Origin: Acidobacteriota bacterium
Lineage (GTDB): Bacteria > Acidobacteriota > UBA6911
Reading direction: 5' to 3'
NCBI GenBank assembly: GCA_963664705.1
Contig: OY761556.1
Coordinates: 4,128,001 to 4,192,000 of the forward strand
Length of the DNA: 64,000 nucleotides
Part shown: piece after piece, positions 1 to 64,000 of the stretch
Layout of the letters: every line of letters starts with the position of its first letter
Numbering within the stretch: position 1 is the stretch's first letter
Position numbers and translations under genes: made by a program
The notes under the pieces: model-generated
Database searches by the model: none
What the model saw: the letters and a program-made list of their open reading frames with translations, nothing else
What the model was told of the DNA's origin: nothing

Positions 1-2
1 GT

Positions 3-545
3 CGTATTGTTGGGTGGGCCAATACGGGTGATGCGGGTGATGGCGGTAGTGGATATGGTGGTGCCATCTACATCAAGAGTAATGCATCGATCGCCAATTG
101 CACATTCTACGGCAATGACGTACAAACCGGTTCAACGGGTGGGACCAGGATGAATAAAAGCTCGGCAGTGGCTACGGGCAGCTCAATTTATTCCCCACGC
201 GCTGGAACAAACCGACTAACTGTTAAAAATACAATAATAGGCAACCGTTCTTCTGGTACCAACTGTGACGCTCCAATGGTTTCAAAAGGCTATAACATCG
301 ATTCAGATGGAACCTGTGCTCTGGATGGGCCAGGAGACTTATCAAAGACCGACCCTAAGCTGGAACCGTTGAAGCAAAATGGAGGAAATATTTTCATTCA
401 TGCACTGCTGCCATCCAGTCCTGCAATCGACGGAGGCAATCCTGCTGGCTGTTCAGATCAAAACGGTGCGCTTATCTCTACCGACGAACGCGGGCGGAGC
501 CGGTCGGGCAGGTGTGATATCGGTGCTTTTGAATATTCAAGATAA
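3..545 (+). CDS. 3' part of a secreted beta-helix protein with a choice-of-anchor Q-like C-terminal domain (5'-truncated by window edge)
   Basis: Frame is open from position 3 (…GGSGYGGAIY…NCTFYGN…). It ends in GYNIDSDGTC…DPKLEPL..NGG…HALLPSSPAIDGG…DERG..R…CDIGAFE, typical of this domain. Confidence 0.8.
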   Translation, partial: RIVGWANTGDAGDGGSGYGGAIYIKSNASIANCTFYGNDVQTGSTGGTRMNKSSAVATGSSIYSPRAGTNRLTVKNTIIGNRSSGTNCDAPMVSKGYNIDSDGTCALDGPGDLSKTDPKLEPLKQNGGNIFIHALLPSSPAIDGGNPAGCSDQNGALISTDERGRSRSGRCDIGAFEYSR

Positions 546-595
546 AACTGAGACGGAAAATCCCGCTTAAATGCAGCGTAGCAGTGGATTTTTAT

Positions 596-1744
596 TCATT
601 TCCTCGATCGCCTGTCGTATCGCAGGAGCCAGTCGTAGATTTCCTTGCCCGGGTAGACCTGCCAGTGGATCCAGTGGCCGAGATCCGGTTCGGCCGTGAA
701 TCTCAGGTTCCGGTTCCCTCCCCCAATCTTCCTGATGATTCGCTCTGTTTCTTCGAACGGAACGACAGTGTCCAACTTCCCATGGAAGGCCCACACTGGC
801 AGGTCGAGTAGTTTGTCGATGTTACTATCGATGTAATCGAGATGACTCGTGAATCCGCTGATCGGAGCGATGGCCGCGAATCTTCGCGGATACCGGGCGG
901 CGATGTACCAGGTGCCCGAACCGCCCAGGCTCGGCCCGGTCAGATAGACTCTGCCAGTGTCGATTCGGTATAGGGTGGTCGCTTCCTTGTAAAAGGTCTC
1001 GAACCAGTCATCGGTTGACCATCTGAGATGATCGGGACATTGCGGGGCGAGCATAATGAACGGGAACTCCCGCCCTCTGTATACCTGATCGGGGATCCCG
1101 GCCGAGTACAATTTGTTCAGATCGGTCCCCCTGTCCGAACCTCCGTGCAGGTAGATGACCAGCGGCCACTTCCTGACGCCATCCGCCTCGTACTCCTTTG
1201 GAAGGTATGATAGATATCGATAGCTGACGCGCCTTCGATGCTGGTTCATGCCGTGGCTGAATGTCGAATCGAACTGCAAGTCCCCCTTCTCGGACCAGTA
1301 TCTGACCCGACCGTGCAATTGTCCGTTGAGCCAGGGCTCCTCCGCTTCTTTCCGCCCGTTCTCATACCAAGCGGTGCTTGCACCGTTCAACCTGCCCCGC
1401 GCGAAACGGCCCTCGAATCTCATTTGGCCGTTCCGATACCATTCCGTGTACGGCCCTTCCTTGGTATTCGAGCGGTAGTTGCATTGATAATCCTCCTTCA
1501 CCCGTTTGTCGAAGGAGCTGTAGAAGGCATCCATCTGGATTTGTCCGTTCTCGAAGAAGTCCTGCACGTGGGACAGATGCTTCTGGTCGTCGCAATGGAT
1601 GGCTCGCGTGTAGACGATCGTCACGCGATTCGAGACCGCCTCGCGTAACACGTAGGTTTCAGGTACCTGGGCTTGCACCCCAAGGCAGAACAGCACGGAG
1701 AGAATGGCGACAGTTCGTTTCATGGCAACCAGGAATTTCACCAT
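596..1744 (-). CDS. Secreted MORN-variant repeat + alpha/beta hydrolase (esterase/peptidase-like) fusion
   Basis: Signal peptide; repeats WYRNGQ/WYENGR/YWSEKG; then PLVIYLHGG, nucleophile motif GPSLGG, FHGKLDTVVP and GHW. Confidence 0.8.
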   Translation of the reverse strand: MVKFLVAMKRTVAILSVLFCLGVQAQVPETYVLREAVSNRVTIVYTRAIHCDDQKHLSHVQDFFENGQIQMDAFYSSFDKRVKEDYQCNYRSNTKEGPYTEWYRNGQMRFEGRFARGRLNGASTAWYENGRKEAEEPWLNGQLHGRVRYWSEKGDLQFDSTFSHGMNQHRRRVSYRYLSYLPKEYEADGVRKWPLVIYLHGGSDRGTDLNKLYSAGIPDQVYRGREFPFIMLAPQCPDHLRWSTDDWFETFYKEATTLYRIDTGRVYLTGPSLGGSGTWYIAARYPRRFAAIAPISGFTSHLDYIDSNIDKLLDLPVWAFHGKLDTVVPFEETERIIRKIGGGNRNLRFTAEPDLGHWIHWQVYPGKEIYDWLLRYDRRSRK

Positions 1745-1943
1745 ATTGCCTCAGCCGGAGCGGTTGTCGTGCTTTCTATGCGACGCTATGACACCATTAT
1801 CTACAGATGCTCGCCCGGCTGCTATGTACAAATACCTTGAGTCCCTCGAAGTCGCGATGGAATTATCCTGTAGCGTTTGCGGAGATAATGCCGAAATATC
1901 AATCAGCAAAATAAGGTCAGAATGGAACACTTCCTGTGTAGCC

Positions 1944-2489
1944 TTACCAATTATTCAACTCGCTCCGCTGCATCTGTTTCGTATCCTCAGGATGGAAGAG
2001 ATTGATAGCCAAAAAAGACGCAATCCTTGCCGAGTCGGCATCGATTTCGTATCGGCAGGCTTCCTCGAAACCAAAAAAGCTTCCGGAAGGCAGTATTGGC
2101 AGGGTTTTGGAGTTAATGCCGGATGGTTGGAGTTCACAATCCAAAATCGGCAGCGCGCGATTGAAAACCACGGCAGTCTCGTAACGCGGCGGCTTGTTTG
2201 AGGCGGAAATAGTGGAGCGTAGAACGAAGCCGGAAAGTGGTATGTCTTGCTCCGCGATTCTAAAATGAAGAGAAATTGTTGTGCCGGACGCAATCCGGGC
2301 CCTGGTCCGCAGCAGCGCTCCTCCCCGAGATATATTAACCAGGGAAGTCTCAAACCCGGAGCCCGAGACAACGTTCATGTGCGAAGACTTATCCGCTACC
2401 GTAAAGCGCGGCCATTGCCTTGTGCCCGGCCCAGCGAACAACCTTATCTTGTTTGCAGTGATGGCCGACGGCAAGGCATAAAAATTCAT
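1944..2489 (-). CDS. PilZ-domain protein (start uncertain)
   Basis: RQWPR and NISRGG match the PilZ RxxxR and (D/N)xSxxG c-di-GMP-binding motifs. Confidence 0.7.
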   Translation of the reverse strand: MNFYALPSAITANKIRLFAGPGTRQWPRFTVADKSSHMNVVSGSGFETSLVNISRGGALLRTRARIASGTTISLHFRIAEQDIPLSGFVLRSTISASNKPPRYETAVVFNRALPILDCELQPSGINSKTLPILPSGSFFGFEEACRYEIDADSARIASFLAINLFHPEDTKQMQRSELNNW

Positions 2490-3036
2490 TTTAAAAGCCC
2501 CCCTAAAACAATTGTGGACCAGACCCAATCCTAAAACTTGTGATGATCGTCACGGTGTCGGCAGCTGCCGCTATTTGCTTCAATGCTTCTTGCTCTGCAA
2601 CTTCCAACCTGCGTTAGTTATCTCCGGACAGGCCTGTAGCTCAGGTGGACATGGGACGCAGAGAATCGACACATGCCAGCCTGGATTCACGATATGGGTA
2701 AGATGCTCCATTAATTTGGGGGTTAATAGCACAGGCCTGTTAACAAGACTTGCAGCGGGTTGGTCGACTTTTTACGGAGGATGCCAGGCAGGAAAAAGGG
2801 AGCTTCGCTTCAGGCGAATCTAGAACCAATGAGAGTAGGTGGATCCAGCAAAGAGCGCAAAGATACTTCAACTGAACGGACAGAGATACAAACAGCCTTA
2901 CCCGGGGCGGAAATTCGGTTTGTTGGCGCACAACAGCCTTGACGCCCCGGGTGTCTATTTGGGTAAACTTGGCCGGTATGAAGGCATTGTCAACCGCAGG
3001 TGCCCATGAATGAAAGGCTCGCTGCAAAAGGCCGGA

Positions 3037-3945
3037 CTAAGATGCGAGTTTTCGTATCTCGTCCTGCCGCACTCGGTCTGAATCGAGCCCTCTCCAGAAA
3101 GTCAGGACCCCATTGAGCATTTCTACCCCGCCTTGGATGAACTTCTCCGTGTCAATATCCGAGTGGCTGAAAAATTCACCTTCGAGTTCCTCCCAGGTGT
3201 GTTTGGCATGCTGGTCTTCAACCATATCGTGCCAGGTAAAAAAGCCGAGGGGCAGGCCGGGGCATTCGCGAGCTTTAAATATGCGCAACCCGCCGATCAG
3301 TTCTTTCCAGAATCCTGCAGCGGCCCAATTTTCAACTGCAAAGCTGGCGCCCGTCGCTGTGCTGGCATCCTCAGAGGCATAGATTCTTGCCAGTTCATCG
3401 CAGAAAAAGAGTGTGCTTTTCGATCCGTGCTTTCGCTTCCCGACATCTTTGAATTGCAGACCCAGGTGAGTGGTTGTGTGTAGAAGCCACTCGAAATGAG
3501 CCGCAGCAAAGTAAAAAGTAGATCCGTCCACCGTACCTTCAAATTCGGATGGTTCTGCCTTATGCTGCCCAGAGGCATTGCGATCCGAGGATTTCCTTTC
3601 GGGATTGTGAAAGGAAACTCCCAATTCGTTCATTAATATTTCCTTTGAGGCGTGCATCGCCTCCAGGGTAGGCGCATTGATGGTTTTCAGCAATTGCGCC
3701 ACAATGAAAAAATTGGAAAAAACGGAGAATTGCGTCAGGAAATGACAAAGGTCTTTTCTCTCGAATTCTCCCTTTTCGAACCAATGAGTGTATTGGTTGT
3801 TCACGATTACTTCGTGCGGCAGAATGTCCCGTTCGATACGTTCGACGAGACTGCAATACTTTTCAACGCTATCCTGTGGATAGGAGGTCGCCTGAAGGCG
3901 GGCGCGAGTTTCCTGCGCGCGCCGGCTTGCATAATCCGAAGCCAT
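3037..3945 (-). CDS. Heme-oxygenase-like (PqqC/CADD/TenA fold) putative di-iron oxidase
   Basis: NNQYTHWF…FLTQFSVF…NELG…AHFEW…FAVEN…FFTWHDMVEDQH: E/H ligand spacing typical of this superfamily. Confidence 0.65.
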   Translation of the reverse strand: MASDYASRRAQETRARLQATSYPQDSVEKYCSLVERIERDILPHEVIVNNQYTHWFEKGEFERKDLCHFLTQFSVFSNFFIVAQLLKTINAPTLEAMHASKEILMNELGVSFHNPERKSSDRNASGQHKAEPSEFEGTVDGSTFYFAAAHFEWLLHTTTHLGLQFKDVGKRKHGSKSTLFFCDELARIYASEDASTATGASFAVENWAAAGFWKELIGGLRIFKARECPGLPLGFFTWHDMVEDQHAKHTWEELEGEFFSHSDIDTEKFIQGGVEMLNGVLTFWRGLDSDRVRQDEIRKLAS

Positions 3946-4101
3946 ACCTGCTTCCCCTTTTTGTTTCTGATTTCCTGTCTTTCCAAAATCTGTCCATCGA
4001 GGTACTACCTGAAATAAGGATGCTCTCCCGCCATCCCATTTTTCAATATCTGGCGGTGAGATCGCTCCGGGATGGCATCTTGAAAAGCCCGATTTGTTTG
4101 G

Positions 4102-4152
4102 TGGTGCCGGGGGGGTGGAATTGAACCGTCGACATGCGGATCTTCATTCCGT
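4102..4152 (-). repeat. Degenerate duplicate of the 3' two-thirds of tRNA-Phe (att-like scar)
   Basis: tggtgccgggggggtggaattgaaccgtcgacatgcggatcttcattccgt aligns to 5829-5878 with a few substitutions, same orientation. Confidence 0.85.
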
Positions 4153-4529
4153 ACAAGGCGCGTTTCACTAATCTGCATAGGCATTGAGGATGCACCCGCA
4201 CGAATACCGGGGAGGCGAGAAGCCTTCCTTCCCTCCATCCTGTTCATGAAGTGTCATCATCTCCGCGCAGTTACCCACCATTTACCCACAGCCCGCGGCG
4301 CGCTCGATTTGAGGACAGGAGTCCCATTTCGGGCTACCCCAGCATCGCCCCTGCACCCTCGATCAAAGCGCATGTGACCCGCTGGCGGAATCGGGACAAA
4401 AACAGACAATTTCGTCAAGATACCAGTTCTCGAAAGCCGTTGGTTCTAATCAAAAGGTTTATTGAATACCACGATGCAATATCCTATAATTTCAATATTC
4501 ACGTCACCAAAGATAGAAGGGACACTTAT

Positions 4530-5462
4530 ATGAAACTCCTCCGCCTCGTCACGCTTAGTGCGTTTTGTGGCTTTGCCACTTTAAGCATCATCGGATTTAC
4601 TGCACAGGCGCAAACACCCGAAATGTTGGTGGATTTCAGTGCAGACCAAGACGTAAATGCCGTAAATAGCATAGTCACTAAATGGGGAGACCAAACCACA
4701 AACCATTATGACGCGACACCAATCACCGCCAACGGCCCTACGCTCACGACGGCGGTTATCAACGGTAGGAATCGCCCGGTACTTCAATTCGACGGGACCA
4801 ACGTGTTGGTTGCTCTTCCGCATGTTCCACCGACAGGGACGCTCTTTATTGTGCTTAGCAATACGGCCCCTGATGGGAGTGACACCCGCGTAATTGGATG
4901 GGAAGGTTCATGCAATGGCACGCACGGGATTGGAATGTCTGCCAATTACAGATATCAAGGACTCATCGCTATCGCAAGAAATAGCAATGCATCGGGGGAC
5001 ATATCCATATCACCTGGCATTAGTGATGTGGAGGTTGTCACGATGAGTTGGGGTATTGAAGGCGTTACGTTAGAGCGGAGGCTGGTCGATGGTCAGGTTG
5101 TCAGCGCTCCGTCCAACACGAACATCAACTCCGTTAGCGACGGCGGATTTGCGCTTCATATTGGTGGTCCAGGCGATTACCCAGCTTGTCTTTCTCAGCC
5201 TTTTACGGGAAATCTTGCCGCCATACGAGTGTATAACGGGCAGCTTAACGCTTCCGAACGCGCTGCAGTGGCGAGCACTCTTTACAGTTACTGGATAGGT
5301 TTGAGGTTTGCGGGAACGCCAGGACAGCCAGACTGTCGTGGGAAGAGCATTTCGGCATTACCCGCACAAGTTCAGCAGGGAGTCCATAAAGCCGCTGCAG
5401 CTCTGGGGTTCGCAAGCGTAAAAGAATTGAAGGATGCCATTATCGCATACTGCAAGGACTAA
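4530..5462 (+). CDS. Secreted concanavalin-A/LamG-like beta-sandwich protein with a small helical C-terminal domain
   Basis: Signal peptide MKLLRL…AQA after AGGGA RBS; W.DQ…NGRNRPVLQFDG…FTGNLAAIRVYNGQL pattern. Confidence 0.65.
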   Translation: MKLLRLVTLSAFCGFATLSIIGFTAQAQTPEMLVDFSADQDVNAVNSIVTKWGDQTTNHYDATPITANGPTLTTAVINGRNRPVLQFDGTNVLVALPHVPPTGTLFIVLSNTAPDGSDTRVIGWEGSCNGTHGIGMSANYRYQGLIAIARNSNASGDISISPGISDVEVVTMSWGIEGVTLERRLVDGQVVSAPSNTNINSVSDGGFALHIGGPGDYPACLSQPFTGNLAAIRVYNGQLNASERAAVASTLYSYWIGLRFAGTPGQPDCRGKSISALPAQVQQGVHKAAAALGFASVKELKDAIIAYCKD

Positions 5463-5741
5463 GATCGGCCTCAGTGCTATTTAACATTCGCGGGGCAGGA
5501 ATGTATCGTCTTCTCTGCCGCAACGGACATGGATGCCGGGGATTCACGCCTCTCTGCTTACGTTCGCTTTAATCCGTTGGAAGTGATTCCGTGACAACTT
5601 GTACAAGAACTGTTGCGGTTTCGTGATCATCGGAAAAGAGCAAATCGATGCCGGGAAAAATTCCATTTTGAGGCGAAGCGGTTGACTGAAGGAAAAGAAA
5701 TTCTGCGCGCAAAGATCGATCGTCAGGAGAAACAGCATAGT

Positions 5742-5761
5742 TACCCACAATGTACCCACAA
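5742..5761. repeat. Tandem 9-bp direct repeat TACCCACAA, candidate integrase arm-type site
   Basis: TACCCACAA-TG-TACCCACAA about 70 bp downstream of the tRNA-Phe 3' end. Confidence 0.45.
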
Positions 5762-5828
5762 GGCATCATGCGACAACCTGAGACCAGGAAAATGGAATTT
5801 GTAAGTGGAAGGAAATCAGGGAGTTGTG

Positions 5829-5904
<76 letters not shown>

Positions 5905-6008
5905 ATTTGCGGAACAACTGCAAAGAGGAAGTTTTATACCATTGACGAGAGAAAAAATCTACCCAGATATTGAAATATCTTTTGACTCCCGTAAATCCCC
6001 GGGCTTCA

Positions 6009-6920
6009 TCACTTCCGGGATTCCGGTCCCGCCGCCCGAAAGCGATCCGGATAAGCCGCGACGAGCATTGGCGGCACGTCCGGCGCCCGCCCGTCCAGCT
6101 CTTCCAGTATTTCCATGGCATTTACCAGCGCCTGGCCGCGAAAGTGATTGTTCGTGACGGCGTAGGTTTCCTCCGTCCCCTGCTGCACCTTTTTTATCTG
6201 CGCTGCCAGCTGCTTCACTTCCTGCTTCGTATACAGATAGTCATAGCGGGCATCCCGTCCGGCATCCTCCTTGAACCAGTTCCCGTAATTGCGCCCGTGC
6301 AGCCGAAAATATCCCAGCCGCGCGGTGACCCTGGCATCGGGACGCAGCGAATCGCCGATTACCGGCTGATCCACATTGCAAAAAGCAACACCCCGTTCGC
6401 GCAGGAACTCGTAAAAGGATTCCTTGTCCCAGCTCCCGTGCCGCACTTCCAGTACCAGCGGAAAATCGGGCAGCAGCCGAAACAGCCGGTCCAGGTATTC
6501 CTCCTGCTCCGGAGCATGGCGAAAACGCCAGGGAAACTGAATCAGCAGCGCGCCCAACACTCCCGCTGCCACCAGCGGATCCATCGACCGACGCACCTCC
6601 TCGCAATCCGCTTTCAGCGCCGACTCCTCCCCGGCTCTGTTTTCGTGCGAGATCCTGTTCCATGCCTTCGCGGTGAATCTGAACGCCGGATTGTTCTTCA
6701 CACGTCGTGCCCAGGATGCCGTGTCCCTGGGACGCGGCGGCGCATAAAATGAACTGTTGATCTCGATGGTATCGCAATACTCGGAAAGGAATGCAAGCGG
6801 ATCCAAGGACTTGGTCCCGGGATAGACGATCCCCTCCCAATCCCTGTAATTCCACCCCGCGGGTCCTACACGCAGGCTGGAGTTTCTCCTGGCCGATTGG
6901 AACAATGAGCCCTGGAACAT
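6009..6920 (-). CDS. DUF72 domain protein
   Basis: VGPAGWNY.DW.G..YP, TIEINSSFY, LLIQFP, LEVRH.SW, YFRLHGRN, RYDYLY, NNH. Confidence 0.9.
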   Translation of the reverse strand: MFQGSLFQSARRNSSLRVGPAGWNYRDWEGIVYPGTKSLDPLAFLSEYCDTIEINSSFYAPPRPRDTASWARRVKNNPAFRFTAKAWNRISHENRAGEESALKADCEEVRRSMDPLVAAGVLGALLIQFPWRFRHAPEQEEYLDRLFRLLPDFPLVLEVRHGSWDKESFYEFLRERGVAFCNVDQPVIGDSLRPDARVTARLGYFRLHGRNYGNWFKEDAGRDARYDYLYTKQEVKQLAAQIKKVQQGTEETYAVTNNHFRGQALVNAMEILEELDGRAPDVPPMLVAAYPDRFRAAGPESRK

Positions 6921-6935
6921 AGTATGAAATTCCGG

Positions 6936-7721
6936 CTACGCCGGCATCACGCCGATCGGCGCTCCCGGCTTCAGGTCCAGTGCGGATGCGGCGGATCCAT
7001 TTTTCACACAGATTTCCAGATAGCCGCACGACCCTGGAACAACAAACGCTTCCCCGGGCGCCCCTTCCGCGAATGTCCCGCGGAAGTTCGCCACTTCCCT
7101 CTGCCCGGTCAAAATTATCTTTGATTTGGGCGGCACATCCTCCGGCCGCAGATTCGTGACCGCATTCCCGAACTGGTCGATCATCAGGATGGCGCCCTGG
7201 ATCACGCCTTCGCGCACCTTCTTGACCGCGGGAATCTTCAGTCGCACCGGATCCTCTATGCGCGGGCCGATTTGCTCCAGCGGAATGCCTCGGCTGATCC
7301 ATGCCGCAATAGGAGCAAAAATATCCCGGCCATGGAAGGTGTTGGCTACAGGCTTCCGAAAATAGTGGTCCGCCGTGATTTCGCAGGCGGTAAAATCCTC
7401 CTGACTGTCCATGACATAACTCAGGATTCCATTGTCCGGGGCCACGAAAAAATGACCGCCCGCGGTGGCAACCAGCGCTCTCCGCGCAGTCCCCACCCCC
7501 GGATCCACGACCGCAAGATGAACCGTCTTTGGGGGAAAGAGAGACCAGACCTGTCCCAACCGGAATGCTCCGCCAAAAACATCCTGCGGCGGAATCATAT
7601 GGCTGATGTCCACGAAGGCAAGGCCCGGATTCAGACCAAGCATGACTCCTTTCATTGCCGCCACAAAATGGTCCCGCAATCCGAAATCCGTCAACAACGT
7701 CACGATCCCCGAAGTCGTCAT
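6936..7721 (-). CDS. SAM hydrolase / SAM-dependent halogenase family (DUF62)
   Basis: TLLTDFG, VVDPGVGT.RR, APDNG, TFHGRDIF, IDQFGN. Confidence 0.92.
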   Translation of the reverse strand: MTTSGIVTLLTDFGLRDHFVAAMKGVMLGLNPGLAFVDISHMIPPQDVFGGAFRLGQVWSLFPPKTVHLAVVDPGVGTARRALVATAGGHFFVAPDNGILSYVMDSQEDFTACEITADHYFRKPVANTFHGRDIFAPIAAWISRGIPLEQIGPRIEDPVRLKIPAVKKVREGVIQGAILMIDQFGNAVTNLRPEDVPPKSKIILTGQREVANFRGTFAEGAPGEAFVVPGSCGYLEICVKNGSAASALDLKPGAPIGVMPA

Positions 7722-7829
7722 AGATCCCCCAGTTATTCTTCCGTCATCAGCCAGCCTTCGCGATAGACAGATCTTGTTCCTATCGACTGGCTACTGGCGG
7801 CTGACGACTGATATGATATTCTAAACGGC

Positions 7830-8987
7830 ATGAAACAGAGAATTTATCTTGATAATAGCGCCACGACCCGAGTAGACGAATCGGTCATCGAAGCCATGCT
7901 GCCCTGTTTCAGGGAAACTTTTGGAAATGCCAGCTCCGTTCATCTCTTCGGCCAGGAAGCCCGGGGCATCATCGAAAATGCCCGGCGCTCCGTCGCCGAT
8001 CTCATCGGCGCCGACACGCGCGAAATCGTATTCACATCCGGAGGAACGGAATCGGACAACTCTGCCCTGTGGGGAATTTTCCGAAGCGCGCGCCGCCCCA
8101 GCAATCATATTATAACCACCAAAATCGAGCATCCCGCGGTCCTGACCACGTGCCGAACCATGGAAGCCGCCGGCGCAGAGGTTACCTATGTGCCGGTCGA
8201 TTCCTCCGGCCGCGTCGATCCTGGAGAAATCGAAAAAGCGGTCCGTGAAACCACGCTGCTCATCTCTGTCATGCATGCGAATAATGAAACGGGAGTGATT
8301 CAGCCGATCGAGGAGATCAGCCGGATTGCCCGCCAACACGGCATTCCGCTGCACACGGACGCGGTCCAGTCCGTGGGCAAAATTCCCGTGGATGTAAACA
8401 CTCTCGGCGTGGACCTGCTGTCGCTTTCCGGCCACAAAATTCACGGCCCCAAGGGAATCGGTGTCCTGTATATCCGGAAGGGGACCAAAATTTCTCCATT
8501 CATGACCGGAGGTTCTCACGAAAGAAAACGCCGCGCCGGAACTGAAAACGTTCCGGGCATCGCAGGCCTGGGCACGGCCGCCCGTCTTGCGCGGGAGCGC
8601 CTGCCGGAGATGCAGACACGCGTGGCGGCCCTGCGCGATCATCTCGAAAAGATCGCTACGGAAAAGATCTCCGGCGCACGCATCAACGGCCTGGAACCGC
8701 GGCTGCCCAACATTTTGAACATCTCTTTTGAGAGGCTTGAAGGCGAAGCCGCTGTCATTGCGCTGGATCTGGAAGGCATCGCGGTATCCACGGGATCCGC
8801 CTGCTCCGCGGGATCCGTGGATCCATCCCATGTGCTGATGGCAATGGGACTGCGCCCCGAGGTCGTCCAGAGTTCCCTGCGCTTCAGCCTCTGTTTCTAT
8901 AACACGGTGGAGGAAGTCGATAAAGCCGTCCAGACACTGGAGGCCATTATCCAGAGACTGCGAAAGCTCTCGAGGCACACAATCTGA
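7830..8987 (+). CDS. iscS: Cysteine desulfurase (IscS/NifS family)
   Basis: YLDNSATT, FTSGGTESDN, HTDAVQ, SGHKIHGPKG (PLP lysine), STGSACS (catalytic Cys). Confidence 0.92.
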   Translation: MKQRIYLDNSATTRVDESVIEAMLPCFRETFGNASSVHLFGQEARGIIENARRSVADLIGADTREIVFTSGGTESDNSALWGIFRSARRPSNHIITTKIEHPAVLTTCRTMEAAGAEVTYVPVDSSGRVDPGEIEKAVRETTLLISVMHANNETGVIQPIEEISRIARQHGIPLHTDAVQSVGKIPVDVNTLGVDLLSLSGHKIHGPKGIGVLYIRKGTKISPFMTGGSHERKRRAGTENVPGIAGLGTAARLARERLPEMQTRVAALRDHLEKIATEKISGARINGLEPRLPNILNISFERLEGEAAVIALDLEGIAVSTGSACSAGSVDPSHVLMAMGLRPEVVQSSLRFSLCFYNTVEEVDKAVQTLEAIIQRLRKLSRHTI

Positions 8988-9051
8988 TCGGGATCGGCCG
9001 TTGAAATGGCGGCTTCCCGGCCTTGCTCATAAACAGGCTTCTGCGAGGACC

Positions 9052-10014
9052 ATGAACGACAGCGCACGCAAATCCGATTTGAGTCTTGCACGCACCCTCA
9101 TCCTCGATGAGCTGTTCGACCTCTCCCTGTACCGCAAGCTCCACTCGATCTGCGATGCAGAGTTGCAGAAGGTGCTCGAAGAACTGATAGCGGTCGAAGT
9201 CCGGCATTTCGCTTTTTGGCAACACTTCTTCAAGCTGCAACTCCCGAACCTCGGATTGTTCCGTCGGCTCAAGTTCTGGTTCATCGTCCTGGTCTGCCGG
9301 ATTTTCGGCGCACCCGCCATCGATCTTGTGCTGGAAGCCATCGAAGTCTTCGGCGTCCGGAAATACCTGGATGTCTGGGAGCGATACAAAGATGAACCGC
9401 TGGGACAGGCCGTGCGCGGGGTTCTGCAAGACGAATTCGGCCACGAAGACATGGTCGTCACGCGCGTCAAGGAGAGGATCATCAACCCGGATCGTGTCCG
9501 GAACATCTTCCTCGGAGTAAACGATGGCATGGTCGAGATTCTTGGCGCGGTCAGCGGCTTTTTCGCCAGCTTTGGGCAGAACTCGCTGGTGCTGGTAGCC
9601 GGGCTGACTACCGCCGTTGCCGGCGCCATCTCGATGGGAGCGGGCGCCTATGTCGCGCTGAGCTCAGAAGAGGAAGTTCGAAAAACACAGGATGAGAAGG
9701 CGAAGTTCATGGGAGAAACGGGCAACTCCTATCGCCGCGAGTCCGTATTCAAATCGGGCATCATCGTCGGCATCAGCTATTTCATCGGATCCTCCTTCCC
9801 CATGATGCCGGTTCTCTTCGGAGCCAAGACCGCGCTCCCGTCCGTTATTTGCGGAGGAAGCATGATCCTGCTGGTCTCGATCACCCTCGCGTTCCTCTCC
9901 GGCATGGATATCCGCAAACGAACGCTGACCAACCTGATCCTGATCGCACTCGCCGTCGGCATCACCTATCTGATCGGCATTTCCGTCCGATCACTCCTTG
10001 GCATCCGGATTTAG
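9052..10014 (+). CDS. Ferritin/rubrerythrin-like domain + VIT1/CCC1 iron transporter
   Basis: N-terminal ExxH motifs (EVRH, EFGH); C-terminal LGVNDGMVE…AGAISMGAGAY. Confidence 0.85.
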   Translation: MNDSARKSDLSLARTLILDELFDLSLYRKLHSICDAELQKVLEELIAVEVRHFAFWQHFFKLQLPNLGLFRRLKFWFIVLVCRIFGAPAIDLVLEAIEVFGVRKYLDVWERYKDEPLGQAVRGVLQDEFGHEDMVVTRVKERIINPDRVRNIFLGVNDGMVEILGAVSGFFASFGQNSLVLVAGLTTAVAGAISMGAGAYVALSSEEEVRKTQDEKAKFMGETGNSYRRESVFKSGIIVGISYFIGSSFPMMPVLFGAKTALPSVICGGSMILLVSITLAFLSGMDIRKRTLTNLILIALAVGITYLIGISVRSLLGIRI

Positions 10015-10135
10015 GATAATTTTCCAGTGATCTTCGTGAAATCCGCGGCCTGCATTGCTTTTTTGCTCTGAATTTCTTTAGCCACACGAACTTGGTTCAC
10101 TTTTGAGGGCCTATTCTGCTACCCTGTGTAAGTAT

Positions 10136-11335
10136 ATGGAATGTTTTCCCAAGGATGAGGCTGCAACATTTTCGCCGCCTCCGTATGCCGTTATTTCGAC
10201 CGCAGAAGACTTTCAAAAAGTGCTTCCGTCGATCCTTGCTGCCCCAAGACTGGCCATCGATATCGAAGCGGACAGCCTGTATCACTACCATGAAAAGGTC
10301 TGCCTGATCCAGGTTTCCACGGATACCGACACTTCGATTCTGGATCCGCTGGCATTGACGGATCTGAAGGAATTGGGCCCTCTGTTTTCAAGCCCTTCCG
10401 TAGAAAAGGTTTTTCACGCGGCAAGCTATGACGTTCACTGCCTGCGCCGAGATTACGGATTCTCGTTCGTCAATATTTTTGACACGCATGTCGCCGCGCA
10501 GCTGCTTGGCTATGAGTTTCTCGGTCTCGGAGCCCTGATGGAGCAGATTCTTGGAGTTTATCACTCCAAGAGGCGACAACGGGACGACTGGTCGCATCGC
10601 CCGCTTGAATCGGAGCAGCTCGAGTATGCAGCCATGGACACGCATCACCTGCTGCGCTTGAGAGACGTGCTGGAAAATGATCTGCAGCAGAAGGGCCGGC
10701 TCAGCTGGGCGTTGGAAGAATTCGAAACCGCCGCGGCCATCGAGCGTCCCGAGAAGGAATTTGATACGGAGGGATTCCGGCGGATCAAAGGGAGCCGTGA
10801 TTTATCCCTGCAGGACCAGGTGATATTGCGCGCCCTCTACCTGCTGCGCGACACAATCGCGGAAAAACTGGACGTCCCGCCTTTCAAGGTCATGAACAAC
10901 TCGGTACTGATCGACCTCGTGCATCGGCCGCCCATATCCCCGCGCGAAATGTTCAAAAGACCGGGGATCTCTTACAGAGTCGCGCGAAAATTTACCTCCG
11001 ATATTCTCAAGACGATCTCGGAAGCTCGCAACCAGGACCCGTCGTTTCTCGAACAACCGCCGCGCAACAGCTGGAAGCCTCCCAGTCGCGCCGCCAAATC
11101 CCGGCTGGAAGCGCTCCGCCTCTGGAGACAGGAGAAGGCGGCCCAGCTCAAATTGCACGTGGGAGTTGTTTTTCCGGCTAATGTGCTGGAGAATCTGGCT
11201 GTAGCGCCTCCCGCGGACATCGATGAACTGGCCGGCATTCCCGGGATGCGCCGATGGCGTGTACGGGAATTCGGCGAGGAGATCGTGAGTATCCTCCGGA
11301 AATTGCAGCCCACGCCCGAAACACCATCCACTTAG
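10136..11335 (+). CDS. rnd: Ribonuclease D (DEDDy exonuclease + HRDC domains)
   Basis: AIDIEAD, CLIQVS, KVFHA..YD, FDT, DWS.RPL, YAAMD. Confidence 0.88.
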   Translation: MECFPKDEAATFSPPPYAVISTAEDFQKVLPSILAAPRLAIDIEADSLYHYHEKVCLIQVSTDTDTSILDPLALTDLKELGPLFSSPSVEKVFHAASYDVHCLRRDYGFSFVNIFDTHVAAQLLGYEFLGLGALMEQILGVYHSKRRQRDDWSHRPLESEQLEYAAMDTHHLLRLRDVLENDLQQKGRLSWALEEFETAAAIERPEKEFDTEGFRRIKGSRDLSLQDQVILRALYLLRDTIAEKLDVPPFKVMNNSVLIDLVHRPPISPREMFKRPGISYRVARKFTSDILKTISEARNQDPSFLEQPPRNSWKPPSRAAKSRLEALRLWRQEKAAQLKLHVGVVFPANVLENLAVAPPADIDELAGIPGMRRWRVREFGEEIVSILRKLQPTPETPST

Positions 11336-11363
11336 ATAGACGCTCGATCGTTTCAGGACCGCG

Positions 11364-12371
11364 ATGCCCAAGGTACGCCTGAAGACGGGTTGGCTGTACC
11401 ACCCGGTAACCATCTTCCTCTCCATCCAGGTTCTCTGGATCCTGCTGATGGTCGTGTGGATCTGGTGGTACATCGAAAAAAATACGCAACTTCGCGCCAT
11501 GGCGGAGCGGTTGCGGACTCACGTCGAGGTGGACGGCTTCGGCTGGATCCCGATGCTGGTCGGGGCTCTCCTGCTGACCCTGTTCCTGGCCGGCGCCACC
11601 GTCATCTTCATCTATTACGTCAAACAACACAGCCTCAACAAAATGCAGCGTGCCTTTGTCTCCAACGTGACCCACGAACTCAAATCGCCGGTCGCCTCGA
11701 TTCAACTGGCGCTCGAAACAATGGCGATAAGGGAACTCTCGCCGGAGAAAAAGCGCGAATACCTGGCCATGATGCTCGACGACACCGAGCGCCTCACCAC
11801 GCTGATCGACAGAATCCTCGGAGCTGCGCGCATTGAGAAAATGCGCGGGCGATATACACTCGCACCCGTCAGCATGCGGCATTTCCTCGAAGAGGTCCTC
11901 ACCGAGGACCGGCATCTCTACGAGAAAGACGGCCGCACCATCATTCTGGAAAAGGGACGAGATGCCCGCGTTGCCATCGACCGAGCAGCCATGCGCGTCG
12001 TCCTGGCTAACCTGCTCGAAAACGCGGCACGCTATTCGCCCAGGGACTCCAAAATTCGGATTCGCCTGCACCGGGACCTGCGGAGCTGCCGGCTCGATGT
12101 CATCGATACCGGCGATGGGATCAGAAGCAAAGACCTCAAAAACGTGTTCAAGATGTTCTGGAGAAGCTCGGAAGAACAGAAATCACGCGTGCGCGGCACA
12201 GGGCTCGGACTCTATATCGTTCGCAATATCGTAAAAGATCATGGAGGCAAGGCATGGGTGTCCAGCCAGGGGATCGGCCGCGGATCCACCTTCAGCGTGC
12301 GCCTGCCCCGCTTCCGGAAATATTGGAGTCTCCCGGCCCGAAAGAGCCTGGTTGCGCAAGCGGAAAAATAG
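11364..12371 (+). CDS. Membrane sensor histidine kinase
   Basis: Two TM helices, H-box THELKSP, N-box NLLENA.RY, DTGDG, GTGLGL. Confidence 0.93.
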   Translation: MPKVRLKTGWLYHPVTIFLSIQVLWILLMVVWIWWYIEKNTQLRAMAERLRTHVEVDGFGWIPMLVGALLLTLFLAGATVIFIYYVKQHSLNKMQRAFVSNVTHELKSPVASIQLALETMAIRELSPEKKREYLAMMLDDTERLTTLIDRILGAARIEKMRGRYTLAPVSMRHFLEEVLTEDRHLYEKDGRTIILEKGRDARVAIDRAAMRVVLANLLENAARYSPRDSKIRIRLHRDLRSCRLDVIDTGDGIRSKDLKNVFKMFWRSSEEQKSRVRGTGLGLYIVRNIVKDHGGKAWVSSQGIGRGSTFSVRLPRFRKYWSLPARKSLVAQAEK

Positions 12372-12407
12372 AATTCGAGGCCTGCTTCAGGCCGCTGTTG
12401 AGCGATT

Positions 12408-13100
12408 ATGAAACCACGCATTCTTCTGGTCGAAGATGAACTAAATCTGGCGCGACCGCTTCAATTCAACCTGGAACAGGATGGATATGATGTCCAGGCC
12501 ACACCGAGCGGGAAAAAAGCGCTCCAGATGCACGCCAGTGAACCCTTCCACCTGATCATTCTCGACCTCATGATCGAGGAAATGGATGGGTTTGAAGTTG
12601 CCCGCCAGCTGCGCCAGCGCGATCAGAGACTCCCGATTATCATGCTTACCGCGCGCTCGGCTATCGAGGATCGCATCCACGGGCTCGAAATGGGCGCCGA
12701 CGACTACATGATCAAACCGTTTCACCTGCGCGAATTGCTGCTGCGAGTCGAACGGATGCTCGAACGCACAACCTGGTACGCTGCTAATACGCCTCCGCCG
12801 CAGCCATTGGTCATCGGCCGCTACTCGGTGGATCTCGAGAAACTCAGCGGCAGCGGCCCGCGCGGGCCGCTGCAGTTGACCGCACTGGAAGCCGGCCTGC
12901 TGGAAACGCTGACGACGCATCCGAACCACGTGTTCACGCGCGGCGAACTCCTGGAAAAAGTCTGGGGATATCACTCGGAAGTGGAGACGCGAACCGTGGA
13001 TAATTTTATTGTTCGCTTGAGAAAGTATTTCGAGGAAGAACCGGAACAACCGCGACATTTTGTGAGCCTTCGCGGCAAAGGGTACATGTATGTTCCGTAA
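12408..13100 (+). CDS. OmpR-family response regulator
   Basis: LLVEDE, ILD, GADDY..KPF, TRTVDNFIVRLRK winged helix. Confidence 0.95.
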   Translation: MKPRILLVEDELNLARPLQFNLEQDGYDVQATPSGKKALQMHASEPFHLIILDLMIEEMDGFEVARQLRQRDQRLPIIMLTARSAIEDRIHGLEMGADDYMIKPFHLRELLLRVERMLERTTWYAANTPPPQPLVIGRYSVDLEKLSGSGPRGPLQLTALEAGLLETLTTHPNHVFTRGELLEKVWGYHSEVETRTVDNFIVRLRKYFEEEPEQPRHFVSLRGKGYMYVP

Positions 13101-13123
13101 TCCACAGGGAGCGGGCGAGACGC

Positions 13124-13172
13124 GATTTCAGATTTCAGATTCCAGATTCCGGATTCCGGATTCCAGATTCCG
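13124..13172. repeat. Heptamer tandem array (GATTYCR)x7
   Basis: gatttca gatttca gattcca gattccg gattccg gattcca gattccg. Confidence 0.9.
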
Positions 13173-13180
13173 TAATATAA

Positions 13181-13374
13181 CCCCGGGCTCGCAAACTCGC
13201 CCGGAGCTACTATCTTTCGCGCCTCCGGCGCTGGATCTTTGTTCCATCTATATACTAAGCACCGGAACCGCGCCTCATCCAGCCCCGGCAGGGGCGATCA
13301 GAAAGTAGCCAGGGGTGAGCGGAGCGAACCCCTGGTAGAGGAGCGAAAAAATTGGAGCCCTGAAGGGGCGAAAG
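13181..13374. repeat. Cluster of GTAG-type REP-like palindromes
   Basis: 13281-13374: agccccggcaggggcg-N-GTAGCCAGGGGTGAGCGGAGCGAACCCCTGG…agccctgaaggggcgaaag; a diverged inverted unit at about 13181-13233; related copies at 47479-47544/49085-49110 and 49266-49360. Confidence 0.85.
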
Positions 13375-13439
13375 AAGGGCAATTGCGAGAGACGCAGGCT
13401 GTCCCGGTGCGCTCCCAGTCTGGAATCAAAAATTTTGAA

Positions 13440-14216
13440 TCAATAGTATTCCGGGTGCTTTTCTTTCAGGCGCGCCAGATTCTTCTTTCGATTCTCGCCC
13501 CGCTCTTCGCTGTTGAACACGGCTTTGGCCGTCAGGCTCGAGTGATGAAGAACGTAGGTATCCAGGGAAAGCCCCAGGACATATCCGGATTTGCGAAGCC
13601 GCCGGCAGTAGTCATCATCATCTCCGCCGTGGCTGAAATTCTCATCCAGAAGGCCGATGGAATCGATCGTTCTTCTCTTGAGCGCCACGCAGAAAAAGGC
13701 GAGCATTCCTTCAACCAGGATTCCGGCACGGCGAAAATGGTAGCCAAGGATCCGGTTGCGTTCGTGCAGATCCTCGGTGAGGAACTTGGGTATCTGGGGC
13801 ACCAGGGTTTCACGTACGCGCTCCACGCACTGCCAGTCGGCCGGGCTTGAATTCAGCGGCCCGACCGCACCGATGCGCGGATGCGTGTTCAAAAACGTAA
13901 TCATGTTTCCCAGCCATCCCTGCGAAACTTCGATATCGTTGTTCATAAGAACAACATAGGGACTCTGGCCAAGCGAAATGCCCTGGTTGATGGCGCCGCA
14001 CCAGCCGCGATTCTCGCGATTGCGGACAATGGTGATGCGGTTCGTATAGATTTTGTGCAGATCGATTGTTTCATCGGTGGAGGCATTATCAATGATGTAG
14101 ATATGAAATGGCACATCCGTGTATCGATAGATGCCTTCAATAAGATTGCGCGTATAGGCGTACTGATTATGAACCGGGATGATCAAATCTGCGGTATTTT
14201 CTGACTGAACGCTCAT
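13440..14216 (-). CDS. Glycosyltransferase family 2
   Basis: IIPVHN, IIDNASTD, N.G…AINQG, LMNND, GGDDDDYC.R. Confidence 0.92.
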   Translation of the reverse strand: MSVQSENTADLIIPVHNQYAYTRNLIEGIYRYTDVPFHIYIIDNASTDETIDLHKIYTNRITIVRNRENRGWCGAINQGISLGQSPYVVLMNNDIEVSQGWLGNMITFLNTHPRIGAVGPLNSSPADWQCVERVRETLVPQIPKFLTEDLHERNRILGYHFRRAGILVEGMLAFFCVALKRRTIDSIGLLDENFSHGGDDDDYCRRLRKSGYVLGLSLDTYVLHHSSLTAKAVFNSEERGENRKKNLARLKEKHPEYY

Positions 14217-14347
14217 GGTCTAATCCTGCATTGTATATTTGCGTCTCCCAGTACATATCGACCATGAGTGGAAAACCTGAATGTTTTTAAGCGGAAGGAT
14301 TTGAGCCGCATCCGGGGCGATTCCGGCGTCTCCCCGGGTGCGGGCAA

Positions 14348-15256
14348 TTATGATTTGGGCGCGTAGTATCCTTTGCGGGCGCGGACGCGAACGCCCCGCA
14401 CTTTGCAGCGCAGATCAATCGAGCGGTAGGATCCGTCCTTTTTCTTATTCGTTGCGCTATACGCCAGGCTGTACTGGCCTTGAATATCCTCGCCGATGGC
14501 CTTGAAGGCATCCTGGATTTCGGTGAACTTGGCGCGTGGAGAGAAGAAGACGCCCCCGGTCTCCTCGGCAAACTTTTTCAGCACCCCGAAATTGGTCGAT
14601 TCATCCCCACGCACGCCGATGCCATAGATGAGCACGTCATTTTTCTGCGCAGCCTGGATGGCGTCCTCCTTTTTCATCTTGCTGGAGGTATCATCCCCGT
14701 CGGTAATGACGACCATGACCTTCCGGCCGACCTCGCCTTTGAGTTTTTCGTCCGCGGCGAGAAATACCGCATCATAGAGAGCCGTGCTGTTTCCCGCCCG
14801 GAGGCTCTCGAGAGCGTTCAGCAGTTCTTTCTGGCTTTGGGTAAAATCCTGAACCAGGTTCACATCCGCGTCGAATTGGATGATCAGCGCAAGATCCTTA
14901 TTGCGACGAAGCACCTCTTTGAAGAATTCCGAGGCGGTGGCTTTCTCGAAATCGAGCTTGTTCTTGACGCTGCCGCTGGTGTCGATAAGCAGGGCAATCG
15001 TCAGCGGGACATCGCTTGTTTTTCCAAGCGTGTCGAAATACTCGATCTGTTGGGGGACTCCGTTTTCGAAGATCTGAAAATCCTCCGCCTTCAGTCCGTG
15101 GACGGGATGTCCCTTTCCATCAACCGCGGTGAAAACCACATTGACCAGGGCTACCTCGGCGCGAATGGTTGTTTGGGCATCCTGGGCTTGAAGGCTGCAT
15201 ACGGACAGAATCGGACTTAAAAGGAGAACGCTGGCGATCAGAGGGTGAATGCGCAT
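14348..15256 (-). CDS. Secreted VWA-domain protein (acidobacterial VWFA type)
   Basis: Signal peptide; LVNV.FT..D..G; MIDAS DTSGS; TALYDAV; ITDGDD; QYSLAY; RKGYYA. Confidence 0.9.
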   Translation of the reverse strand: MRIHPLIASVLLLSPILSVCSLQAQDAQTTIRAEVALVNVVFTAVDGKGHPVHGLKAEDFQIFENGVPQQIEYFDTLGKTSDVPLTIALLIDTSGSVKNKLDFEKATASEFFKEVLRRNKDLALIIQFDADVNLVQDFTQSQKELLNALESLRAGNSTALYDAVFLAADEKLKGEVGRKVMVVITDGDDTSSKMKKEDAIQAAQKNDVLIYGIGVRGDESTNFGVLKKFAEETGGVFFSPRAKFTEIQDAFKAIGEDIQGQYSLAYSATNKKKDGSYRSIDLRCKVRGVRVRARKGYYAPKS

Positions 15257-15265
15257 GGCACCTCC

Positions 15266-16075
15266 TCAATGCGCACGGGGAGTAACCCGCAGCGATATGT
15301 CCACGATTCCGTTTTCATCGTCCATTTTCATATCGACATCGGAATCGGAGATAGGCTCATAGATGCGCGCCTGGTTGAGATACTGTAGGGTGAGGGAAAG
15401 CATTTCCGGATTGAAAATCCCCCCCTCGCTGAAGAAAAGACGTTTTTTCAGATCCAGCGGATTCACGGCACCGCCACTGATAATGTTGATTTTGCCGACG
15501 GTGTATATTTTCCCCTCCGCACATTCCATCGTGCAATCGACAGTCCGTCCCGATTCATTGATGGATTCCCGCAGAGGGCAGCGCGCCCCCATGTAGCCCA
15601 GCGCTCTGAAGGAATCCTCAACTCTGGCCTGCCATTGAGACGCTTTATCCGGGCTGTAGGGCTGATTTTTCTTGAGAGGACATAGCTGCATAAGAGTTTC
15701 CGCGGCAATCGCCTTTGTTTCCCTTACCGCCAATTTTCCCGTTGTGTACCGGGGCCCTTCCTTCACCGTGATTCGAATGACGGCTGTCTTCTCCTCACCG
15801 GCCGCCTGGATCCGAACATCCGGTAATCCTAATTGTACCTTTAGAAAGCCGGCATCCCGGTATATTTTCTCTACCTGGAGCAAATCGTTCGGCAGTAATG
15901 CCGCAACATAGGAATTCCCTTCCCGACAATACCGCAAGGCCATTTTGAGCTGTGCGGTGCTGACCAGCTCATTCCCCTCGAACTGAACGGATGCAATCCG
16001 CGTTGGATGATCCTGGGAGATGGAGACCGCCGGGAATAATAGAAGTGCGGAAAAAAGCAGGCAAAAACTTCGCAT
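15266..16075 (-). CDS. Secreted POTRA-domain protein (no beta-barrel)
   Basis: IASVQFEGN…IYRDAGFL…I.VKEGPRY repeated about three times. Confidence 0.8.
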   Translation of the reverse strand: MRSFCLLFSALLLFPAVSISQDHPTRIASVQFEGNELVSTAQLKMALRYCREGNSYVAALLPNDLLQVEKIYRDAGFLKVQLGLPDVRIQAAGEEKTAVIRITVKEGPRYTTGKLAVRETKAIAAETLMQLCPLKKNQPYSPDKASQWQARVEDSFRALGYMGARCPLRESINESGRTVDCTMECAEGKIYTVGKINIISGGAVNPLDLKKRLFFSEGGIFNPEMLSLTLQYLNQARIYEPISDSDVDMKMDDENGIVDISLRVTPRAH

Positions 16076-16157
16076 AAGAAGGCTTCAGTGGTCATTCACA
16101 TCATTCATGGCGGCTTTTGCCCTGTTTTGCCACAAACCTGTGAACCACACAAAAGAA

Positions 16158-16868
16158 TTAGGTGTTTTCTCTGGAAAAAAGGATGCGGGAGCAGCTGTCG
16201 CAGGCGTGAATGCTTTCGGTGCGCATCAACTCCGCATACATCTGGGGCCGGATACGAACATGACAGGCACTGCAGAGCTCGTCCTTTGCCTCCGCCAGGG
16301 CAATCCCCTTCCTTGCATCGGCGATGCGCCGGTACCTGGACAGCAGTTCGGTTCCGACCTGAGATTCCATCAGTCCTCTCTGCCCGCCCAGCTGCGTCAG
16401 TTCGGCTTCGATGGCCGGAATGGAATCCGCGGCCTTCTTGATCTCTTCCTGGATTGCGGCGCAATTCTTCTGCATTTCCTGTTCCGCGCCCTTCAACTGC
16501 TTTTCCATCCCTTCCATCTCTTCCATGAATTCCAGAATTTTGTCTTCCTCATTGCGGATAGCGTCTTCCGCCATCTGGATTTCGTGAAGCATGGCCGTGT
16601 ATTCCTTGTTGGTCTTGACCGTCATGAGCTGATCTTTCAATTTTGAAAGCTTGGTTCGATTCAGATCAACCTGTCCTTCAAGGGTACGCCGGTGGTTGGC
16701 GAGATCTTTAAAATGCGTAACGCGATCCTGATGTTCCGCACGGATGCGTTGAATTTCACTCTCGAGCTGTTGATTTTTGCTGGGAATTTCGGAGGCTTGT
16801 TTTTGCAGACTGGCGATCTTCAGTTCCAGGTCTTGTAGGGCTATCAGGTTCCGAAGATCAGGATTCAC
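16158..16868 (-). CDS. Coiled-coil protein with C4 zinc ribbon (DUF164 family)
   Basis: GTG start after GGAGG; LIALQDL; NKEY.A…EI; CSACH…CDSCSRIL. Confidence 0.88.
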   Translation of the reverse strand: MNPDLRNLIALQDLELKIASLQKQASEIPSKNQQLESEIQRIRAEHQDRVTHFKDLANHRRTLEGQVDLNRTKLSKLKDQLMTVKTNKEYTAMLHEIQMAEDAIRNEEDKILEFMEEMEGMEKQLKGAEQEMQKNCAAIQEEIKKAADSIPAIEAELTQLGGQRGLMESQVGTELLSRYRRIADARKGIALAEAKDELCSACHVRIRPQMYAELMRTESIHACDSCSRILFSRENT

Positions 16869-17024
16869 CTTTTCGCCCCCTCCAACGAAGCAATCCTGGA
16901 GGAGGACACTGCCCACATTTGGAGCGGGCTGGCATACCTGCAGTCTCGTCTGTCGTTTTGTGCGTATGTCATAAGCCTATACGAGTAGGCAATATACACT
17001 TTAAGGTGGGTAAGTGTCAATTGT

Positions 17025-17055
17025 CAGTAGGCAGCAGGCAGTGGGTAGTGGGCAG
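17025..17055. repeat. Heptamer array upstream of dtd
   Basis: cagtagg cagcagg cagtggg tagtggg cag; reverse complement of the 17543-17584 array. Confidence 0.75.
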
Positions 17056-17099
17056 GATAGACTTGACGAATTCGGGAAAGCACTCCAGAATCTGCCGGT

Positions 17100-17537
17100 A
17101 TGAGAGCCGTTGTGCAGAGAGTGGCAAAAGCGGAGGTTGTGGTTGACGGCAATTGCGTAGGTCGCATTGGACACGGAATCCTGGCGCTTGTTGCAATTTC
17201 GAGAAATGATACCGAGAAAGAACTGCACTGGATGGCCAGGAAAATTGTTGAACTGAGAATGTTTGACGACCCCGAAGGCAAGTTAAATCTCAGCCTGCAG
17301 GAGGTAAAGGGACAGTTGCTCGTTGTTTCCCAATTTACGCTTTATGGAGATTGTAAAAAAGGACGGCGTCCTTCTTATATTGAAGCGGCTCTGCCTGCGG
17401 AGGCGGAAAAGCTATATCACCAGTTTGTAGATATTGTCCGGCAATTTGTTCCGGATGTCCAAACAGGCAAATTTCGAGCCATGATGGATGTCCAGTTAAC
17501 GAATTCCGGTCCCGTCACCCTTATCCTCGAAAATTAG
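17100..17537 (+). CDS. dtd: D-aminoacyl-tRNA deacylase
   Basis: MRAVVQRV, SQFTL, GRRPS, NSGPVT. Confidence 0.97.
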   Translation: MRAVVQRVAKAEVVVDGNCVGRIGHGILALVAISRNDTEKELHWMARKIVELRMFDDPEGKLNLSLQEVKGQLLVVSQFTLYGDCKKGRRPSYIEAALPAEAEKLYHQFVDIVRQFVPDVQTGKFRAMMDVQLTNSGPVTLILEN

Positions 17538-17542
17538 TATTC

Positions 17543-17584
17543 CCCACTGCCCACTGCCTACTGCCTACTGACTACTGACTACTA
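17543..17584. repeat. Heptamer array downstream of dtd
   Basis: cccactg cccactg cctactg cctactg actactg actacta. Confidence 0.85.
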
Positions 17585-17629
17585 TTCGGTTATTGATTCC
17601 TTCGCCGCCGGTTCGTAAGATTAACAACT

Positions 17630-18214
17630 ATGGTACTAAGCAAATTTGCGGTGAACCTCATCTTTGGCATTGTCGTTGCCGTACTTGCAGTGACTGCCGG
17701 GATATTTCTATTTCCCGGAGCCGATCATCCGGCGCAGCGCGAACAGGCGCCGCCAGCCCAGGCCCAAATGCCGGCAAACAATCCGCCGGTGGATTCTGCG
17801 GGCCGAATCCAGGCTCTCGAGCAACTGATGTCGAGAGAGCCTCAAAACGCGGACTATCCCGCGCAGGTGGGAAATCTCTATTATGATCTCGGAGAATATC
17901 CCAAAGCCGCGGAATTCTATCAGAAAAGCCTGAATCTCCGTCCCAAGGACCCCAGCGTCGAAACGGATCTGGCTACCTGTTATCACTACATGGGCCAGGA
18001 CGATAGATCGCTGGAGATTTTGGATAACGTTCTGCGATACAATCCGGGCTTCACGCAGGCGAAATTCAACAAGGGGATTGTGCTGATCGAAGGCAAAAAG
18101 GATGTGAAGCGCGGAATTTCCATTTGGGAAGATCTGCTGCGAACCGATCCCACTTACAGCCAGAAAGCGGAACTGGAACAGCGAATCCAGAAGCTGAAGG
18201 CATCTGTTCAGTAG
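17630..18214 (+). CDS. Membrane-anchored TPR protein
   Basis: N-terminal TM; GNLYYDLG.Y.KA…Y.K.L…P TPR pattern. Confidence 0.85.
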   Translation: MVLSKFAVNLIFGIVVAVLAVTAGIFLFPGADHPAQREQAPPAQAQMPANNPPVDSAGRIQALEQLMSREPQNADYPAQVGNLYYDLGEYPKAAEFYQKSLNLRPKDPSVETDLATCYHYMGQDDRSLEILDNVLRYNPGFTQAKFNKGIVLIEGKKDVKRGISIWEDLLRTDPTYSQKAELEQRIQKLKASVQ

Positions 18215-18228
18215 AAGCCAATAACATT

Positions 18229-18522
18229 ATGGCAACGTTATTTCTTCGCTTTTTCATCCTGGTTTTCCTTCTCTGGCTTCTCCAGCGTTTGCTCTCGAAG
18301 GTACTGCGCCCGTCCAGGCCGAATGCCGAAGGACAAAGCCCTGCAGCAAGCCCGAATAACATGGTCAAAGATCCCGTCTGCGGCATGTACATGGACTCGC
18401 GCCTGGCCATCCGGATGGAGAAACGGAAGGAAACTCTTTATTTTTGTTCGGAAGATTGCAAAAACAAATATCTGGGTAAAGGCACGGAAGAAGCCGGGGC
18501 TCAAAACTCCCCTACCGTGTAA
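18229..18522 (+). CDS. YHS/TRASH-domain membrane protein
   Basis: MVKDPVCGMY…YFCSEDCK. Confidence 0.85.
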   Translation: MATLFLRFFILVFLLWLLQRLLSKVLRPSRPNAEGQSPAASPNNMVKDPVCGMYMDSRLAIRMEKRKETLYFCSEDCKNKYLGKGTEEAGAQNSPTV

Positions 18523-18604
18523 TTTTTCACAGTATGCCATTTCGGAGTTGAAAACCTGGTTTGCCATCGTATAATGGGAATCCCTGGCATCCTGAATAAC
18601 TTAC

Positions 18605-19390
18605 ATGGATGAGGTCCGGTCGAAAGTGGTTGATTTGGATAATCCGCGCTCAAAGAAACCGAAACGATTCTCTGAAGATATGATCCGCGAATGCCTTGCG
18701 GTGATGGAATCAGGTGATATCGAGGACCTTTTTGAAATCATTCCGAGGATCGGGGTGCTTCGCGACAAGCGTTTCCATCAGCCCCTGCTCACATTTCTCA
18801 CAAGCGACGACATCAAGAAATGCGAATTCGCGGCCTACTGCATGGGAGCCATGGCGGACCGGGTGTTCGTGGAACCCCTCAAGACAGCTTTTCTGAAAGC
18901 CCGGCAGCTGAAAGGGTTTGGAGCCCAGGAACTGCAGATCGCTATTATTGAGGCGATCGGTTCAATCGGTGACGATGCCGCGGTCGATTTTTTCCTCCCT
19001 GCGCTGAAGTCATGCTGTGCTACAAAAGCGGCCGGCGAAAGCAAGGGAGCCAGCAGGAATGCCGGGCGGATGAGCAAATGGATCATCGAATCCCTGGGCG
19101 CGATTGCGCAGCAGGGAGGAACGCGTTCATTGCATGCCCTGCTTGAATTGACTTCCCACGATGATGCGGAAATTCAGGCGCAGGCTCTGTCCGAGCTTTC
19201 CGTAGCTTATTGGCACCGACCCAACGAGATAGAAGATTCCACGCTTGAAAAGATTTACGAACTGACCAAGCATGACGATTCCATCGTCGCCGAGTCCGCA
19301 CTCGCGGCACTGCAGAATCTCGCCGATGTGGGATGCCTGCGTGCTGAAGAACTCTTCGCTTCTTCCGAAGATCAGGAAGAAGATCAGTAA
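18605..19390 (+). CDS. HEAT-repeat protein
   Basis: Repeated A..A(L/I)G.IGD.. helical units. Confidence 0.75.
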   Translation: MDEVRSKVVDLDNPRSKKPKRFSEDMIRECLAVMESGDIEDLFEIIPRIGVLRDKRFHQPLLTFLTSDDIKKCEFAAYCMGAMADRVFVEPLKTAFLKARQLKGFGAQELQIAIIEAIGSIGDDAAVDFFLPALKSCCATKAAGESKGASRNAGRMSKWIIESLGAIAQQGGTRSLHALLELTSHDDAEIQAQALSELSVAYWHRPNEIEDSTLEKIYELTKHDDSIVAESALAALQNLADVGCLRAEELFASSEDQEEDQ

Positions 19391-19453
19391 ATCCTGCCAC
19401 CAATCGCCTGGAATGAAGCCGGATCCCCTACCGAAGGCGAAGCCTTTCGCTGC

Positions 19454-19548
19454 AAATTCTGGAGAGAAATTCTGGACACCCATCCAAATTCTGGACACCC
19501 ATCAATTCATATCAAATTTCAAATTCTGGACACCCATCAATTCATATC
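19454..19548. repeat. Stutter of AAATTCTGGACACCCATC (3 full copies + 1 partial)
   Basis: Copies at 19467, 19486 and 19521, partial at 19454; the same CTGGACACCCA core flanks the HUH transposase. Confidence 0.9.
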
Positions 19549-19707
19549 CGCATCAATTCGCTGGTGTCGACAATTAGACTAGACGCTCCGAGTTGACGGC
19601 GGGAGACCACCGCACGCCCTGCATCTCGCCAGCAAGAGCAAATTTGCATCCACCACAGGCCTTTGCCGCCGGGACGTCGGTGCTCCTGGCAGGCCATGGC
19701 TATAGGC

Positions 19708-19760
19708 AAAAAAAAGCCCCGGTGCGCGCACTGGAATCTCTCCTTTGCATGCACCGGGGC
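19708..19760 (-). terminator. Rho-independent terminator of the TPR gene
   Basis: Minus strand GCCCCGGTGCATGCA…TGCGCGCACCGGGGC followed by T8. Confidence 0.8.
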
Positions 19761-19782
19761 AATAATCCTGCGCCGCGTGTAC

Positions 19783-20802
19783 TTACTTCTTTACCGACTT
19801 CTGCAGCACATCAATGATCTGTTTGGAAGTTTCAATCTGATCCGCCTTCTTCCCGATCTTGAGGTAGGTTTCAAACGCTTTGATGGCTTCCGGCATGGTT
19901 TCGGTCTTGCCGGACAGGCACATACCCAACTGGTAATAGGCTTCGGCGAAACTCGGGTCCGCAGCAATGGCCTGCTTGAATGATTCCGCCGCTTCCGCGG
20001 TCTTGCCGTTGTTCACCTGGGTCGCGCCGATGTTATAGAAGTTCTGTGCCGAAGCTCCCGGATTCAGGGTGGCGGCCTTTTTAAACGCTTCCTGCGATTC
20101 GGCGTTCTTCCCCATTTTGCTCAACAGCACGCCCATGTTGGTATACAGAGCAGCGTCGTCGGGTTTGACCGTGATGGCCTTCTTGTATGTTTCGAGGGCA
20201 TCGTCATTCTTGTTCATCTTTGAATAGGAATCCGCCATGTTGCCAAGGATGTTGGATTGCTCCGGATCCTTTTCAAGAGCTTTCTTGAATTCGGCAATGG
20301 CTTCTTCGTGTTTTCCTTCCGCCGCGAGTTTCAAACCCGAATCGAATAAAGTCTGCACTTCCGCGGAAAACGATTTTCTCTTTTCGGCTTTTTCCGCTTC
20401 CTTCTGCAACTGTTCACGCTCCTGGTCGGTATACTCGAATGCGAGTTTGCCGTCGGCGCCAGGTTTCAGCGAAAAGTCCACATTGGTCGGAGCCTGAATT
20501 GTAGCGGACAAAGGCTGTTTGAAATCGGGGCTGAACCCGCTGGCACGAACAACAACGCGGTATTCACCGGCCGCGATCCCCATGTAAATCCAGGCGCCTT
20601 TTTTATCGGACTTGGTCGTATATACGCGGGATTTGGAATCCAGTGCCTGGATGGTGATCTGAGCGCCCACCACGGGCTGCCCTTTGTCATCCGTCACCTT
20701 GCCCTGGAAAATGCGGTTCTGCGCAACAGCAGGCAGAGTCATCGCAATCAACAAAAGCAGAGAAACACCTATCAACACAAAATGCCTGGACGAGATATGC
20801 AT
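19783..20802 (-). CDS. Secreted carboxypeptidase-regulatory-like domain + TPR protein
   Basis: Signal peptide; GKVTD.KGQPV.GA.ITI; multiple TPRs. Confidence 0.88.
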   Translation of the reverse strand: MHISSRHFVLIGVSLLLLIAMTLPAVAQNRIFQGKVTDDKGQPVVGAQITIQALDSKSRVYTTKSDKKGAWIYMGIAAGEYRVVVRASGFSPDFKQPLSATIQAPTNVDFSLKPGADGKLAFEYTDQEREQLQKEAEKAEKRKSFSAEVQTLFDSGLKLAAEGKHEEAIAEFKKALEKDPEQSNILGNMADSYSKMNKNDDALETYKKAITVKPDDAALYTNMGVLLSKMGKNAESQEAFKKAATLNPGASAQNFYNIGATQVNNGKTAEAAESFKQAIAADPSFAEAYYQLGMCLSGKTETMPEAIKAFETYLKIGKKADQIETSKQIIDVLQKSVKK

Positions 20803-20969
20803 GGAGCCTCCTTGCAGTTCTCACAAATAAGAATGCACAATTGCTAACCGAGCTATTTTATTGACGCAGCAACCACTTGTCAATAAACCTGCACATCGCC
20901 TTTGCGGTCTTTTTTGCGCCGCCGGCTCTGAGAGCTCCAAGTCCATGACAAGTTCGATAGGATAGATTC

Positions 20970-22916
20970 TCAATCCCTCAGGAAGTTGCAGATATTTTTT
21001 GAATCGTTCGTAACGGGAGCGGGAGGCAGGCTCCGAAGAAACATACGGCCGTAACTCTTGGTAAGGATACGCTTATCCAGGAGCGCAAGGATCCCGCGAT
21101 CCGTCTTGCTGCGGATGAGGCGTCCCATCCCCTGCTTCAGCAGAATCGTGGCGGTAGGAATCTGGTAATCATAAAAAGCATTCCCGCCTGATTCATTGAT
21201 CTGGGCAATACGGGCAGCCACGACCGGATCGCTGGGCACCGAAAACGGCAGTTTGTCGATGACGACACAGCTTAACTGATCTCCTTGCACATCAACTCCT
21301 TGCCAGAAACTGCTGGTGGCAAAAAGGACGGCGTTCGGAGTTCTCCGGAACAATTCAAGCAGCGCAGACTTGCTTTTTTCGCCCTGAATCAACAGTGGAA
21401 ACGGCAGCCTGTTCTTCAAGGACTGATAAACCTGTTCCATCTGGCTATAGCTGGTAAACAACAGGAACGCCCGCCCCCTGCTTGCTTCGAGGATGGTCTC
21501 GAGTTCCTTCGACGCCTGCCGCACCCATCCTTCCTCCCGCGGTTCCGGGATGTTCTTGGGGATATACAAAATCGATTGGCTGGCAAAATCGAAATGGGAA
21601 GGGACGATGAGTTCGTCCGCCTCGTCAATCCCCAGCCGGGATTTTGCAAACTGGAAATTGCCTCCGGTTGACAGGGTTGCCGATGTCAGGATGGCGGAAT
21701 CAACAAAAGAAAACAGCCGATCCTTCATGATTGCCGAAATATTGATGGGGGATGCCCACAAAAAGACTCCGCGGCCGCGAAGCTCGCACCAGAACACATG
21801 TTCCCGGGAGTCCGATTCCAGGATAGTTCCCAGATCATCTGCCAGTTCCCGGTAGCGGCGGCTCAGCGCATCGATGCTATCGCTCTGGACCGAGAGATTC
21901 TTCAGCGCGGTCCGAAGCACTTCCAGTTGCGTGCGCAGTCCGCTGTAAGCCTCGCTTAAAAGATCTCCGCCGTTCAATCCCCGTCGAACCGCCGATCCGG
22001 ACCCCAGCGGCTGAAGGACGTACCGTCCTTCCCTGCCATGAAATCGCCCGAAGAAATCCTTACCGCGCTCCTGCAGCCGGGCAATCTGCTCCGACAGGAA
22101 ACTGGACAAGGCACCGGTTTCATTCAACACGCGGTCGGTGTCTCTTGCCAGTTCTTCCACGCGGTAATTGCTGACCATGACTCCAAAATATTGTGTCGCG
22201 ACATCTTCAAGTTCATGCGCCTCATCAAAAACGATGATCGAATAGTCCGGGAGAACCGATCCAAAATCGCCCTGCCGCAGCGCCAGGTCCGCGAAGAAGA
22301 GATGATGATTCACAATGATGATATCGGATTGAAGGGCCTGCTGCCGGATTCGTGTGACGAAGCATGCATCGAAATTGCGGCATTTCTGCCCGGTACATAT
22401 TTCGCGGCGTGCATCAAGATGGTGCCACAGCAGAATATCTTCCGGCAATTCGGACAATTCCGCTCGATCCCCTGTATTGGTTTGCTGAGCCCATTTCCGG
22501 ATAAGCTTCAGGTATTCCGGATCGTGGGGTGAGAAAAGATACGCCCCGCCTTCAATTTCTTCCAGGCGGTTCCAGCAGAGATAGTTGCTGCGCCCCTTCA
22601 TATAGCAGACGGAGAGTTTACGGCCCAGCGCCTTTTCCAGGAAGGGGATATCCTTTAAAAAGAGCTGCTCCTGCAAATTCTTAGTGGCGGTAGAAATGAT
22701 TACTCTTTTGTTGGAGAAGATTGCAGGAACAAGGTAGGCCAGCGTCTTCCCGGTTCCTGTTCCCGCCTCGACGCATAAGTGGCGGCTTTCGTCGATCGAC
22801 CTCATGACGGCCTTTGCCATCTGGATTTGTCCAGGCCGATACTCGTAGAAAGGATGGCTCCCAGCAATCGGCCCCTCGGGACCCAGCATCTGTTCAAGCT
22901 CGTTGAGTGAATCCAT
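20970..22916 (-). CDS. DinG/YoaA-family ATP-dependent DNA helicase
   Basis: R.GQ Q-motif, EAGTGTGKT, KGRSNYLC, FeS cysteines, DEAH, SATL, FWQGVD, KLPF, QG.GRLIR. Confidence 0.95.
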   Translation of the reverse strand: MDSLNELEQMLGPEGPIAGSHPFYEYRPGQIQMAKAVMRSIDESRHLCVEAGTGTGKTLAYLVPAIFSNKRVIISTATKNLQEQLFLKDIPFLEKALGRKLSVCYMKGRSNYLCWNRLEEIEGGAYLFSPHDPEYLKLIRKWAQQTNTGDRAELSELPEDILLWHHLDARREICTGQKCRNFDACFVTRIRQQALQSDIIIVNHHLFFADLALRQGDFGSVLPDYSIIVFDEAHELEDVATQYFGVMVSNYRVEELARDTDRVLNETGALSSFLSEQIARLQERGKDFFGRFHGREGRYVLQPLGSGSAVRRGLNGGDLLSEAYSGLRTQLEVLRTALKNLSVQSDSIDALSRRYRELADDLGTILESDSREHVFWCELRGRGVFLWASPINISAIMKDRLFSFVDSAILTSATLSTGGNFQFAKSRLGIDEADELIVPSHFDFASQSILYIPKNIPEPREEGWVRQASKELETILEASRGRAFLLFTSYSQMEQVYQSLKNRLPFPLLIQGEKSKSALLELFRRTPNAVLFATSSFWQGVDVQGDQLSCVVIDKLPFSVPSDPVVAARIAQINESGGNAFYDYQIPTATILLKQGMGRLIRSKTDRGILALLDKRILTKSYGRMFLRSLPPAPVTNDSKNICNFLRD

Positions 22917-23069
22917 GACCTGAAGCCTCTCCAGTCTAGTCACGAATCCTCCGGCCTTCCCTGGGGCATTCGTGTCGAAAAAAACAGTTTAACCCAGAGT
23001 CCCTGTTCAAAAAGAAAAAACCTGCAACTGCCTCCGCATATCCTGTAGTATCCCAGATGGAGGACACCC

Positions 23070-23618
23070 ATGGAACTCAAGAACCCGGAAACCGCAATCC
23101 TGGACCACAAGGAGATCTACAAGGGAAAAATCGTCGGTCTGCATGTGGATACCATTCGTCAGGCATCCGGCGGAACCACAATCCGGGAGGTGGTGCTTCA
23201 TCCTGGAGGAGTGACCGCGGTTCCCGTGCTGGACGACGGCCGGATCATGCTGATCCGCCAGTTCCGGTATCCTATTGGTAAATTTATTCTTGAGTTGCCT
23301 GCGGGAAAGCTGGACAGCGGCCAGCCGCCCAGGGAAACCGTTGCCCGCGAGCTGGAAGAGGAAATCGGGTATACGGCGGGAACGCTGGAATACCAGACAA
23401 CTTTCTATACAACGCCAGGAATCTGCAACGAGGCCATCCATTTTTTTGTTGCCAAAAATCTTGTGCCCTGCGGGCAAAGACTCGAGGAGGGAGAGCACAT
23501 CACTGTTGAGGCATATTCGCCGAGCGAATGCCTGGATTTGATCCGGACCGGAGGAATATGTGATGCCAAGACGATTCTCGGTATCCTCTGGTATACGCAG
23601 GCTTTAAATAAGGTTTAG
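23070..23618 (+). CDS. NUDIX hydrolase (ADP-ribose pyrophosphatase-like)
   Basis: RQFRYP, ELPAGKLD…ARELEEEIG NUDIX box, DAKT. Confidence 0.92.
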   Translation: MELKNPETAILDHKEIYKGKIVGLHVDTIRQASGGTTIREVVLHPGGVTAVPVLDDGRIMLIRQFRYPIGKFILELPAGKLDSGQPPRETVARELEEEIGYTAGTLEYQTTFYTTPGICNEAIHFFVAKNLVPCGQRLEEGEHITVEAYSPSECLDLIRTGGICDAKTILGILWYTQALNKV

Positions 23619-23715
23619 TTGCCGGCGATTCATTATTTCTGCATTCTCCGCCTTTTATACCGCCTCTCCGTGTTTTTGGGTTAGGGATTTGCATCTGCTG
23701 TGGTATTATATCCAA

Positions 23716-24138
23716 ATGAGCAAAATTGCTGTTGGTTCCGACGTCGAAGCTTATTGCACTAAATGCAGAATGGTTCTGGCCCATGCTGTCGTGGCAATGG
23801 AGGGTGCCAAACCGCGCCGCGTTCGATGCAACACCTGCAACGGTGAACACAATTACAGAGCCACAAAGCCTGTCGCCAAAACCGCTTCCAAGAAAACCGA
23901 GAAGGGTGCGGCGAAAAAAACCACCACCAAGAAAACTCGGCAATCTTGGGAAGAGGTTATGCAGGAAGCTTCTGCAAAGCCTCACAAGAAATACAGCATG
24001 TCGGGCAGCTTTGGTGAAGGCGATTGGATCGAACACGCCACGTTTGGCCTGGGGTGCGTGCAAGTTTTTACCGCTCCGAACAAAATTACGGTTCGTTTTG
24101 CCGACTCCACCCGGATGCTGGTCTGCAACCAAGGCTAG
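23716..24138 (+). CDS. Hypothetical Zn-ribbon protein with Lys-rich linker and SH3/Tudor-like C-terminus
   Basis: CTKC…CNTC; C-terminal F.EGD.I.H..FG.G.V…ITVRF. Confidence 0.7.
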   Translation: MSKIAVGSDVEAYCTKCRMVLAHAVVAMEGAKPRRVRCNTCNGEHNYRATKPVAKTASKKTEKGAAKKTTTKKTRQSWEEVMQEASAKPHKKYSMSGSFGEGDWIEHATFGLGCVQVFTAPNKITVRFADSTRMLVCNQG

Positions 24139-25005
24139 GTGAAAACCGTAGCTTCCGTCTCCAGTTCCCTTTTCGATGCTCTGCTGCTCCTGGTCCCAGG
24201 AGCTTCCAGGAGAACTCTGCGCCAAATGCTGTCGCAGGGGCGCGTTAGCATCAACGGACAGCCCTGCAGCATTGGCACGCACGAAGTCCATCGGGGGGAC
24301 ACGCTGGAAATCGGGCCGCGTCGAGCCCCCGCAAAGCTCCCGGGCGGTCTTTCTATCCTCTTTGAAGACAACGACATCCTGATTATTTCGAAGCCGGTCG
24401 GCCTGCTGACAGTAGCCACGGAGGACGAACGGGAACAGACGGTCTACTTTTATCTGCGCCAGTATCTGCAGCAACGCGATAAGCGTCAACGGCTGTTCAT
24501 TGTGCATCGACTGGATAAATTCGCCAGCGGGATTCTTGTCTTCGCCAAATCCGAGCGAATCAAGTCGCTGCTCCAGGGCATCTTCATGCGGCACGACATT
24601 CAACGAAAATATTGGGCCATCGTGGAAGGCAGTGTTGAGAAAGGGCGCGGGACGATCCGCAGCCATCTGGTGGAAAACAAATCGCTGCGAATGCATTCCA
24701 CCGAGGACAGCGGCAAAGGGAAGCTGGCGATCACTCATTACCGGGTTCTGCGGCGTGCGGGCCGAGTTACGGCGCTGGAAGTGACGCTGGAAACCGGGCG
24801 CAAAAACCAGATTCGAGTGCATTTATCGGAAATGGGGCACCCGATTGTCGGCGACAAAGCCTACGGCAGCACCAAAGACCCGCTTGGCCGTCTTGGCCTG
24901 CATGCGTTCCTGTTGGGGTTCAAGCATCCCGTGACAGGGGAGAATCTGCTTTTTCGCACCGAGCCGCCGCGGGAATTTGCAAAATACCTGCCGGGTGAAG
25001 ACTGA
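24139..25005 (+). CDS. RluA-family pseudouridine synthase
   Basis: S4-like start, KPVGLL, VHRLD (catalytic Asp), LETGRKNQIRVH, HPIVGD, LHA. Confidence 0.95.
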   Translation: MKTVASVSSSLFDALLLLVPGASRRTLRQMLSQGRVSINGQPCSIGTHEVHRGDTLEIGPRRAPAKLPGGLSILFEDNDILIISKPVGLLTVATEDEREQTVYFYLRQYLQQRDKRQRLFIVHRLDKFASGILVFAKSERIKSLLQGIFMRHDIQRKYWAIVEGSVEKGRGTIRSHLVENKSLRMHSTEDSGKGKLAITHYRVLRRAGRVTALEVTLETGRKNQIRVHLSEMGHPIVGDKAYGSTKDPLGRLGLHAFLLGFKHPVTGENLLFRTEPPREFAKYLPGED

Positions 25006-25013
25006 GAGTTTAG

Positions 25014-25079
25014 GGATTGCGGATTGCAAATTCCAAACCAGGCGATTCAATTCGAAATCGCAAATCGGAAATCCGCGAT
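25014..25079. repeat. Degenerate inverted heptamer arrays at a convergent gene junction
   Basis: ggattgc ggattgc aaattcc … caattcg aaatcgc aaatcgg aaatccg; the second half encodes the HAD C-terminus [10 protein letters not shown]. Confidence 0.6.
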
Positions 25080-25706
25080 ACCTCCCAGGTCAGTGATTTT
25101 CTCGATGTGATAATCCGCGCCATGACTCCCAGGCTGTCCGCCCACCATCACAGTCCTGATCCCCAGCTTGCGGGCTCCCTCGATGTTGGCAGCGGAATCC
25201 TCAATTAAAAGACACTCCTCCGGTTGCGCCTGGATGAGCGCGAGGGCTTTGGTATAGGAACGCTGATCGGGTTTATTGAGAAATTCGAGCAGGTGAATAT
25301 CGATGATGGATTCGAAGTGCCGCATGATTCTGAGCCGGTGCAAAACGCGACGGGCATGTTTGGCATCGGCGTTAGTAAAAATGATTTTCCGGAGATTCAG
25401 TCGATCGAGCATGTGATCGAGCTCTCGATCATACTGAATATAACGGTCCAGCGGAATGTTGTGAACAAAGTCCAGGAAATCACTCGGATCAACGGGGTAA
25501 TACCGGCGCAGGGCATTCAGCGTGGTCCCAAAAGCCGCCAGGAGATCCTGCCTCATTTTGCCGACTTCCTGCGCATTCATGCCGAGGCGTTCGATCATGT
25601 AGAGGTTGATTCGATTGCCGATTTCCTCCCACAATCCGCAGGATTGCGGATACAAAGTATTGTCGAGATCAAATAGTACGAGCCGAATCTTTGCTTTCAA
25701 ATCCAT
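25047..25706 (-). CDS. Pyrimidine 5'-nucleotidase (HAD family)
   Basis: [25 protein letters not shown]. Confidence 0.9.
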
Positions 25707-26445
25707 CCTCCGAATCGGCTTCGCCATGGAGCTTACCAACAGCCGACAGGATTGAATTGCGGATATTGGGAATCTCCCGCTCCAGATCGTTAATCAGCCG
25801 GCCAACGCGCTTGCGCTGCAGGTTTTCCTGCGATCCGCAAAGTCCGCAGGGAATAATCGGATAATTCTGAAGGGCGGCGAACCGCTCGATGTCCGACTCC
25901 CAGCAATAGGCCATGGGCCGGATAACGGTATTGCGGCCGTCTTCGCTGCGAAGATAGGGCGGCATGCCCCGCGGAGAACCTTCAAAAAAGACGTTGAGCA
26001 GGAAAGTCTGCATGATGTCATCAGCGTGATGACCGAGCGCAATCTTGCTGCATCCTTCTTCAACGGCGACGTTATACAGGATTCCCCGTCGCAGGCGCGA
26101 GCAAAGAGAGCAGTACGTTTCGCCCTGGGCCAGTGTTCGCTTGACGATGGAGTAGGTATCCTTGCGGACGATGCGATACGGGATCCGGTTGGCTTCGAGG
26201 TAGGCGGGGAGCACGGCGGCGTTGAAACCGGGCTGCATCTGATCGAGGTTGACGGCCAGGAGATCGAAGTGCACGGGCGCCCGGCGCTGCAGATCATGCA
26301 ACAGTGTGAGGAGCGTGAAGCTGTCCTTGCCGCCGCTTAGGCAGACCATGATCCGGTCGCCTTCGACGATCATTTTGAAGTCGGCAATAGCCTGCCCGAC
26401 GCTGCGCAGGAGTTTTCTTTTCAGGAGCTGTTCTTCACTTTTCAT
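25669..26445 (-). CDS. ttcA: tRNA 2-thiocytidine(32) synthetase
   Basis: PP-loop [42 protein letters not shown]. Confidence 0.95.
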
Positions 26446-26537
26446 CGCAACGGAAAATTGTATCGTGAAACCTGCAAAATCAGTGGTTGTTTTTGCTTTT
26501 TTTTGCCACGAATTCCACGAATGTTTATACTGCTGAT

Positions 26538-27281
26538 ATGAAACTGGATCGCGTTGTATTTCTGGGTTCCGGGGATGCATTTTCGGCGGGCGGGCAATTT
26601 CAGGCCGCGTATCTCATCGAATGCAGGGCGGAATCGATTCTGCTCGATTGCGGCCCGGGTGTTCTGACGTCGTTGAGCCGCCATAATCTGTCGCCTGCTC
26701 CGATCGGCACCATTCTTCTGACTCATTTTCACGGCGATCACTTTGGGGGCCTGCCATTTCTCTTTCTATATTACACGTATGTGGAGCCACGCACCGCGCC
26801 TCTGCGGATCGTTGGCCCTCCCCATGTGGAAGCGCGCGTGATGCAGTTATACCGGGCCATGTACGCCGACTCGGCGGAAGAAAGGCTTCCGTTTGAACTG
26901 CAGTTCATTGAGATCAGGCCGGGCAAAGCGCTGACAATGAACGGGCTGTGGATCCACTGCTTCCCGGTGCCGCATATGCAAAGCTCTCCATCGTATGGAT
27001 ATTCCATTCGATCGGCGGAGAAAAAGATCGTATTTTCCGGAGACAGTGGCTGGACCGAGGACCTGTTGAGCCATACCGAGGGTGCGGATTTATTCATCTG
27101 CGAGTGCAGCTTCTTCGAATCTCGTTTTGACATGCATCTCGATTATCCCCGCATTGCGGAGAACCTTGACCGATTCGGGGCCAAGCGGATGGTGTTGTCG
27201 CACTTGGGGCAAGAGGTGCTTCGCCGGCGAAACGAGATCGCGCTGGAGATCGCGCATGACGGACTGGTTATTGAGCTGTAA
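26538..27281 (+). CDS. MBL-fold metallo-hydrolase (RNase Z/BN-like)
   Basis: LGSGDAF, LLDCG, THFHGDH, SGD, LSH. Confidence 0.9.
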
Positions 27282-27386
27282 AGGGCTAGGATAATTCAGC
27301 GACAAAAAAGCTATCCAGTCTTTACGGAATGCCCGGTCCGTGGTAATCTCTCCGGGCGTATTGCTTCAAGATTATCTGCAGGATAG

Positions 27387-27462
<76 letters not shown>

Positions 27463-27538
27463 TGAAAACAAAAGACTTACGGCAAATTAAACATCCCGCC
27501 AAAATCCAGAATAACAAATTTGGTTCCAATGCAAAAAC

Positions 27539-28877
27539 CTGGACACCCATGATTTGTTCGGAAAACCGAGCGAGGAGTTTCGGGAAAGATCCCGGTAGAA
27601 AAGCTCCGACTTTCGATGCGAGCTGTTGGAGAATACCATAAGAAGAATTGTGATGTTCTTCGTAGTTGATGAGCTATTCGAGAGTATTTTACGCGGGTAG
27701 GCAGGCGGACATTGGATTAATCCCGAAAATGCGCTGAGTCCAGAATACTCCGGACTATGCGAAAACGGATCGAGCGGTCGACAAGCCTTTGAACCAATGC
27801 CGGTTGAGCCGGTCCGCGAATTCACGCATGTGGGTCAGGCTGCCAGCGGCCAGCAGGAATGTGGAACCAAAATGAGATATGGTTTCCCTCCATTCCTTGG
27901 GAACAGCTCCGATGCGATTCAGGATCGGGGCAAGGCGGGCGTCGATGAACCCGGGCTTATCAGAGCGAATCACGCGTCCCGATCGGTCGACCAGATCAAA
28001 ATATTCGGCTGCGGATATGTCGAGGATGCCCCGTCGGCCGGGGGTGGACTGAATCGGAGCCAGCCAGCTGTCGGAAGCAGTTTCAAGTGGAGAATGATCG
28101 AAAGCCGGGTCCGAATCACTGGGTTGAGAGGCTGGTTGCTGGGACAAGGATTGGCGATGCCAGGCGCGGAGACGCTCCTGGATGCTGGCGAAGTCGCTGT
28201 CTTCGGGAGTAGAAGCAATACCGGCCCGGACCAGATTCAAATCAACATAGACCATGCAGGCTGTGATAGCGGGGCCATCCAGGAGTGCCTGGCATTTGAA
28301 GCGGGATTCCCAGAAGCGGCCCTTGACGATATCCTCCTTGTTGGCCTTGCGCGCGATGAATTCATTGAATTTGGACATGAACCAGCTCAAGCTGCCCAAC
28401 CGCTTGCGCAGAACAGCAATACGTTCCGGACAATCGATTAATGCCTGGATCTGTTTATCTAGAGAAGGAATGGGTTGTTTGCAGATGCGAGGTTTCCTGG
28501 GGCAGAGCTCAAGCCAGCGAGCGGCGACATCGGAATCAGACCAGGAGCGAAGAATGTCGGGTCGAGTGCGCAAGATGGAATGCACGTGGTTTTCCATGAT
28601 GGCGTAAGCGCATACGTCGATGGCGAAGATGCCGGCAAGATGTTTCAAACGATCGAGAATCCATTTTTTGCGATGGGAGAAGTCCCGGCCGCTAAGCGGG
28701 TCATATCCGCAAAGATAAGCTCTGCGGACGCATCGGCTGATGCAGTGATAAACACCTTCCTCCCCTTCGATGACATAGTTGTTTCTTGCCAATCCCATGG
28801 TTTGCCTCCTTGCATAGTTACTAATGGCGAACCATGGGAATTGAGCGAAGAAATATTCAAAAATAGTGGGTGTCCAG
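27539..28877 (-). mobile_element. HUH/Y1 (RAYT-like) element bounded by inverted 11-bp motifs
   Basis: CTGGACACCCA at 27539-27549 and TGGGTGTCCAG at 28867-28877 flank the transposase. Confidence 0.7.
27755..28798 (-). CDS. IS200-superfamily Y1 HUH transposase (long RAYT-like type)
   Basis: YHCISRCVRRAYLCG, HUH motif M.NHVH, GRFWE.RF, catalytic YVDLN.VRAG. Confidence 0.9.
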   Translation of the reverse strand: MGLARNNYVIEGEEGVYHCISRCVRRAYLCGYDPLSGRDFSHRKKWILDRLKHLAGIFAIDVCAYAIMENHVHSILRTRPDILRSWSDSDVAARWLELCPRKPRICKQPIPSLDKQIQALIDCPERIAVLRKRLGSLSWFMSKFNEFIARKANKEDIVKGRFWESRFKCQALLDGPAITACMVYVDLNLVRAGIASTPEDSDFASIQERLRAWHRQSLSQQPASQPSDSDPAFDHSPLETASDSWLAPIQSTPGRRGILDISAAEYFDLVDRSGRVIRSDKPGFIDARLAPILNRIGAVPKEWRETISHFGSTFLLAAGSLTHMREFADRLNRHWFKGLSTARSVFA

Positions 28878-28904
28878 TCTCTCAGTCTCTACTAATCGCT
28901 ATGG

Positions 28905-29317
28905 GAGGCCGGAGATCTTCAAACGGACGAAGGCAGCCAGCTTGCCAGCACTGACCTACACATGCTGAACGGCATCAGGGTCAGCATGGATGGCAAGGGC
29001 GCTGGCGCCAAAGTCTTTGCGGAGCGGCATTGGCAGACGATTAAGTATGGGCAGTTATGCCCTCATGATTACAGTTCAAGGGATGACGCAAAATGCATTT
29101 GAATGAGTATCGGGAGTTTTACAATACCATCCGGCCGCATCGGTCTCTTGACACCAGAACCCTAGATGCGGCTTATTCGAGGACGCCGGAGCAGAAAAGC
29201 CTGCGGCATAAACTGAAGCTAAGTGAGACGCCTTGTTTTCGCTCGGCGTCTCACTAATAACCTTGCGGATTACGCTTAATTCCTACAAAAGCTGTCCAAA
29301 CCACCGGAACCACCGTT
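28905..29317 (+). pseudogene. Decayed IS3-family OrfB C-terminus and right end
   Basis: Fragments EIF…GSQ…GIRVSMDGKG…ERHWQTIKY…FYNTIRPHRSL with frameshifts; end-like ctgtccaaaccaccggaaccaccg near 29292-29315. Confidence 0.8.
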
Positions 29318-29395
29318 TATTAGGTGATTCGGATGCACTCGATCGCGTGATACCTACCAATAAAACATCCTTTGGTAGAAGAGTCTGAATTTTAC

Positions 29396-30166
29396 CTAGC
29401 GTTTTTTACGATAAACGGCAACCGTAGTCATGCTAAGACCCAGAAGCAATAATGTCACGCTGGCGGGTTCTGGCACTTCCTTTGACGGTTCGGTGAACCC
29501 AGTTGCCATGGTGATCCAATCGCCTGGTTTAAACGAAGAGCCCGAGACCTGAAACGCAAAATAGCCGGCGGCGGCCCAATATGTAGGATCATACGTTTGA
29601 TGCTGGAAGCAGCCTAGGCTGTATGATGGGGCAAACCCATACAATAATCCGTTAGCTGTGGATACACCGGGATCATAGCATCCTGGTCCTGTTGCCATTC
29701 CTCCACTGGTGATAGCTGAAGCGGGAACATCCAGACCAATGATCGGATTCCAGGCAGCAGCGCCCTGATAATCTTCCACGTAGAGGCTCCCGCCCGCTTC
29801 CACATAAGCGTCTACTTCTGCACCGTGTGTGCCAAGAGCGGCATAGGGGTCCGAGCAACATGTCCCCGGTGAGGCGAAAAACAAGGCGCTGTAATCGCTC
29901 AGGGTTACGCCGTCAAGTGAAGTTACAAAAGCAACCGGCACTCCGCCTGTAGCGTAACCGGCATATGAGAAATCCTTGATTACCAGCACGGGTAATGTCG
30001 AGGTCCCCTGCAGCTGCTTGAAGACCGGGATAGTGTAGGCAGCAATATGATGGTAACTGGCAGCTTCCGATCCGGCTAGGAAAATTGTGCTAGCATAGAT
30101 GGAAGATGCTCCGCAGAGCAACAGTACTGCCATAAAGCAAACTGTAACTGAAGTTATCTTTCGCAT
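29396..30166 (-). CDS. PEP-CTERM sorting-domain secreted protein
   Basis: Signal peptide; C-terminus VPEPASVTLLLLGL…YRKKR. Confidence 0.92.
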   Translation of the reverse strand: MRKITSVTVCFMAVLLLCGASSIYASTIFLAGSEAASYHHIAAYTIPVFKQLQGTSTLPVLVIKDFSYAGYATGGVPVAFVTSLDGVTLSDYSALFFASPGTCCSDPYAALGTHGAEVDAYVEAGGSLYVEDYQGAAAWNPIIGLDVPASAITSGGMATGPGCYDPGVSTANGLLYGFAPSYSLGCFQHQTYDPTYWAAAGYFAFQVSGSSFKPGDWITMATGFTEPSKEVPEPASVTLLLLGLSMTTVAVYRKKR

Positions 30167-30287
30167 AGAATTTTGACGTCCTCCCAAAGTTTAACACCGG
30201 CCCGCGTCAATGGCGCGCCAGTGAGATCTTCCAAAAAGGCAGAACATCCTCCCCTTATTTGGATTTTTATTTTTCACGTAACTTCTA

Positions 30288-30303
30288 TGCAATAAATGAT
30301 CCA
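30288..30303 (-). promoter_or_regulatory. Putative sigma-54 promoter of the PEP-CTERM gene
   Basis: Minus strand TGGATCATTTATTGCA = GG-N10-GC, with an AT-rich (IHF-like) tract upstream of it. Confidence 0.65.
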
Positions 30304-30355
30304 GTTTTATATGTTGTTTATTTACTTATATTTATTCCCGAACATAAAATGGATC

Positions 30356-30505
30356 TGTAAGTTTCTCCGACATTTGGTTGCGAAAAATCTACTATGCCCT
30401 TAGGAAAAATATTCAAAAAAAGGCACACTCGTTATGTAAAACCATTACAGTCAATTACTTACAATCCTACGGCCATTGCTGGCAAAGTTGTAAGGAATTC
30501 CGACA
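30356..30505. promoter_or_regulatory. Putative enhancer-binding-protein sites TGTAA-N6-CCGACA (x2) plus TGTAA-N5-TTACA
   Basis: TGTAAGTTTCTCCGACA 30356-30372, TGTAAAACCATTACA 30435-30449, TGTAAGGAATTCCGACA 30489-30505. Confidence 0.65.
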
Positions 30506-30799
30506 AAGTCAAGCTTGACCGACCGTGCGGGATTGTCGATGCAGTTTGGGTGGCAGAAGCTTATGAGAAGCCGATGGCTCGGTTTCCCCGCAATGATACA
30601 GAGAACGGATCCAAATTCCCGGTGACGGTCTGCAACGGACGAGACTGCAAAGCGTTAGATTACGGTGCAATGAACGGGGCGTGTTCCCTTTGCGTAATCA
30701 TGGTGGTTCTCTTTTGTGTTCACAAAATATGTTTTTGGATGGGCATTTCCAGGGATGCTTTCAGGGCTCCGCATAAAACAATGGGTGTCCAGGTTTACG

Positions 30800-31279
30800 G
30801 AACCGCAATACAGAACCGCAATGTGTTCCGGACAATTGGTTAAGGCCTGGATCTGTTCAGCCCGAGGAGGAAGGGGTTTTTTGCCGATGCAGGATTTTCG
30901 GGGACAAAGCCCAAGCCAGCGAGCGGCGACATCGGAATCAGACCAGGAGCGAAGAATGTCGGGTCGAGTGCGCAAGATGGAATGCACGTGGTTTTCCATG
31001 ATGGCGTAAGCGCATACGTCGATGGCGAAGATGCCGGCAAGATGTTTCAAACGATCGAGAATCCATTTTTTGCGATGGGAGAAGTCCCGGCCGCTAAGCG
31101 GGTCATATCCGCAAAGATAAGCTCTGCGGACGCATCGGCTGATGCAGTGATAAACACCTTCCTCCCCTTCGATGACATAGTTGTTTCTTGCCAATCCCAT
31201 GGTTTGCCTCCTTGCATAGTTACTAATGGCGAACCATGGGAATTGAGCGAAGAAATATTCAAAAATAGTGGGTGTCCAG
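30800..31279 (-). pseudogene. 3'-truncated second copy of the HUH transposase with its upstream end
   Basis: About 30913-31279 appears identical to 28511-28877; homology continues with divergence to about 30810 and stops next to another TGGGTGTCCAG (30782). Catalytic Tyr region is absent. Confidence 0.88.
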
Positions 31280-31325
31280 GTTTACAGTACAGTGGGTGTC
31301 CAGATTTATCTCCAGATTTACAGAT

Positions 31326-33394
31326 TTATCTTCGTTCGGCAAAAGGATCAGTGCCATTCCATTTGCCACCGCCGGAGATAACTGTATAGAGCGCATCGTA
31401 ATGCATGGTTTCAAAAATGGTAAACTCGTTGAAGGATATCATCTCCCTGTCATCCACATACTGGCGTTCCTTGGACAATGCGGTTACGGGAGGTATAACC
31501 GCCAATCCGCGGTTCCATCCGGTAACGCCCGGGCCAAAAACCGTAATGCCGGGTCTGGGCCCTTGTCCGAGCGACATCGTATAGGCACTTTCGCGGTCGT
31601 GGATATTGTGGACCTGATGAAATCCCAGCCCGGTAACATAACTGATGCCCAGGGGATTCAATCCCAATTTATAATCCATTAATTCCGAAGCTGCATCAAA
31701 ATATCTTTGATCGCCGGATAGCATCCATTGCAGCAAAGAAGCCGCAGCATATTGCGGCTGCCGCACATTGTGCCCCCACGCCTTTCCATCTGGATTATTT
31801 CCGATCGGATAGGCATGCCGACGCAATTCCTCGATATTGGCATCGGCTGCATCCTTGATCGCCTTTTTAAAATAATTGACGATCTCCGGATCGGTCGCGG
31901 TTTTCTTCTCCACGATATAGGAAAGGATATACGCGGGATTGTCAAACTTGGCATCGTTTAAGGAATATCCCGGCGTCTCATACAGATTATCCTTCAAGCC
32001 GCCGGCTATTCGGTAAAGCTCTCTGACCTTCTGATGATCGGATTCTTCCCTGCGCAAAAGATATCGCTGAATGTAAAAGTACAGCCTTTCCGGTGCAGCC
32101 ATAACTGCGCCCCCGGATTGCATTGCTTTTTCCGCCCGCTGCGCCAGATCCGCCGACTTTTTGGCATCAAACGGTTTGATTATGCGAGCCAAATGCATGA
32201 ACAAACCCGCGCCGGCGCAGGTTGCACGGTCGTCGAGTTTTACAGTCCCATATTTCTTGTTGTCCTGATCGAGGGGCGCTGCAAAGGGTTCCGCGTATCC
32301 TCGAGTCTCCGTTCCGAAATGGATGCTTCCATCATCAGTCTGCAAATACTCCCATGCCAGGCTCCCCCATGCGGCTTCATCGATAACGTCCGGAATCCCA
32401 TTGGTATAGCCCAGAATGTTATAGTCGGCGTCAAATTTTCCAGGGATATCGAATTGGCCATCCGTGAAATAGCGAGGGAATGCTTCATAAACCATCAGAT
32501 TGATGATCGGGTTGGCCATGTGGAAAGCTCGCCGATCGGCATCGCCCGCATCGTGGTAGCCTCCATACATGCGGAATGTTTTTTCGTCTCCTTTTACGTC
32601 AATATTTGCTTCGCCGATCGGTCCGTTCACATCGTAAATCAGCGTATGGCACGGCTTCTTCCGAATATCGGGCTTGCGTATCGGGCAACCGCAACGCTGC
32701 AAGTACTGGGCTCTAAAAAGAGTGTATGCCAGCTTTTTGGAAAACTGGCTACCCACGCCGAAGGGATAAGAACTGCCATATCCTTTGACAGTAATCCGGT
32801 ACGGTCCCCCTTCAGGAACGCCCGCCAGATTGATGCGATATACAAAGTCGCCCGAACCTGCATCCGCACCAATTTCCTCCAGGTTTCTGTTGCTACTGCC
32901 TTTCCGGTTTGGACATTCCACACCTCATACGCAGGCAGTGCCCCTTCGATTTTGCCGGATCCTCCGGTTCCAAGCCAAATGGCAAAATTGGCATACCTGC
33001 GCGTGGATTTCGCACTATACCCCACTTGATTGGTTTTGATGGCTTCGCAGAATATTTCCCTCTCGCGAAAATCAAAATCCCTATCTCCATAGGGCGTTTC
33101 CACCCGGTATCGCTTGCCTTCCTGTAGCTTGGAGGTTTTCAGGTAAATTCGGTGGTCGAAGAGGTCTGCGCTGGTTGAATATCTTTCGATTCCGGATACC
33201 GGCTCCCCATTGATCTTCCACCGGGAAAGGTCTTCGATGTCTATGGCATTTGCGTCACGAGAGTCCCCCGCTATGAACACCACCAGCACATTATCGGAAG
33301 CGGAGCAGATTTCTTTTAACGATGGACGCGCGGACATGCTCAGGAATCCGCAAAATAATGCCAGAACAGTAAAAAGGAGTACTTTTTTAACCAT
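31326..33394 (-). pseudogene. Secreted glycoside hydrolase family 9 split by a 1-nt frameshift
   Basis: ORF 32639-33394 (signal peptide, KTNQVGY) and ORF 31326-32921 (GGYHDAGD, LGLNP…SYVTGLG, YVD…NEFTI) join at about 32887. Confidence 0.85.
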
Positions 33395-33994
33395 AGATCA
33401 ATCCTTGCATCCTATATGAGTAATAGAGACACAGCTCAATCCCTTGCGCTAGCGCTGCCCTCTTGACTTTTGTTGGGCGATTTTACCGCTGTATAGGTCA
33501 AATTGATGAAGAAAACTCCGCGAAGTAGAGCGTCCGGCCTAATACCGCAGGTCCTTTACACAGCAAAGATCTCTGTCAGAAGTTCCCATACCCCAAAGCC
33601 GCCGGCCACGAACCCTCTGCAAAATACCTTTCCGGGCACTGGTCAGCAGGGATTCGGAAATACGTGGGTAGCGGTTGGAACAATTTCCAAGTAAGAATCC
33701 TCAATATTATTACTAATTTCCTATTGAATATATTTCATGACATTTCTTTCTTTTCTTTGTCATTGTTTACAATTGAAGTTATTGTAATTAAATGCTTTAT
33801 CGTTTTGTCCCAGCAGATTGTATCGCATTGACATTCAAATTTATTATTGTTATAAAATGCGGCTTCTTACAACAAAAGAGCATGCCTTTATGGTACTGGT
33901 TTCGGGACTGCCCCTTGTGTCGGCAACGTTTTCCCTATGCAAACAACCATGGTATCCACGCATGGCATGCAACAACAAAAGGTGGACACTCATT

Positions 33995-35074
33995 ATGAAA
34001 ATTCGGCTTCTTTTGATCCTCGCATTTCTGACCAGTGGAACTGCAAATTCGCAAGTTCTTAATCCACAAAAGGATTTGGCTTTCGGCCAGTTGGCCGCGG
34101 GCGGTGGCTATGAAACTGTCCTTATTGTCACCAATCGCGGTATCAGCAGCTATTCCGGCATCATGAAGCTATACCAGAATAGCGGAAAGCCGTGGAATCC
34201 TCTGATCAATGGGGTCACGCCTTCAAGCGGAAAACTGCCGGTTTCCTTATCTTCCGGAGAGACAAAATCGTACAAGATAACATTGCCGGGAGGCGTGGAA
34301 GCAGGGTTTGCCATCATTGTTGCGGACACAATGGATCAGAAGTCTTTCATCGAAGGCAATCTCACCTATTACGTACATTCTGCAGGCACCATCTCTGAAA
34401 GCGTAGGAATATCGCCTTCATCCGAGTTCTATCGCGCTACCCTGACATCGGATGACATGTCTACCCTGGCGATGGCGTTGGTAAACCTGAATGCAACACC
34501 GGCCGTGATTACACTAAAGGCCTATAGCGAAGCGAATACGCCGCTGGGTAGTCCGGTTACACTTCCCGATCTGGGGCCCAACTATCACATGGCAGAATAT
34601 ATCTGGCAAAGAATTGCCGAAATTAAGGGGATGCGCGGCCGGGTTGAGATACAATCCAATGTTCCTATCATGGGAATCGCTATTACGGATATCAATGGAT
34701 TGTTCTCCTCGCTGCCTTTGAGCGCGGCACCCTGTTCCTATGATTTTTCCACGACCATCAGCGGCATTCCGCTGAACGGCGAATTGGGCATGTGGATTGA
34801 GGGCCCCTACATCAAAGGGTATTTAAGAGTCACCCATGCCAATAATGCTCCGTTAAGCCCTCCTGGAACTTTCCTTTTCCATGGAGTATATGCCAATGGT
34901 ATTCTCCGGGCTGGCGGCGTCGGTCAACTGGCTATTCTTGGAAACGTGGACCTTGAAGTCTTCGCGGAATTGAAGAATTTTTCGCTTTCTACCACAGCTG
35001 CAAGCGGAACCATAAGGGTAACGGCCAATGGTCAATCCGAAACCAATGCGGCCACCTTTACTAAAGTATTTTAA
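33995..35074 (+). CDS. Secreted hypothetical beta-rich protein
   Basis: Signal peptide; FGQLAAGGGYET…ALVNLN pattern resembling acidobacterial secreted proteins. Confidence 0.7.
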   Translation: MKIRLLLILAFLTSGTANSQVLNPQKDLAFGQLAAGGGYETVLIVTNRGISSYSGIMKLYQNSGKPWNPLINGVTPSSGKLPVSLSSGETKSYKITLPGGVEAGFAIIVADTMDQKSFIEGNLTYYVHSAGTISESVGISPSSEFYRATLTSDDMSTLAMALVNLNATPAVITLKAYSEANTPLGSPVTLPDLGPNYHMAEYIWQRIAEIKGMRGRVEIQSNVPIMGIAITDINGLFSSLPLSAAPCSYDFSTTISGIPLNGELGMWIEGPYIKGYLRVTHANNAPLSPPGTFLFHGVYANGILRAGGVGQLAILGNVDLEVFAELKNFSLSTTAASGTIRVTANGQSETNAATFTKVF

Positions 35075-35161
35075 GGAATATCGGACACATCCGTTTGGTC
35101 ACAGGCAATCTTGAGATTCTGCGGGCTAAAGCTGCCGCAATGGTGCTGTCCCACTCCCAAG

Positions 35162-38100
35162 TTACGGACGTGAGGTGTACCAGTGCGGCGCAAGCGGCGC
35201 AATCTCCCGCAACGAGCGGTAGAGATTTCCGAGTTTGTCTACCGCAACGCGCTTGCCGTCGATGGAGATGAAAATTTCGTCTCCATTGTGCGACTCCCCC
35301 ATGCGGAACGATTTCGCCTCAAGGAATTCGGTCATCTTGAGTCCGTGGATCCGGAGCTGGAGATCGTTATACAGTTCTTCGGACCCCATAGCCTTGCATC
35401 TGTCGCAAATGCAAACGCGCAGCTGGTGTACTACAAAAGCGGAATCCTGCGCATTTCGCAATTTCCCTTCCGGTCCTGTGCGGAAAGGAGCGTAGTGGGT
35501 GTGCAAAAGCTCATGTGCCCGCGGCGAATTTGGAGCTTCGTAATAATCCGTATACAGCTTCAGTATGTCGGGATTTTCGTGAGAACGTCGAAGCGATGAC
35601 TGATTGTCAATGGTAACCAGAACATTTTGGCGTTCGCTGAGAGCGCCTGTCTTCTCGGGAATGGGATGGCCGGCGCCACAGATGCAGCCTCCGGGACAGG
35701 CCATTACTTCGATAAGGTCATAGCCGCAATCCTCGCCTCCGAGAACGCGCTCAATAATCGGCTCCACATTGTGAAGTCCCGAAACAACAGCCACACGAAT
35801 CTTCGCATCCCCCGCTTCCACCAGTGCTTCCTTCACGCCGGCAAACCCTCGGACTTCCTCGAAGACCGGTCCTTCAGGTCGAGGTTCGCCGGTCAGTTTC
35901 TCAAAGGCCATCCGGAGCGTTGCCTCGGAAACGCCACCGGAGGCTCCAAACAGAACGCCCGCGGAAGAAACCCGGCGATAGGGGTCGTCGAATTCGCAGG
36001 GTTGAACACTACCAGGATCGATCCGCGTCAACCGGATCATATCGAGCATTTCAGTGGTAGTAAGGACCGCATTGACATCCCGAATGCCGCCCGGTGCGTA
36101 TTCCGCGCGTGCCGCTTCAACCTTTTTGGCAAGACAGGGAACGATCGATACGACATACAGCTTTTCGCGCGGTATTCCGACTAGCCCGGCAAAATGGTTC
36201 TTCACCGTCGCGCCCATCATCTGCTGCGGAGACCGGCAACTCGAAAGATGCGGAATAAGGCCTGGATACCGGCGTTCCACAAAGTTGACCCAGGCGGGGC
36301 AACACGAGGTGAATTGCGGTAATCGCTCGTTTGAATGAATCCGCCCGAGAAACTCGGTCGTTTCCTCCACGATGGTCAAATCCGCAGCAAAGGAGAAATC
36401 AAATATCTTATCAAAGCCAAGCGCCCGCATCAGTCCGGCCATGTAAGGCGCGGCCGCTTCGGGAGAAACGCCGAAAGTCTGGGTGATCACGGAGCGCACC
36501 GCCGGCGCCACGAAGCCGACAACGGTGAGATCCGGGTCATTGATGGCACGAAAAACGTGTCCCTTCTCCCTGCGATATTCCAAGGCTCCGCAGGGGCAGG
36601 AGTTGACACACTGGCCGCAGGAAACACAATCGGTCTCGCGCAGCGGCAAACCGCTCTTGGTCCCGACCAGCTGGCGCCCTTTTTTATAGTGCATCGCGAG
36701 CACATCCGGGCCTTCGATCTCAGCGCATGCCGCCACGCACCGACCGCAGGAAATGCATTTATTGTGATCGCGAATGATGAACGGATGATCGTGAACGAGC
36801 GGCAGACTCGGACGCTCATGCATCGGTTTTACGTATTGGATTCCATGCGAGCGCGCCTCTTTGCGCAGAGTACAGGAATAGCGCTCACTACAGCCGCAGC
36901 GGAGGCAGCGTTTCGCTTCCTCCCGGACTACTGCTTCAGTCAGACCCAGTTCCACCTCTCTGAAATCCAAAAGCCGCGCTTCATCCTCGATGGTGCGCAT
37001 CGGTGCGCGCTGCATTCGCGGCATCTCTTCGAATTCCCAGCGCGGAAGATCTTCGAGCGTGCCCCGGCTGCAACAGTAATTCGTATTTTCCTCGCGAACA
37101 TATCCCTTGGTGAGGAACGAGTTTATGGCTTCAGCGGCGCGCCTCCCGGCTCCGACAGCCTGGATTACGGTGGCCGGGCCCGTTACGCAATCCCCCCCCG
37201 CGAATATTTTGTCGCCCGAACTCTGGGAGGTTTTTTGATTTACTTCAATATCGCCCCATTTGTTCAAACGCACCGGGAAATCATTGTAGAGAAAAAGCGT
37301 ATTCGTGCTTTGACCCACAGCGCCGATGACGGAGTCCGCTTCCAGAAGGAATTCCGACCCTTCAACCGGAACCGGTCTCTGGCGGCCGGAACGATCTTTT
37401 TCTCCTAAAGACATTTTGATGCAATGAACTTCCTTTTTCCCGGCACTGTTCTGCGTGATCCGCACGGGAGCCGCCAGAAATACCATCTCAATGCCCTCGC
37501 GGAGTGCCTCTCGGACTTCGAATTCCTCTGCCGGCATTTGCGCATGCGTACGGCGATAGACAAGCTTCACTTTCTGGGCGCCCCGGCGCAACGCGGTGCG
37601 CGCACAGTCAATGGCCGTGTTCCCGCCCCCCAGAACGATAACCGTCTCGCCGGGATGCGCATCGATGCCTTTGGTGACCTGTTCGAGATAGTGAATGCCG
37701 AGTCGCACACCCTCGAGGTTTTCTCCTTCAATCTGCAGCGGAGACGCACGCCAGGAACCCAGTGCAAGATAGACGGCATCGAAATCGCGCTGGAGGTCCT
37801 CCAGACGCAGATGCGTGCCAAGAGCTTTCCCGGTGACAATATGCACGCCGAGGCTGCGAATAATATCGATTTCTCTGTCCAGCGTTGCTTTCGGAAGTCG
37901 ATATTCGGGGATGCCATACCGCATCATCCCCCCTGGTTGAGGCTGACGTTCAAAAACAATGACGTCATGCCCATTGAGCGCAGAATAGTAAGCCGCCGAG
38001 AGACCCGATGGCCCCGCACCGACAACGGCAACCTTTTTGCCGCTCGGATCGGCCTTTCGCGGCGTCCAAGGAGCCTGTTGAGCCATGTCCCAGTCAGCCA

Positions 38101-38638
38101 CAAACCGTTTGACGTGGTTGATGGCGACCGGCGTATCCACAAGATTGCGGCGGCAGGAGGCTTCGCATGGGTGCGGGCAGACCCGGCCGCAAACCGATGG
38201 AAAAGGGTTACGGTCTTTGATCACTTTAAGAGCGGTTTCGTAATTCCCGTTGCTCACCTGACGCAGATAGCTCTGAATATCAATATTGGCCGGGCATGTC
38301 ATCACACAGGGAGCCACACAATCTGCATTGTGATCCGACAGAAGCTGTTCAAGCCGGATCTTCCGATAGGTTTCCAGTTTGGCACCCGTTGTCTTGATAG
38401 TCATGCCCGGAAGAATCGGAGTCTGGCAGGCTTTGACCTCCCTGCCATCAGGGCCCAGTTCCACTACACACAAGCCACAGTTGCCATTGGAACGTTCGAC
38501 GCGGATATCGTAACAGAGGTGCGGCACGTGGATATTCTCCTGAAGCAGCGCCTGAAGAATAGTGAGTCCTTCATAAACCTGTGTTTCCCGATCGTTGATG
38601 GTGACCGTAATCCGTTTTTTCGCGTCGAGCTGAACCAT
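35162..38638 (-). CDS. Monomeric fusion: 2Fe-2S + GltD/NfnB-like FAD/NAD(P)H module + 2x4Fe-4S + group A [FeFe]-hydrogenase H-domain
   Basis: CVAPCVMTCP, CGRVCPHPCE, GAGPSG, GGGNTA, CISCGRCVAAC, CVSCGQCVNSCP, ADLTIVEE; H-cluster motifs FTSCCPAW, VPCLAKKVE, EVMACPGGCICGAGHP; LLHTHY. Confidence 0.93.
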   Translation of the reverse strand: MVQLDAKKRITVTINDRETQVYEGLTILQALLQENIHVPHLCYDIRVERSNGNCGLCVVELGPDGREVKACQTPILPGMTIKTTGAKLETYRKIRLEQLLSDHNADCVAPCVMTCPANIDIQSYLRQVSNGNYETALKVIKDRNPFPSVCGRVCPHPCEASCRRNLVDTPVAINHVKRFVADWDMAQQAPWTPRKADPSGKKVAVVGAGPSGLSAAYYSALNGHDVIVFERQPQPGGMMRYGIPEYRLPKATLDREIDIIRSLGVHIVTGKALGTHLRLEDLQRDFDAVYLALGSWRASPLQIEGENLEGVRLGIHYLEQVTKGIDAHPGETVIVLGGGNTAIDCARTALRRGAQKVKLVYRRTHAQMPAEEFEVREALREGIEMVFLAAPVRITQNSAGKKEVHCIKMSLGEKDRSGRQRPVPVEGSEFLLEADSVIGAVGQSTNTLFLYNDFPVRLNKWGDIEVNQKTSQSSGDKIFAGGDCVTGPATVIQAVGAGRRAAEAINSFLTKGYVREENTNYCCSRGTLEDLPRWEFEEMPRMQRAPMRTIEDEARLLDFREVELGLTEAVVREEAKRCLRCGCSERYSCTLRKEARSHGIQYVKPMHERPSLPLVHDHPFIIRDHNKCISCGRCVAACAEIEGPDVLAMHYKKGRQLVGTKSGLPLRETDCVSCGQCVNSCPCGALEYRREKGHVFRAINDPDLTVVGFVAPAVRSVITQTFGVSPEAAAPYMAGLMRALGFDKIFDFSFAADLTIVEETTEFLGRIHSNERLPQFTSCCPAWVNFVERRYPGLIPHLSSCRSPQQMMGATVKNHFAGLVGIPREKLYVVSIVPCLAKKVEAARAEYAPGGIRDVNAVLTTTEMLDMIRLTRIDPGSVQPCEFDDPYRRVSSAGVLFGASGGVSEATLRMAFEKLTGEPRPEGPVFEEVRGFAGVKEALVEAGDAKIRVAVVSGLHNVEPIIERVLGGEDCGYDLIEVMACPGGCICGAGHPIPEKTGALSERQNVLVTIDNQSSLRRSHENPDILKLYTDYYEAPNSPRAHELLHTHYAPFRTGPEGKLRNAQDSAFVVHQLRVCICDRCKAMGSEELYNDLQLRIHGLKMTEFLEAKSFRMGESHNGDEIFISIDGKRVAVDKLGNLYRSLREIAPLAPHWYTSRP

Positions 38639-38737
38639 TGATTCTCTCCAAATCCGTTTTATCAGAAGACTTTTCGCTTATCGGCGGCAAAGCCTTTTCA
38701 AACCAGAGAAGAATCTAGCGCCAAAAGAGGCAATGTT

Positions 38738-38771
38738 CAACTACTCTGTGTATGAATACACAGAATAGTTG
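38738..38771. promoter_or_regulatory. Near-perfect 34-bp palindrome upstream of the hydrogenase
   Basis: CAACTACTCTGTGTAT-GA-ATACACAGAATAGTTG, one mismatch in 16-bp arms, 100 bp from the ATG. Confidence 0.7.
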
Positions 38772-39093
38772 CTAAATAGCATAATGACCGTGATTTAAGT
38801 AACAATGCATACAATTTCCTTATATCCTACTAACAATAAAAGAGATATTGGAAACCATTGCTCGCTGACAACCCAATCTTGGACGGAGGAAATGCAGTAT
38901 TCGGCCAATCCGGGCTTCTGGCCGTCGAAATTCATGAGAATGGGATCGAAGCAACCGTTGCTTTCTGATCGCCCCCTACCGGGTCCCTCCGGGGCTGATA
39001 TGCATTACGATTCCAAGCTCCCGAGCAAATATTATGCGGAATTGGGCGAGGCGCGATTTTATGACGAGGAAGATGAATGATCTCTCGGCAGGA

Positions 39094-40992
39094 TTAGGGC
39101 ATAAGTTCCAGCTCGGTTGCAGCATCGGCCAATTTCCCGCCATTTGAATCGGCAAGTTCCAGAACCAGCCGATATTTTCCTGCACCGACCGCTGTCAAAG
39201 GCAGATTGATAGCCACGGCAGCCATATCCCTCCCGACCAGCACGGAGTTCCGCCTCAGGGAAACCAGATCAAGAACCCGTTGACTGCCCTTTTCATCGAC
39301 AAGCCTGGGCCTTGCAACCAAATCCAGGGAAGCCATCCCGCCAGGCAGGTTGTAGATTCTGAAGTAAACCGCGGCCGTCCCCTTTGCCCTCAGCCTATTT
39401 TCTATGCAAGGACTGATCTGCATCCCGGCATAAACAAGGGGATCGCTTTCATCCAGCATTTCAGTCTGCAGATTCCGGATCAATTCAGGCAACGGAGTGG
39501 CCTGCTCAGCCAATACCAGGCTGCTGATGCCGACGCCTTGACCGGGCACGGGGATTTCGAGCGACTGCTCCATCGACCCGATATTCCCGGAGCCGTCTGA
39601 AGCTGCAACTTTCAGCAGGTATTTTCCCGGGCGCAGTTTGAAGTAGTTGCTGTAAGGGAGAGCTCCTTTCCGAAACTCCGATCCCCTATCGATCTCAACG
39701 CGGACAGGAAGGGGTTCACTGAACCTGGCAGCCACGCTGCCATCCTCGCCATAGGCTGCGCCCATCACATTCAGATCCGCGGTCCATTGTCCGTCCTTCT
39801 TTTTCAGCGCGATTCCGCCCGTCTGGATTCGCGCTGAAACCAGGACTCTTGCGGAATTAGGCGTATCGAAGAAGTAGAATGGGCGGAAAGTCATGGGAAT
39901 TTGTGCCGCGGCCCCAGGATTGGCCAGTGCATTCAACAGTGATTGTTCCTGCCTGGAACTTGTCAAAACATCGACAGGACTTCGATCTTGATAGCCCGGC
40001 AAATATCTCAGGGACATTCCTTTGACATTTGTTTTTATTTCGAGCTTTCTATATGCGCCATCATGTTTGCGATCGCCGGATTGAAATCCCAGGATGTAGT
40101 AGTTGCTAAGCCGCAGGTCCAGCTTGTCCAGCTCTGCATCGATGTTGTTGGTGTTGGAAATAGCGTACCCGCCATCGCGAGTCAGGAAATCCAAATAATC
40201 TGTTCTCCATTTTTGGTCCACATCGCCTGAAGCAAGACCCACTGTATCGATCGTATAGTAGACAACGTTCGCCCGCCTCGCAGATTCAAGAGTTTTCCTG
40301 TTGCTCCCGGAGCGGGAGAATTGCATGCCATAGCCCAACACATTGGGATCGCTTTTATTGGGATTGAAATAGCGTGACTGCAAAAAGATCAGGATATTCT
40401 TTCTGCCCTTCAGATGAGCCAATGAGTAGTTGATTTGCTCGAGTGAGCTGTACAGATCGGCATATATCATTCCGGCTGAATTCGATGCGGCAAAAAGGCC
40501 GATAGCTGCTAATACTTTTTCTCTGTCTGTGGTCATGTTTTGCAGAATCTTCATGGAGGTACTAAACACGGCCACTCCAAACAAATCCTGGGGCCCCATG
40601 TGCTCTCGAACAAATCTCGCAGCTGACTCGCGCGACTTTTTTATATTTTCCGGAGCAATCAGAGCGTCATTGAATACAATCAATACGGTTTTACCTCGAT
40701 GTTGCTCGTCAACGATGATAGGAGATTTTGCCAGCGATGAAACTCCGGCGTCAGTCTTTACCTCATCAATACTAGCGATTTCCTGCTTCCTGCCTTCCTC
40801 GTAAACCTGGAAGTCCTCTCTCCGAAGACCCCCAACAGGCGTTCCGCTCTTATCCACGGCAGTGACTTCAACCGTTATCAGGTCGACGTCGACTCGAAAT
40901 TTCGATGAATTTTCAGTTTGGGCAGGGCTGCTCTGCATTTGTGCCGCCAACAGCCAGAAAGCCGCAAGAACCATCACCATTCGCTTTTTCAT
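39094..40992 (-). CDS. Secreted VWA-domain protein (acidobacterial VWFA type)
   Basis: FRVDVDLITVEVTAVDK.G.PV.GL..EDF; GRKNIL; YYILGF; C-terminal Ig-like domains. Confidence 0.88.
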   Translation of the reverse strand: MKKRMVMVLAAFWLLAAQMQSSPAQTENSSKFRVDVDLITVEVTAVDKSGTPVGGLRREDFQVYEEGRKQEIASIDEVKTDAGVSSLAKSPIIVDEQHRGKTVLIVFNDALIAPENIKKSRESAARFVREHMGPQDLFGVAVFSTSMKILQNMTTDREKVLAAIGLFAASNSAGMIYADLYSSLEQINYSLAHLKGRKNILIFLQSRYFNPNKSDPNVLGYGMQFSRSGSNRKTLESARRANVVYYTIDTVGLASGDVDQKWRTDYLDFLTRDGGYAISNTNNIDAELDKLDLRLSNYYILGFQSGDRKHDGAYRKLEIKTNVKGMSLRYLPGYQDRSPVDVLTSSRQEQSLLNALANPGAAAQIPMTFRPFYFFDTPNSARVLVSARIQTGGIALKKKDGQWTADLNVMGAAYGEDGSVAARFSEPLPVRVEIDRGSEFRKGALPYSNYFKLRPGKYLLKVAASDGSGNIGSMEQSLEIPVPGQGVGISSLVLAEQATPLPELIRNLQTEMLDESDPLVYAGMQISPCIENRLRAKGTAAVYFRIYNLPGGMASLDLVARPRLVDEKGSQRVLDLVSLRRNSVLVGRDMAAVAINLPLTAVGAGKYRLVLELADSNGGKLADAATELELMP

Positions 40993-42674
40993 GGAATTTC
41001 CACCGACTTGGTCACTGAGCCCATTTTCCCTTGGACATCCTCGCGCACGACCGCTTTGACTTTGTAGCGCCCCACCGGAAGCTTTAGTTCGACTCTTGAA
41101 CGGAGGCCTCGTTGCAGAAGATTGGCATAACTGTTTGCCTGGAGGCGGAAATCGATAACCTTTTCGAGTCCGCTGACGTAGTGATCGTATTCATCGAAGG
41201 CAACCAGAACAAGGCTCAGCTGGTTTTCCCTTCGCTGGCCTTCCTCAAGGAATCGCAAACCGTGCAGATCGACGTTTGTAATAATGGAAACCGAGTAATT
41301 GGAATCGGGCTCCTGGGAATAGTTGTAGGCAAGCGTCATCGGAATTTCTTTCATATTTCCGGGCTCACTCAAAGCTGCCAGGAGATCTTCTTTCTTCCGG
41401 TTTTCATAGGTAAGCTCCTCCCGGGGGCTGTAATAGCCCTTGCGATAACTGACCAGAAGACCCGGCCGCGCAATTTCGAGAGTGATCTTGTGATAGGAAC
41501 CATCGGCTTCATGCGGAGGGATGGAGTAGCTTAAAACATAATAGCGGGATTGATGCGTCGCAACATCTCGAAGTCCTTTGGACATGTTATTGTTGGCAAA
41601 GAAAAACTGGCCGCCTGTTTCCGAAGCGATTTTCGCAAGAACACTTTCCTGATCGATTTTGTCATCCATCTGTTGTTCGCATTGTACCCAGCTATCAACG
41701 ATTCCACTGTCGTCCGCTGAAGCTCCGCGTTTTTCGGCCCCTCGAATACTGATTGTGTTGAAGCGCGCTCCTGAGCGCAGCGCCAGATCAATGAGCTCCT
41801 GCAGTTCCTGGGCGGGCGCGGTTGAGGGCAGAGCAACAAATCCATCTGAAAAGAGGACAACCTGTTTGGCGCCGTCAAAATGACCAAAAGCCCGAAGATG
41901 CTGCTTTATTGTTTGGATCAGGCAATGAGTCCGATACTCAGCCATCGGACTTTGTATTTTGGCCATGATTCTCGTGATTATCGATGCATTCATGTACTGA
42001 GGCTCATCATGCGCAATACCCCATGCAACACGATCTGACAATGCGCGGTACTGGGATTCGATATCAACATTGCCCCATGTATCTAGTTTGAAGCGGAAGT
42101 TCCAATCAAGGCTCAGCTTTCGCAAGAGACTGTCGGCTTCTTCCAAAAGGAGCGTCTTATCATTTGAAAAAGGAAACTGTGCCTTGCGGGATCCCGACAA
42201 AATCGCGACATGATCATTCGGGCCGACATCACTGGTTATGAAATCCCTCACGGCCTTGACGATTTCCGCATAATGCAGCGGCGTATAAACAGTCAGATCA
42301 TCGATGACAATGGAGATTAATCTTGGACTTACCGTGTTCTTCTCACTTAGCGGTTTGTTGCGGCTCAAATCACGGGACAACTCCGATTCAGGGCCGCTTG
42401 TTTCTGATGATTCCAAAGCGAACGTCTGAATGGTTTGGTGTTTCCCATCATCGAAGATTCTGAATTCTTTTGAAGCCAGGTCCGTGACCGGATTCCCTTC
42501 CTTATCTGTAACGGTTGCCGCCACCAGGACAACATTCACCGGGACTCGATAGGTCGATCCGGACTTTGTTTCCTGAGCTTTCCTTTTTTGGGAAAATGAA
42601 GGAGACAGACAGAGCAAAAGCAGTACAAGAGAGATCCGGAAGCGTCGCACGAGAGCCAACATACCTACCTTCAT
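40989..42674 (-). CDS. Secreted VWA-domain protein (acidobacterial VWFA type)
   Basis: VNVVLV.ATVTDKEGNPV.DL; K.VVLFSDGF; ETGG; YYVLSY; RKGYY. 4-bp overlap with the next gene. Confidence 0.88.
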   Translation of the reverse strand: MKVGMLALVRRFRISLVLLLLCLSPSFSQKRKAQETKSGSTYRVPVNVVLVAATVTDKEGNPVTDLASKEFRIFDDGKHQTIQTFALESSETSGPESELSRDLSRNKPLSEKNTVSPRLISIVIDDLTVYTPLHYAEIVKAVRDFITSDVGPNDHVAILSGSRKAQFPFSNDKTLLLEEADSLLRKLSLDWNFRFKLDTWGNVDIESQYRALSDRVAWGIAHDEPQYMNASIITRIMAKIQSPMAEYRTHCLIQTIKQHLRAFGHFDGAKQVVLFSDGFVALPSTAPAQELQELIDLALRSGARFNTISIRGAEKRGASADDSGIVDSWVQCEQQMDDKIDQESVLAKIASETGGQFFFANNNMSKGLRDVATHQSRYYVLSYSIPPHEADGSYHKITLEIARPGLLVSYRKGYYSPREELTYENRKKEDLLAALSEPGNMKEIPMTLAYNYSQEPDSNYSVSIITNVDLHGLRFLEEGQRRENQLSLVLVAFDEYDHYVSGLEKVIDFRLQANSYANLLQRGLRSRVELKLPVGRYKVKAVVREDVQGKMGSVTKSVEIP

Positions 42675-42954
42675 TGCTCCAGGTTATTTGGTTTTTTGAT
42701 TCTAGCTGACTATTGGATGTCCCGGCAGCGATTTATGCTCAGAGTTTGGATCAATTCCCGTTCTTTTTGCTCTATCGATCGTTGCCGGTTGTCTGATTAC
42801 GGTGTGGCGGACTGATCCAGTTCAGAGATTTCCGGCTCAGAATAGTGGCCTCCCTGTAACTTCATTGTTGATAATGTGACCAACTGCTAGTAAATAACGT
42901 CAGAATCCAGAACAAGAATCCGTGGCTCGCAACCATTTGAGGGGGGAACCCAAC

Positions 42955-43551
42955 ATGTCCAGTAATCGATCCAGAATCATCGGTTCTGCAGGAAATATTT
43001 TCGCGCTGGCCGCAATCGCGGCATGCCTGCTCATCTTTTTGACACAGCCGGTGTCGGCACAGCAGGTTACCATGCAAACTCTTCTTGATCGCGTCCAGAT
43101 CGAGGATCTCCTGACGCGCTATTACTATGATCTCTCGCGGACCAACGCTCATGAGCTTTCCCAGTACTTCACCGAAGATGCCTTGCTTGACGTTGACGGC
43201 ACCGTAGCCAAGGGCCGCGCAGAAATTGCCAAGCTCTACAAGAATCCGACCCCGGATCCGAAGGAACCGGCGCCGGTACCGGGCCGCCGCATGCACATGC
43301 TGCTCACCAACCCGATTATCGATATTAAAGGCAATTCAGCCCAGGCGCATGTGATCTGGACTGGAATAGTGGACGAGGGGATCGGCAAGCTGCCCCAGGT
43401 GGCCGAGCAGGGACGTGAAGACAGTGAACTGGTCAAACAAAATGGCAAGTGGCTCATCAAACGCCGCTATATCTCCACCGATGGCCGCATGCCGAACCGG
43501 TTTGACAAAAACTTCAAGCCTCGTGAGAACCCTTTGGAACAATCCAAGTAA
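42955..43551 (+). CDS. Secreted SnoaL/NTF2-like protein
   Basis: LLDRVQIEDLLTRY…FTEDA…H..TNP…LVKQNGKW.I..R. Confidence 0.85.
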   Translation: MSSNRSRIIGSAGNIFALAAIAACLLIFLTQPVSAQQVTMQTLLDRVQIEDLLTRYYYDLSRTNAHELSQYFTEDALLDVDGTVAKGRAEIAKLYKNPTPDPKEPAPVPGRRMHMLLTNPIIDIKGNSAQAHVIWTGIVDEGIGKLPQVAEQGREDSELVKQNGKWLIKRRYISTDGRMPNRFDKNFKPRENPLEQSK

Positions 43552-43578
43552 TTAGGAGCCGGAAAGGAGTGCTGCAGT

Positions 43579-45510
43579 ATGACCAAATGGAAGGATTTAT
43601 TGGAAAAGTATGGCAAGCCAACACCTTGGCCCTATCCCATTCGCTACGATCAGGAACAGGAAATCGAAACCGATGTACTGATTATCGGTGGAGGCATCGC
43701 CGGGTGCTGGGCTGCTATCAGCGCCGCCAGGACCGGTGTAAAGGTGGCCCTGGTGGAGAAGGCGGATACCATCAGGAGCGGGGCGGGAGGCCCGGGCTGC
43801 GACCACTGGTGCGTCACGCCGGCCAATCCTCATTCCAAGGTCGATCCCGACGACTGGGCGAAGCGGCTGGTGGAGCATCCGGTTCATGCCGGCGATCCGC
43901 CGACCGACGCGCTCCCCGTTTCCTACGCCAATGGCATCGGAACGCAGATTCAATGCCGTGAGGACTGGGATACGCTGCTTGAAATGGAACAGATGGGCGG
44001 CAAGATCCGGGACACCAACGACGAATACCTGGGCGCCGAGGGCCGCTACGACGACAAGATAATGTTTTCGCCGCGGATGAGCCCCAATCATGCCACCGAA
44101 GTGACGGTCCGGGTCTGGGGAACGACATTTAAGCCCGCTTTGAAGAAAGAGTGCCAGCGACTGGGCGTAAAAATTTATGACCGCGTCATGGTTACCAGCC
44201 TGCTGACCGATGGAGGGGTCCAAGGAGCCAGAGTCATCGGAGCGACGGGATTTAACAACCGTACCGGTGAGTTCATGATTTTCAAGTCAAAGGCTGCGAT
44301 TCTGTCCAGCGCAGGCAGCAATTCCCTCGGATTTCTGAATACCGAACTCGCCGGCTACAATACATTCCCCGGCTCCCGAACCAAGACCGGAGACGGCATG
44401 GCAATGGCATGGAAGGCCGGCGCCGAGCTTACCCTGATGGAACAGACCATGCCGCACGGGCTCGGCACAGGGCTCAAGCACACCTGGTACGGCGGGGCCA
44501 GCGATGCCAGCTTCGAGAATATCCAGCAGGTCGATGCCAACGGTAAAAAATTGCCCTGGCCCTTGCAGGGATGGCCCGATGGCGGCGCGATGCGACCTTC
44601 TCCGGAAAACTGGCAGAAAATTATCAAGGGTGTCCAGGATGGGACTTATGCCCTGCCCTTTTTCGGCGACTTCCCTGCCATGTCCGAGGTCGAGCGCCGC
44701 GTCACATGGAAACTGATGCTGGACGAGGAATCCTGCACGCGGAACATCATCAATTCCTATGAAAGAGGCGGCTTCGATCCCGCCAAACATCTGTTGATGA
44801 ACTACAACCTGATTGAAGGAACCAGCCCATCCAACTGGCTGTCCGCGGGCCGCGGCGGCCCCGTGGTCGATTGGGACCTGAAATCAAGCCTCGATGGCCT
44901 GTACATTGCCGGCGAGTCCATGTTCTCCGCGGGTGACCACAGCTATGCCGCTTCGACGGGACGCTATGCCGGCAGAAAAGCCGCTGCCTACGTCAGGGAA
45001 ATAGCCGCAGGCAACATATCCCGAGACCAGATCGCTTTGGAAAAGGCCCGCGTCTACGCCCCGATAAACCGCGACGACGGCATCGACTGGAAGGAACTGC
45101 ACGCCGGTATTGCGCGCACCCTGCAGTACTGGTGCAGTGAATACAAGACGGAATCCATGATGAACATCGGGCTGGATTCTCTGAAAGAAATAAGGGAAGT
45201 TTTTGTGCCCAGGTTGTATGCCCTCGATCCGCATAAACTCATGCGCAGCATCGAAGACCTGAGCCTGCTGACCCATGCGGAAATTGTCATCCATGCATCG
45301 CTGGCTCGCAAAGCCAGCAGCCGCGCATTGCCCTTCTTCAGAATCGATTATCCCGATATAGACCCGCCGGAGTGGAACAAGTTCGTTACCGTCAAGCTGG
45401 AGAACAACCAGGTTAAGACGGGCTCACTCCCCTTGAACTACTGGGGCAATCTGAAAGCGAACTATGAAGCCAACAACAAGGACTACACCGGAGTCTATAA
45501 AAGAAAATAG
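43579..45510 (+). CDS. FAD-binding oxidoreductase, APS-reductase-alpha/SdhA superfamily
   Basis: ETDVLIIGGGIAG, RSGAGG.G.DH, TGDG.AMA..AGA.L, GLYIAGE, LARK.S…R.DYP. Confidence 0.88.
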   Translation: MTKWKDLLEKYGKPTPWPYPIRYDQEQEIETDVLIIGGGIAGCWAAISAARTGVKVALVEKADTIRSGAGGPGCDHWCVTPANPHSKVDPDDWAKRLVEHPVHAGDPPTDALPVSYANGIGTQIQCREDWDTLLEMEQMGGKIRDTNDEYLGAEGRYDDKIMFSPRMSPNHATEVTVRVWGTTFKPALKKECQRLGVKIYDRVMVTSLLTDGGVQGARVIGATGFNNRTGEFMIFKSKAAILSSAGSNSLGFLNTELAGYNTFPGSRTKTGDGMAMAWKAGAELTLMEQTMPHGLGTGLKHTWYGGASDASFENIQQVDANGKKLPWPLQGWPDGGAMRPSPENWQKIIKGVQDGTYALPFFGDFPAMSEVERRVTWKLMLDEESCTRNIINSYERGGFDPAKHLLMNYNLIEGTSPSNWLSAGRGGPVVDWDLKSSLDGLYIAGESMFSAGDHSYAASTGRYAGRKAAAYVREIAAGNISRDQIALEKARVYAPINRDDGIDWKELHAGIARTLQYWCSEYKTESMMNIGLDSLKEIREVFVPRLYALDPHKLMRSIEDLSLLTHAEIVIHASLARKASSRALPFFRIDYPDIDPPEWNKFVTVKLENNQVKTGSLPLNYWGNLKANYEANNKDYTGVYKRK

Positions 45511-45521
45511 GGAGAATTGTT

Positions 45522-45821
45522 ATGCCTCGTAAAGAAACTTTTGCATTACCCAACATCATCAGCCCGGGAAATCCGGTGATTTTCAATCCTGATGCCTGTA
45601 CCGGCTGCAACCACTGCGTGGAAGTCTGCCAGGTGGACGTCTTCATTCCTAACCCGGAAGACAAGATGCCTCCAGTCGTCCTGCACCCCGATGAGTGCTG
45701 GTACTGCGGCTGCTGCGCCACTGATTGCCCCAACCAGGCCATTACATTCAACTGGCCGCTTCAGCAGCGGGCTTATTGGAAAGATAAAGCTACAGGAAAG
45801 GTCCTCCGGGATCACCAGTAA
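45522..45821 (+). CDS. 2x[4Fe-4S] ferredoxin, AprB-like
   Basis: CTGCNHCVEVC and PDECWYCGCCATDCP; 11 bp downstream of the flavoprotein. Confidence 0.9.
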   Translation: MPRKETFALPNIISPGNPVIFNPDACTGCNHCVEVCQVDVFIPNPEDKMPPVVLHPDECWYCGCCATDCPNQAITFNWPLQQRAYWKDKATGKVLRDHQ

Positions 45822-45843
45822 TCCAACTGAGCCGGCGAACAAG

Positions 45844-45899
45844 GAGACAGGAAGAAGACAGGAGTGAAAATCTGCTCGCCCCCATCTTCTTCCTGTCTC
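45844..45899. terminator. Perfect 15-bp stem hairpin after the ferredoxin gene
   Basis: GAGACAGGAAGAAGA … TCTTCTTCCTGTCTC; no U-tract. Confidence 0.55.
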
Positions 45900-45979
45900 G
45901 GTCAAATCATGCCAGCGGCGGTATGATGATAGAACATCCCCCTTGCCATTATTGCGGGAAGAAACCTATGAGAAATAGT

Positions 45980-47413
45980 ATGAAAAGTCATTTTTGGGGC
46001 GCCACGGGGCTGGCATGTCTATTGGCGGCGAGAGCAGTTGCCGCTTCCGAACCGGTTTGGCCGCAGTTTCGAGGGCCGGAAGCAAATCCGGTCAGCAAGG
46101 AAGCACGGCTGGCGGACAACTGGGGGAAGACGAAAAACATTGACTGGGCAGCGGAGATTCCCGGGCGTGGATGGTCGTCGCCCATCGTTGCAGGCGAAAG
46201 AGTCTTTGTTACAACCGCAATTACGGAAGGCACATCGAAACCGCCGCAGATCGGAACGGAATATAGCAACGAGTATGCGGCTGAATTGGAGAAGCAGGGG
46301 CTCACAGAAGCGCAGGTCCTCGAGAAATTGACGGCCCGGGATATTGAACTCCCCAAGGAAGTAGTGCTGCACTATTTTCTATATTGCCTGAACTTGAAGT
46401 CAGGGAAAGTGGAGTGGAAACAGGAATTTCATACGGGAAGGCCACCGGGCGGAAGACACCGCAAAAACAGCTTCGTCTCGGAAACACCGGTAACGGATGG
46501 CAAAGCAGTTTATGTCTATGTTGCAAACCTCGGGCTATACGCATTTGATTTGAAGGGAAAAAGCCTGTGGAAGGCCCCGCAGGAGGCGCTGCCAATCTAT
46601 CTGGATTTCGGAACAGGAAGTTCTCCAGTACTGGCGGGGAATCTGGTGGTCATCGTCAACGACAATGAAAAACAGCCCTTCATCGCAGCCTACGACAAGA
46701 AGACAGGCAAGGAAGTCTGGAAAAAGAACAGGGATGTGAGAGCGAAAGGACCCACGCCGGCGCGTTCGGGGTGGGTGACGCCCTATGTATGGCGGCATGC
46801 TGACCGGACCGAAATAGTCACCGTGGGACCGAGCAAAGCGATCAGCTACGATCTGACGGGGAAGGAGTTGTGGATACTGACCGGAATGTCGGGAGGGCCC
46901 ATCCCTATGCCGTACGCTTACGACGGCCTGCTGTATCTGAACGGGGGGCGGGAACGGCCCCTGTTTGCGATTCGTCCGGGAGCGGATGGCGACATATCGT
47001 TGAAAGAGGGGGAGCGAGCAAACAAATATGTGGTTTGGTCCGAGCCGCGCGGTGGAACGTACCTGCCTACGGCTGTGGCTTATGAAGGCGCGCTTTACTC
47101 GATAACCGAAACCGGAATTCTGAGCCGGTATGAAGCAAAAACCGGAAAAACAACCTACCGAACACGGATTGATCCGGCGGCAACAGCGTTCACCGCTTCG
47201 CCTTGGGCTTATAACGGCAAGATCTTTTTCCTGGACGAAGAGGGGCAGACTTACGTGGTGGCCGCAGGAGATAAGTTTGAGTTAAAGCAAACGAATCTGC
47301 TGGAAGATATGGCACTGGCAACACCGGCAATCGCCGGGGATCGGCTGCTGCTGCGAACCGAGCACCGGCTGTATTCGATTCGCCAGGCAACTTCGGGGAC
47401 TCCGGGCAAATAA
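45980..47413 (+). CDS. Secreted PQQ-binding-like beta-propeller protein (start uncertain)
   Basis: WPQFRGP, PGRGWSSPIV, TPVTDG, FGTGSSP, ATPAI…LLLRT. Confidence 0.9.
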   Translation: MKSHFWGATGLACLLAARAVAASEPVWPQFRGPEANPVSKEARLADNWGKTKNIDWAAEIPGRGWSSPIVAGERVFVTTAITEGTSKPPQIGTEYSNEYAAELEKQGLTEAQVLEKLTARDIELPKEVVLHYFLYCLNLKSGKVEWKQEFHTGRPPGGRHRKNSFVSETPVTDGKAVYVYVANLGLYAFDLKGKSLWKAPQEALPIYLDFGTGSSPVLAGNLVVIVNDNEKQPFIAAYDKKTGKEVWKKNRDVRAKGPTPARSGWVTPYVWRHADRTEIVTVGPSKAISYDLTGKELWILTGMSGGPIPMPYAYDGLLYLNGGRERPLFAIRPGADGDISLKEGERANKYVVWSEPRGGTYLPTAVAYEGALYSITETGILSRYEAKTGKTTYRTRIDPAATAFTASPWAYNGKIFFLDEEGQTYVVAAGDKFELKQTNLLEDMALATPAIAGDRLLLRTEHRLYSIRQATSGTPGK

Positions 47414-47478
47414 GTCCTCCTCGCACGGGAGCGCTGGCGTCGCGCCCAATGTCATTTACTTTTTTTCGGACATTTTTC

Positions 47479-47544
47479 TTTCGCCCTTCGGGGCTTGTTA
47501 CGGGTCTATTCCAATCCAGGGTTCGCTTCGCTTCACCCCTGGCT
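47479..47544. repeat. Left part of the REP-like element interrupted by the IS110
   Basis: tttcgcccttcggggct…ccagggttcgcttcgcttcacccctggCT; it resumes as CTacttgctttcggccctccggggg at 49085. Confidence 0.85.
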
Positions 47545-47659
47545 GATATGGAGTGATCGGTCAAGTACAATCAATCCGTTCCTTGTTCGTTCATTTTGGT
47601 TTTCTTCGGTTCATAAATAAATCAGCCAGTAAAAAGAACAGGGGATCGAGTTGGCAACA

Positions 47660-47790
47660 GCGACGATAATCAATCTGATATTCGCGGGTCGATAAGCACG
47701 CATGACAACTGATTCATCGGGAGCGGCCTCACTCTACTTCCGTGGATTCTGGTTTCCCATACCAACATAGCCAGGTCGAGGTTTCTCCTT
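47660..47790 (-). ncRNA. Predicted bridge/seek RNA core (target- and donor-binding loops); true transcript ends unknown
   Basis: Two stem/internal-loop/hairpin modules. Loop sequences CCUGGCUA and AAGUAG match the REP target; AUAUCAGA matches the circle junction. Confidence 0.8.
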
Positions 47791-47890
47791 TCGAAGCCTG
47801 GAACTCGATCTCCTGTTCCGTTCACTAACCGAATGTTTCCGTTATTAATCCATTGAAGAACAAAATAGCTGCAAGAGCTGGTGCCTTATG

Positions 47891-48985
47891 TCATGCAACA
47901 CGACCGATAGCCCAGATAAATCCTGCCAATTCTCGACTTACCGCAACCGCGATCTTTTGTCTTTCTTTCCCTCGGTTGAGCATGCGTCGGAATTTTTGAT
48001 TCAATCGCTTATCGCAACGTTGTGCAATCTCGATAACTTCTGCCGGCAAACACTCTCGTCGTTTCTTGAGAGTTTTGCCAGCTACTGAAGAATGACGGTA
48101 GTGCCAGGCGCTTTCGATCAGCACCCTACGTAGGTGGCTGTTTCCCGTTTTGGTTATCCTTCCCCGTCTTTCAAGTTCACCTGAGCTGCTTTCCGAAGGC
48201 ACCACCCCAATAGCGGCCATAAACGAAGGCGCATCGACGAACCGTCTTAAATCGAGCGCTTCTGCGATAATCGTCATCGCCGTCAGAACCTGAACACCTT
48301 TTAGCGCCATCAAATAGCTGACTCGCTTTTGATAGTTCGGCTGTTTTGCAACTTCCTCGATTTTTCCCTGGAATGTTTTCAACCGCTCCGTCTGTTGCTC
48401 AAGCGCCTGTCGATATTCCTCCAGTACTGTTTGATCCCCATCATCCTCAAACACAAGGCTCTTAATCCACTTTAGGTGCCCAAGCGACCAGTTCTTGCCC
48501 TGCGGATATTTCAATCCACGTCGCATCAGAAACCGTGCTAATCGATGCCGTGCTCGCTGCTGGTCTTCCAATGCGTCTTCTCGCGCACGCACCAGATCTC
48601 GCAGACTTTCCTGTTCTTTTTGCGGGATCACAATACATGTTAGTTCTCCCGCTCGGTACAATTTGCCCAAGGCTTTCGCATCCAGCTTATCCGTTTTTAC
48701 TTTTTTCCCCGCTCGTCTCGGAGTCAACGAAGGGGCCGCAACCTCACAAGAAATCCCATGTTTGGCCAAATAGCGCTGCAAATAGTATCCATTAACGCCC
48801 GCTTCGTAGACGCACCGTACGTCATCTTCAAATGCCCTTAGCTTTTTCGCTAACCGACCCAGCCCCGTACTGTCGTTTGATACAACAAGTTCTTCTCGAG
48901 GGTTACTTTCCTGCCCGCGAAAAATTGCGACGTTTATCTTTTTTGCTGAATCATCCATCCCTACCCAAGTGATACAATCTGCCAT
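47891..48985 (-). CDS. IS110-family DEDD recombinase/transposase
   Basis: VGMD, YEAG, KTDKLDA (DEDD), G.VPSE.SSG (Tnp serine region), ITKTGN.HLRR.L.ESAW, AVSRELAGF; GAGGAG RBS. Confidence 0.96.
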   Translation of the reverse strand: MADCITWVGMDDSAKKINVAIFRGQESNPREELVVSNDSTGLGRLAKKLRAFEDDVRCVYEAGVNGYYLQRYLAKHGISCEVAAPSLTPRRAGKKVKTDKLDAKALGKLYRAGELTCIVIPQKEQESLRDLVRAREDALEDQQRARHRLARFLMRRGLKYPQGKNWSLGHLKWIKSLVFEDDGDQTVLEEYRQALEQQTERLKTFQGKIEEVAKQPNYQKRVSYLMALKGVQVLTAMTIIAEALDLRRFVDAPSFMAAIGVVPSESSSGELERRGRITKTGNSHLRRVLIESAWHYRHSSVAGKTLKKRRECLPAEVIEIAQRCDKRLNQKFRRMLNRGKERQKIAVAVSRELAGFIWAIGRVA

Positions 48986-49265
48986 GATCGGTCTCCTCAT
49001 GTTTTATGGCTCTGCAGCTTCGTCACCACGACTTCAGCTGTAACCCACGATATTACATGCTAGAGACCGATCACTCCATTATGTCTACTTGCTTTCGGCC
49101 CTCCGGGGGTGGTGCCTCGCTCGCGTCGCAGAGCTCAGAACAATTATGCGCAGCAGTGCAGCACAATCCGCACCCGGAGCCCTCAACGGTTACGACCCTT
49201 TTGGGAAATGCGCGCTGGAAGCACCACCGTCCCGGCTGATGCTGCATACCATTTTGCAATCAAAT

Positions 49266-49360
49266 CAGCGCCGGAGGCGCGGCAGATTGTAGCCAGGGGT
49301 GAGCGCAGCGAACCCCTGGAATAAGATCAGGAAAGACGGAGCCCCGGGCAGGGGCGAAAG
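49266..49360. repeat. Intact GTAG-type REP-like element
   Basis: cagcgccggaggcgcg-N-GTAGCCAGGGGTGAGCGCAGCGAACCCCTGG…agccccgggcaggggcgaaag, near-identical core to 13305-13335. Confidence 0.88.
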
Positions 49361-49455
49361 AACGGCAATGGCAACTAAGTTCATGGCATTGGGCATGGCG
49401 TTGCGGGCTTAGAGGTGTTTTCAATTCCGTTAAGGTAATGTATAAATAGTCGCGT

Positions 49456-49764
49456 ATGCATACAGACTTCAGATGGGGTTTTATCTTCCTGACCGGCAAA
49501 TCAGACCTGTCCCACGAGGAAAGGCACAAAGTCGTCAGCATTGCCGCAGACATGTATTTTGGCGGGGCAAAGGAACGGCAGATCTCCCTTGATGGATATC
49601 GCGGACTGATCTCTACCAAAGGCGAATGGTCGGCTCTCGGCTGTTTTTCCGGCCAGGTGTTTTATGCCGAAATCTGGCCTGAAGACGGCGCCGAGAAAAC
49701 AAACCTGAGCTTTCTCATCAGCGAACAGACGTATGGAACCGGAAGCACCTATTCCATGAACTGA
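49456..49764 (+). CDS. Hypothetical protein
   Basis: 102-aa ORF with coding-like composition; no recognised motif. Confidence 0.55.
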   Translation: MHTDFRWGFIFLTGKSDLSHEERHKVVSIAADMYFGGAKERQISLDGYRGLISTKGEWSALGCFSGQVFYAEIWPEDGAEKTNLSFLISEQTYGTGSTYSMN

Positions 49765-49841
49765 GCACTCGGTAATATTTCTCAACCGAACCGGGAATCT
49801 CAACGTAAAACTTACAAGCAACTATTCACATGGAGAAAGCC

Positions 49842-50192
49842 ATGAAAGGAAAAGCTACGCCTGTGTTCCTTGTTCTTTCTACGGTCTTAGCCCTGTCCTT
49901 ATATGTTTCCGCGCAGGTTCAACAGAATACCGACACGCAGCAGTACCGAAAGGCACGAGAAGCCTATGAAAAGCTCCTGGCCAGCTATTCCTCCGGGGAT
50001 GGCCCTTATGCTCCAGGAAAAGGAGCCAAAGCCCCCGTTTCCCTCTGCGTGGGGCCGGTCATGGCAACCGATGGAACACCAAAGTGCCTGTATCAAGCAC
50101 TCCCTGCGTCGGGAAAACTGCGGATTGAAATGCTGAATGGCTCTGTTCAGGAGATATTCGTGAACCAGATCAAGCAGATTACGGTGGAGTAA
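49842..50192 (+). CDS. Small secreted hypothetical protein
   Basis: GGAG RBS, signal peptide ending VSA-Q, two Cys. Confidence 0.7.
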   Translation: MKGKATPVFLVLSTVLALSLYVSAQVQQNTDTQQYRKAREAYEKLLASYSSGDGPYAPGKGAKAPVSLCVGPVMATDGTPKCLYQALPASGKLRIEMLNGSVQEIFVNQIKQITVE

Positions 50193-50300
50193 TGAGGGCA
50201 AACGGAGCCAAGCCCGGGCTGACTCCCCGATCCCGGATACAACCTGCCGCGGACGCGCGCGGATTGGATCTCCAACCCGCACACATCAACGGTTTTTATT

Positions 50301-52676
50301 TTATGCTTTACCGAGAGCTTTCAAAACCCTATCCGGCGTGGCCGGCGATTCCACCCACTTGCCGATGGCGTTGTGGATGGCCATGATAACCAGATGCGTG
50401 TTCGCCAGGGAATGGCTGATGCCGCTGCCGCCGTAGCAGGCATTGCTGGCGCGCGTTTCCAGAAGCTCCAGGTCCACACGGGGCATGTCCAGCATGCTGA
50501 CCTTTTTATATTCAAACATGTTTGTGCTGAGCCGCAGGCCGGTCTTTGCATCGAAAACAAATTCTTCCTGCAACTGGCACCCCTTGGTGAAATCCATCAC
50601 CTGATCGATCTGGCTTTCCAGCGATGTCCGCCGCATGATCTTTCCGGGATCCGCAACGACTCCAAACCTGAGGATTTCCACTTCTCCCGTTTCGGTGTCG
50701 ACTGCAACCTCGCACGTAGCCACATTCATGGCATCCAGAACTTTTCCCCTTTGAGACCAGACAGCTTGCGGAGGTCTTCCCGCATAGGTTGCGAACAGAT
50801 TCGCCTGGACGGCGCGCGCCAGCGGCAGGCCCTTGCTTGGATCGGCTTTGACAATCACCTTGCCGCCCTGCATATCGAGGTCCTCAGGCTTCAGGCCCTT
50901 GAATGGATTGGGAGCCTGTTTGGCGCCGGGACCCATGCCAAAGCCGGCGGGAGCGGGAGGATTGTTTGCCTCCTCGATGGCAGTTTCCAGGATCAGCTTC
51001 TTCAGTTTGTTGGCGCACTCTTTGACCGCCCAGGAAGATGCCGTGGATCCGTCACTGCCACCGCCAAACGGCCGGTAGATTTCGTGGTGATCCAGATCAA
51101 TGCGGATATCCTTGAACTCCAGGCCAAGTTCCTCCGCCACGACCATGGCATTGGCTTCCAGGCCATAGTGGCCGATGATGGGACCCTTGGAGGGCAGGTG
51201 CACGATGCCGTTGCGGAGTTCGAGTTTGGGGTTGTATCCCGATACGGAATGGCGCGGGCATTGATTGTAGCGGAAGCTGGCTCCATGCATACGGCCGTCC
51301 GGCAGCTTTTTGGCGCCCGTCTGATGCCAGTTCCAGTTCATCATCTTTTTTACAGCCGCAACGCAGGCCTCATAGCTGGGTACGGGATTCGTGTCGGTCT
51401 GAGATGTCGGCCCGTGCAGATTCAGCGTCGCGATTTCGATCGGATCTTTGCCGAGCTTTTCGGCAATCAGATAGATGCCAACCATCAGTGTATCCCAGCC
51501 CATGGGATTGTGCTGGCCGCTGACATACATCATTCCTGTGTTGCTGTCCACGACCTCCATGCTCTGTTTGACGTTCAGGCACTTGGTGGTGAAATAGGGC
51601 CCGTAGGTCTGATCCATCGTATTCCCGAACATCGAGCTTCCACGAATCCCACCATCCGCAATTGAAAAATCTTCTATGGCGGTAATCAGGCCGTTGCTTT
51701 TGAATCCAATCTTCATATGCACGTAACGCTGACACAGGTTGAAATCGTACATATCCGCCCTGGTGTTGACGCATCGAACGGGTCGGCCGGCTCTTTTGGC
51801 GAGCAGCGGAGTGATCTGCTGCGATTTGCGGATGCCCCAGTCACAGTACCGGCCGCCTACGAACATGCAGTTCTGGAAAACCTTGTCGGGCGACACGCGG
51901 TTCATGCCGGCAACCTGATCATGTCCCCAGGGAACCCCTTCTATCTGGAGGCTTTTGCCTTCTCCGTGCAGAGGATCATCGAACCACCAGGCAACGGTGC
52001 CCAGAGGATTGGGGATATGACCGGCAAAGGCGGAGGTGTTCACGTCATATTCGAGGATGTGGTCCGCTTCCTTGAAACCCTTTTCGACATCGCCGTCATT
52101 GGTATTGGAATAACTGACATTGCCTTTCTTGGGAGGATTATTGCCTCCGCCCATTCCAAATCCACCGCCACCTTTCCCGGCCGGCGAAGGCGGTCGGATG
52201 ACCGGCGCATCCCCGGTTCGTCCTTTGCGCAGGTCCACAACAAAGGGCAACTCTTCCCATTCCACAACGAGCGCCCGCAGCGCCTCATCGCAGATATCTG
52301 GATTTTCTGCCACGACGATAACGCCCACTTCGGCCCCTTCCTGATCGGCCAGATTGTCCAGGAAGGCCTGGCTGGGTCCCATGAAAAAGCCGCCGTCGCC
52401 ACCGCTGCTCAGTTTCTTCATGTCCTCGTCTTCCCAGGTAACAATATCCACAACGCCTGGAACGGCTTTGGCTTTTGTGATGTCGAGACTCTTGATGCGC
52501 GCGTTCGCATAAGGACTGCGGAGAAACTTGGCGTGAAGCATGTCTGGAACGGCATAGTCAATTCCGAATCTTGCAGCACCCGTTGCCTGCGACCAGGACA
52601 GGACTCCCGGAAGGTTCGGCTTTCCGACAACCCTGAAATCTTTTCTGGTTCCGTTTACTCCAGCTAAATCAGCCAT
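50301..52676 (-). CDS. Xanthine dehydrogenase/aldehyde oxidoreductase family molybdopterin-binding subunit
   Basis: FRVVGK, ATGAARF..D, LRSPYANARI, GDVEKGF.EAD, IAEKLG.DP, EVAVDTETGEV, D.GK, AIHNAIG, PATPDRVLKAL. Confidence 0.92.
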   Translation of the reverse strand: MADLAGVNGTRKDFRVVGKPNLPGVLSWSQATGAARFGIDYAVPDMLHAKFLRSPYANARIKSLDITKAKAVPGVVDIVTWEDEDMKKLSSGGDGGFFMGPSQAFLDNLADQEGAEVGVIVVAENPDICDEALRALVVEWEELPFVVDLRKGRTGDAPVIRPPSPAGKGGGGFGMGGGNNPPKKGNVSYSNTNDGDVEKGFKEADHILEYDVNTSAFAGHIPNPLGTVAWWFDDPLHGEGKSLQIEGVPWGHDQVAGMNRVSPDKVFQNCMFVGGRYCDWGIRKSQQITPLLAKRAGRPVRCVNTRADMYDFNLCQRYVHMKIGFKSNGLITAIEDFSIADGGIRGSSMFGNTMDQTYGPYFTTKCLNVKQSMEVVDSNTGMMYVSGQHNPMGWDTLMVGIYLIAEKLGKDPIEIATLNLHGPTSQTDTNPVPSYEACVAAVKKMMNWNWHQTGAKKLPDGRMHGASFRYNQCPRHSVSGYNPKLELRNGIVHLPSKGPIIGHYGLEANAMVVAEELGLEFKDIRIDLDHHEIYRPFGGGSDGSTASSWAVKECANKLKKLILETAIEEANNPPAPAGFGMGPGAKQAPNPFKGLKPEDLDMQGGKVIVKADPSKGLPLARAVQANLFATYAGRPPQAVWSQRGKVLDAMNVATCEVAVDTETGEVEILRFGVVADPGKIMRRTSLESQIDQVMDFTKGCQLQEEFVFDAKTGLRLSTNMFEYKKVSMLDMPRVDLELLETRASNACYGGSGISHSLANTHLVIMAIHNAIGKWVESPATPDRVLKALGKA

Positions 52677-52800
52677 GACACAAATTTCCTTTCATTATCC
52701 TGGAAGGATTGCGGGACTGCACTCTCCAGTTAAATAGGTCCCCATTTGAATACTCGTCCATCAAAAACATTCACTGAGTCTGCCAGAACTTGAGGGATAG

Positions 52801-53445
52801 TCACTTCTTTTTTTTCATGGCCTCGGCGAGCATAAGCGCAAGCTGCTCCGTGCCATCTTTGTCCTTGGATTTAAGCGCCATGTAGGGGCAGATGCCGGAA
52901 GTAAGGATGAGTCCGTCCACCACAACTCCGGTCCCTGCAAATGTTGCTCCGTCAAAATAGGAGCTTTTTTCTTCCATGGCGTAGGCATATTTCTTCCCCT
53001 TTAGAAGCCCTGCTTCCGCCAGAGTCCAAAGCGACCCGGTTTGCGCGGCAACCGGCCGGCCTGCGGCTACGGCATTCTTAACCAGAGTGATTGCCTCTGC
53101 AGACACCTCCGGCGGTGCAGGATAGGATGGCACCGCCAGGCATGGCAGGATGAATCCCGCGTATTCGGTTACTTTCACATCCGCCAGCCTGGTATCGACC
53201 TTCACCGTTGTAGACCCTGCAGCAACAGGGGAACCATCAAGGGTGGCAACAATAACCTTATACCCGGACTTTTCCAACGTATCCTTCATCACCCCGGCTT
53301 CCTTCTTGAGCATATATTCCAGGTCGCCGGATTTTTGCGCATTTCGCATGAATAGCAAAACTTTGGGAGCATTCTGCGCATATACATTCGAAAGGACGAA
53401 ACTGCACGCCATCGTCGCGATGATAGCAACTACAATCCGTTTCAT
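52801..53445 (-). CDS. Secreted DJ-1/PfpI-family protein
   Basis: Signal peptide; GRPVAAQ…LAEAGLLKGKK…GVVVDG.ILTS. Confidence 0.8.
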   Translation of the reverse strand: MKRIVVAIIATMACSFVLSNVYAQNAPKVLLFMRNAQKSGDLEYMLKKEAGVMKDTLEKSGYKVIVATLDGSPVAAGSTTVKVDTRLADVKVTEYAGFILPCLAVPSYPAPPEVSAEAITLVKNAVAAGRPVAAQTGSLWTLAEAGLLKGKKYAYAMEEKSSYFDGATFAGTGVVVDGLILTSGICPYMALKSKDKDGTEQLALMLAEAMKKKK

Positions 53446-53732
53446 TCGGGTTTCTCCTTTGAAACAGGTTTGCCTTCTTCCCGTCATTGCAACGCCAACA
53501 GGGCATTGCAAGCCGTTCTTTGTCCATCCTTGCTGATCATGATGCAATTCATCTTGATCATGAAAACCACATGGTGTGGAATGGGACGACTGGTGCGCAA
53601 AATATGCCTGCCAGTCTTTCCCTATACTACCTTATTTCGGCTATAGAAAAATGGGATACGCAAATAGCGAGCATTGGAGGTCGCATGGGCTTTCCCAAAA
53701 CACCAAAAACCACCGGAAAGAAGGAGGATCTC

Positions 53733-54473
53733 ATGGTTACCATGGAGGAATTCAATAGATACGGTGAAGAACTGGAATATTCACTTATGCTTCGAACCTC
53801 TCCGATTGCAGTAAAGATGCTGGAGAAGGAGTCGGATATTCCCAAAGAAGCGATACGGCCGAAAAGAGATCGCAACCAACACATAGCCCAATGCCAGGCT
53901 TTTGCCTTATCGCGGCGCGAAGGGGCAACCGTAGCCATGTTGCGGGAGGATCATTGGTGTCCGGCAGCTCCCATAGCCTATGGTCTGGTAAAAAAACCCG
54001 AATCCGTTCAGATACAGAGCCATCCTTACGATTGTTTTGAATACGGCAAGTATACGGGAATCGTTACGGCCCCTTTGAAAAAAGCCACCTATATTCCCGA
54101 TGTCGTCATTCTGTGGGCAAAACCTGGCCAGTTAAGAGCGCTGCTGCTCTCGATGAAAATTGAGGATGTGCCGCAGGTGGGCGGGCACTTCTTTCCTCCA
54201 TCCTGTGCATGGGCGGTGGTGAACCCAATGACATCGGGCAAATATTGGGTCGTTCTGCCGGACCCCGGGGAATATCAGCGCGCGCTCACTGAAGAAGGGG
54301 ATATGATGTTTTCGATACCACAGAGCCGAATGCAAACCATGATGGCAGGGTTGAAAGCCAATGAACATGGCCCATTCGCCTATAGGGAACATTCCATGTT
54401 CATGCAGCCGGATTTCGAACAGCCCCAGTTTTATAAGGACATGTTTAAATGCTGGGAACTGGATTCGAAATAG
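53733..54473 (+). CDS. DUF169-domain protein
   Basis: AAGGAGG RBS; LRTSPIAVK, CQA…RR.G, C, APL…PDVV…P.Q. Confidence 0.85.
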   Translation: MVTMEEFNRYGEELEYSLMLRTSPIAVKMLEKESDIPKEAIRPKRDRNQHIAQCQAFALSRREGATVAMLREDHWCPAAPIAYGLVKKPESVQIQSHPYDCFEYGKYTGIVTAPLKKATYIPDVVILWAKPGQLRALLLSMKIEDVPQVGGHFFPPSCAWAVVNPMTSGKYWVVLPDPGEYQRALTEEGDMMFSIPQSRMQTMMAGLKANEHGPFAYREHSMFMQPDFEQPQFYKDMFKCWELDSK

Positions 54474-54537
54474 CCGTGTTCCTGATTGTAGTTGCGCGAA
54501 CCCGCGCATGAACAGATAGAAACTCTCACAAGAAGAC

Positions 54538-55644
54538 TCATCGCTTTCGATATTTCTGCCCGGTGGTCTCGAATCCGCCCGGAATGAATTTGCCCGTCTC
54601 GGCTTGCGGGGACCAGCTTAGGGAGATTCTGATCAAGTTTTCTTCCTTCTGACGGGACGCTTCAAGATAGGATGCCGGCTGATATTCGACCTCACCGGTT
54701 TCATCCAGCTTGATATTGCGCAGCACACGGACGTGCCGTTGTCCGGCATCGTCGACAGTCTCCTTACCCATCAGCCGCTCATTTTCCAGCCAAAACTCGA
54801 CCGTGCTATGTTGGCGCGCGTTTGGACCGGATAGCTCATAGACGCCCACACAGTCCTTCAACGTAATTCCGGAACTGCCGTTCTTCCAGGGCGCGCGCCT
54901 GTAGGGTAGGACTTGCAGCTTGCCCGGTTCCAGGTTTGCCGTTGTCGCGAACTTCCGCAATTCGTCGATGACAAAGGACGATCGTGCGGTTACGGAATAG
55001 GAATGTCCGTCCTTCAACCCGAACTCAACCGCGTAATCATTGCTGCTGCGAGAATGATGTCGCTCCGTGACAACAATGGCCGCCACGTCGCCGCCTGAAA
55101 ACTCCGCCACTTTGCCCTTTACCGCGTGGTGGAGTTCCCATCGCCCATGACCCAGATCATCGATTCGCTGAAACCCGTCCAGCAGACCTAGCAGCAGCAC
55201 CACGCCCCCCGCGATAAGAGCGATGCCGATGATGGGGACAAGCCAGTCGTATTTGGGCTTATTCTGAAGCGGCTCGTTTGCGGGATGTTCCGGACGTCGT
55301 TTCGGGATGAGGAAGATCACGCCTAATCCAATCATCAGGCCTGTCCAGGCCCAGAGCACCGATGACGTCGTCAGATTCGAGGGCTGGATTGCAAAGCTCA
55401 GTCCGGGCGGAGCGGTCATCGCCTTGATTCCGACAAACAGGAGTTTTGGCCCCAGTGCCATTGTGCCCAGTATCCATCGCGTACTGGAGTTAAATGACGA
55501 GCGCCGGAGCATGAAGATTCCGACAATTGCCAACAACCAGCCCAAGCCGGGAACGAAGAGAGCCAGAATGCACATCACGGCCGCAGCCAGGGAACGTCCA
55601 TTGTTCCGGGAGGCCGGAACCGCAGGTGTTGTTTGTGTTTGCAT
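54538..55644 (-). CDS. Hypothetical membrane protein
   Basis: About four TM segments followed by a soluble domain; start uncertain. Confidence 0.7.
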   Translation of the reverse strand: MQTQTTPAVPASRNNGRSLAAAVMCILALFVPGLGWLLAIVGIFMLRRSSFNSSTRWILGTMALGPKLLFVGIKAMTAPPGLSFAIQPSNLTTSSVLWAWTGLMIGLGVIFLIPKRRPEHPANEPLQNKPKYDWLVPIIGIALIAGGVVLLLGLLDGFQRIDDLGHGRWELHHAVKGKVAEFSGGDVAAIVVTERHHSRSSNDYAVEFGLKDGHSYSVTARSSFVIDELRKFATTANLEPGKLQVLPYRRAPWKNGSSGITLKDCVGVYELSGPNARQHSTVEFWLENERLMGKETVDDAGQRHVRVLRNIKLDETGEVEYQPASYLEASRQKEENLIRISLSWSPQAETGKFIPGGFETTGQKYRKR

Positions 55645-55891
55645 TCCAGGATCATGCCATATCATGACACCGGATTGGCAGAAATTTATGGCTAAATGAG
55701 CCGGGCGGAATCCGTCAGGACTAATCAAAAAAATGCCGGCAGGCTCACCACATTCAACTATCGTGACAGGCTGCATCCGATGTAACCTCGATAGGCTCGA
55801 CGTGCAGGCTGGAAACGCATTAGCCACCCGGCAAAATCAATGCGGCTTGCGCTCGAATGCACGACAGGCGGAGAAGAGCGGGGACCCTTTC

Positions 55892-57403
55892 ATGACACGT
55901 GTACTGATCATCAACCCTCCGGCACCCGAGCGGTTGGATGCGCCCCTTCTCAGCCTTCACTATATAGCCGCCGCTCTGCTGGCTCGAGGCTGCGAGGTGC
56001 GGATCATCGATGCTGCGGCCCGGCATTTCTTTCACGACTCGGACTGGATCCTGTCTGAGACCGAAGGTTTTTCACCGGAGATCATAGCCTTCGGGCTGTA
56101 TACAAGACGAGTTCGGGAAAGCTACCGGCTGGCCGAGCGCTTTGCCGGAAGATTTCCACTCCTGGTTGCAGGCGGGCCACATGCTTCCGCCCGCCCTGAC
56201 GAACCCCTCTGCCATGGCTTTGATCTGGTGGTCCTGGGCGAGGCGGAGGAAAGCATGGTGCAGGTAGTGGACTGGGTTGAGGGGCAAAGGCCGCTTGAGT
56301 CGATCCACGGCATCCGATACCGGGATGCGGGAGGTCTGCTCTGCGGCGATGCCACGCCGCGCTTTATCCAGGACCTCGACGCTCTGCCTCCCGCCGCAGC
56401 AGCCAGGCGGCTGTTCGATCCGCGGGATTACGGCTTGCTGGAGACCAGCCCAATCCCGGGCAGTATCCTGACCAGCCGCGGATGTCCCGGCCGCTGTATC
56501 CACTGCACGCAACAGGTGGGCAAACGGCCGTTCGGGTACCGGTCGGCTGCGGGAGTCGTCGCCGAAATGCGCGCCCACTACGAACGGACCGGGTGTACGT
56601 TTTTTCATTTCCTGGACGATGCCCTCACGGCAGATATGTCCCGCATTCACGAACTGGCGGAGGCAATGCGCAGGGACCTCCCCTTTGAACCCGGCTGGAT
56701 TGCCACGACTCGAGTCGATCTCGTCAGTCCGAATCTACTTCGGGAAATGAGGTGCGCAGGCCTGGCCGCAATAGACTTCGGAGTCGAAAGCGGCGATGAC
56801 GAAACGCTTGCAAAGGTCAAAAAGGGATTCAAAACCGAGCAGGCATACCTCGCACTGGAGTGGGCTAAGGCGGAAGGCCTGGAGACTGTCTGCAATTTCA
56901 TGACAGGCTTTCCCGGGGAAACCCCCTCCGCTCTGGAGCGCACTCTCCGGTTCATGGAAAGGATTGCGCCTCTGGTCGATAGTTTCGGCATCCTGGGTGT
57001 GGCAGTGCCTTATCCTGGAACGCCTCTTTATGAGAATTACCATCTGGACTATGGTTTTACAGAGTGGTGGCTGCGGGAAGATTGTGGACGCTACGAGCCG
57101 GCTCCTCCTATAGAGGATTTCGACCGCTTCTACCGCTGGTACATTGATGATCCGGCGCTGGCAATGGACTACTTCCGCTATGACGAGGAGACGCGTTCGC
57201 TGATCCGGGAATGTCTTCGCTTCAAAGCCGAGCACAACCTGCGACGCATGGGCTTGCTTTTGGACCACCCGGTTTCAGCGGACGCGGAAGGTCAGCCCCT
57301 GGAATCAGGGTCAGTTTCGGAAGCATATCCGGCGGAAGCTCCGGTAATCATGGGTCCGGCGCGTCCGCTCGACGATACTGGCGAGACTGAAGCCGTCCGC
57401 TGA
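55892..57403 (+). CDS. Cobalamin-binding radical SAM protein (class B methyltransferase-like)
   Basis: VLIINPP, PL.L.YIAA, GGPHAS, GEAE, TSRGCPGRCIHC (CxxxCxxC), FLDD, GVESG, GFPGET, PYPGT. Confidence 0.92.
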   Translation: MTRVLIINPPAPERLDAPLLSLHYIAAALLARGCEVRIIDAAARHFFHDSDWILSETEGFSPEIIAFGLYTRRVRESYRLAERFAGRFPLLVAGGPHASARPDEPLCHGFDLVVLGEAEESMVQVVDWVEGQRPLESIHGIRYRDAGGLLCGDATPRFIQDLDALPPAAAARRLFDPRDYGLLETSPIPGSILTSRGCPGRCIHCTQQVGKRPFGYRSAAGVVAEMRAHYERTGCTFFHFLDDALTADMSRIHELAEAMRRDLPFEPGWIATTRVDLVSPNLLREMRCAGLAAIDFGVESGDDETLAKVKKGFKTEQAYLALEWAKAEGLETVCNFMTGFPGETPSALERTLRFMERIAPLVDSFGILGVAVPYPGTPLYENYHLDYGFTEWWLREDCGRYEPAPPIEDFDRFYRWYIDDPALAMDYFRYDEETRSLIRECLRFKAEHNLRRMGLLLDHPVSADAEGQPLESGSVSEAYPAEAPVIMGPARPLDDTGETEAVR

Positions 57404-57590
57404 GCCTGCCGGTGCCATGTTCCAATAGCAGGATGCGGACTCTGTGCTCCGGGCAATTTGGGGAGTTACGCATAGACCTGCTTGCCTGACCTTGCATTTG
57501 GGTTTATTTATTCCGTTGAAGGTCGAATCGAAAGACGGTCGGCGGTCGTATTATTAAGCGATCATCGGACGTGAATGAAAGCGAGGCATC

Positions 57591-58049
57591 ATGATATCCA
57601 TTAAGCGGCGCACGATATTTTTTCTTACGGCCATTACTTTTGCATGCACAATGGCTCACGCCGGAACACTTACCCCTACATATAGCTCCGCCATCACTCC
57701 TGGCGGTCCGGAAGGCGGCCTGGGAACAATCAAGCTGGGCGGGTCATCGGTCACCATCACGCCAACCTCCATATTAGCCGTCTCGGACAACGACGCGACA
57801 GAATCGATCGGAAGCATCGCCTGGACGCCGTCTGTCCCTATGACCATTACCTTGACCTTCAGCTATCAGATTAAGAATCCCGGAGAGAGCTTTGTACTTT
57901 ACCGGGCCGACTGGTTTAGCGATACGATCAGATATACGGACGGTACGATAAAAACCTTCAGCGAAACCTATGATATTTCGGATCAGGTGATTATTTCTTT
58001 CAAAGCAAAGGGCAGCACCGTATCGATAACCAATATTTCGGTGCAATAA
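57591..58049 (+). CDS. Small secreted hypothetical protein
   Basis: GAGG RBS, signal peptide ending AHA, Ser/Thr-rich beta content. Confidence 0.7.
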   Translation: MISIKRRTIFFLTAITFACTMAHAGTLTPTYSSAITPGGPEGGLGTIKLGGSSVTITPTSILAVSDNDATESIGSIAWTPSVPMTITLTFSYQIKNPGESFVLYRADWFSDTIRYTDGTIKTFSETYDISDQVIISFKAKGSTVSITNISVQ

Positions 58050-58169
58050 TTCCATGACCCTTCTGCCCCATGCATACGTATTGATAATAGCTATAGCGGT
58101 AAACTGCCGGTGTTCTGACGTAATGGAGCTTCGCTCCATGCCGGAAAGCGTTCTCTTTGGAGGCACTCA

Positions 58170-59303
58170 ATGAAAAAATGGATCGTTCTTGTCATCCTGT
58201 TGGCCGCGTTGCCTGTCAGCGCGCTTCAAATCCCTGATGCACAGAAAATCACAGGCAAGTGGCAGGGAGCTCTGAAAACACCCAATGGGCAGCTTCGGAT
58301 CGTGATCGAGGTGTCGTCCGAAGCGGATAAACTGAAGGCCAATTTTTACAGTATTGACCAACAATCGCCGGCGATACCCGCCAACACAGTCAACTGGAAT
58401 GGATCAACTTTCAAACTGGCTATTATTGCGATAAATGGCAACTACGAGGGAAAGATAAGTTCTGATGGCAAGTCAATCACAGGCAACTGGTCCCAGGGTG
58501 GGCAGGCAATGCCTTTGGATTTGTCCCGTGCAACGCCGGAAACAGCATGGGCTATTCCCGAACCTCCACCTCCCCCGCGACGGATGGCCGCTAATGCCAA
58601 CCCCGCATTCGAGGTGGCAACCATAAAGCCAAGCGATCCTGCGAGACCAGGCAAGCTGTTTACAACAAGAGGCTCCGAGGTAATCACCATCAATACTTCA
58701 TTAAGCGATATCATCATGACGGCTTATGGACTTCACGCGCGGCAGATCACGGATGCGCCGGCCTGGCTTGAATCCGAGAAATACGACATCACCGGACGTC
58801 CGGATACTCCGGGCCAGCCGAATGTTGAGCAAATGAAGGTAATGCTTCAGAAACTTCTGGCCGACAGATTCCAGCTCAAATTTCACCGCGACAAAAAAGA
58901 ACTCTCGGTCTACGCGCTCACCGTGCTGAAGGGAGGACCAAAGTTCAGCAAAAGCACGCGCGATCCGAACAGCCTTCCAGGCCTGTTTTTTACAGGGCCC
59001 TTAATGAGCTTGAATGTCACAAACGCAACCATGGCGGAAGTCGCCGGCGTGCTCCAGACGATCTTGGAAAAGCCGGTTGTGGATCAAACCGCTTTGACTG
59101 AGAAATATGACTTTGTGGTCCGATTCACCCCTGATCCAGGACAGTTTCCCGGTGTCGGAGGAGCTCCGCCGGTGGAATCGGGAGATGAACCACCGGATCT
59201 ATTCACCGCGATCCAGCAGCGGCTCGGGTTAAAATTGGATTCGACCAAAGCACCTGCGGACGTAATCGTCATTGATCATGTAACAAAGCCGTCAGAGAAC
59301 TAA
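58170..59303 (+). CDS. TIGR03435/DUF3738-like acidobacterial protein
   Basis: AFEVATIKPS, AYG…QI…P.W…YDI, MLQ.LLADRF.L, PVVDQT, LFTAIQ..LGLKL, VIDHV.KPSEN. Confidence 0.9.
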   Translation: MKKWIVLVILLAALPVSALQIPDAQKITGKWQGALKTPNGQLRIVIEVSSEADKLKANFYSIDQQSPAIPANTVNWNGSTFKLAIIAINGNYEGKISSDGKSITGNWSQGGQAMPLDLSRATPETAWAIPEPPPPPRRMAANANPAFEVATIKPSDPARPGKLFTTRGSEVITINTSLSDIIMTAYGLHARQITDAPAWLESEKYDITGRPDTPGQPNVEQMKVMLQKLLADRFQLKFHRDKKELSVYALTVLKGGPKFSKSTRDPNSLPGLFFTGPLMSLNVTNATMAEVAGVLQTILEKPVVDQTALTEKYDFVVRFTPDPGQFPGVGGAPPVESGDEPPDLFTAIQQRLGLKLDSTKAPADVIVIDHVTKPSEN

Positions 59304-59327
59304 CGCGGCAGAACTGATAATCTTCTG

Positions 59328-60833
59328 ATGGAAGGGCACGAAGATCGAATCAAAGTGATGTACGAAGAAGCAACGCGCGCCGCCGGCGCCGGTCAATGGG
59401 ATGCCGCGGCCGTGTTCCTGGAGCGGTGCTGTAACCTGCAGCGCTTTGAATCTTCCGTCCTTAATTCGCAATGGATGGTTGCCGCCGATCATTGTGAGAA
59501 AAGCTACGATTTGGGGACCAAAGCTTTTGCCCTGGCGAAGCGGGCCTGGCAGGCAGGATCTACTGCCGGCTCGCTGGAGTTCCTCCAGGCCGCAATGTAT
59601 CGAGGTTGTCACGATCCGGAAACCGCTGTTCAAGTAAATCACTGCGCACACGAATGGCCTATAGCGGCAGTGAGAAATTCCAGGCCCTTGCCGCTGCAAC
59701 TCCCGGAACGTTTGCCAGAAAGGTTTCGCATCGGCCACCTGGTCGGCCTGCTTAATCCGACACATGCTCCTACAAAGCTGATCAGGGCATTGACGGATGA
59801 AATTGCGACGGAGGCGGCCGATTCACACATATACACCACGGAATGGGCGGCCTCATGGTTTCACAATTGGAATCATCCTCGTCAAAGCGGTCCTGAGGAA
59901 TTTCTTAGCAACATACGGAAAGCGCGAGTCCATATTCACGAGGCTCATGATAATTTCCTGGCACGAGCCAATACTCTCGCCGCGCGTATCCGGCAAGATG
60001 ACCTGGACGTGCTCGTCGTACACGCAAGTATGTCCGAAATGGTTACCGCCCTTGTCGCCCTGCTGCGGCCGGCGCGCCGACTCATCAGCGTGAACCACGC
60101 CTCGGAGATGGACCTTCCGTGCTTCGATGGCGCGATCCATATGTTTGAAAATGGAAAGAGAAGGACCCGGCTGGAGATCCCATCCGTTGTCATCCCTCCG
60201 GCAAGCGATATGGATGTGCGCTTAAAGCAGGCTGCGAGGCTATCGAAATCTCAGCTGCAGATACCACAACAGGCAACGGTCTCCGGCACTTTTGGCAATC
60301 TGTACAAGATAGAAAATCCTGAGTTCCTCGAATCACTGCGCTGCATTCTCGAACATCACCCCAACCATTTTCACCTGATAGCCGGTGCCGGAAATGATCG
60401 CGCGATAAAGAAATTCCTCGAGGAAGCGGGAATATCGAGCCGCGTACGCCTGCTTGGACCGCGTACCGATATCCCATCACTCCTGCTTCTGCTTGATTTT
60501 TATCTTGCATCGCATCCATACCCTGGAGCATTGTCGGAAATCGAGGCAATGGCGGCAGCATGTCCGGTGATCAGCGTCCGCAACCATCCGGAATCTCACT
60601 ATAATGCCGGCGCGGAATCTGTGGGAATATCCGAGTGCATTGTAGATCCGAAGGATACTAACGCTATGGTTGCGCTTGCATCCCGCTACCTCGGCGATCC
60701 GACCTGGAGTCGCACGATCGGGCAGAAACTCAAGTGCCGCTTCGAACAGGTATTTGCGCCGTCCAGGGTAGCCGCACACCATTTGCAATTCTACCAATCG
60801 TTTTCGAACCCGACCGGGGAAAACCTTTCCTGA
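59328..60833 (+). CDS. GT-B fold glycosyltransferase (GT4/GT41-like) with helical N-terminus
   Basis: IRQDDLDVL, FGNLYKI, RVRLLGPRTD, LDFYL.S.PY.G…IEAMAAACPVIS. Confidence 0.82.
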   Translation: MEGHEDRIKVMYEEATRAAGAGQWDAAAVFLERCCNLQRFESSVLNSQWMVAADHCEKSYDLGTKAFALAKRAWQAGSTAGSLEFLQAAMYRGCHDPETAVQVNHCAHEWPIAAVRNSRPLPLQLPERLPERFRIGHLVGLLNPTHAPTKLIRALTDEIATEAADSHIYTTEWAASWFHNWNHPRQSGPEEFLSNIRKARVHIHEAHDNFLARANTLAARIRQDDLDVLVVHASMSEMVTALVALLRPARRLISVNHASEMDLPCFDGAIHMFENGKRRTRLEIPSVVIPPASDMDVRLKQAARLSKSQLQIPQQATVSGTFGNLYKIENPEFLESLRCILEHHPNHFHLIAGAGNDRAIKKFLEEAGISSRVRLLGPRTDIPSLLLLLDFYLASHPYPGALSEIEAMAAACPVISVRNHPESHYNAGAESVGISECIVDPKDTNAMVALASRYLGDPTWSRTIGQKLKCRFEQVFAPSRVAAHHLQFYQSFSNPTGENLS

Positions 60834-60913
60834 TAATAGGGCACGCCTGCAGGGTACCGCCAATGCTCGGCTGCGTTTCGGAGTAGATTTGTCAAGTTTA
60901 TGTGGGGAAGGGA

Positions 60914-61123
60914 TCAGGCAAAGAGGTCGAGAAGGGAGTGCTCAACGTCTCTTTCAACCGATATGACTCGATAGTTGGCTTTCCCGACAAGCTCCGATTC
61001 TTTGATATTGACCATTTCACCGGCATAGTCGGTCGTGGCCTGGGGGGTGGCTACGCGCCTGGCGGCCTGCTCCATCGTCCGTTGCGCGGCCATGACGCCA
61101 TTTAATGAAATAGCATAGTCCAT
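60914..61123 (-). CDS. Small flagellar rod/hook-terminus-like protein
   Basis: ISLNG..AAQ…AA.RVA directly joined to DYAGEMV…KAN..VI…SLLDLFA. Confidence 0.7.
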   Translation of the reverse strand: MDYAISLNGVMAAQRTMEQAARRVATPQATTDYAGEMVNIKESELVGKANYRVISVERDVEHSLLDLFA

Positions 61124-61203
61124 ATCTTTATCCCGATTCTTCTCTCATCGGTATATCCCGCTGAAGCATTAGCGCAAAATTGCAATAAAGATCGATTGCG
61201 GTC

Positions 61204-62127
61204 TCAGGCTCGGCTTTGGACAATAACGGCGACGATGGCGAGGCAGCCCAAACCATAGTAGGTGTATTCAACATCCGGCTCTGCATCGATTATGCAAGAG
61301 CGGAAGCCGCCGCAGGCATCGGCGAGTGATCCGACAAATCGAACCTGTTTTTTGAGATCTATCTGATGGATTCGATCCATGGCCGCTAGCGTGGTCACAG
61401 CGGTAAATGTGGAGAGAAGGTCCGGATACGGCGCCTTTGCATGAGCCAGGAAACCGCCGTCATGCGACTGCATTCGGACCAGGTAGTCTGCGGCCTGGCT
61501 TATTTTGTTCTCCAGATCGGTTGTTTCCTCGCCGGTCAGCGGAGATTCGAACAGGATGGCTCGAAGAAGGTAAGTCACCGCCGCGGACGTTGCATTGGTC
61601 TGCGAGTTGTCGTCGGATCCCGTATCGATAAATCCACCATCGGATTGCTGCAGATTCAAGACCGCTTCAAGGGAGTCTACTGACACCTGATGCAACAAAC
61701 CGAGCATATCCTCGCAAATAGCGCCAAGAAACGTACAGTATGCGCTGGGAGCCGAAGAGGCGACCGAACGGGAGAAAGACCCCGACTTGAGGCGGTGACG
61801 ATCCAGGCAGGCACCGGCATGCCGCGGCATAGGCGCGCCGCAAAGCGTCGCAATAGATATCCGGTTGAGGCATTCCGGAACATCGCCGATATCGTTGTCC
61901 GATTGGGCATAGAGGCAGGTGGCGGGATGACCGACCTCTTCGGATCGAGTTTGGGACAATATTCGCAGGGCAAAATCCGTGTAGTAGGGATCCGAGTTTC
62001 CCCGGCGGCCCGGATAGCCGCCATCCGCGCTGCGCTGTGAAAGCACATAATCCGCGACCCGCTCTCTTAGACCGGAACTGAGACTTTGGGTCCCCTCCAG
62101 CAGCAGTGCATCGAGGAGCTGATTCAT
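61204..62127 (-). CDS. Prenyltransferase/squalene-oxidase repeat protein (GGTase-beta-like)
   Basis: Repeated Q..DGG(F/Y), SDPYYT.FAL, PDLLSTFTA, DVEYTYYGLG. Confidence 0.88.
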   Translation of the reverse strand: MNQLLDALLLEGTQSLSSGLRERVADYVLSQRSADGGYPGRRGNSDPYYTDFALRILSQTRSEEVGHPATCLYAQSDNDIGDVPECLNRISIATLCGAPMPRHAGACLDRHRLKSGSFSRSVASSAPSAYCTFLGAICEDMLGLLHQVSVDSLEAVLNLQQSDGGFIDTGSDDNSQTNATSAAVTYLLRAILFESPLTGEETTDLENKISQAADYLVRMQSHDGGFLAHAKAPYPDLLSTFTAVTTLAAMDRIHQIDLKKQVRFVGSLADACGGFRSCIIDAEPDVEYTYYGLGCLAIVAVIVQSRA

Positions 62128-63767
62128 GTGGATTTTCTTTCGGGAAGCACGACGCGCGCAATGAAACCAAGCAACTGGCTGAGTGACCGATCCTGAGATG
62201 CCTCGGATGAGGCAAGCACCCGCTGCCGAAGCCTGGCGTAAAGCATTTCGGCTTTTTCGAATGATCCTGAATCGCGATAAATCGCCGAAATCTCGCCGAC
62301 CGGCAATGAGCCCTCCCGGCCATAGAAAGCGCTTCTCAGCGCCTTGCCCGCGGCCGACTCCATGGCAAAGGCGAGCAGCACGGTGGGCCGCATGGACTGA
62401 GCATCCAAGCCAACAGAACTCTTGTTATTGATGTCTTCCCAGTCGTCCAGGTCATTGAGAACCTGATACGCTTCGCCCAGGTAATCCCCATACTGAATCA
62501 GCAGATCGGAGTCTTCCACCGGGCCGGATGCGCGGAGGCCGACATAAAGTGCCGCCGTGAATGCCGGGGAGGTCTTCTTTCGATAGCACCGCAAGACATC
62601 CAGCGGCGACAGAACGTCCGGACGTTTGCGCATCCACTGCAATTCCTGTCCCTGTCCGCGGCAAAGTTCCAGATGAGCCCGTGACATCCAGCCGAATATA
62701 TCGGCGCTGGCTTCGGAGCCAAGATCAGCCCCCGACGAGGCAATCAGTTTATATCCGGCTCCGATCAGGTAATCGCCAATGTTGATGGCTATCGGCGCGC
62801 CATGCGTTCGATGCAGCGTCTCGCGGCCATAGCGCATGGTGTCCTCATCCTGAATATCATCATGGACCAGGGACGCTTTGTGCATCACCTCTATAGCCAC
62901 CGCCAGTTTTCGGACAGACTCCGGAATCAGGGGCTCGAGGATTGTTCGCGAATTCAAAGCATCCAGGCCGTGAGCGCGAACCACATAAGAAGCCAGCGTT
63001 ACAAAGGGACGAAACCGTTTCCCGCCGATCCGCAGCCAATCCTGGGCAACACAATCGGTATCGGAATCGCCATCGATCCAATCCCGATCAAACAGCTGAT
63101 TGGCAAAACGAAGAAGCGGTATATAGCTTTGATAGGACGCTGTCGGCCTTGATTCCCATAAATAAAGCGCACGCATCAGTTCGGGAAAATCTGCTTCGGT
63201 CTCGACACATCCATTTGTGAGCAATGGAATTGCCATGTGCGGAATGCCCCATTCCGCAATGCGACCGTATGATTTTTCCAGCGAATCGAGGCACGCCACG
63301 CCCAGGATGGCATCCGCCTCCCGCTCCAAAGCGCTTGTCGTGACGGAGGTAATTCCCTCCGCAATTGAAACCCTATAGCCAAGCTTCTCCGCCTGGGACT
63401 GAATATCCCCAATCGGGCACAGCGAACAGTGGGCACCAACAAGACTATCGCCGCTATAGATAGCAGTACAGGATGTCGAGGAGCGGAGGCAATGAGGCAG
63501 GAGCAGCAAACGGCGCGAGAAAGGAACCGATGCAAATGCATTTGCCCAATACGCGTTGCTCAGGGAGACCATGGCAAAGCCGATGTAGTCATAGGAAAGA
63601 TTCAAACGGGTCAGTAATTCGACCGCCTTCTCGCGCAGGACTCCCTGAGAGATGGACTCGATGGCGGCTGCCATCTCCAGCCCAAGCGAACGAATAGCAT
63701 CGCGAACGGCTGCCTCCTGCGGCACTTGCTTGATGTCTATTTCATCCATGTCCAGCTTGATCGACAT
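62124..63767 (-). CDS. DUF116 + polyprenyl diphosphate synthase fusion
   Basis: RRLLLLPHCLR…GVAC (DUF116); GGKRFRP, HKASLVHDDIQD, RYG, GD, GQG.EL, KT, YQVLNDLDD. Confidence 0.9.
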   Translation of the reverse strand: MSIKLDMDEIDIKQVPQEAAVRDAIRSLGLEMAAAIESISQGVLREKAVELLTRLNLSYDYIGFAMVSLSNAYWANAFASVPFSRRLLLLPHCLRSSTSCTAIYSGDSLVGAHCSLCPIGDIQSQAEKLGYRVSIAEGITSVTTSALEREADAILGVACLDSLEKSYGRIAEWGIPHMAIPLLTNGCVETEADFPELMRALYLWESRPTASYQSYIPLLRFANQLFDRDWIDGDSDTDCVAQDWLRIGGKRFRPFVTLASYVVRAHGLDALNSRTILEPLIPESVRKLAVAIEVMHKASLVHDDIQDEDTMRYGRETLHRTHGAPIAINIGDYLIGAGYKLIASSGADLGSEASADIFGWMSRAHLELCRGQGQELQWMRKRPDVLSPLDVLRCYRKKTSPAFTAALYVGLRASGPVEDSDLLIQYGDYLGEAYQVLNDLDDWEDINNKSSVGLDAQSMRPTVLLAFAMESAAGKALRSAFYGREGSLPVGEISAIYRDSGSFEKAEMLYARLRQRVLASSEASQDRSLSQLLGFIARVVLPERKST

Positions 63768-63773
63768 TTAAAA

Positions 63774-63998
63774 CTACCCTTTGCACTGCGCCAAAGCCTG
63801 AACGGTCCAAATCATCGGATACAGCCTTTCAGAATACCAGAGCTTTTCAAAATAGAGCCCTATCGGCTGCTCATCGCTCAACCCGTTCTGCTCAACAAAC
63901 TTCGTCAATCTCCCGATTCCTTTAAGAATTACGGCGCTCACTTTCCCCTGTTTCCTGAAGAAGGAGAGGGCGGAAACGGCCAGCGCGGTTTCCTGTAT
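63774..63998 (-). CDS. C-terminus of a squalene-hopene-cyclase-like protein (partial, not in ORF track)
   Basis: Manual translation …ETALAV…QPIGLYFEKLWYSERLYPMIWTVQALAQCKG*; stop lies 6 bp upstream of the prenyl synthase start. Confidence 0.75.
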   Translation of the reverse strand: MQETALAVSALSFFRKQGKVSAVILKGIGRLTKFVEQNGLSDEQPIGLYFEKLWYSERLYPMIWTVQALAQCKG

Positions 63999-64000
63999 CA

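Follow-up and report, generated by a model that had tools for sequence, protein, structure and literature searches.

An insertion sequence that splits a hairpin repeat in this acidobacterial contig is very probably complete and of the IS1111 type within the IS110 family. Its non-coding region 3' of the gene encodes a conserved RNA with two loops, by which the DEDD recombinase is predicted to be directed to the landing site. This interpretation had been put forward in a sequence-only reading and is supported by the present analysis, in which the recombinase appears intact and naturally programmed. The features are listed in Table 1. All positions refer to the window, i.e. the whole analysed stretch of 64,000 nucleotides.

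Table 1 Features of the insertion sequence, its predicted RNA and its target (window positions; IR, inverted repeat)
Feature	Position	Strand	Basis or remark
Whole insertion sequence, 1542 bp including one of two CT copies	47545..49086	-	Ends exact in 11 copies of 99-100% identity
CT core copy, target side (AG in element orientation)	47543..47544	+	CT at both junctions in 11/11 copies
Second CT core copy	49085..49086	+	Sequence; CT at both junctions in 11/11 copies
Sub-terminal IR, recombinase 3' end (right end, element orientation)	47548..47562	.	ATGGAGTGATCGGTC, perfect 15 bp
Sub-terminal IR, recombinase 5' end (left end, element orientation)	49065..49079	.	Perfect 15-bp repeat
-35 hexamer TTGACC of predicted junction promoter	47559..47564	-	17 nt from CATAAT once ends are joined
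-10 hexamer CATAAT of predicted junction promoter	49078..49083	-	Sequence; kept in 5 closest elements
DEDD recombinase gene, 364 aa	47891..48985	-	ATG at 48985, AGGAGA before ATG; PF01548, PF02371
Predicted bridge/seek RNA, 197 nt, ~21-bp closing helix P1 around both loops	47629..47825	-	Alignment and alifold P1 pairs
Target-binding module (two stems, 11+11-nt internal loop, capping hairpin)	47720..47788	-	Model R1 helices 1-4
Target guide, 5' arm CCUGGCU	47769..47775	-	Equals CCTGG+CT on window + strand; would pair with opposite strand
Target guide, 3' arm AAGUAG	47734..47739	-	Reverse complement of CT+ACTT; weaker covariation in relatives
Donor-binding module	47664..47719	-	Model R1 helices 5-7, 73-96% paired
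Donor guide, 5' arm UGUC	47704..47707	-	Reverse complement of G+ACA at left tip
Donor guide, 3' arm AUAUCAGA	47674..47681	-	Reverse complement of T-CT-GATAT (joined ends)
First hairpin of interrupted Acido-Lenti-1-type repeat (target, left part)	47516..47542	+	
Linker and second hairpin of interrupted repeat (target, right part)	49087..49110	+	

The element is laid out like IS1111: its inverted repeats are sub-terminal, and the non-coding stretch 3' of the recombinase stop is long (346 nt vs 99 nt 5' of the ATG). Sub-terminal repeats of 7-17 bp are described for the IS1111 group (PMC11208160); here they are a perfect 15 bp with short terminal extensions of 3 nt and 5 nt towards the CT copies, and the arms are kept as ..TCACTCCAT in relatives. 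The repeats, their distances from the ends and the CT as shared core had all been read correctly from the sequence. Joined ends of a predicted circle would read TTGACC-17-CATAAT, and TTGAC(N) adjoins the right repeat in 22 of the 23 relatives shown. Both this putative junction promoter and the long closing helix of the RNA are absent from the earlier account.

Judged by its protein sequence, the recombinase is of the IS110 family. It matches PF01548 (N-terminal DEDD RuvC-like domain; 3.8e-16, 59.7 bits vs a cut-off of 29) and PF02371 (C-terminal Tnp domain; 1.2e-18, 67.7 bits vs 21.3), and its residues D11, E61, D99, D102 and S268-G269 align to D11, E60, D102, D105 and S241 of IS621 (8wt6), which are named as catalytic in PMC11208158. 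The HMMER alignment offsets the catalytic glutamate (E61) by one column, and its position was assigned by eye. The Ser-Gly motif reads G260-x-x-P263-x4-S268-G269. For IS1111 transposases, PMC11187229 states a length of 330-350 aa and a motif GL-P----S/TG; the recombinase has GVVP----SG and, at 364 aa, lies outside this range. An alternative upstream ATG at 49000 would yield 369 aa; alignments with relatives begin at residue 1 of the 364-aa form. Compared with the solved structures of IS621 and ISCro4, the alignment is weak at best (E about 3e-6). Among plasmids, the best named matches are ISSso6 (38% identity) and ISEc45 (36%), both of which adjoin ISCARN28 in the source-data ordering of PMC11187229.

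The two modules of the RNA are found where the sequence-only reading had drawn them. The minus-strand RNA from 47788 to 47720 reads GGAG-AAA-CCUC, followed by the loop arm GACCUGGCUAU, G..hairpin..C, the loop arm GGAAGUAGAGU and GAGG-CCG-CUCC. Similarly, the segment from 47719 to 47664 comprises CGAU-G-AAUCAG, the loop arm UUGUCAU, GCG..CGC, the loop arm GAAUAUCAGA and UUGAUU-AUCG. The 351-nt non-coding region folds with z = -3.46 (0/100 shuffles as good), and the P1 duplex has an energy of -45.8 kcal/mol vs -25.7 kcal/mol for mismatched flank pairs (58 loci). An RNAalifold structure computed from the five closest sequences was rejected; in it, the target guide was base-paired to an upstream GGCUU, and neither the GGAG/CUCC nor the CCUC/GAGG stem was recovered. 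The structure was drawn by hand in its place and was then supported by an alignment of 67 sequences.

This alignment stems from a covariance model, R1, with which 78 of 109 loci were searched; identical own copies and duplicates (L002-L013, L016, L020-L029) as well as eight more copies from one Dehalococcoidia genome (L041-L043, L045-L047, L049, L082) were omitted. R1 matches 67 of the 78 related loci, from many phyla (E <= 1; 60 at E <= 1e-4), and all 67 matches lie on the recombinase strand, 3' of the gene. Helices 1-4 are 90-99.6% paired across 59 distinct sequences, with compensatory changes. Overall, 88.2% of the alignment cells are paired vs 26-49% with slid partners, and compensatory changes occur at 22 of 28 pairs, values that none of 500 shuffles attains. 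R1 has no match in the remaining 11 loci (L018, L019, L063, L065, L094, L096, L103, L105, L107-L109). Several of the R1-negative loci end at a contig edge or are only 28-41% identical. An Rfam scan of 47300-49300 (E <= 1) found no family for the RNA, and its sole match, Acido-Lenti-1, is located outside the element. Because a simple promoter and terminator scan detected no minus-strand promoter inside the non-coding region (counts at chance level), we infer the route by which the RNA would be produced.

The match between loops and flanks is the core of the argument. CCTGGCT, or the wobble variant CCCGGCT, is present at all 11 insertion sites in the genome. Among the five closest elements, the target arms CCUGGCU, CUGGGCU and CGGGGCU correspond to the flanks AG-CCAGG, AG-CCCAG and AG-CCCCG, respectively. 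Guides were compared with flanks at 38 non-redundant loci, obtained from the 67 R1 matches via 43 with a recognisable sub-terminal repeat and enough flank; identical guide-plus-flank pairs were removed beforehand. At 30 of 38 loci, at least 7 nt of the target 5' arm match the flank of the same element exactly, vs 4 of 1296 mismatched guide-locus pairs, and the 3' arm matches over at least 5 nt at 20 of 38 vs 39 of 972; these permutation figures overstate independence since the 38 loci are mutually related. The proposed covariance model with loop/target covariation gave the outcome that the earlier reading had anticipated, and the left loop, which it had equated with left target plus core, varies together with the flank in relatives. 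The right loop, taken as the reverse complement of core plus right target, was likewise located. Its fit is loose at some sites, with 3 nt in L015 and L017. Individual misfits include a guide mismatch at the core position in L014 and a right flank in L089 that does not match its own guide.

The donor loop had been described as complementary to the predicted circle junction, which holds for its 3' arm: AUAUCAGA corresponds to the right tip ATATC, the AG and the first left-tip base (element orientation). In relatives, this arm follows the tip as AUAACAG (L015), AUACCAG (L031, L072) or AUACAAG (L077). The 5' arm, previously noted as a weak 4-nt UGUC, proved real: it is UGUC with the tip AG-ACA and becomes GGUC where the tip is AG-ACC. 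It comprises only 4 nt, with misfits in L030, L076 and L032. Along the RNA, CCUGGCU, which complements AGCCAGG of the element top strand, precedes AAGUAG, which has the sequence of the top strand itself. In IS1111 seekRNAs, the top-strand-complementary segment is described as lying 5' of the bottom-strand-complementary one (PMC11187229). Read from the sequence, the guide order is therefore that of IS1111 (seekRNA) and the mirror of IS621.

It might be argued that loop-flank matches arise by chance and that the fold is ordinary for any G+C-balanced 350-nt stretch. Single matches of 4-7 nt are common in a region of that size, and the 213 occurrences of CCTGGCTA in the genome agree with chance expectation. 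The explanation is refuted by R1 conservation, the compensatory changes and the guide-flank counts, and R1 also finds the RNA 3' of the gene in ISSso6 (E = 1.9e-8); its probability is next to nil.

The genome carries 11 copies of the element, all of them full. Their insertion context is CCTGG-CT|IS|CT-A throughout, with a CCCGG-CT variant in one copy whose pairing to the guide would be preserved by a U.G wobble. After the CT, the right flank reads ACTT in 6, ACT in 8, AC in 10 and A in 11 of the 11 copies. Insertions at unrelated sequences, which the earlier reading had set as a test, amount to 0/11; its proposed check whether all copies lie in CCTGG-CT-ACTT came out positive for CCTGG/CCCGG-CT-A (11/11), but the full ACTT is restricted to the six. 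As had been claimed, excising the element restores the repeat: there are 46 unoccupied CCCCTGGCTA sites in the genome, and the best of these, ..ccaggggttcgctgcgctcacccctggct^acttgctttcggccctccgggcctg, equal both flanks joined through a single CT. The single CT at unoccupied paralogous sites indicates insertion at a shared dinucleotide, without target duplication.

Ten of the 11 copies reside inside a hairpin repeat of the Acido-Lenti-1 type, and the closest relatives are also found beside hairpins. Together with the loose 3' arm at several sites, this could mean that the recombinase recognises the DNA hairpin itself, as hairpin-targeting transposases do, in which case the 3' RNA would be a regulatory 3' UTR or terminator and the site matches by-products. 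Four observations argue against hairpin recognition. One copy lies in non-repeat, non-hairpin DNA and has only CCTGGCTA in common with the others; of the right flank, just the A next to the core is kept. More distantly related elements that carry the same RNA occupy unrelated non-hairpin sites that match their own loops, e.g. AG-CTGTAC, AG-GATGA and AG-GGGCGA. Occupancy tracks the guide-matching stem variant and not hairpins generally (9/45 sites with the CCCCTGG stem vs 1/87 with other stems; Fisher p = 2.6e-4). Finally, loop letters co-vary with the flanks while the stems are conserved. Hairpin recognition is thus highly unlikely, and guidance by the RNA remains the preferred reading.

The structure and guides could also be real in a recently silenced relic, i.e. 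a family that is immobile in this genome. Consistent with this, no circle or polymorphic site could be demonstrated, one copy has an in-frame TAG, a 93-bp solo-end remnant is present and 36-46 matching sites are still empty. Against it, the 11 copies differ at 0-16 of 1542 positions, the reading frame is open in 10 of them, the catalytic residues are intact and the RNA stretch 47629-47825 is identical in all 11. Moreover, a recombinase match was obtained in only 2 of the 28 other species of the genus that were searched (80% and 41% identity) and the element itself in none, which suggests recent arrival or spread. A silenced relic is accordingly considered very unlikely. Among the sequencing runs searched, five DNA runs from two studies contain the element and no RNA run does. 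A joint that skips 47543-49084, present in two contigs among those of three runs, was discarded as evidence of excision; its shorter side spans only 23 letters and many empty paralogous repeats are identical there, so that it is not assignable to the locus.

The landing site had been called a REP. The hairpin repeat stands, and it probably corresponds to the Acido-Lenti-1 motif of Rfam (RF01687; Weinberg et al. 2010, PMC2864571), which it resembles in its hairpin, GGCUAC linker and second CCUCCGG-type hairpin. The genome contains 36 matches to this family, 12 above the curated 37 bits and 24 below. With the occupied site interrupted by the element, the nearest match in the window is at 49267-49297 (28.1 bits). 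Judged by eye, copies with the CCCCTGG stem variant have the Acido-Lenti-1 layout. Acido-Lenti-1 is listed in Rfam as a candidate small RNA; here it behaves as a repeated DNA insertion site. We regard as an evenly balanced proposition that Acido-Lenti-1 is not an RNA gene but a REP-like DNA hairpin that serves as landing site of an IS1111-type clade, whose guides have been naturally retargeted, in steps of 1-2 letters, to the stem variants CCAGG, CCCAG and CCCCG and whose RNA is a variant with one long helix clamping both loops. If true, it would provide a ready-made natural reprogramming series, and a repeat held in Rfam since 2010 as a small RNA without assigned function would gain a concrete role as insertion site. 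The new point is a modest one: Acido-Lenti-1 hairpins as a probable landing site, and a shift of target in relatives towards other variants of the stem.

By analogy with IS621, ISEc11, ISPa11 and ISKpn4, we infer the following course of transposition. The element would leave as a circle, its tips brought together at a single CT (AG in element orientation), and the predicted junction ..CCATATC-AG-ACATAATGG.. would form the promoter for the recombinase mRNA, from the 3' part of which the RNA would be excised. The circle junction would be bound by a recombinase dimer at the donor loop, where AUAUCAG matches right tip plus core and UGUC the core G plus left tip. At the target loop, another dimer would engage CCTGG-CT-A(CTT) between the two hairpins of an Acido-Lenti-1-type repeat, where CCUGGCU would pair with one target strand and AAGUAG with the other. 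Ser268 and the DEDD site would then exchange strands beside the core, resulting in insertion without target duplication.

RNA-guided bridge recombinases are under development for the insertion of large DNA fragments, and to our knowledge only a handful of orthologues have been studied so far. Known since 2024, the class has already been mined on a large scale. The element adds a member to it and leaves knowledge of the mechanism unchanged. It offers a well-defined natural site with 11 insertion events, and guide positions can be read directly at the 67 related loci, from many phyla, in which R1 finds the RNA.

Among known systems, the IS1111-group seekRNA elements ISEc11, ISPa11, ISKpn4 and ISPst6 (Siddiquee et al. 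2024, PMC11187229) share the DEDD transposase, the sub-terminal inverted repeats, the long 3' non-coding region and two short RNA segments that match both target strands, the top-strand match being 5' of the bottom-strand one. As far as described in that source, they form a circle with a junction promoter, here predicted from the sequence, and cause no target duplication. SeekRNAs are reported to be trimmed to a short RNA of the target loop. The present recombinase differs in being only distantly similar to named insertion sequences and in its length (364 vs 330-350 aa); its target is an acidobacterial hairpin repeat, and the element is known from sequence alone.

IS621 and its bridge RNA (Durrant et al. 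2024, PMC11208160; Hiraizumi et al. 2024, PMC11208158; PDB 8wt6) likewise have two internal loops that serve target and donor separately; within each, a 5' arm of 7-9 nt (core included) and a shorter 3' arm are directed at opposite strands. The CT core, landing in repeated extragenic palindromes and the DEDD plus Ser catalytic residues are also common to both. In contrast to IS621, whose RNA is encoded 5' of the gene, the RNA described here is located 3' of it and the site is read in mirror order along the RNA. The sub-terminal repeats comprise 15 bp vs 2-3 bp in the descriptions of IS621, both loops sit within a long closing helix, the donor 5' arm has only 4 nt and the proteins align weakly (E = 3e-6).

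ISPpu9 of Pseudomonas putida (Pares-Guillen et al. 2025, PMC12288879) is similarly an IS110-family element with several copies in repetitive extragenic palindromes, and it recombines at an AG dinucleotide (element orientation). Its circular intermediates have their counterpart here in a predicted circle. ISPpu9 is assigned to the IS110 group without inverted repeats, which the present element has, and is driven by its own strong promoter with no junction promoter, whereas a junction promoter is predicted here. ISPpu9 is accompanied by separate movable sRNA modules; in this genome, searches with the RNA model and PF01548 return exactly 11 matches each, and all RNA copies lie within the 11 elements, with none elsewhere.

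The closest named recombinase found is that of ISSso6, an ISfinder name taken from the RefSeq annotation of plasmid NC_007385.1, with 38% identity over 98% of the query. Its 3' non-coding region matches R1 (31.9 bits, E = 1.9e-8) 43 nt after the gene. ISSso6 is distant in sequence, has a proteobacterial host and carries different loop letters.

The insertion element on the minus strand holds a single recombinase gene, for which an alternative upstream ATG at 49000 would give a product of 369 aa. Both IS110-family Pfam domains are found in the recombinase (PF01548, 3.8e-16; PF02371, 1.2e-18). The only solved structures matching it are ISCro4 (9t56) and IS621 (8wt6), both weakly (E about 3e-6). 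Its residues D11, D99, D102 and S268-G269 align opposite D11, D102, D105 and S241-G242 of IS621, and E61 lies one column off E60 (catalytic residues of IS621 named after PMC11208158). Re-reading the DNA confirmed every sequence detail of the sequence-only reading, namely the CT copies, the 15-bp repeats and both RNA modules with their loop words; the observation holds, and the comparisons below support its interpretation as a putative RNA-guided recombinase.

Features of the insertion element and its predicted RNA (window positions)
Feature	Position	Strand	Size or remark
Insertion element	47545-49086	minus	1542 bp
Recombinase gene, sole long reading frame in the element	47891-48985	minus	364 aa
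CT core copies	47543-44 and 49085-86		read from the sequence
Perfect 15-bp inverted repeats	47548-62 and 49065-79		3 and 5 nt inside the CT copies
Target module of the predicted RNA	47788-47720	minus	
Donor module of the predicted RNA	47719-47664	minus	
Long helix closing the whole RNA	47629-47650 with 47804-47825		

The genome (one contig, 6.89 Mb) contains 11 full copies of the element with 99-100% identity and one 93-bp remnant. Each copy differs from that of the window at 0-16 positions, none of them within 47629-47825. The recombinase frame is open in 10 of the 11; the other copy (G000:C1:4951646-4953187) carries an in-frame TAG (T to A at element position 919), with the RNA region unchanged. 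Genome-wide, PF01548 and R1, a covariance model of the predicted RNA, match these 11 copies only. The remnant (G000:C1:4126127-4126219, about 1.8 kb before the window start) corresponds to the recombinase-5' end of the element. It sits in another repeat copy, whose arm breaks off at ..cttcacc. Element sequence continues from there as CCTCATG.., a few letters being common to both sides, and the remnant looks like a ~1450-bp deletion or aberrant recombination.

All 11 copies are flanked by ..CCTGG-CT on one side and A.. on the other, counting one CCCGG-CT variant that could still pair with the guide via a U.G wobble. Following CT, AC is found in 10, ACT in 8 and ACTT in 6 copies. Ten copies lie inside a repeat with the pattern ccaggggttcgctNcgctcacccctgg-ct-ac..tc..gcctccggc and one in unrelated DNA, the common part being CCTGGCTA only. 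This non-repeat copy (G000:C1:2938671-2940212) has the flanks aaaaatacctggct and atcatgacgag; its right junction also turns up as a loose end in a run labelled with another organism code (X5), so the insertion is common to a second sample. The genome contains 46 unoccupied CCCCTGGCTA sites, the best of which read exactly as the two flanks of the window joined through one CT. There is thus no target duplication beyond the common core, and the earlier claim that removal of the element restores the repeat is borne out.

The repeat, previously called a REP, probably belongs to Rfam Acido-Lenti-1 (RF01687), a motif that Table 1 of PMC2864571 places among likely non-coding RNAs, with Acidobacteria and Lentisphaerae as its hosts. 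The Rfam scan near the element gave this single match, at 49267-49297 (minus, 28.1 bits). Genome-wide, 36 matches were found, 12 of them over the curated score (first-look candidates numbered about 1448, and 150 of these were scored); 14 control genomes yielded none. The matches consist of a hairpin, a GGCUAC linker and a second hairpin, and the element is inserted between both hairpins at GGCT^AC. Empty sites, taken as perfect 7-bp hairpins with GCTA next to them, have the arms CCCCCGG (75), CCCCTGG (36) and CCCGGGG (11); occupied sites have CCCCTGG (9) and CCCCCGG (1). Occupancy is 9/45 for the CCCCTGG arm versus 1/87 for other arms (Fisher p = 2.6e-4, a value weakened somewhat by differing rules, since occupied sites were classed by eye and unoccupied ones counted by script). 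Among the matches listed, no title of a paper naming Acido-Lenti-1 concerns insertion sequences. Further hairpin repeats of this type are clustered to the right of the element (49087-49360), and contig depth over 49262-49348 is far above that of its flanks. A second such place in the window is found at 13181-13232 (plus, 33.9 bits).

Recombinase matches at E <= 1e-40 were found in 6 of 50 other genomes of the same taxonomic family (80, 62, 60, 56, 41 and 36% identity). A scan of species-representative genomes added 80 loci with 28-60% identity from Acidobacteriota, Dehalococcoidia, Planctomycetota, Bacillota and others. In element orientation, the four closest relatives share the left end flank-AG^ACATA-ATGGAGTGA.. 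and the right end ..TCACTCCAT-A(T/A)C^AG-flank, and their 3' regions can be aligned with that of the element over about 200 nt. R1 was built from these five sequences with a hand-drawn structure (134 positions, 28 pairs). Of the 78 loci searched, 67 gave a match (60 with E <= 1e-4), in each case 3' to the recombinase gene and on its strand. When these 67 sequences (59 distinct rows) are aligned, 88.2% of cells pair, versus 26-49% with slid partners; the alignment was fitted to R1, which favours the structure. Both sides change in 22 of the 28 pairs, and none of 500 shuffles attains these values. Pairing amounts to 90-99.6% in the four target-module helices and to 73-76% in the two donor stems. 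The slid controls and pair types speak for a real signal. The closing helix differs in sequence among 58 distinct loci, and the duplex between the flanks of the R1 match has a mean of -45.8 kcal/mol versus -25.7 kcal/mol for mismatched pairs.

The frame of the target loop is constant, with G-N6-CU-AU on the 5' side and G-N4-5-AG-A.. on the 3' side. Among the five closest elements, the 5' arm changes along with the flank, given here in element orientation: CCUGGCU with AG-CCAGG (window and the related locus L030), CUGGGCU with AG-CCCAG (L015), CUGGGCA with AG-CCCAG and one mismatch (L014), and CGGGGCU with AG-CCCCG (L017). In a set of 38 non-redundant loci whose ends could be recognised, the 5' arm and the element's own flank share a longest exact match of 6.66 nt on average (>=7 nt in 30/38) versus 3.35 nt (4/1296 pairs) in controls, which paired loci with guides differing at >=3 positions. 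For the 3' arm, the means are 4.61 nt and, in controls, 3.11 nt (>=5 nt in 20/38 loci versus 39/972 control pairs). These loci are mutually related and hence are not independent trials, but they comprise about twenty different guide words. The predicted covariation is seen, with the structure kept across 67 loci and the target 5' arm following the flank. At L089, the left flank fits, but the right flank AG-CCCCAC does not match the target guide GCGGUCU (3 nt in common); later rearrangement or an off-target event may account for this misfit.

Similarly, the donor 3' arm tracks the right tip: AUAUCAG with ATATC-AG, AUAACAG with ATAAC-AG (L015), AUACCAG with ATACC-AG (L031, L072) and AUACAAG with ATAC-AAG (L077), with one mismatch each in L051 and L073. 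The donor 5' arm reads UGUC with the left tip AG-ACA and GGUC with AG-ACC; exceptions are L030, L076 and L032. In L076, L074, L081 and L083, the last two letters of the target 5' arm are GU or UU instead of CU, and the junctions read AC or AA on the right and AG on the left, so the target core would differ from the donor core. Each junction would retain the core of one parent, in line with a first strand exchange that adjoins the core. Past the core, letters of the target 3' arm often seem to match the left tip of the element rather than the target, for example CGAG-UCA with cgAG-TCA (L090) and AG-A at 47731-47733 with AG-ACATA, and also in L083 and others. They recall the 'handshake guides' of IS621 (PMC11208158, PMC13626964).

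Read along the element, TTGACC-GATCACTCCATATC stands at the right end and AG-A-CATAAT at the left. If both ends met at a single core, this would give a predicted junction promoter of TTGACC, 17 nt and CATAAT; such promoters are described for the IS110 family (PMC11187229, PMC12288879). TTGAC(N) adjoins the right repeat in 22 of the 23 relatives shown, the exception being L083 (TTGCAG). A promoter scan found none for the RNA alone, the element occurs in none of the RNA sequencing runs on record, and contigs of DNA sequencing runs gave no usable evidence on excision. By analogy with characterised relatives, we infer expression, RNA processing, a circle and activity of the element.

Bridge RNAs were predicted in 93% of ISfinder IS1111 elements in 2024 (PMC11208160), and a 2026 preprint clustered 181,180 IS110-adjacent sequences. 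With the class described in 2024 and already mined at scale, the element is a further member of an established class. Modest additions are the Acido-Lenti-1-type hairpins as landing site, apparent natural guide retargeting to other stem variants of this hairpin among acidobacterial relatives, and a covariance model that detects the RNA in many phyla. Among plasmid records, ISSso6 has the closest named recombinase (38% identity; ISEc45, 36%), with an R1 match 43 nt after its gene (31.9 bits, E = 1.9e-8). On the plus strand of the window, the site reads CCTGG-CT-ACTT, with the RNA 5' arm in the same sense and the 3' arm as its reverse complement. IS621 follows the same rule (PMC11208160): on the left, its 5' arm pairs to the bottom strand, and on the right, its 3' arm to the top strand. 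RNA and gene are read from the other strand, so along the element's own direction the top-strand-complementary segment comes first, which is the order of IS1111 seekRNAs and the reverse of that in IS110-type elements (Siddiquee et al., PMC11187229).
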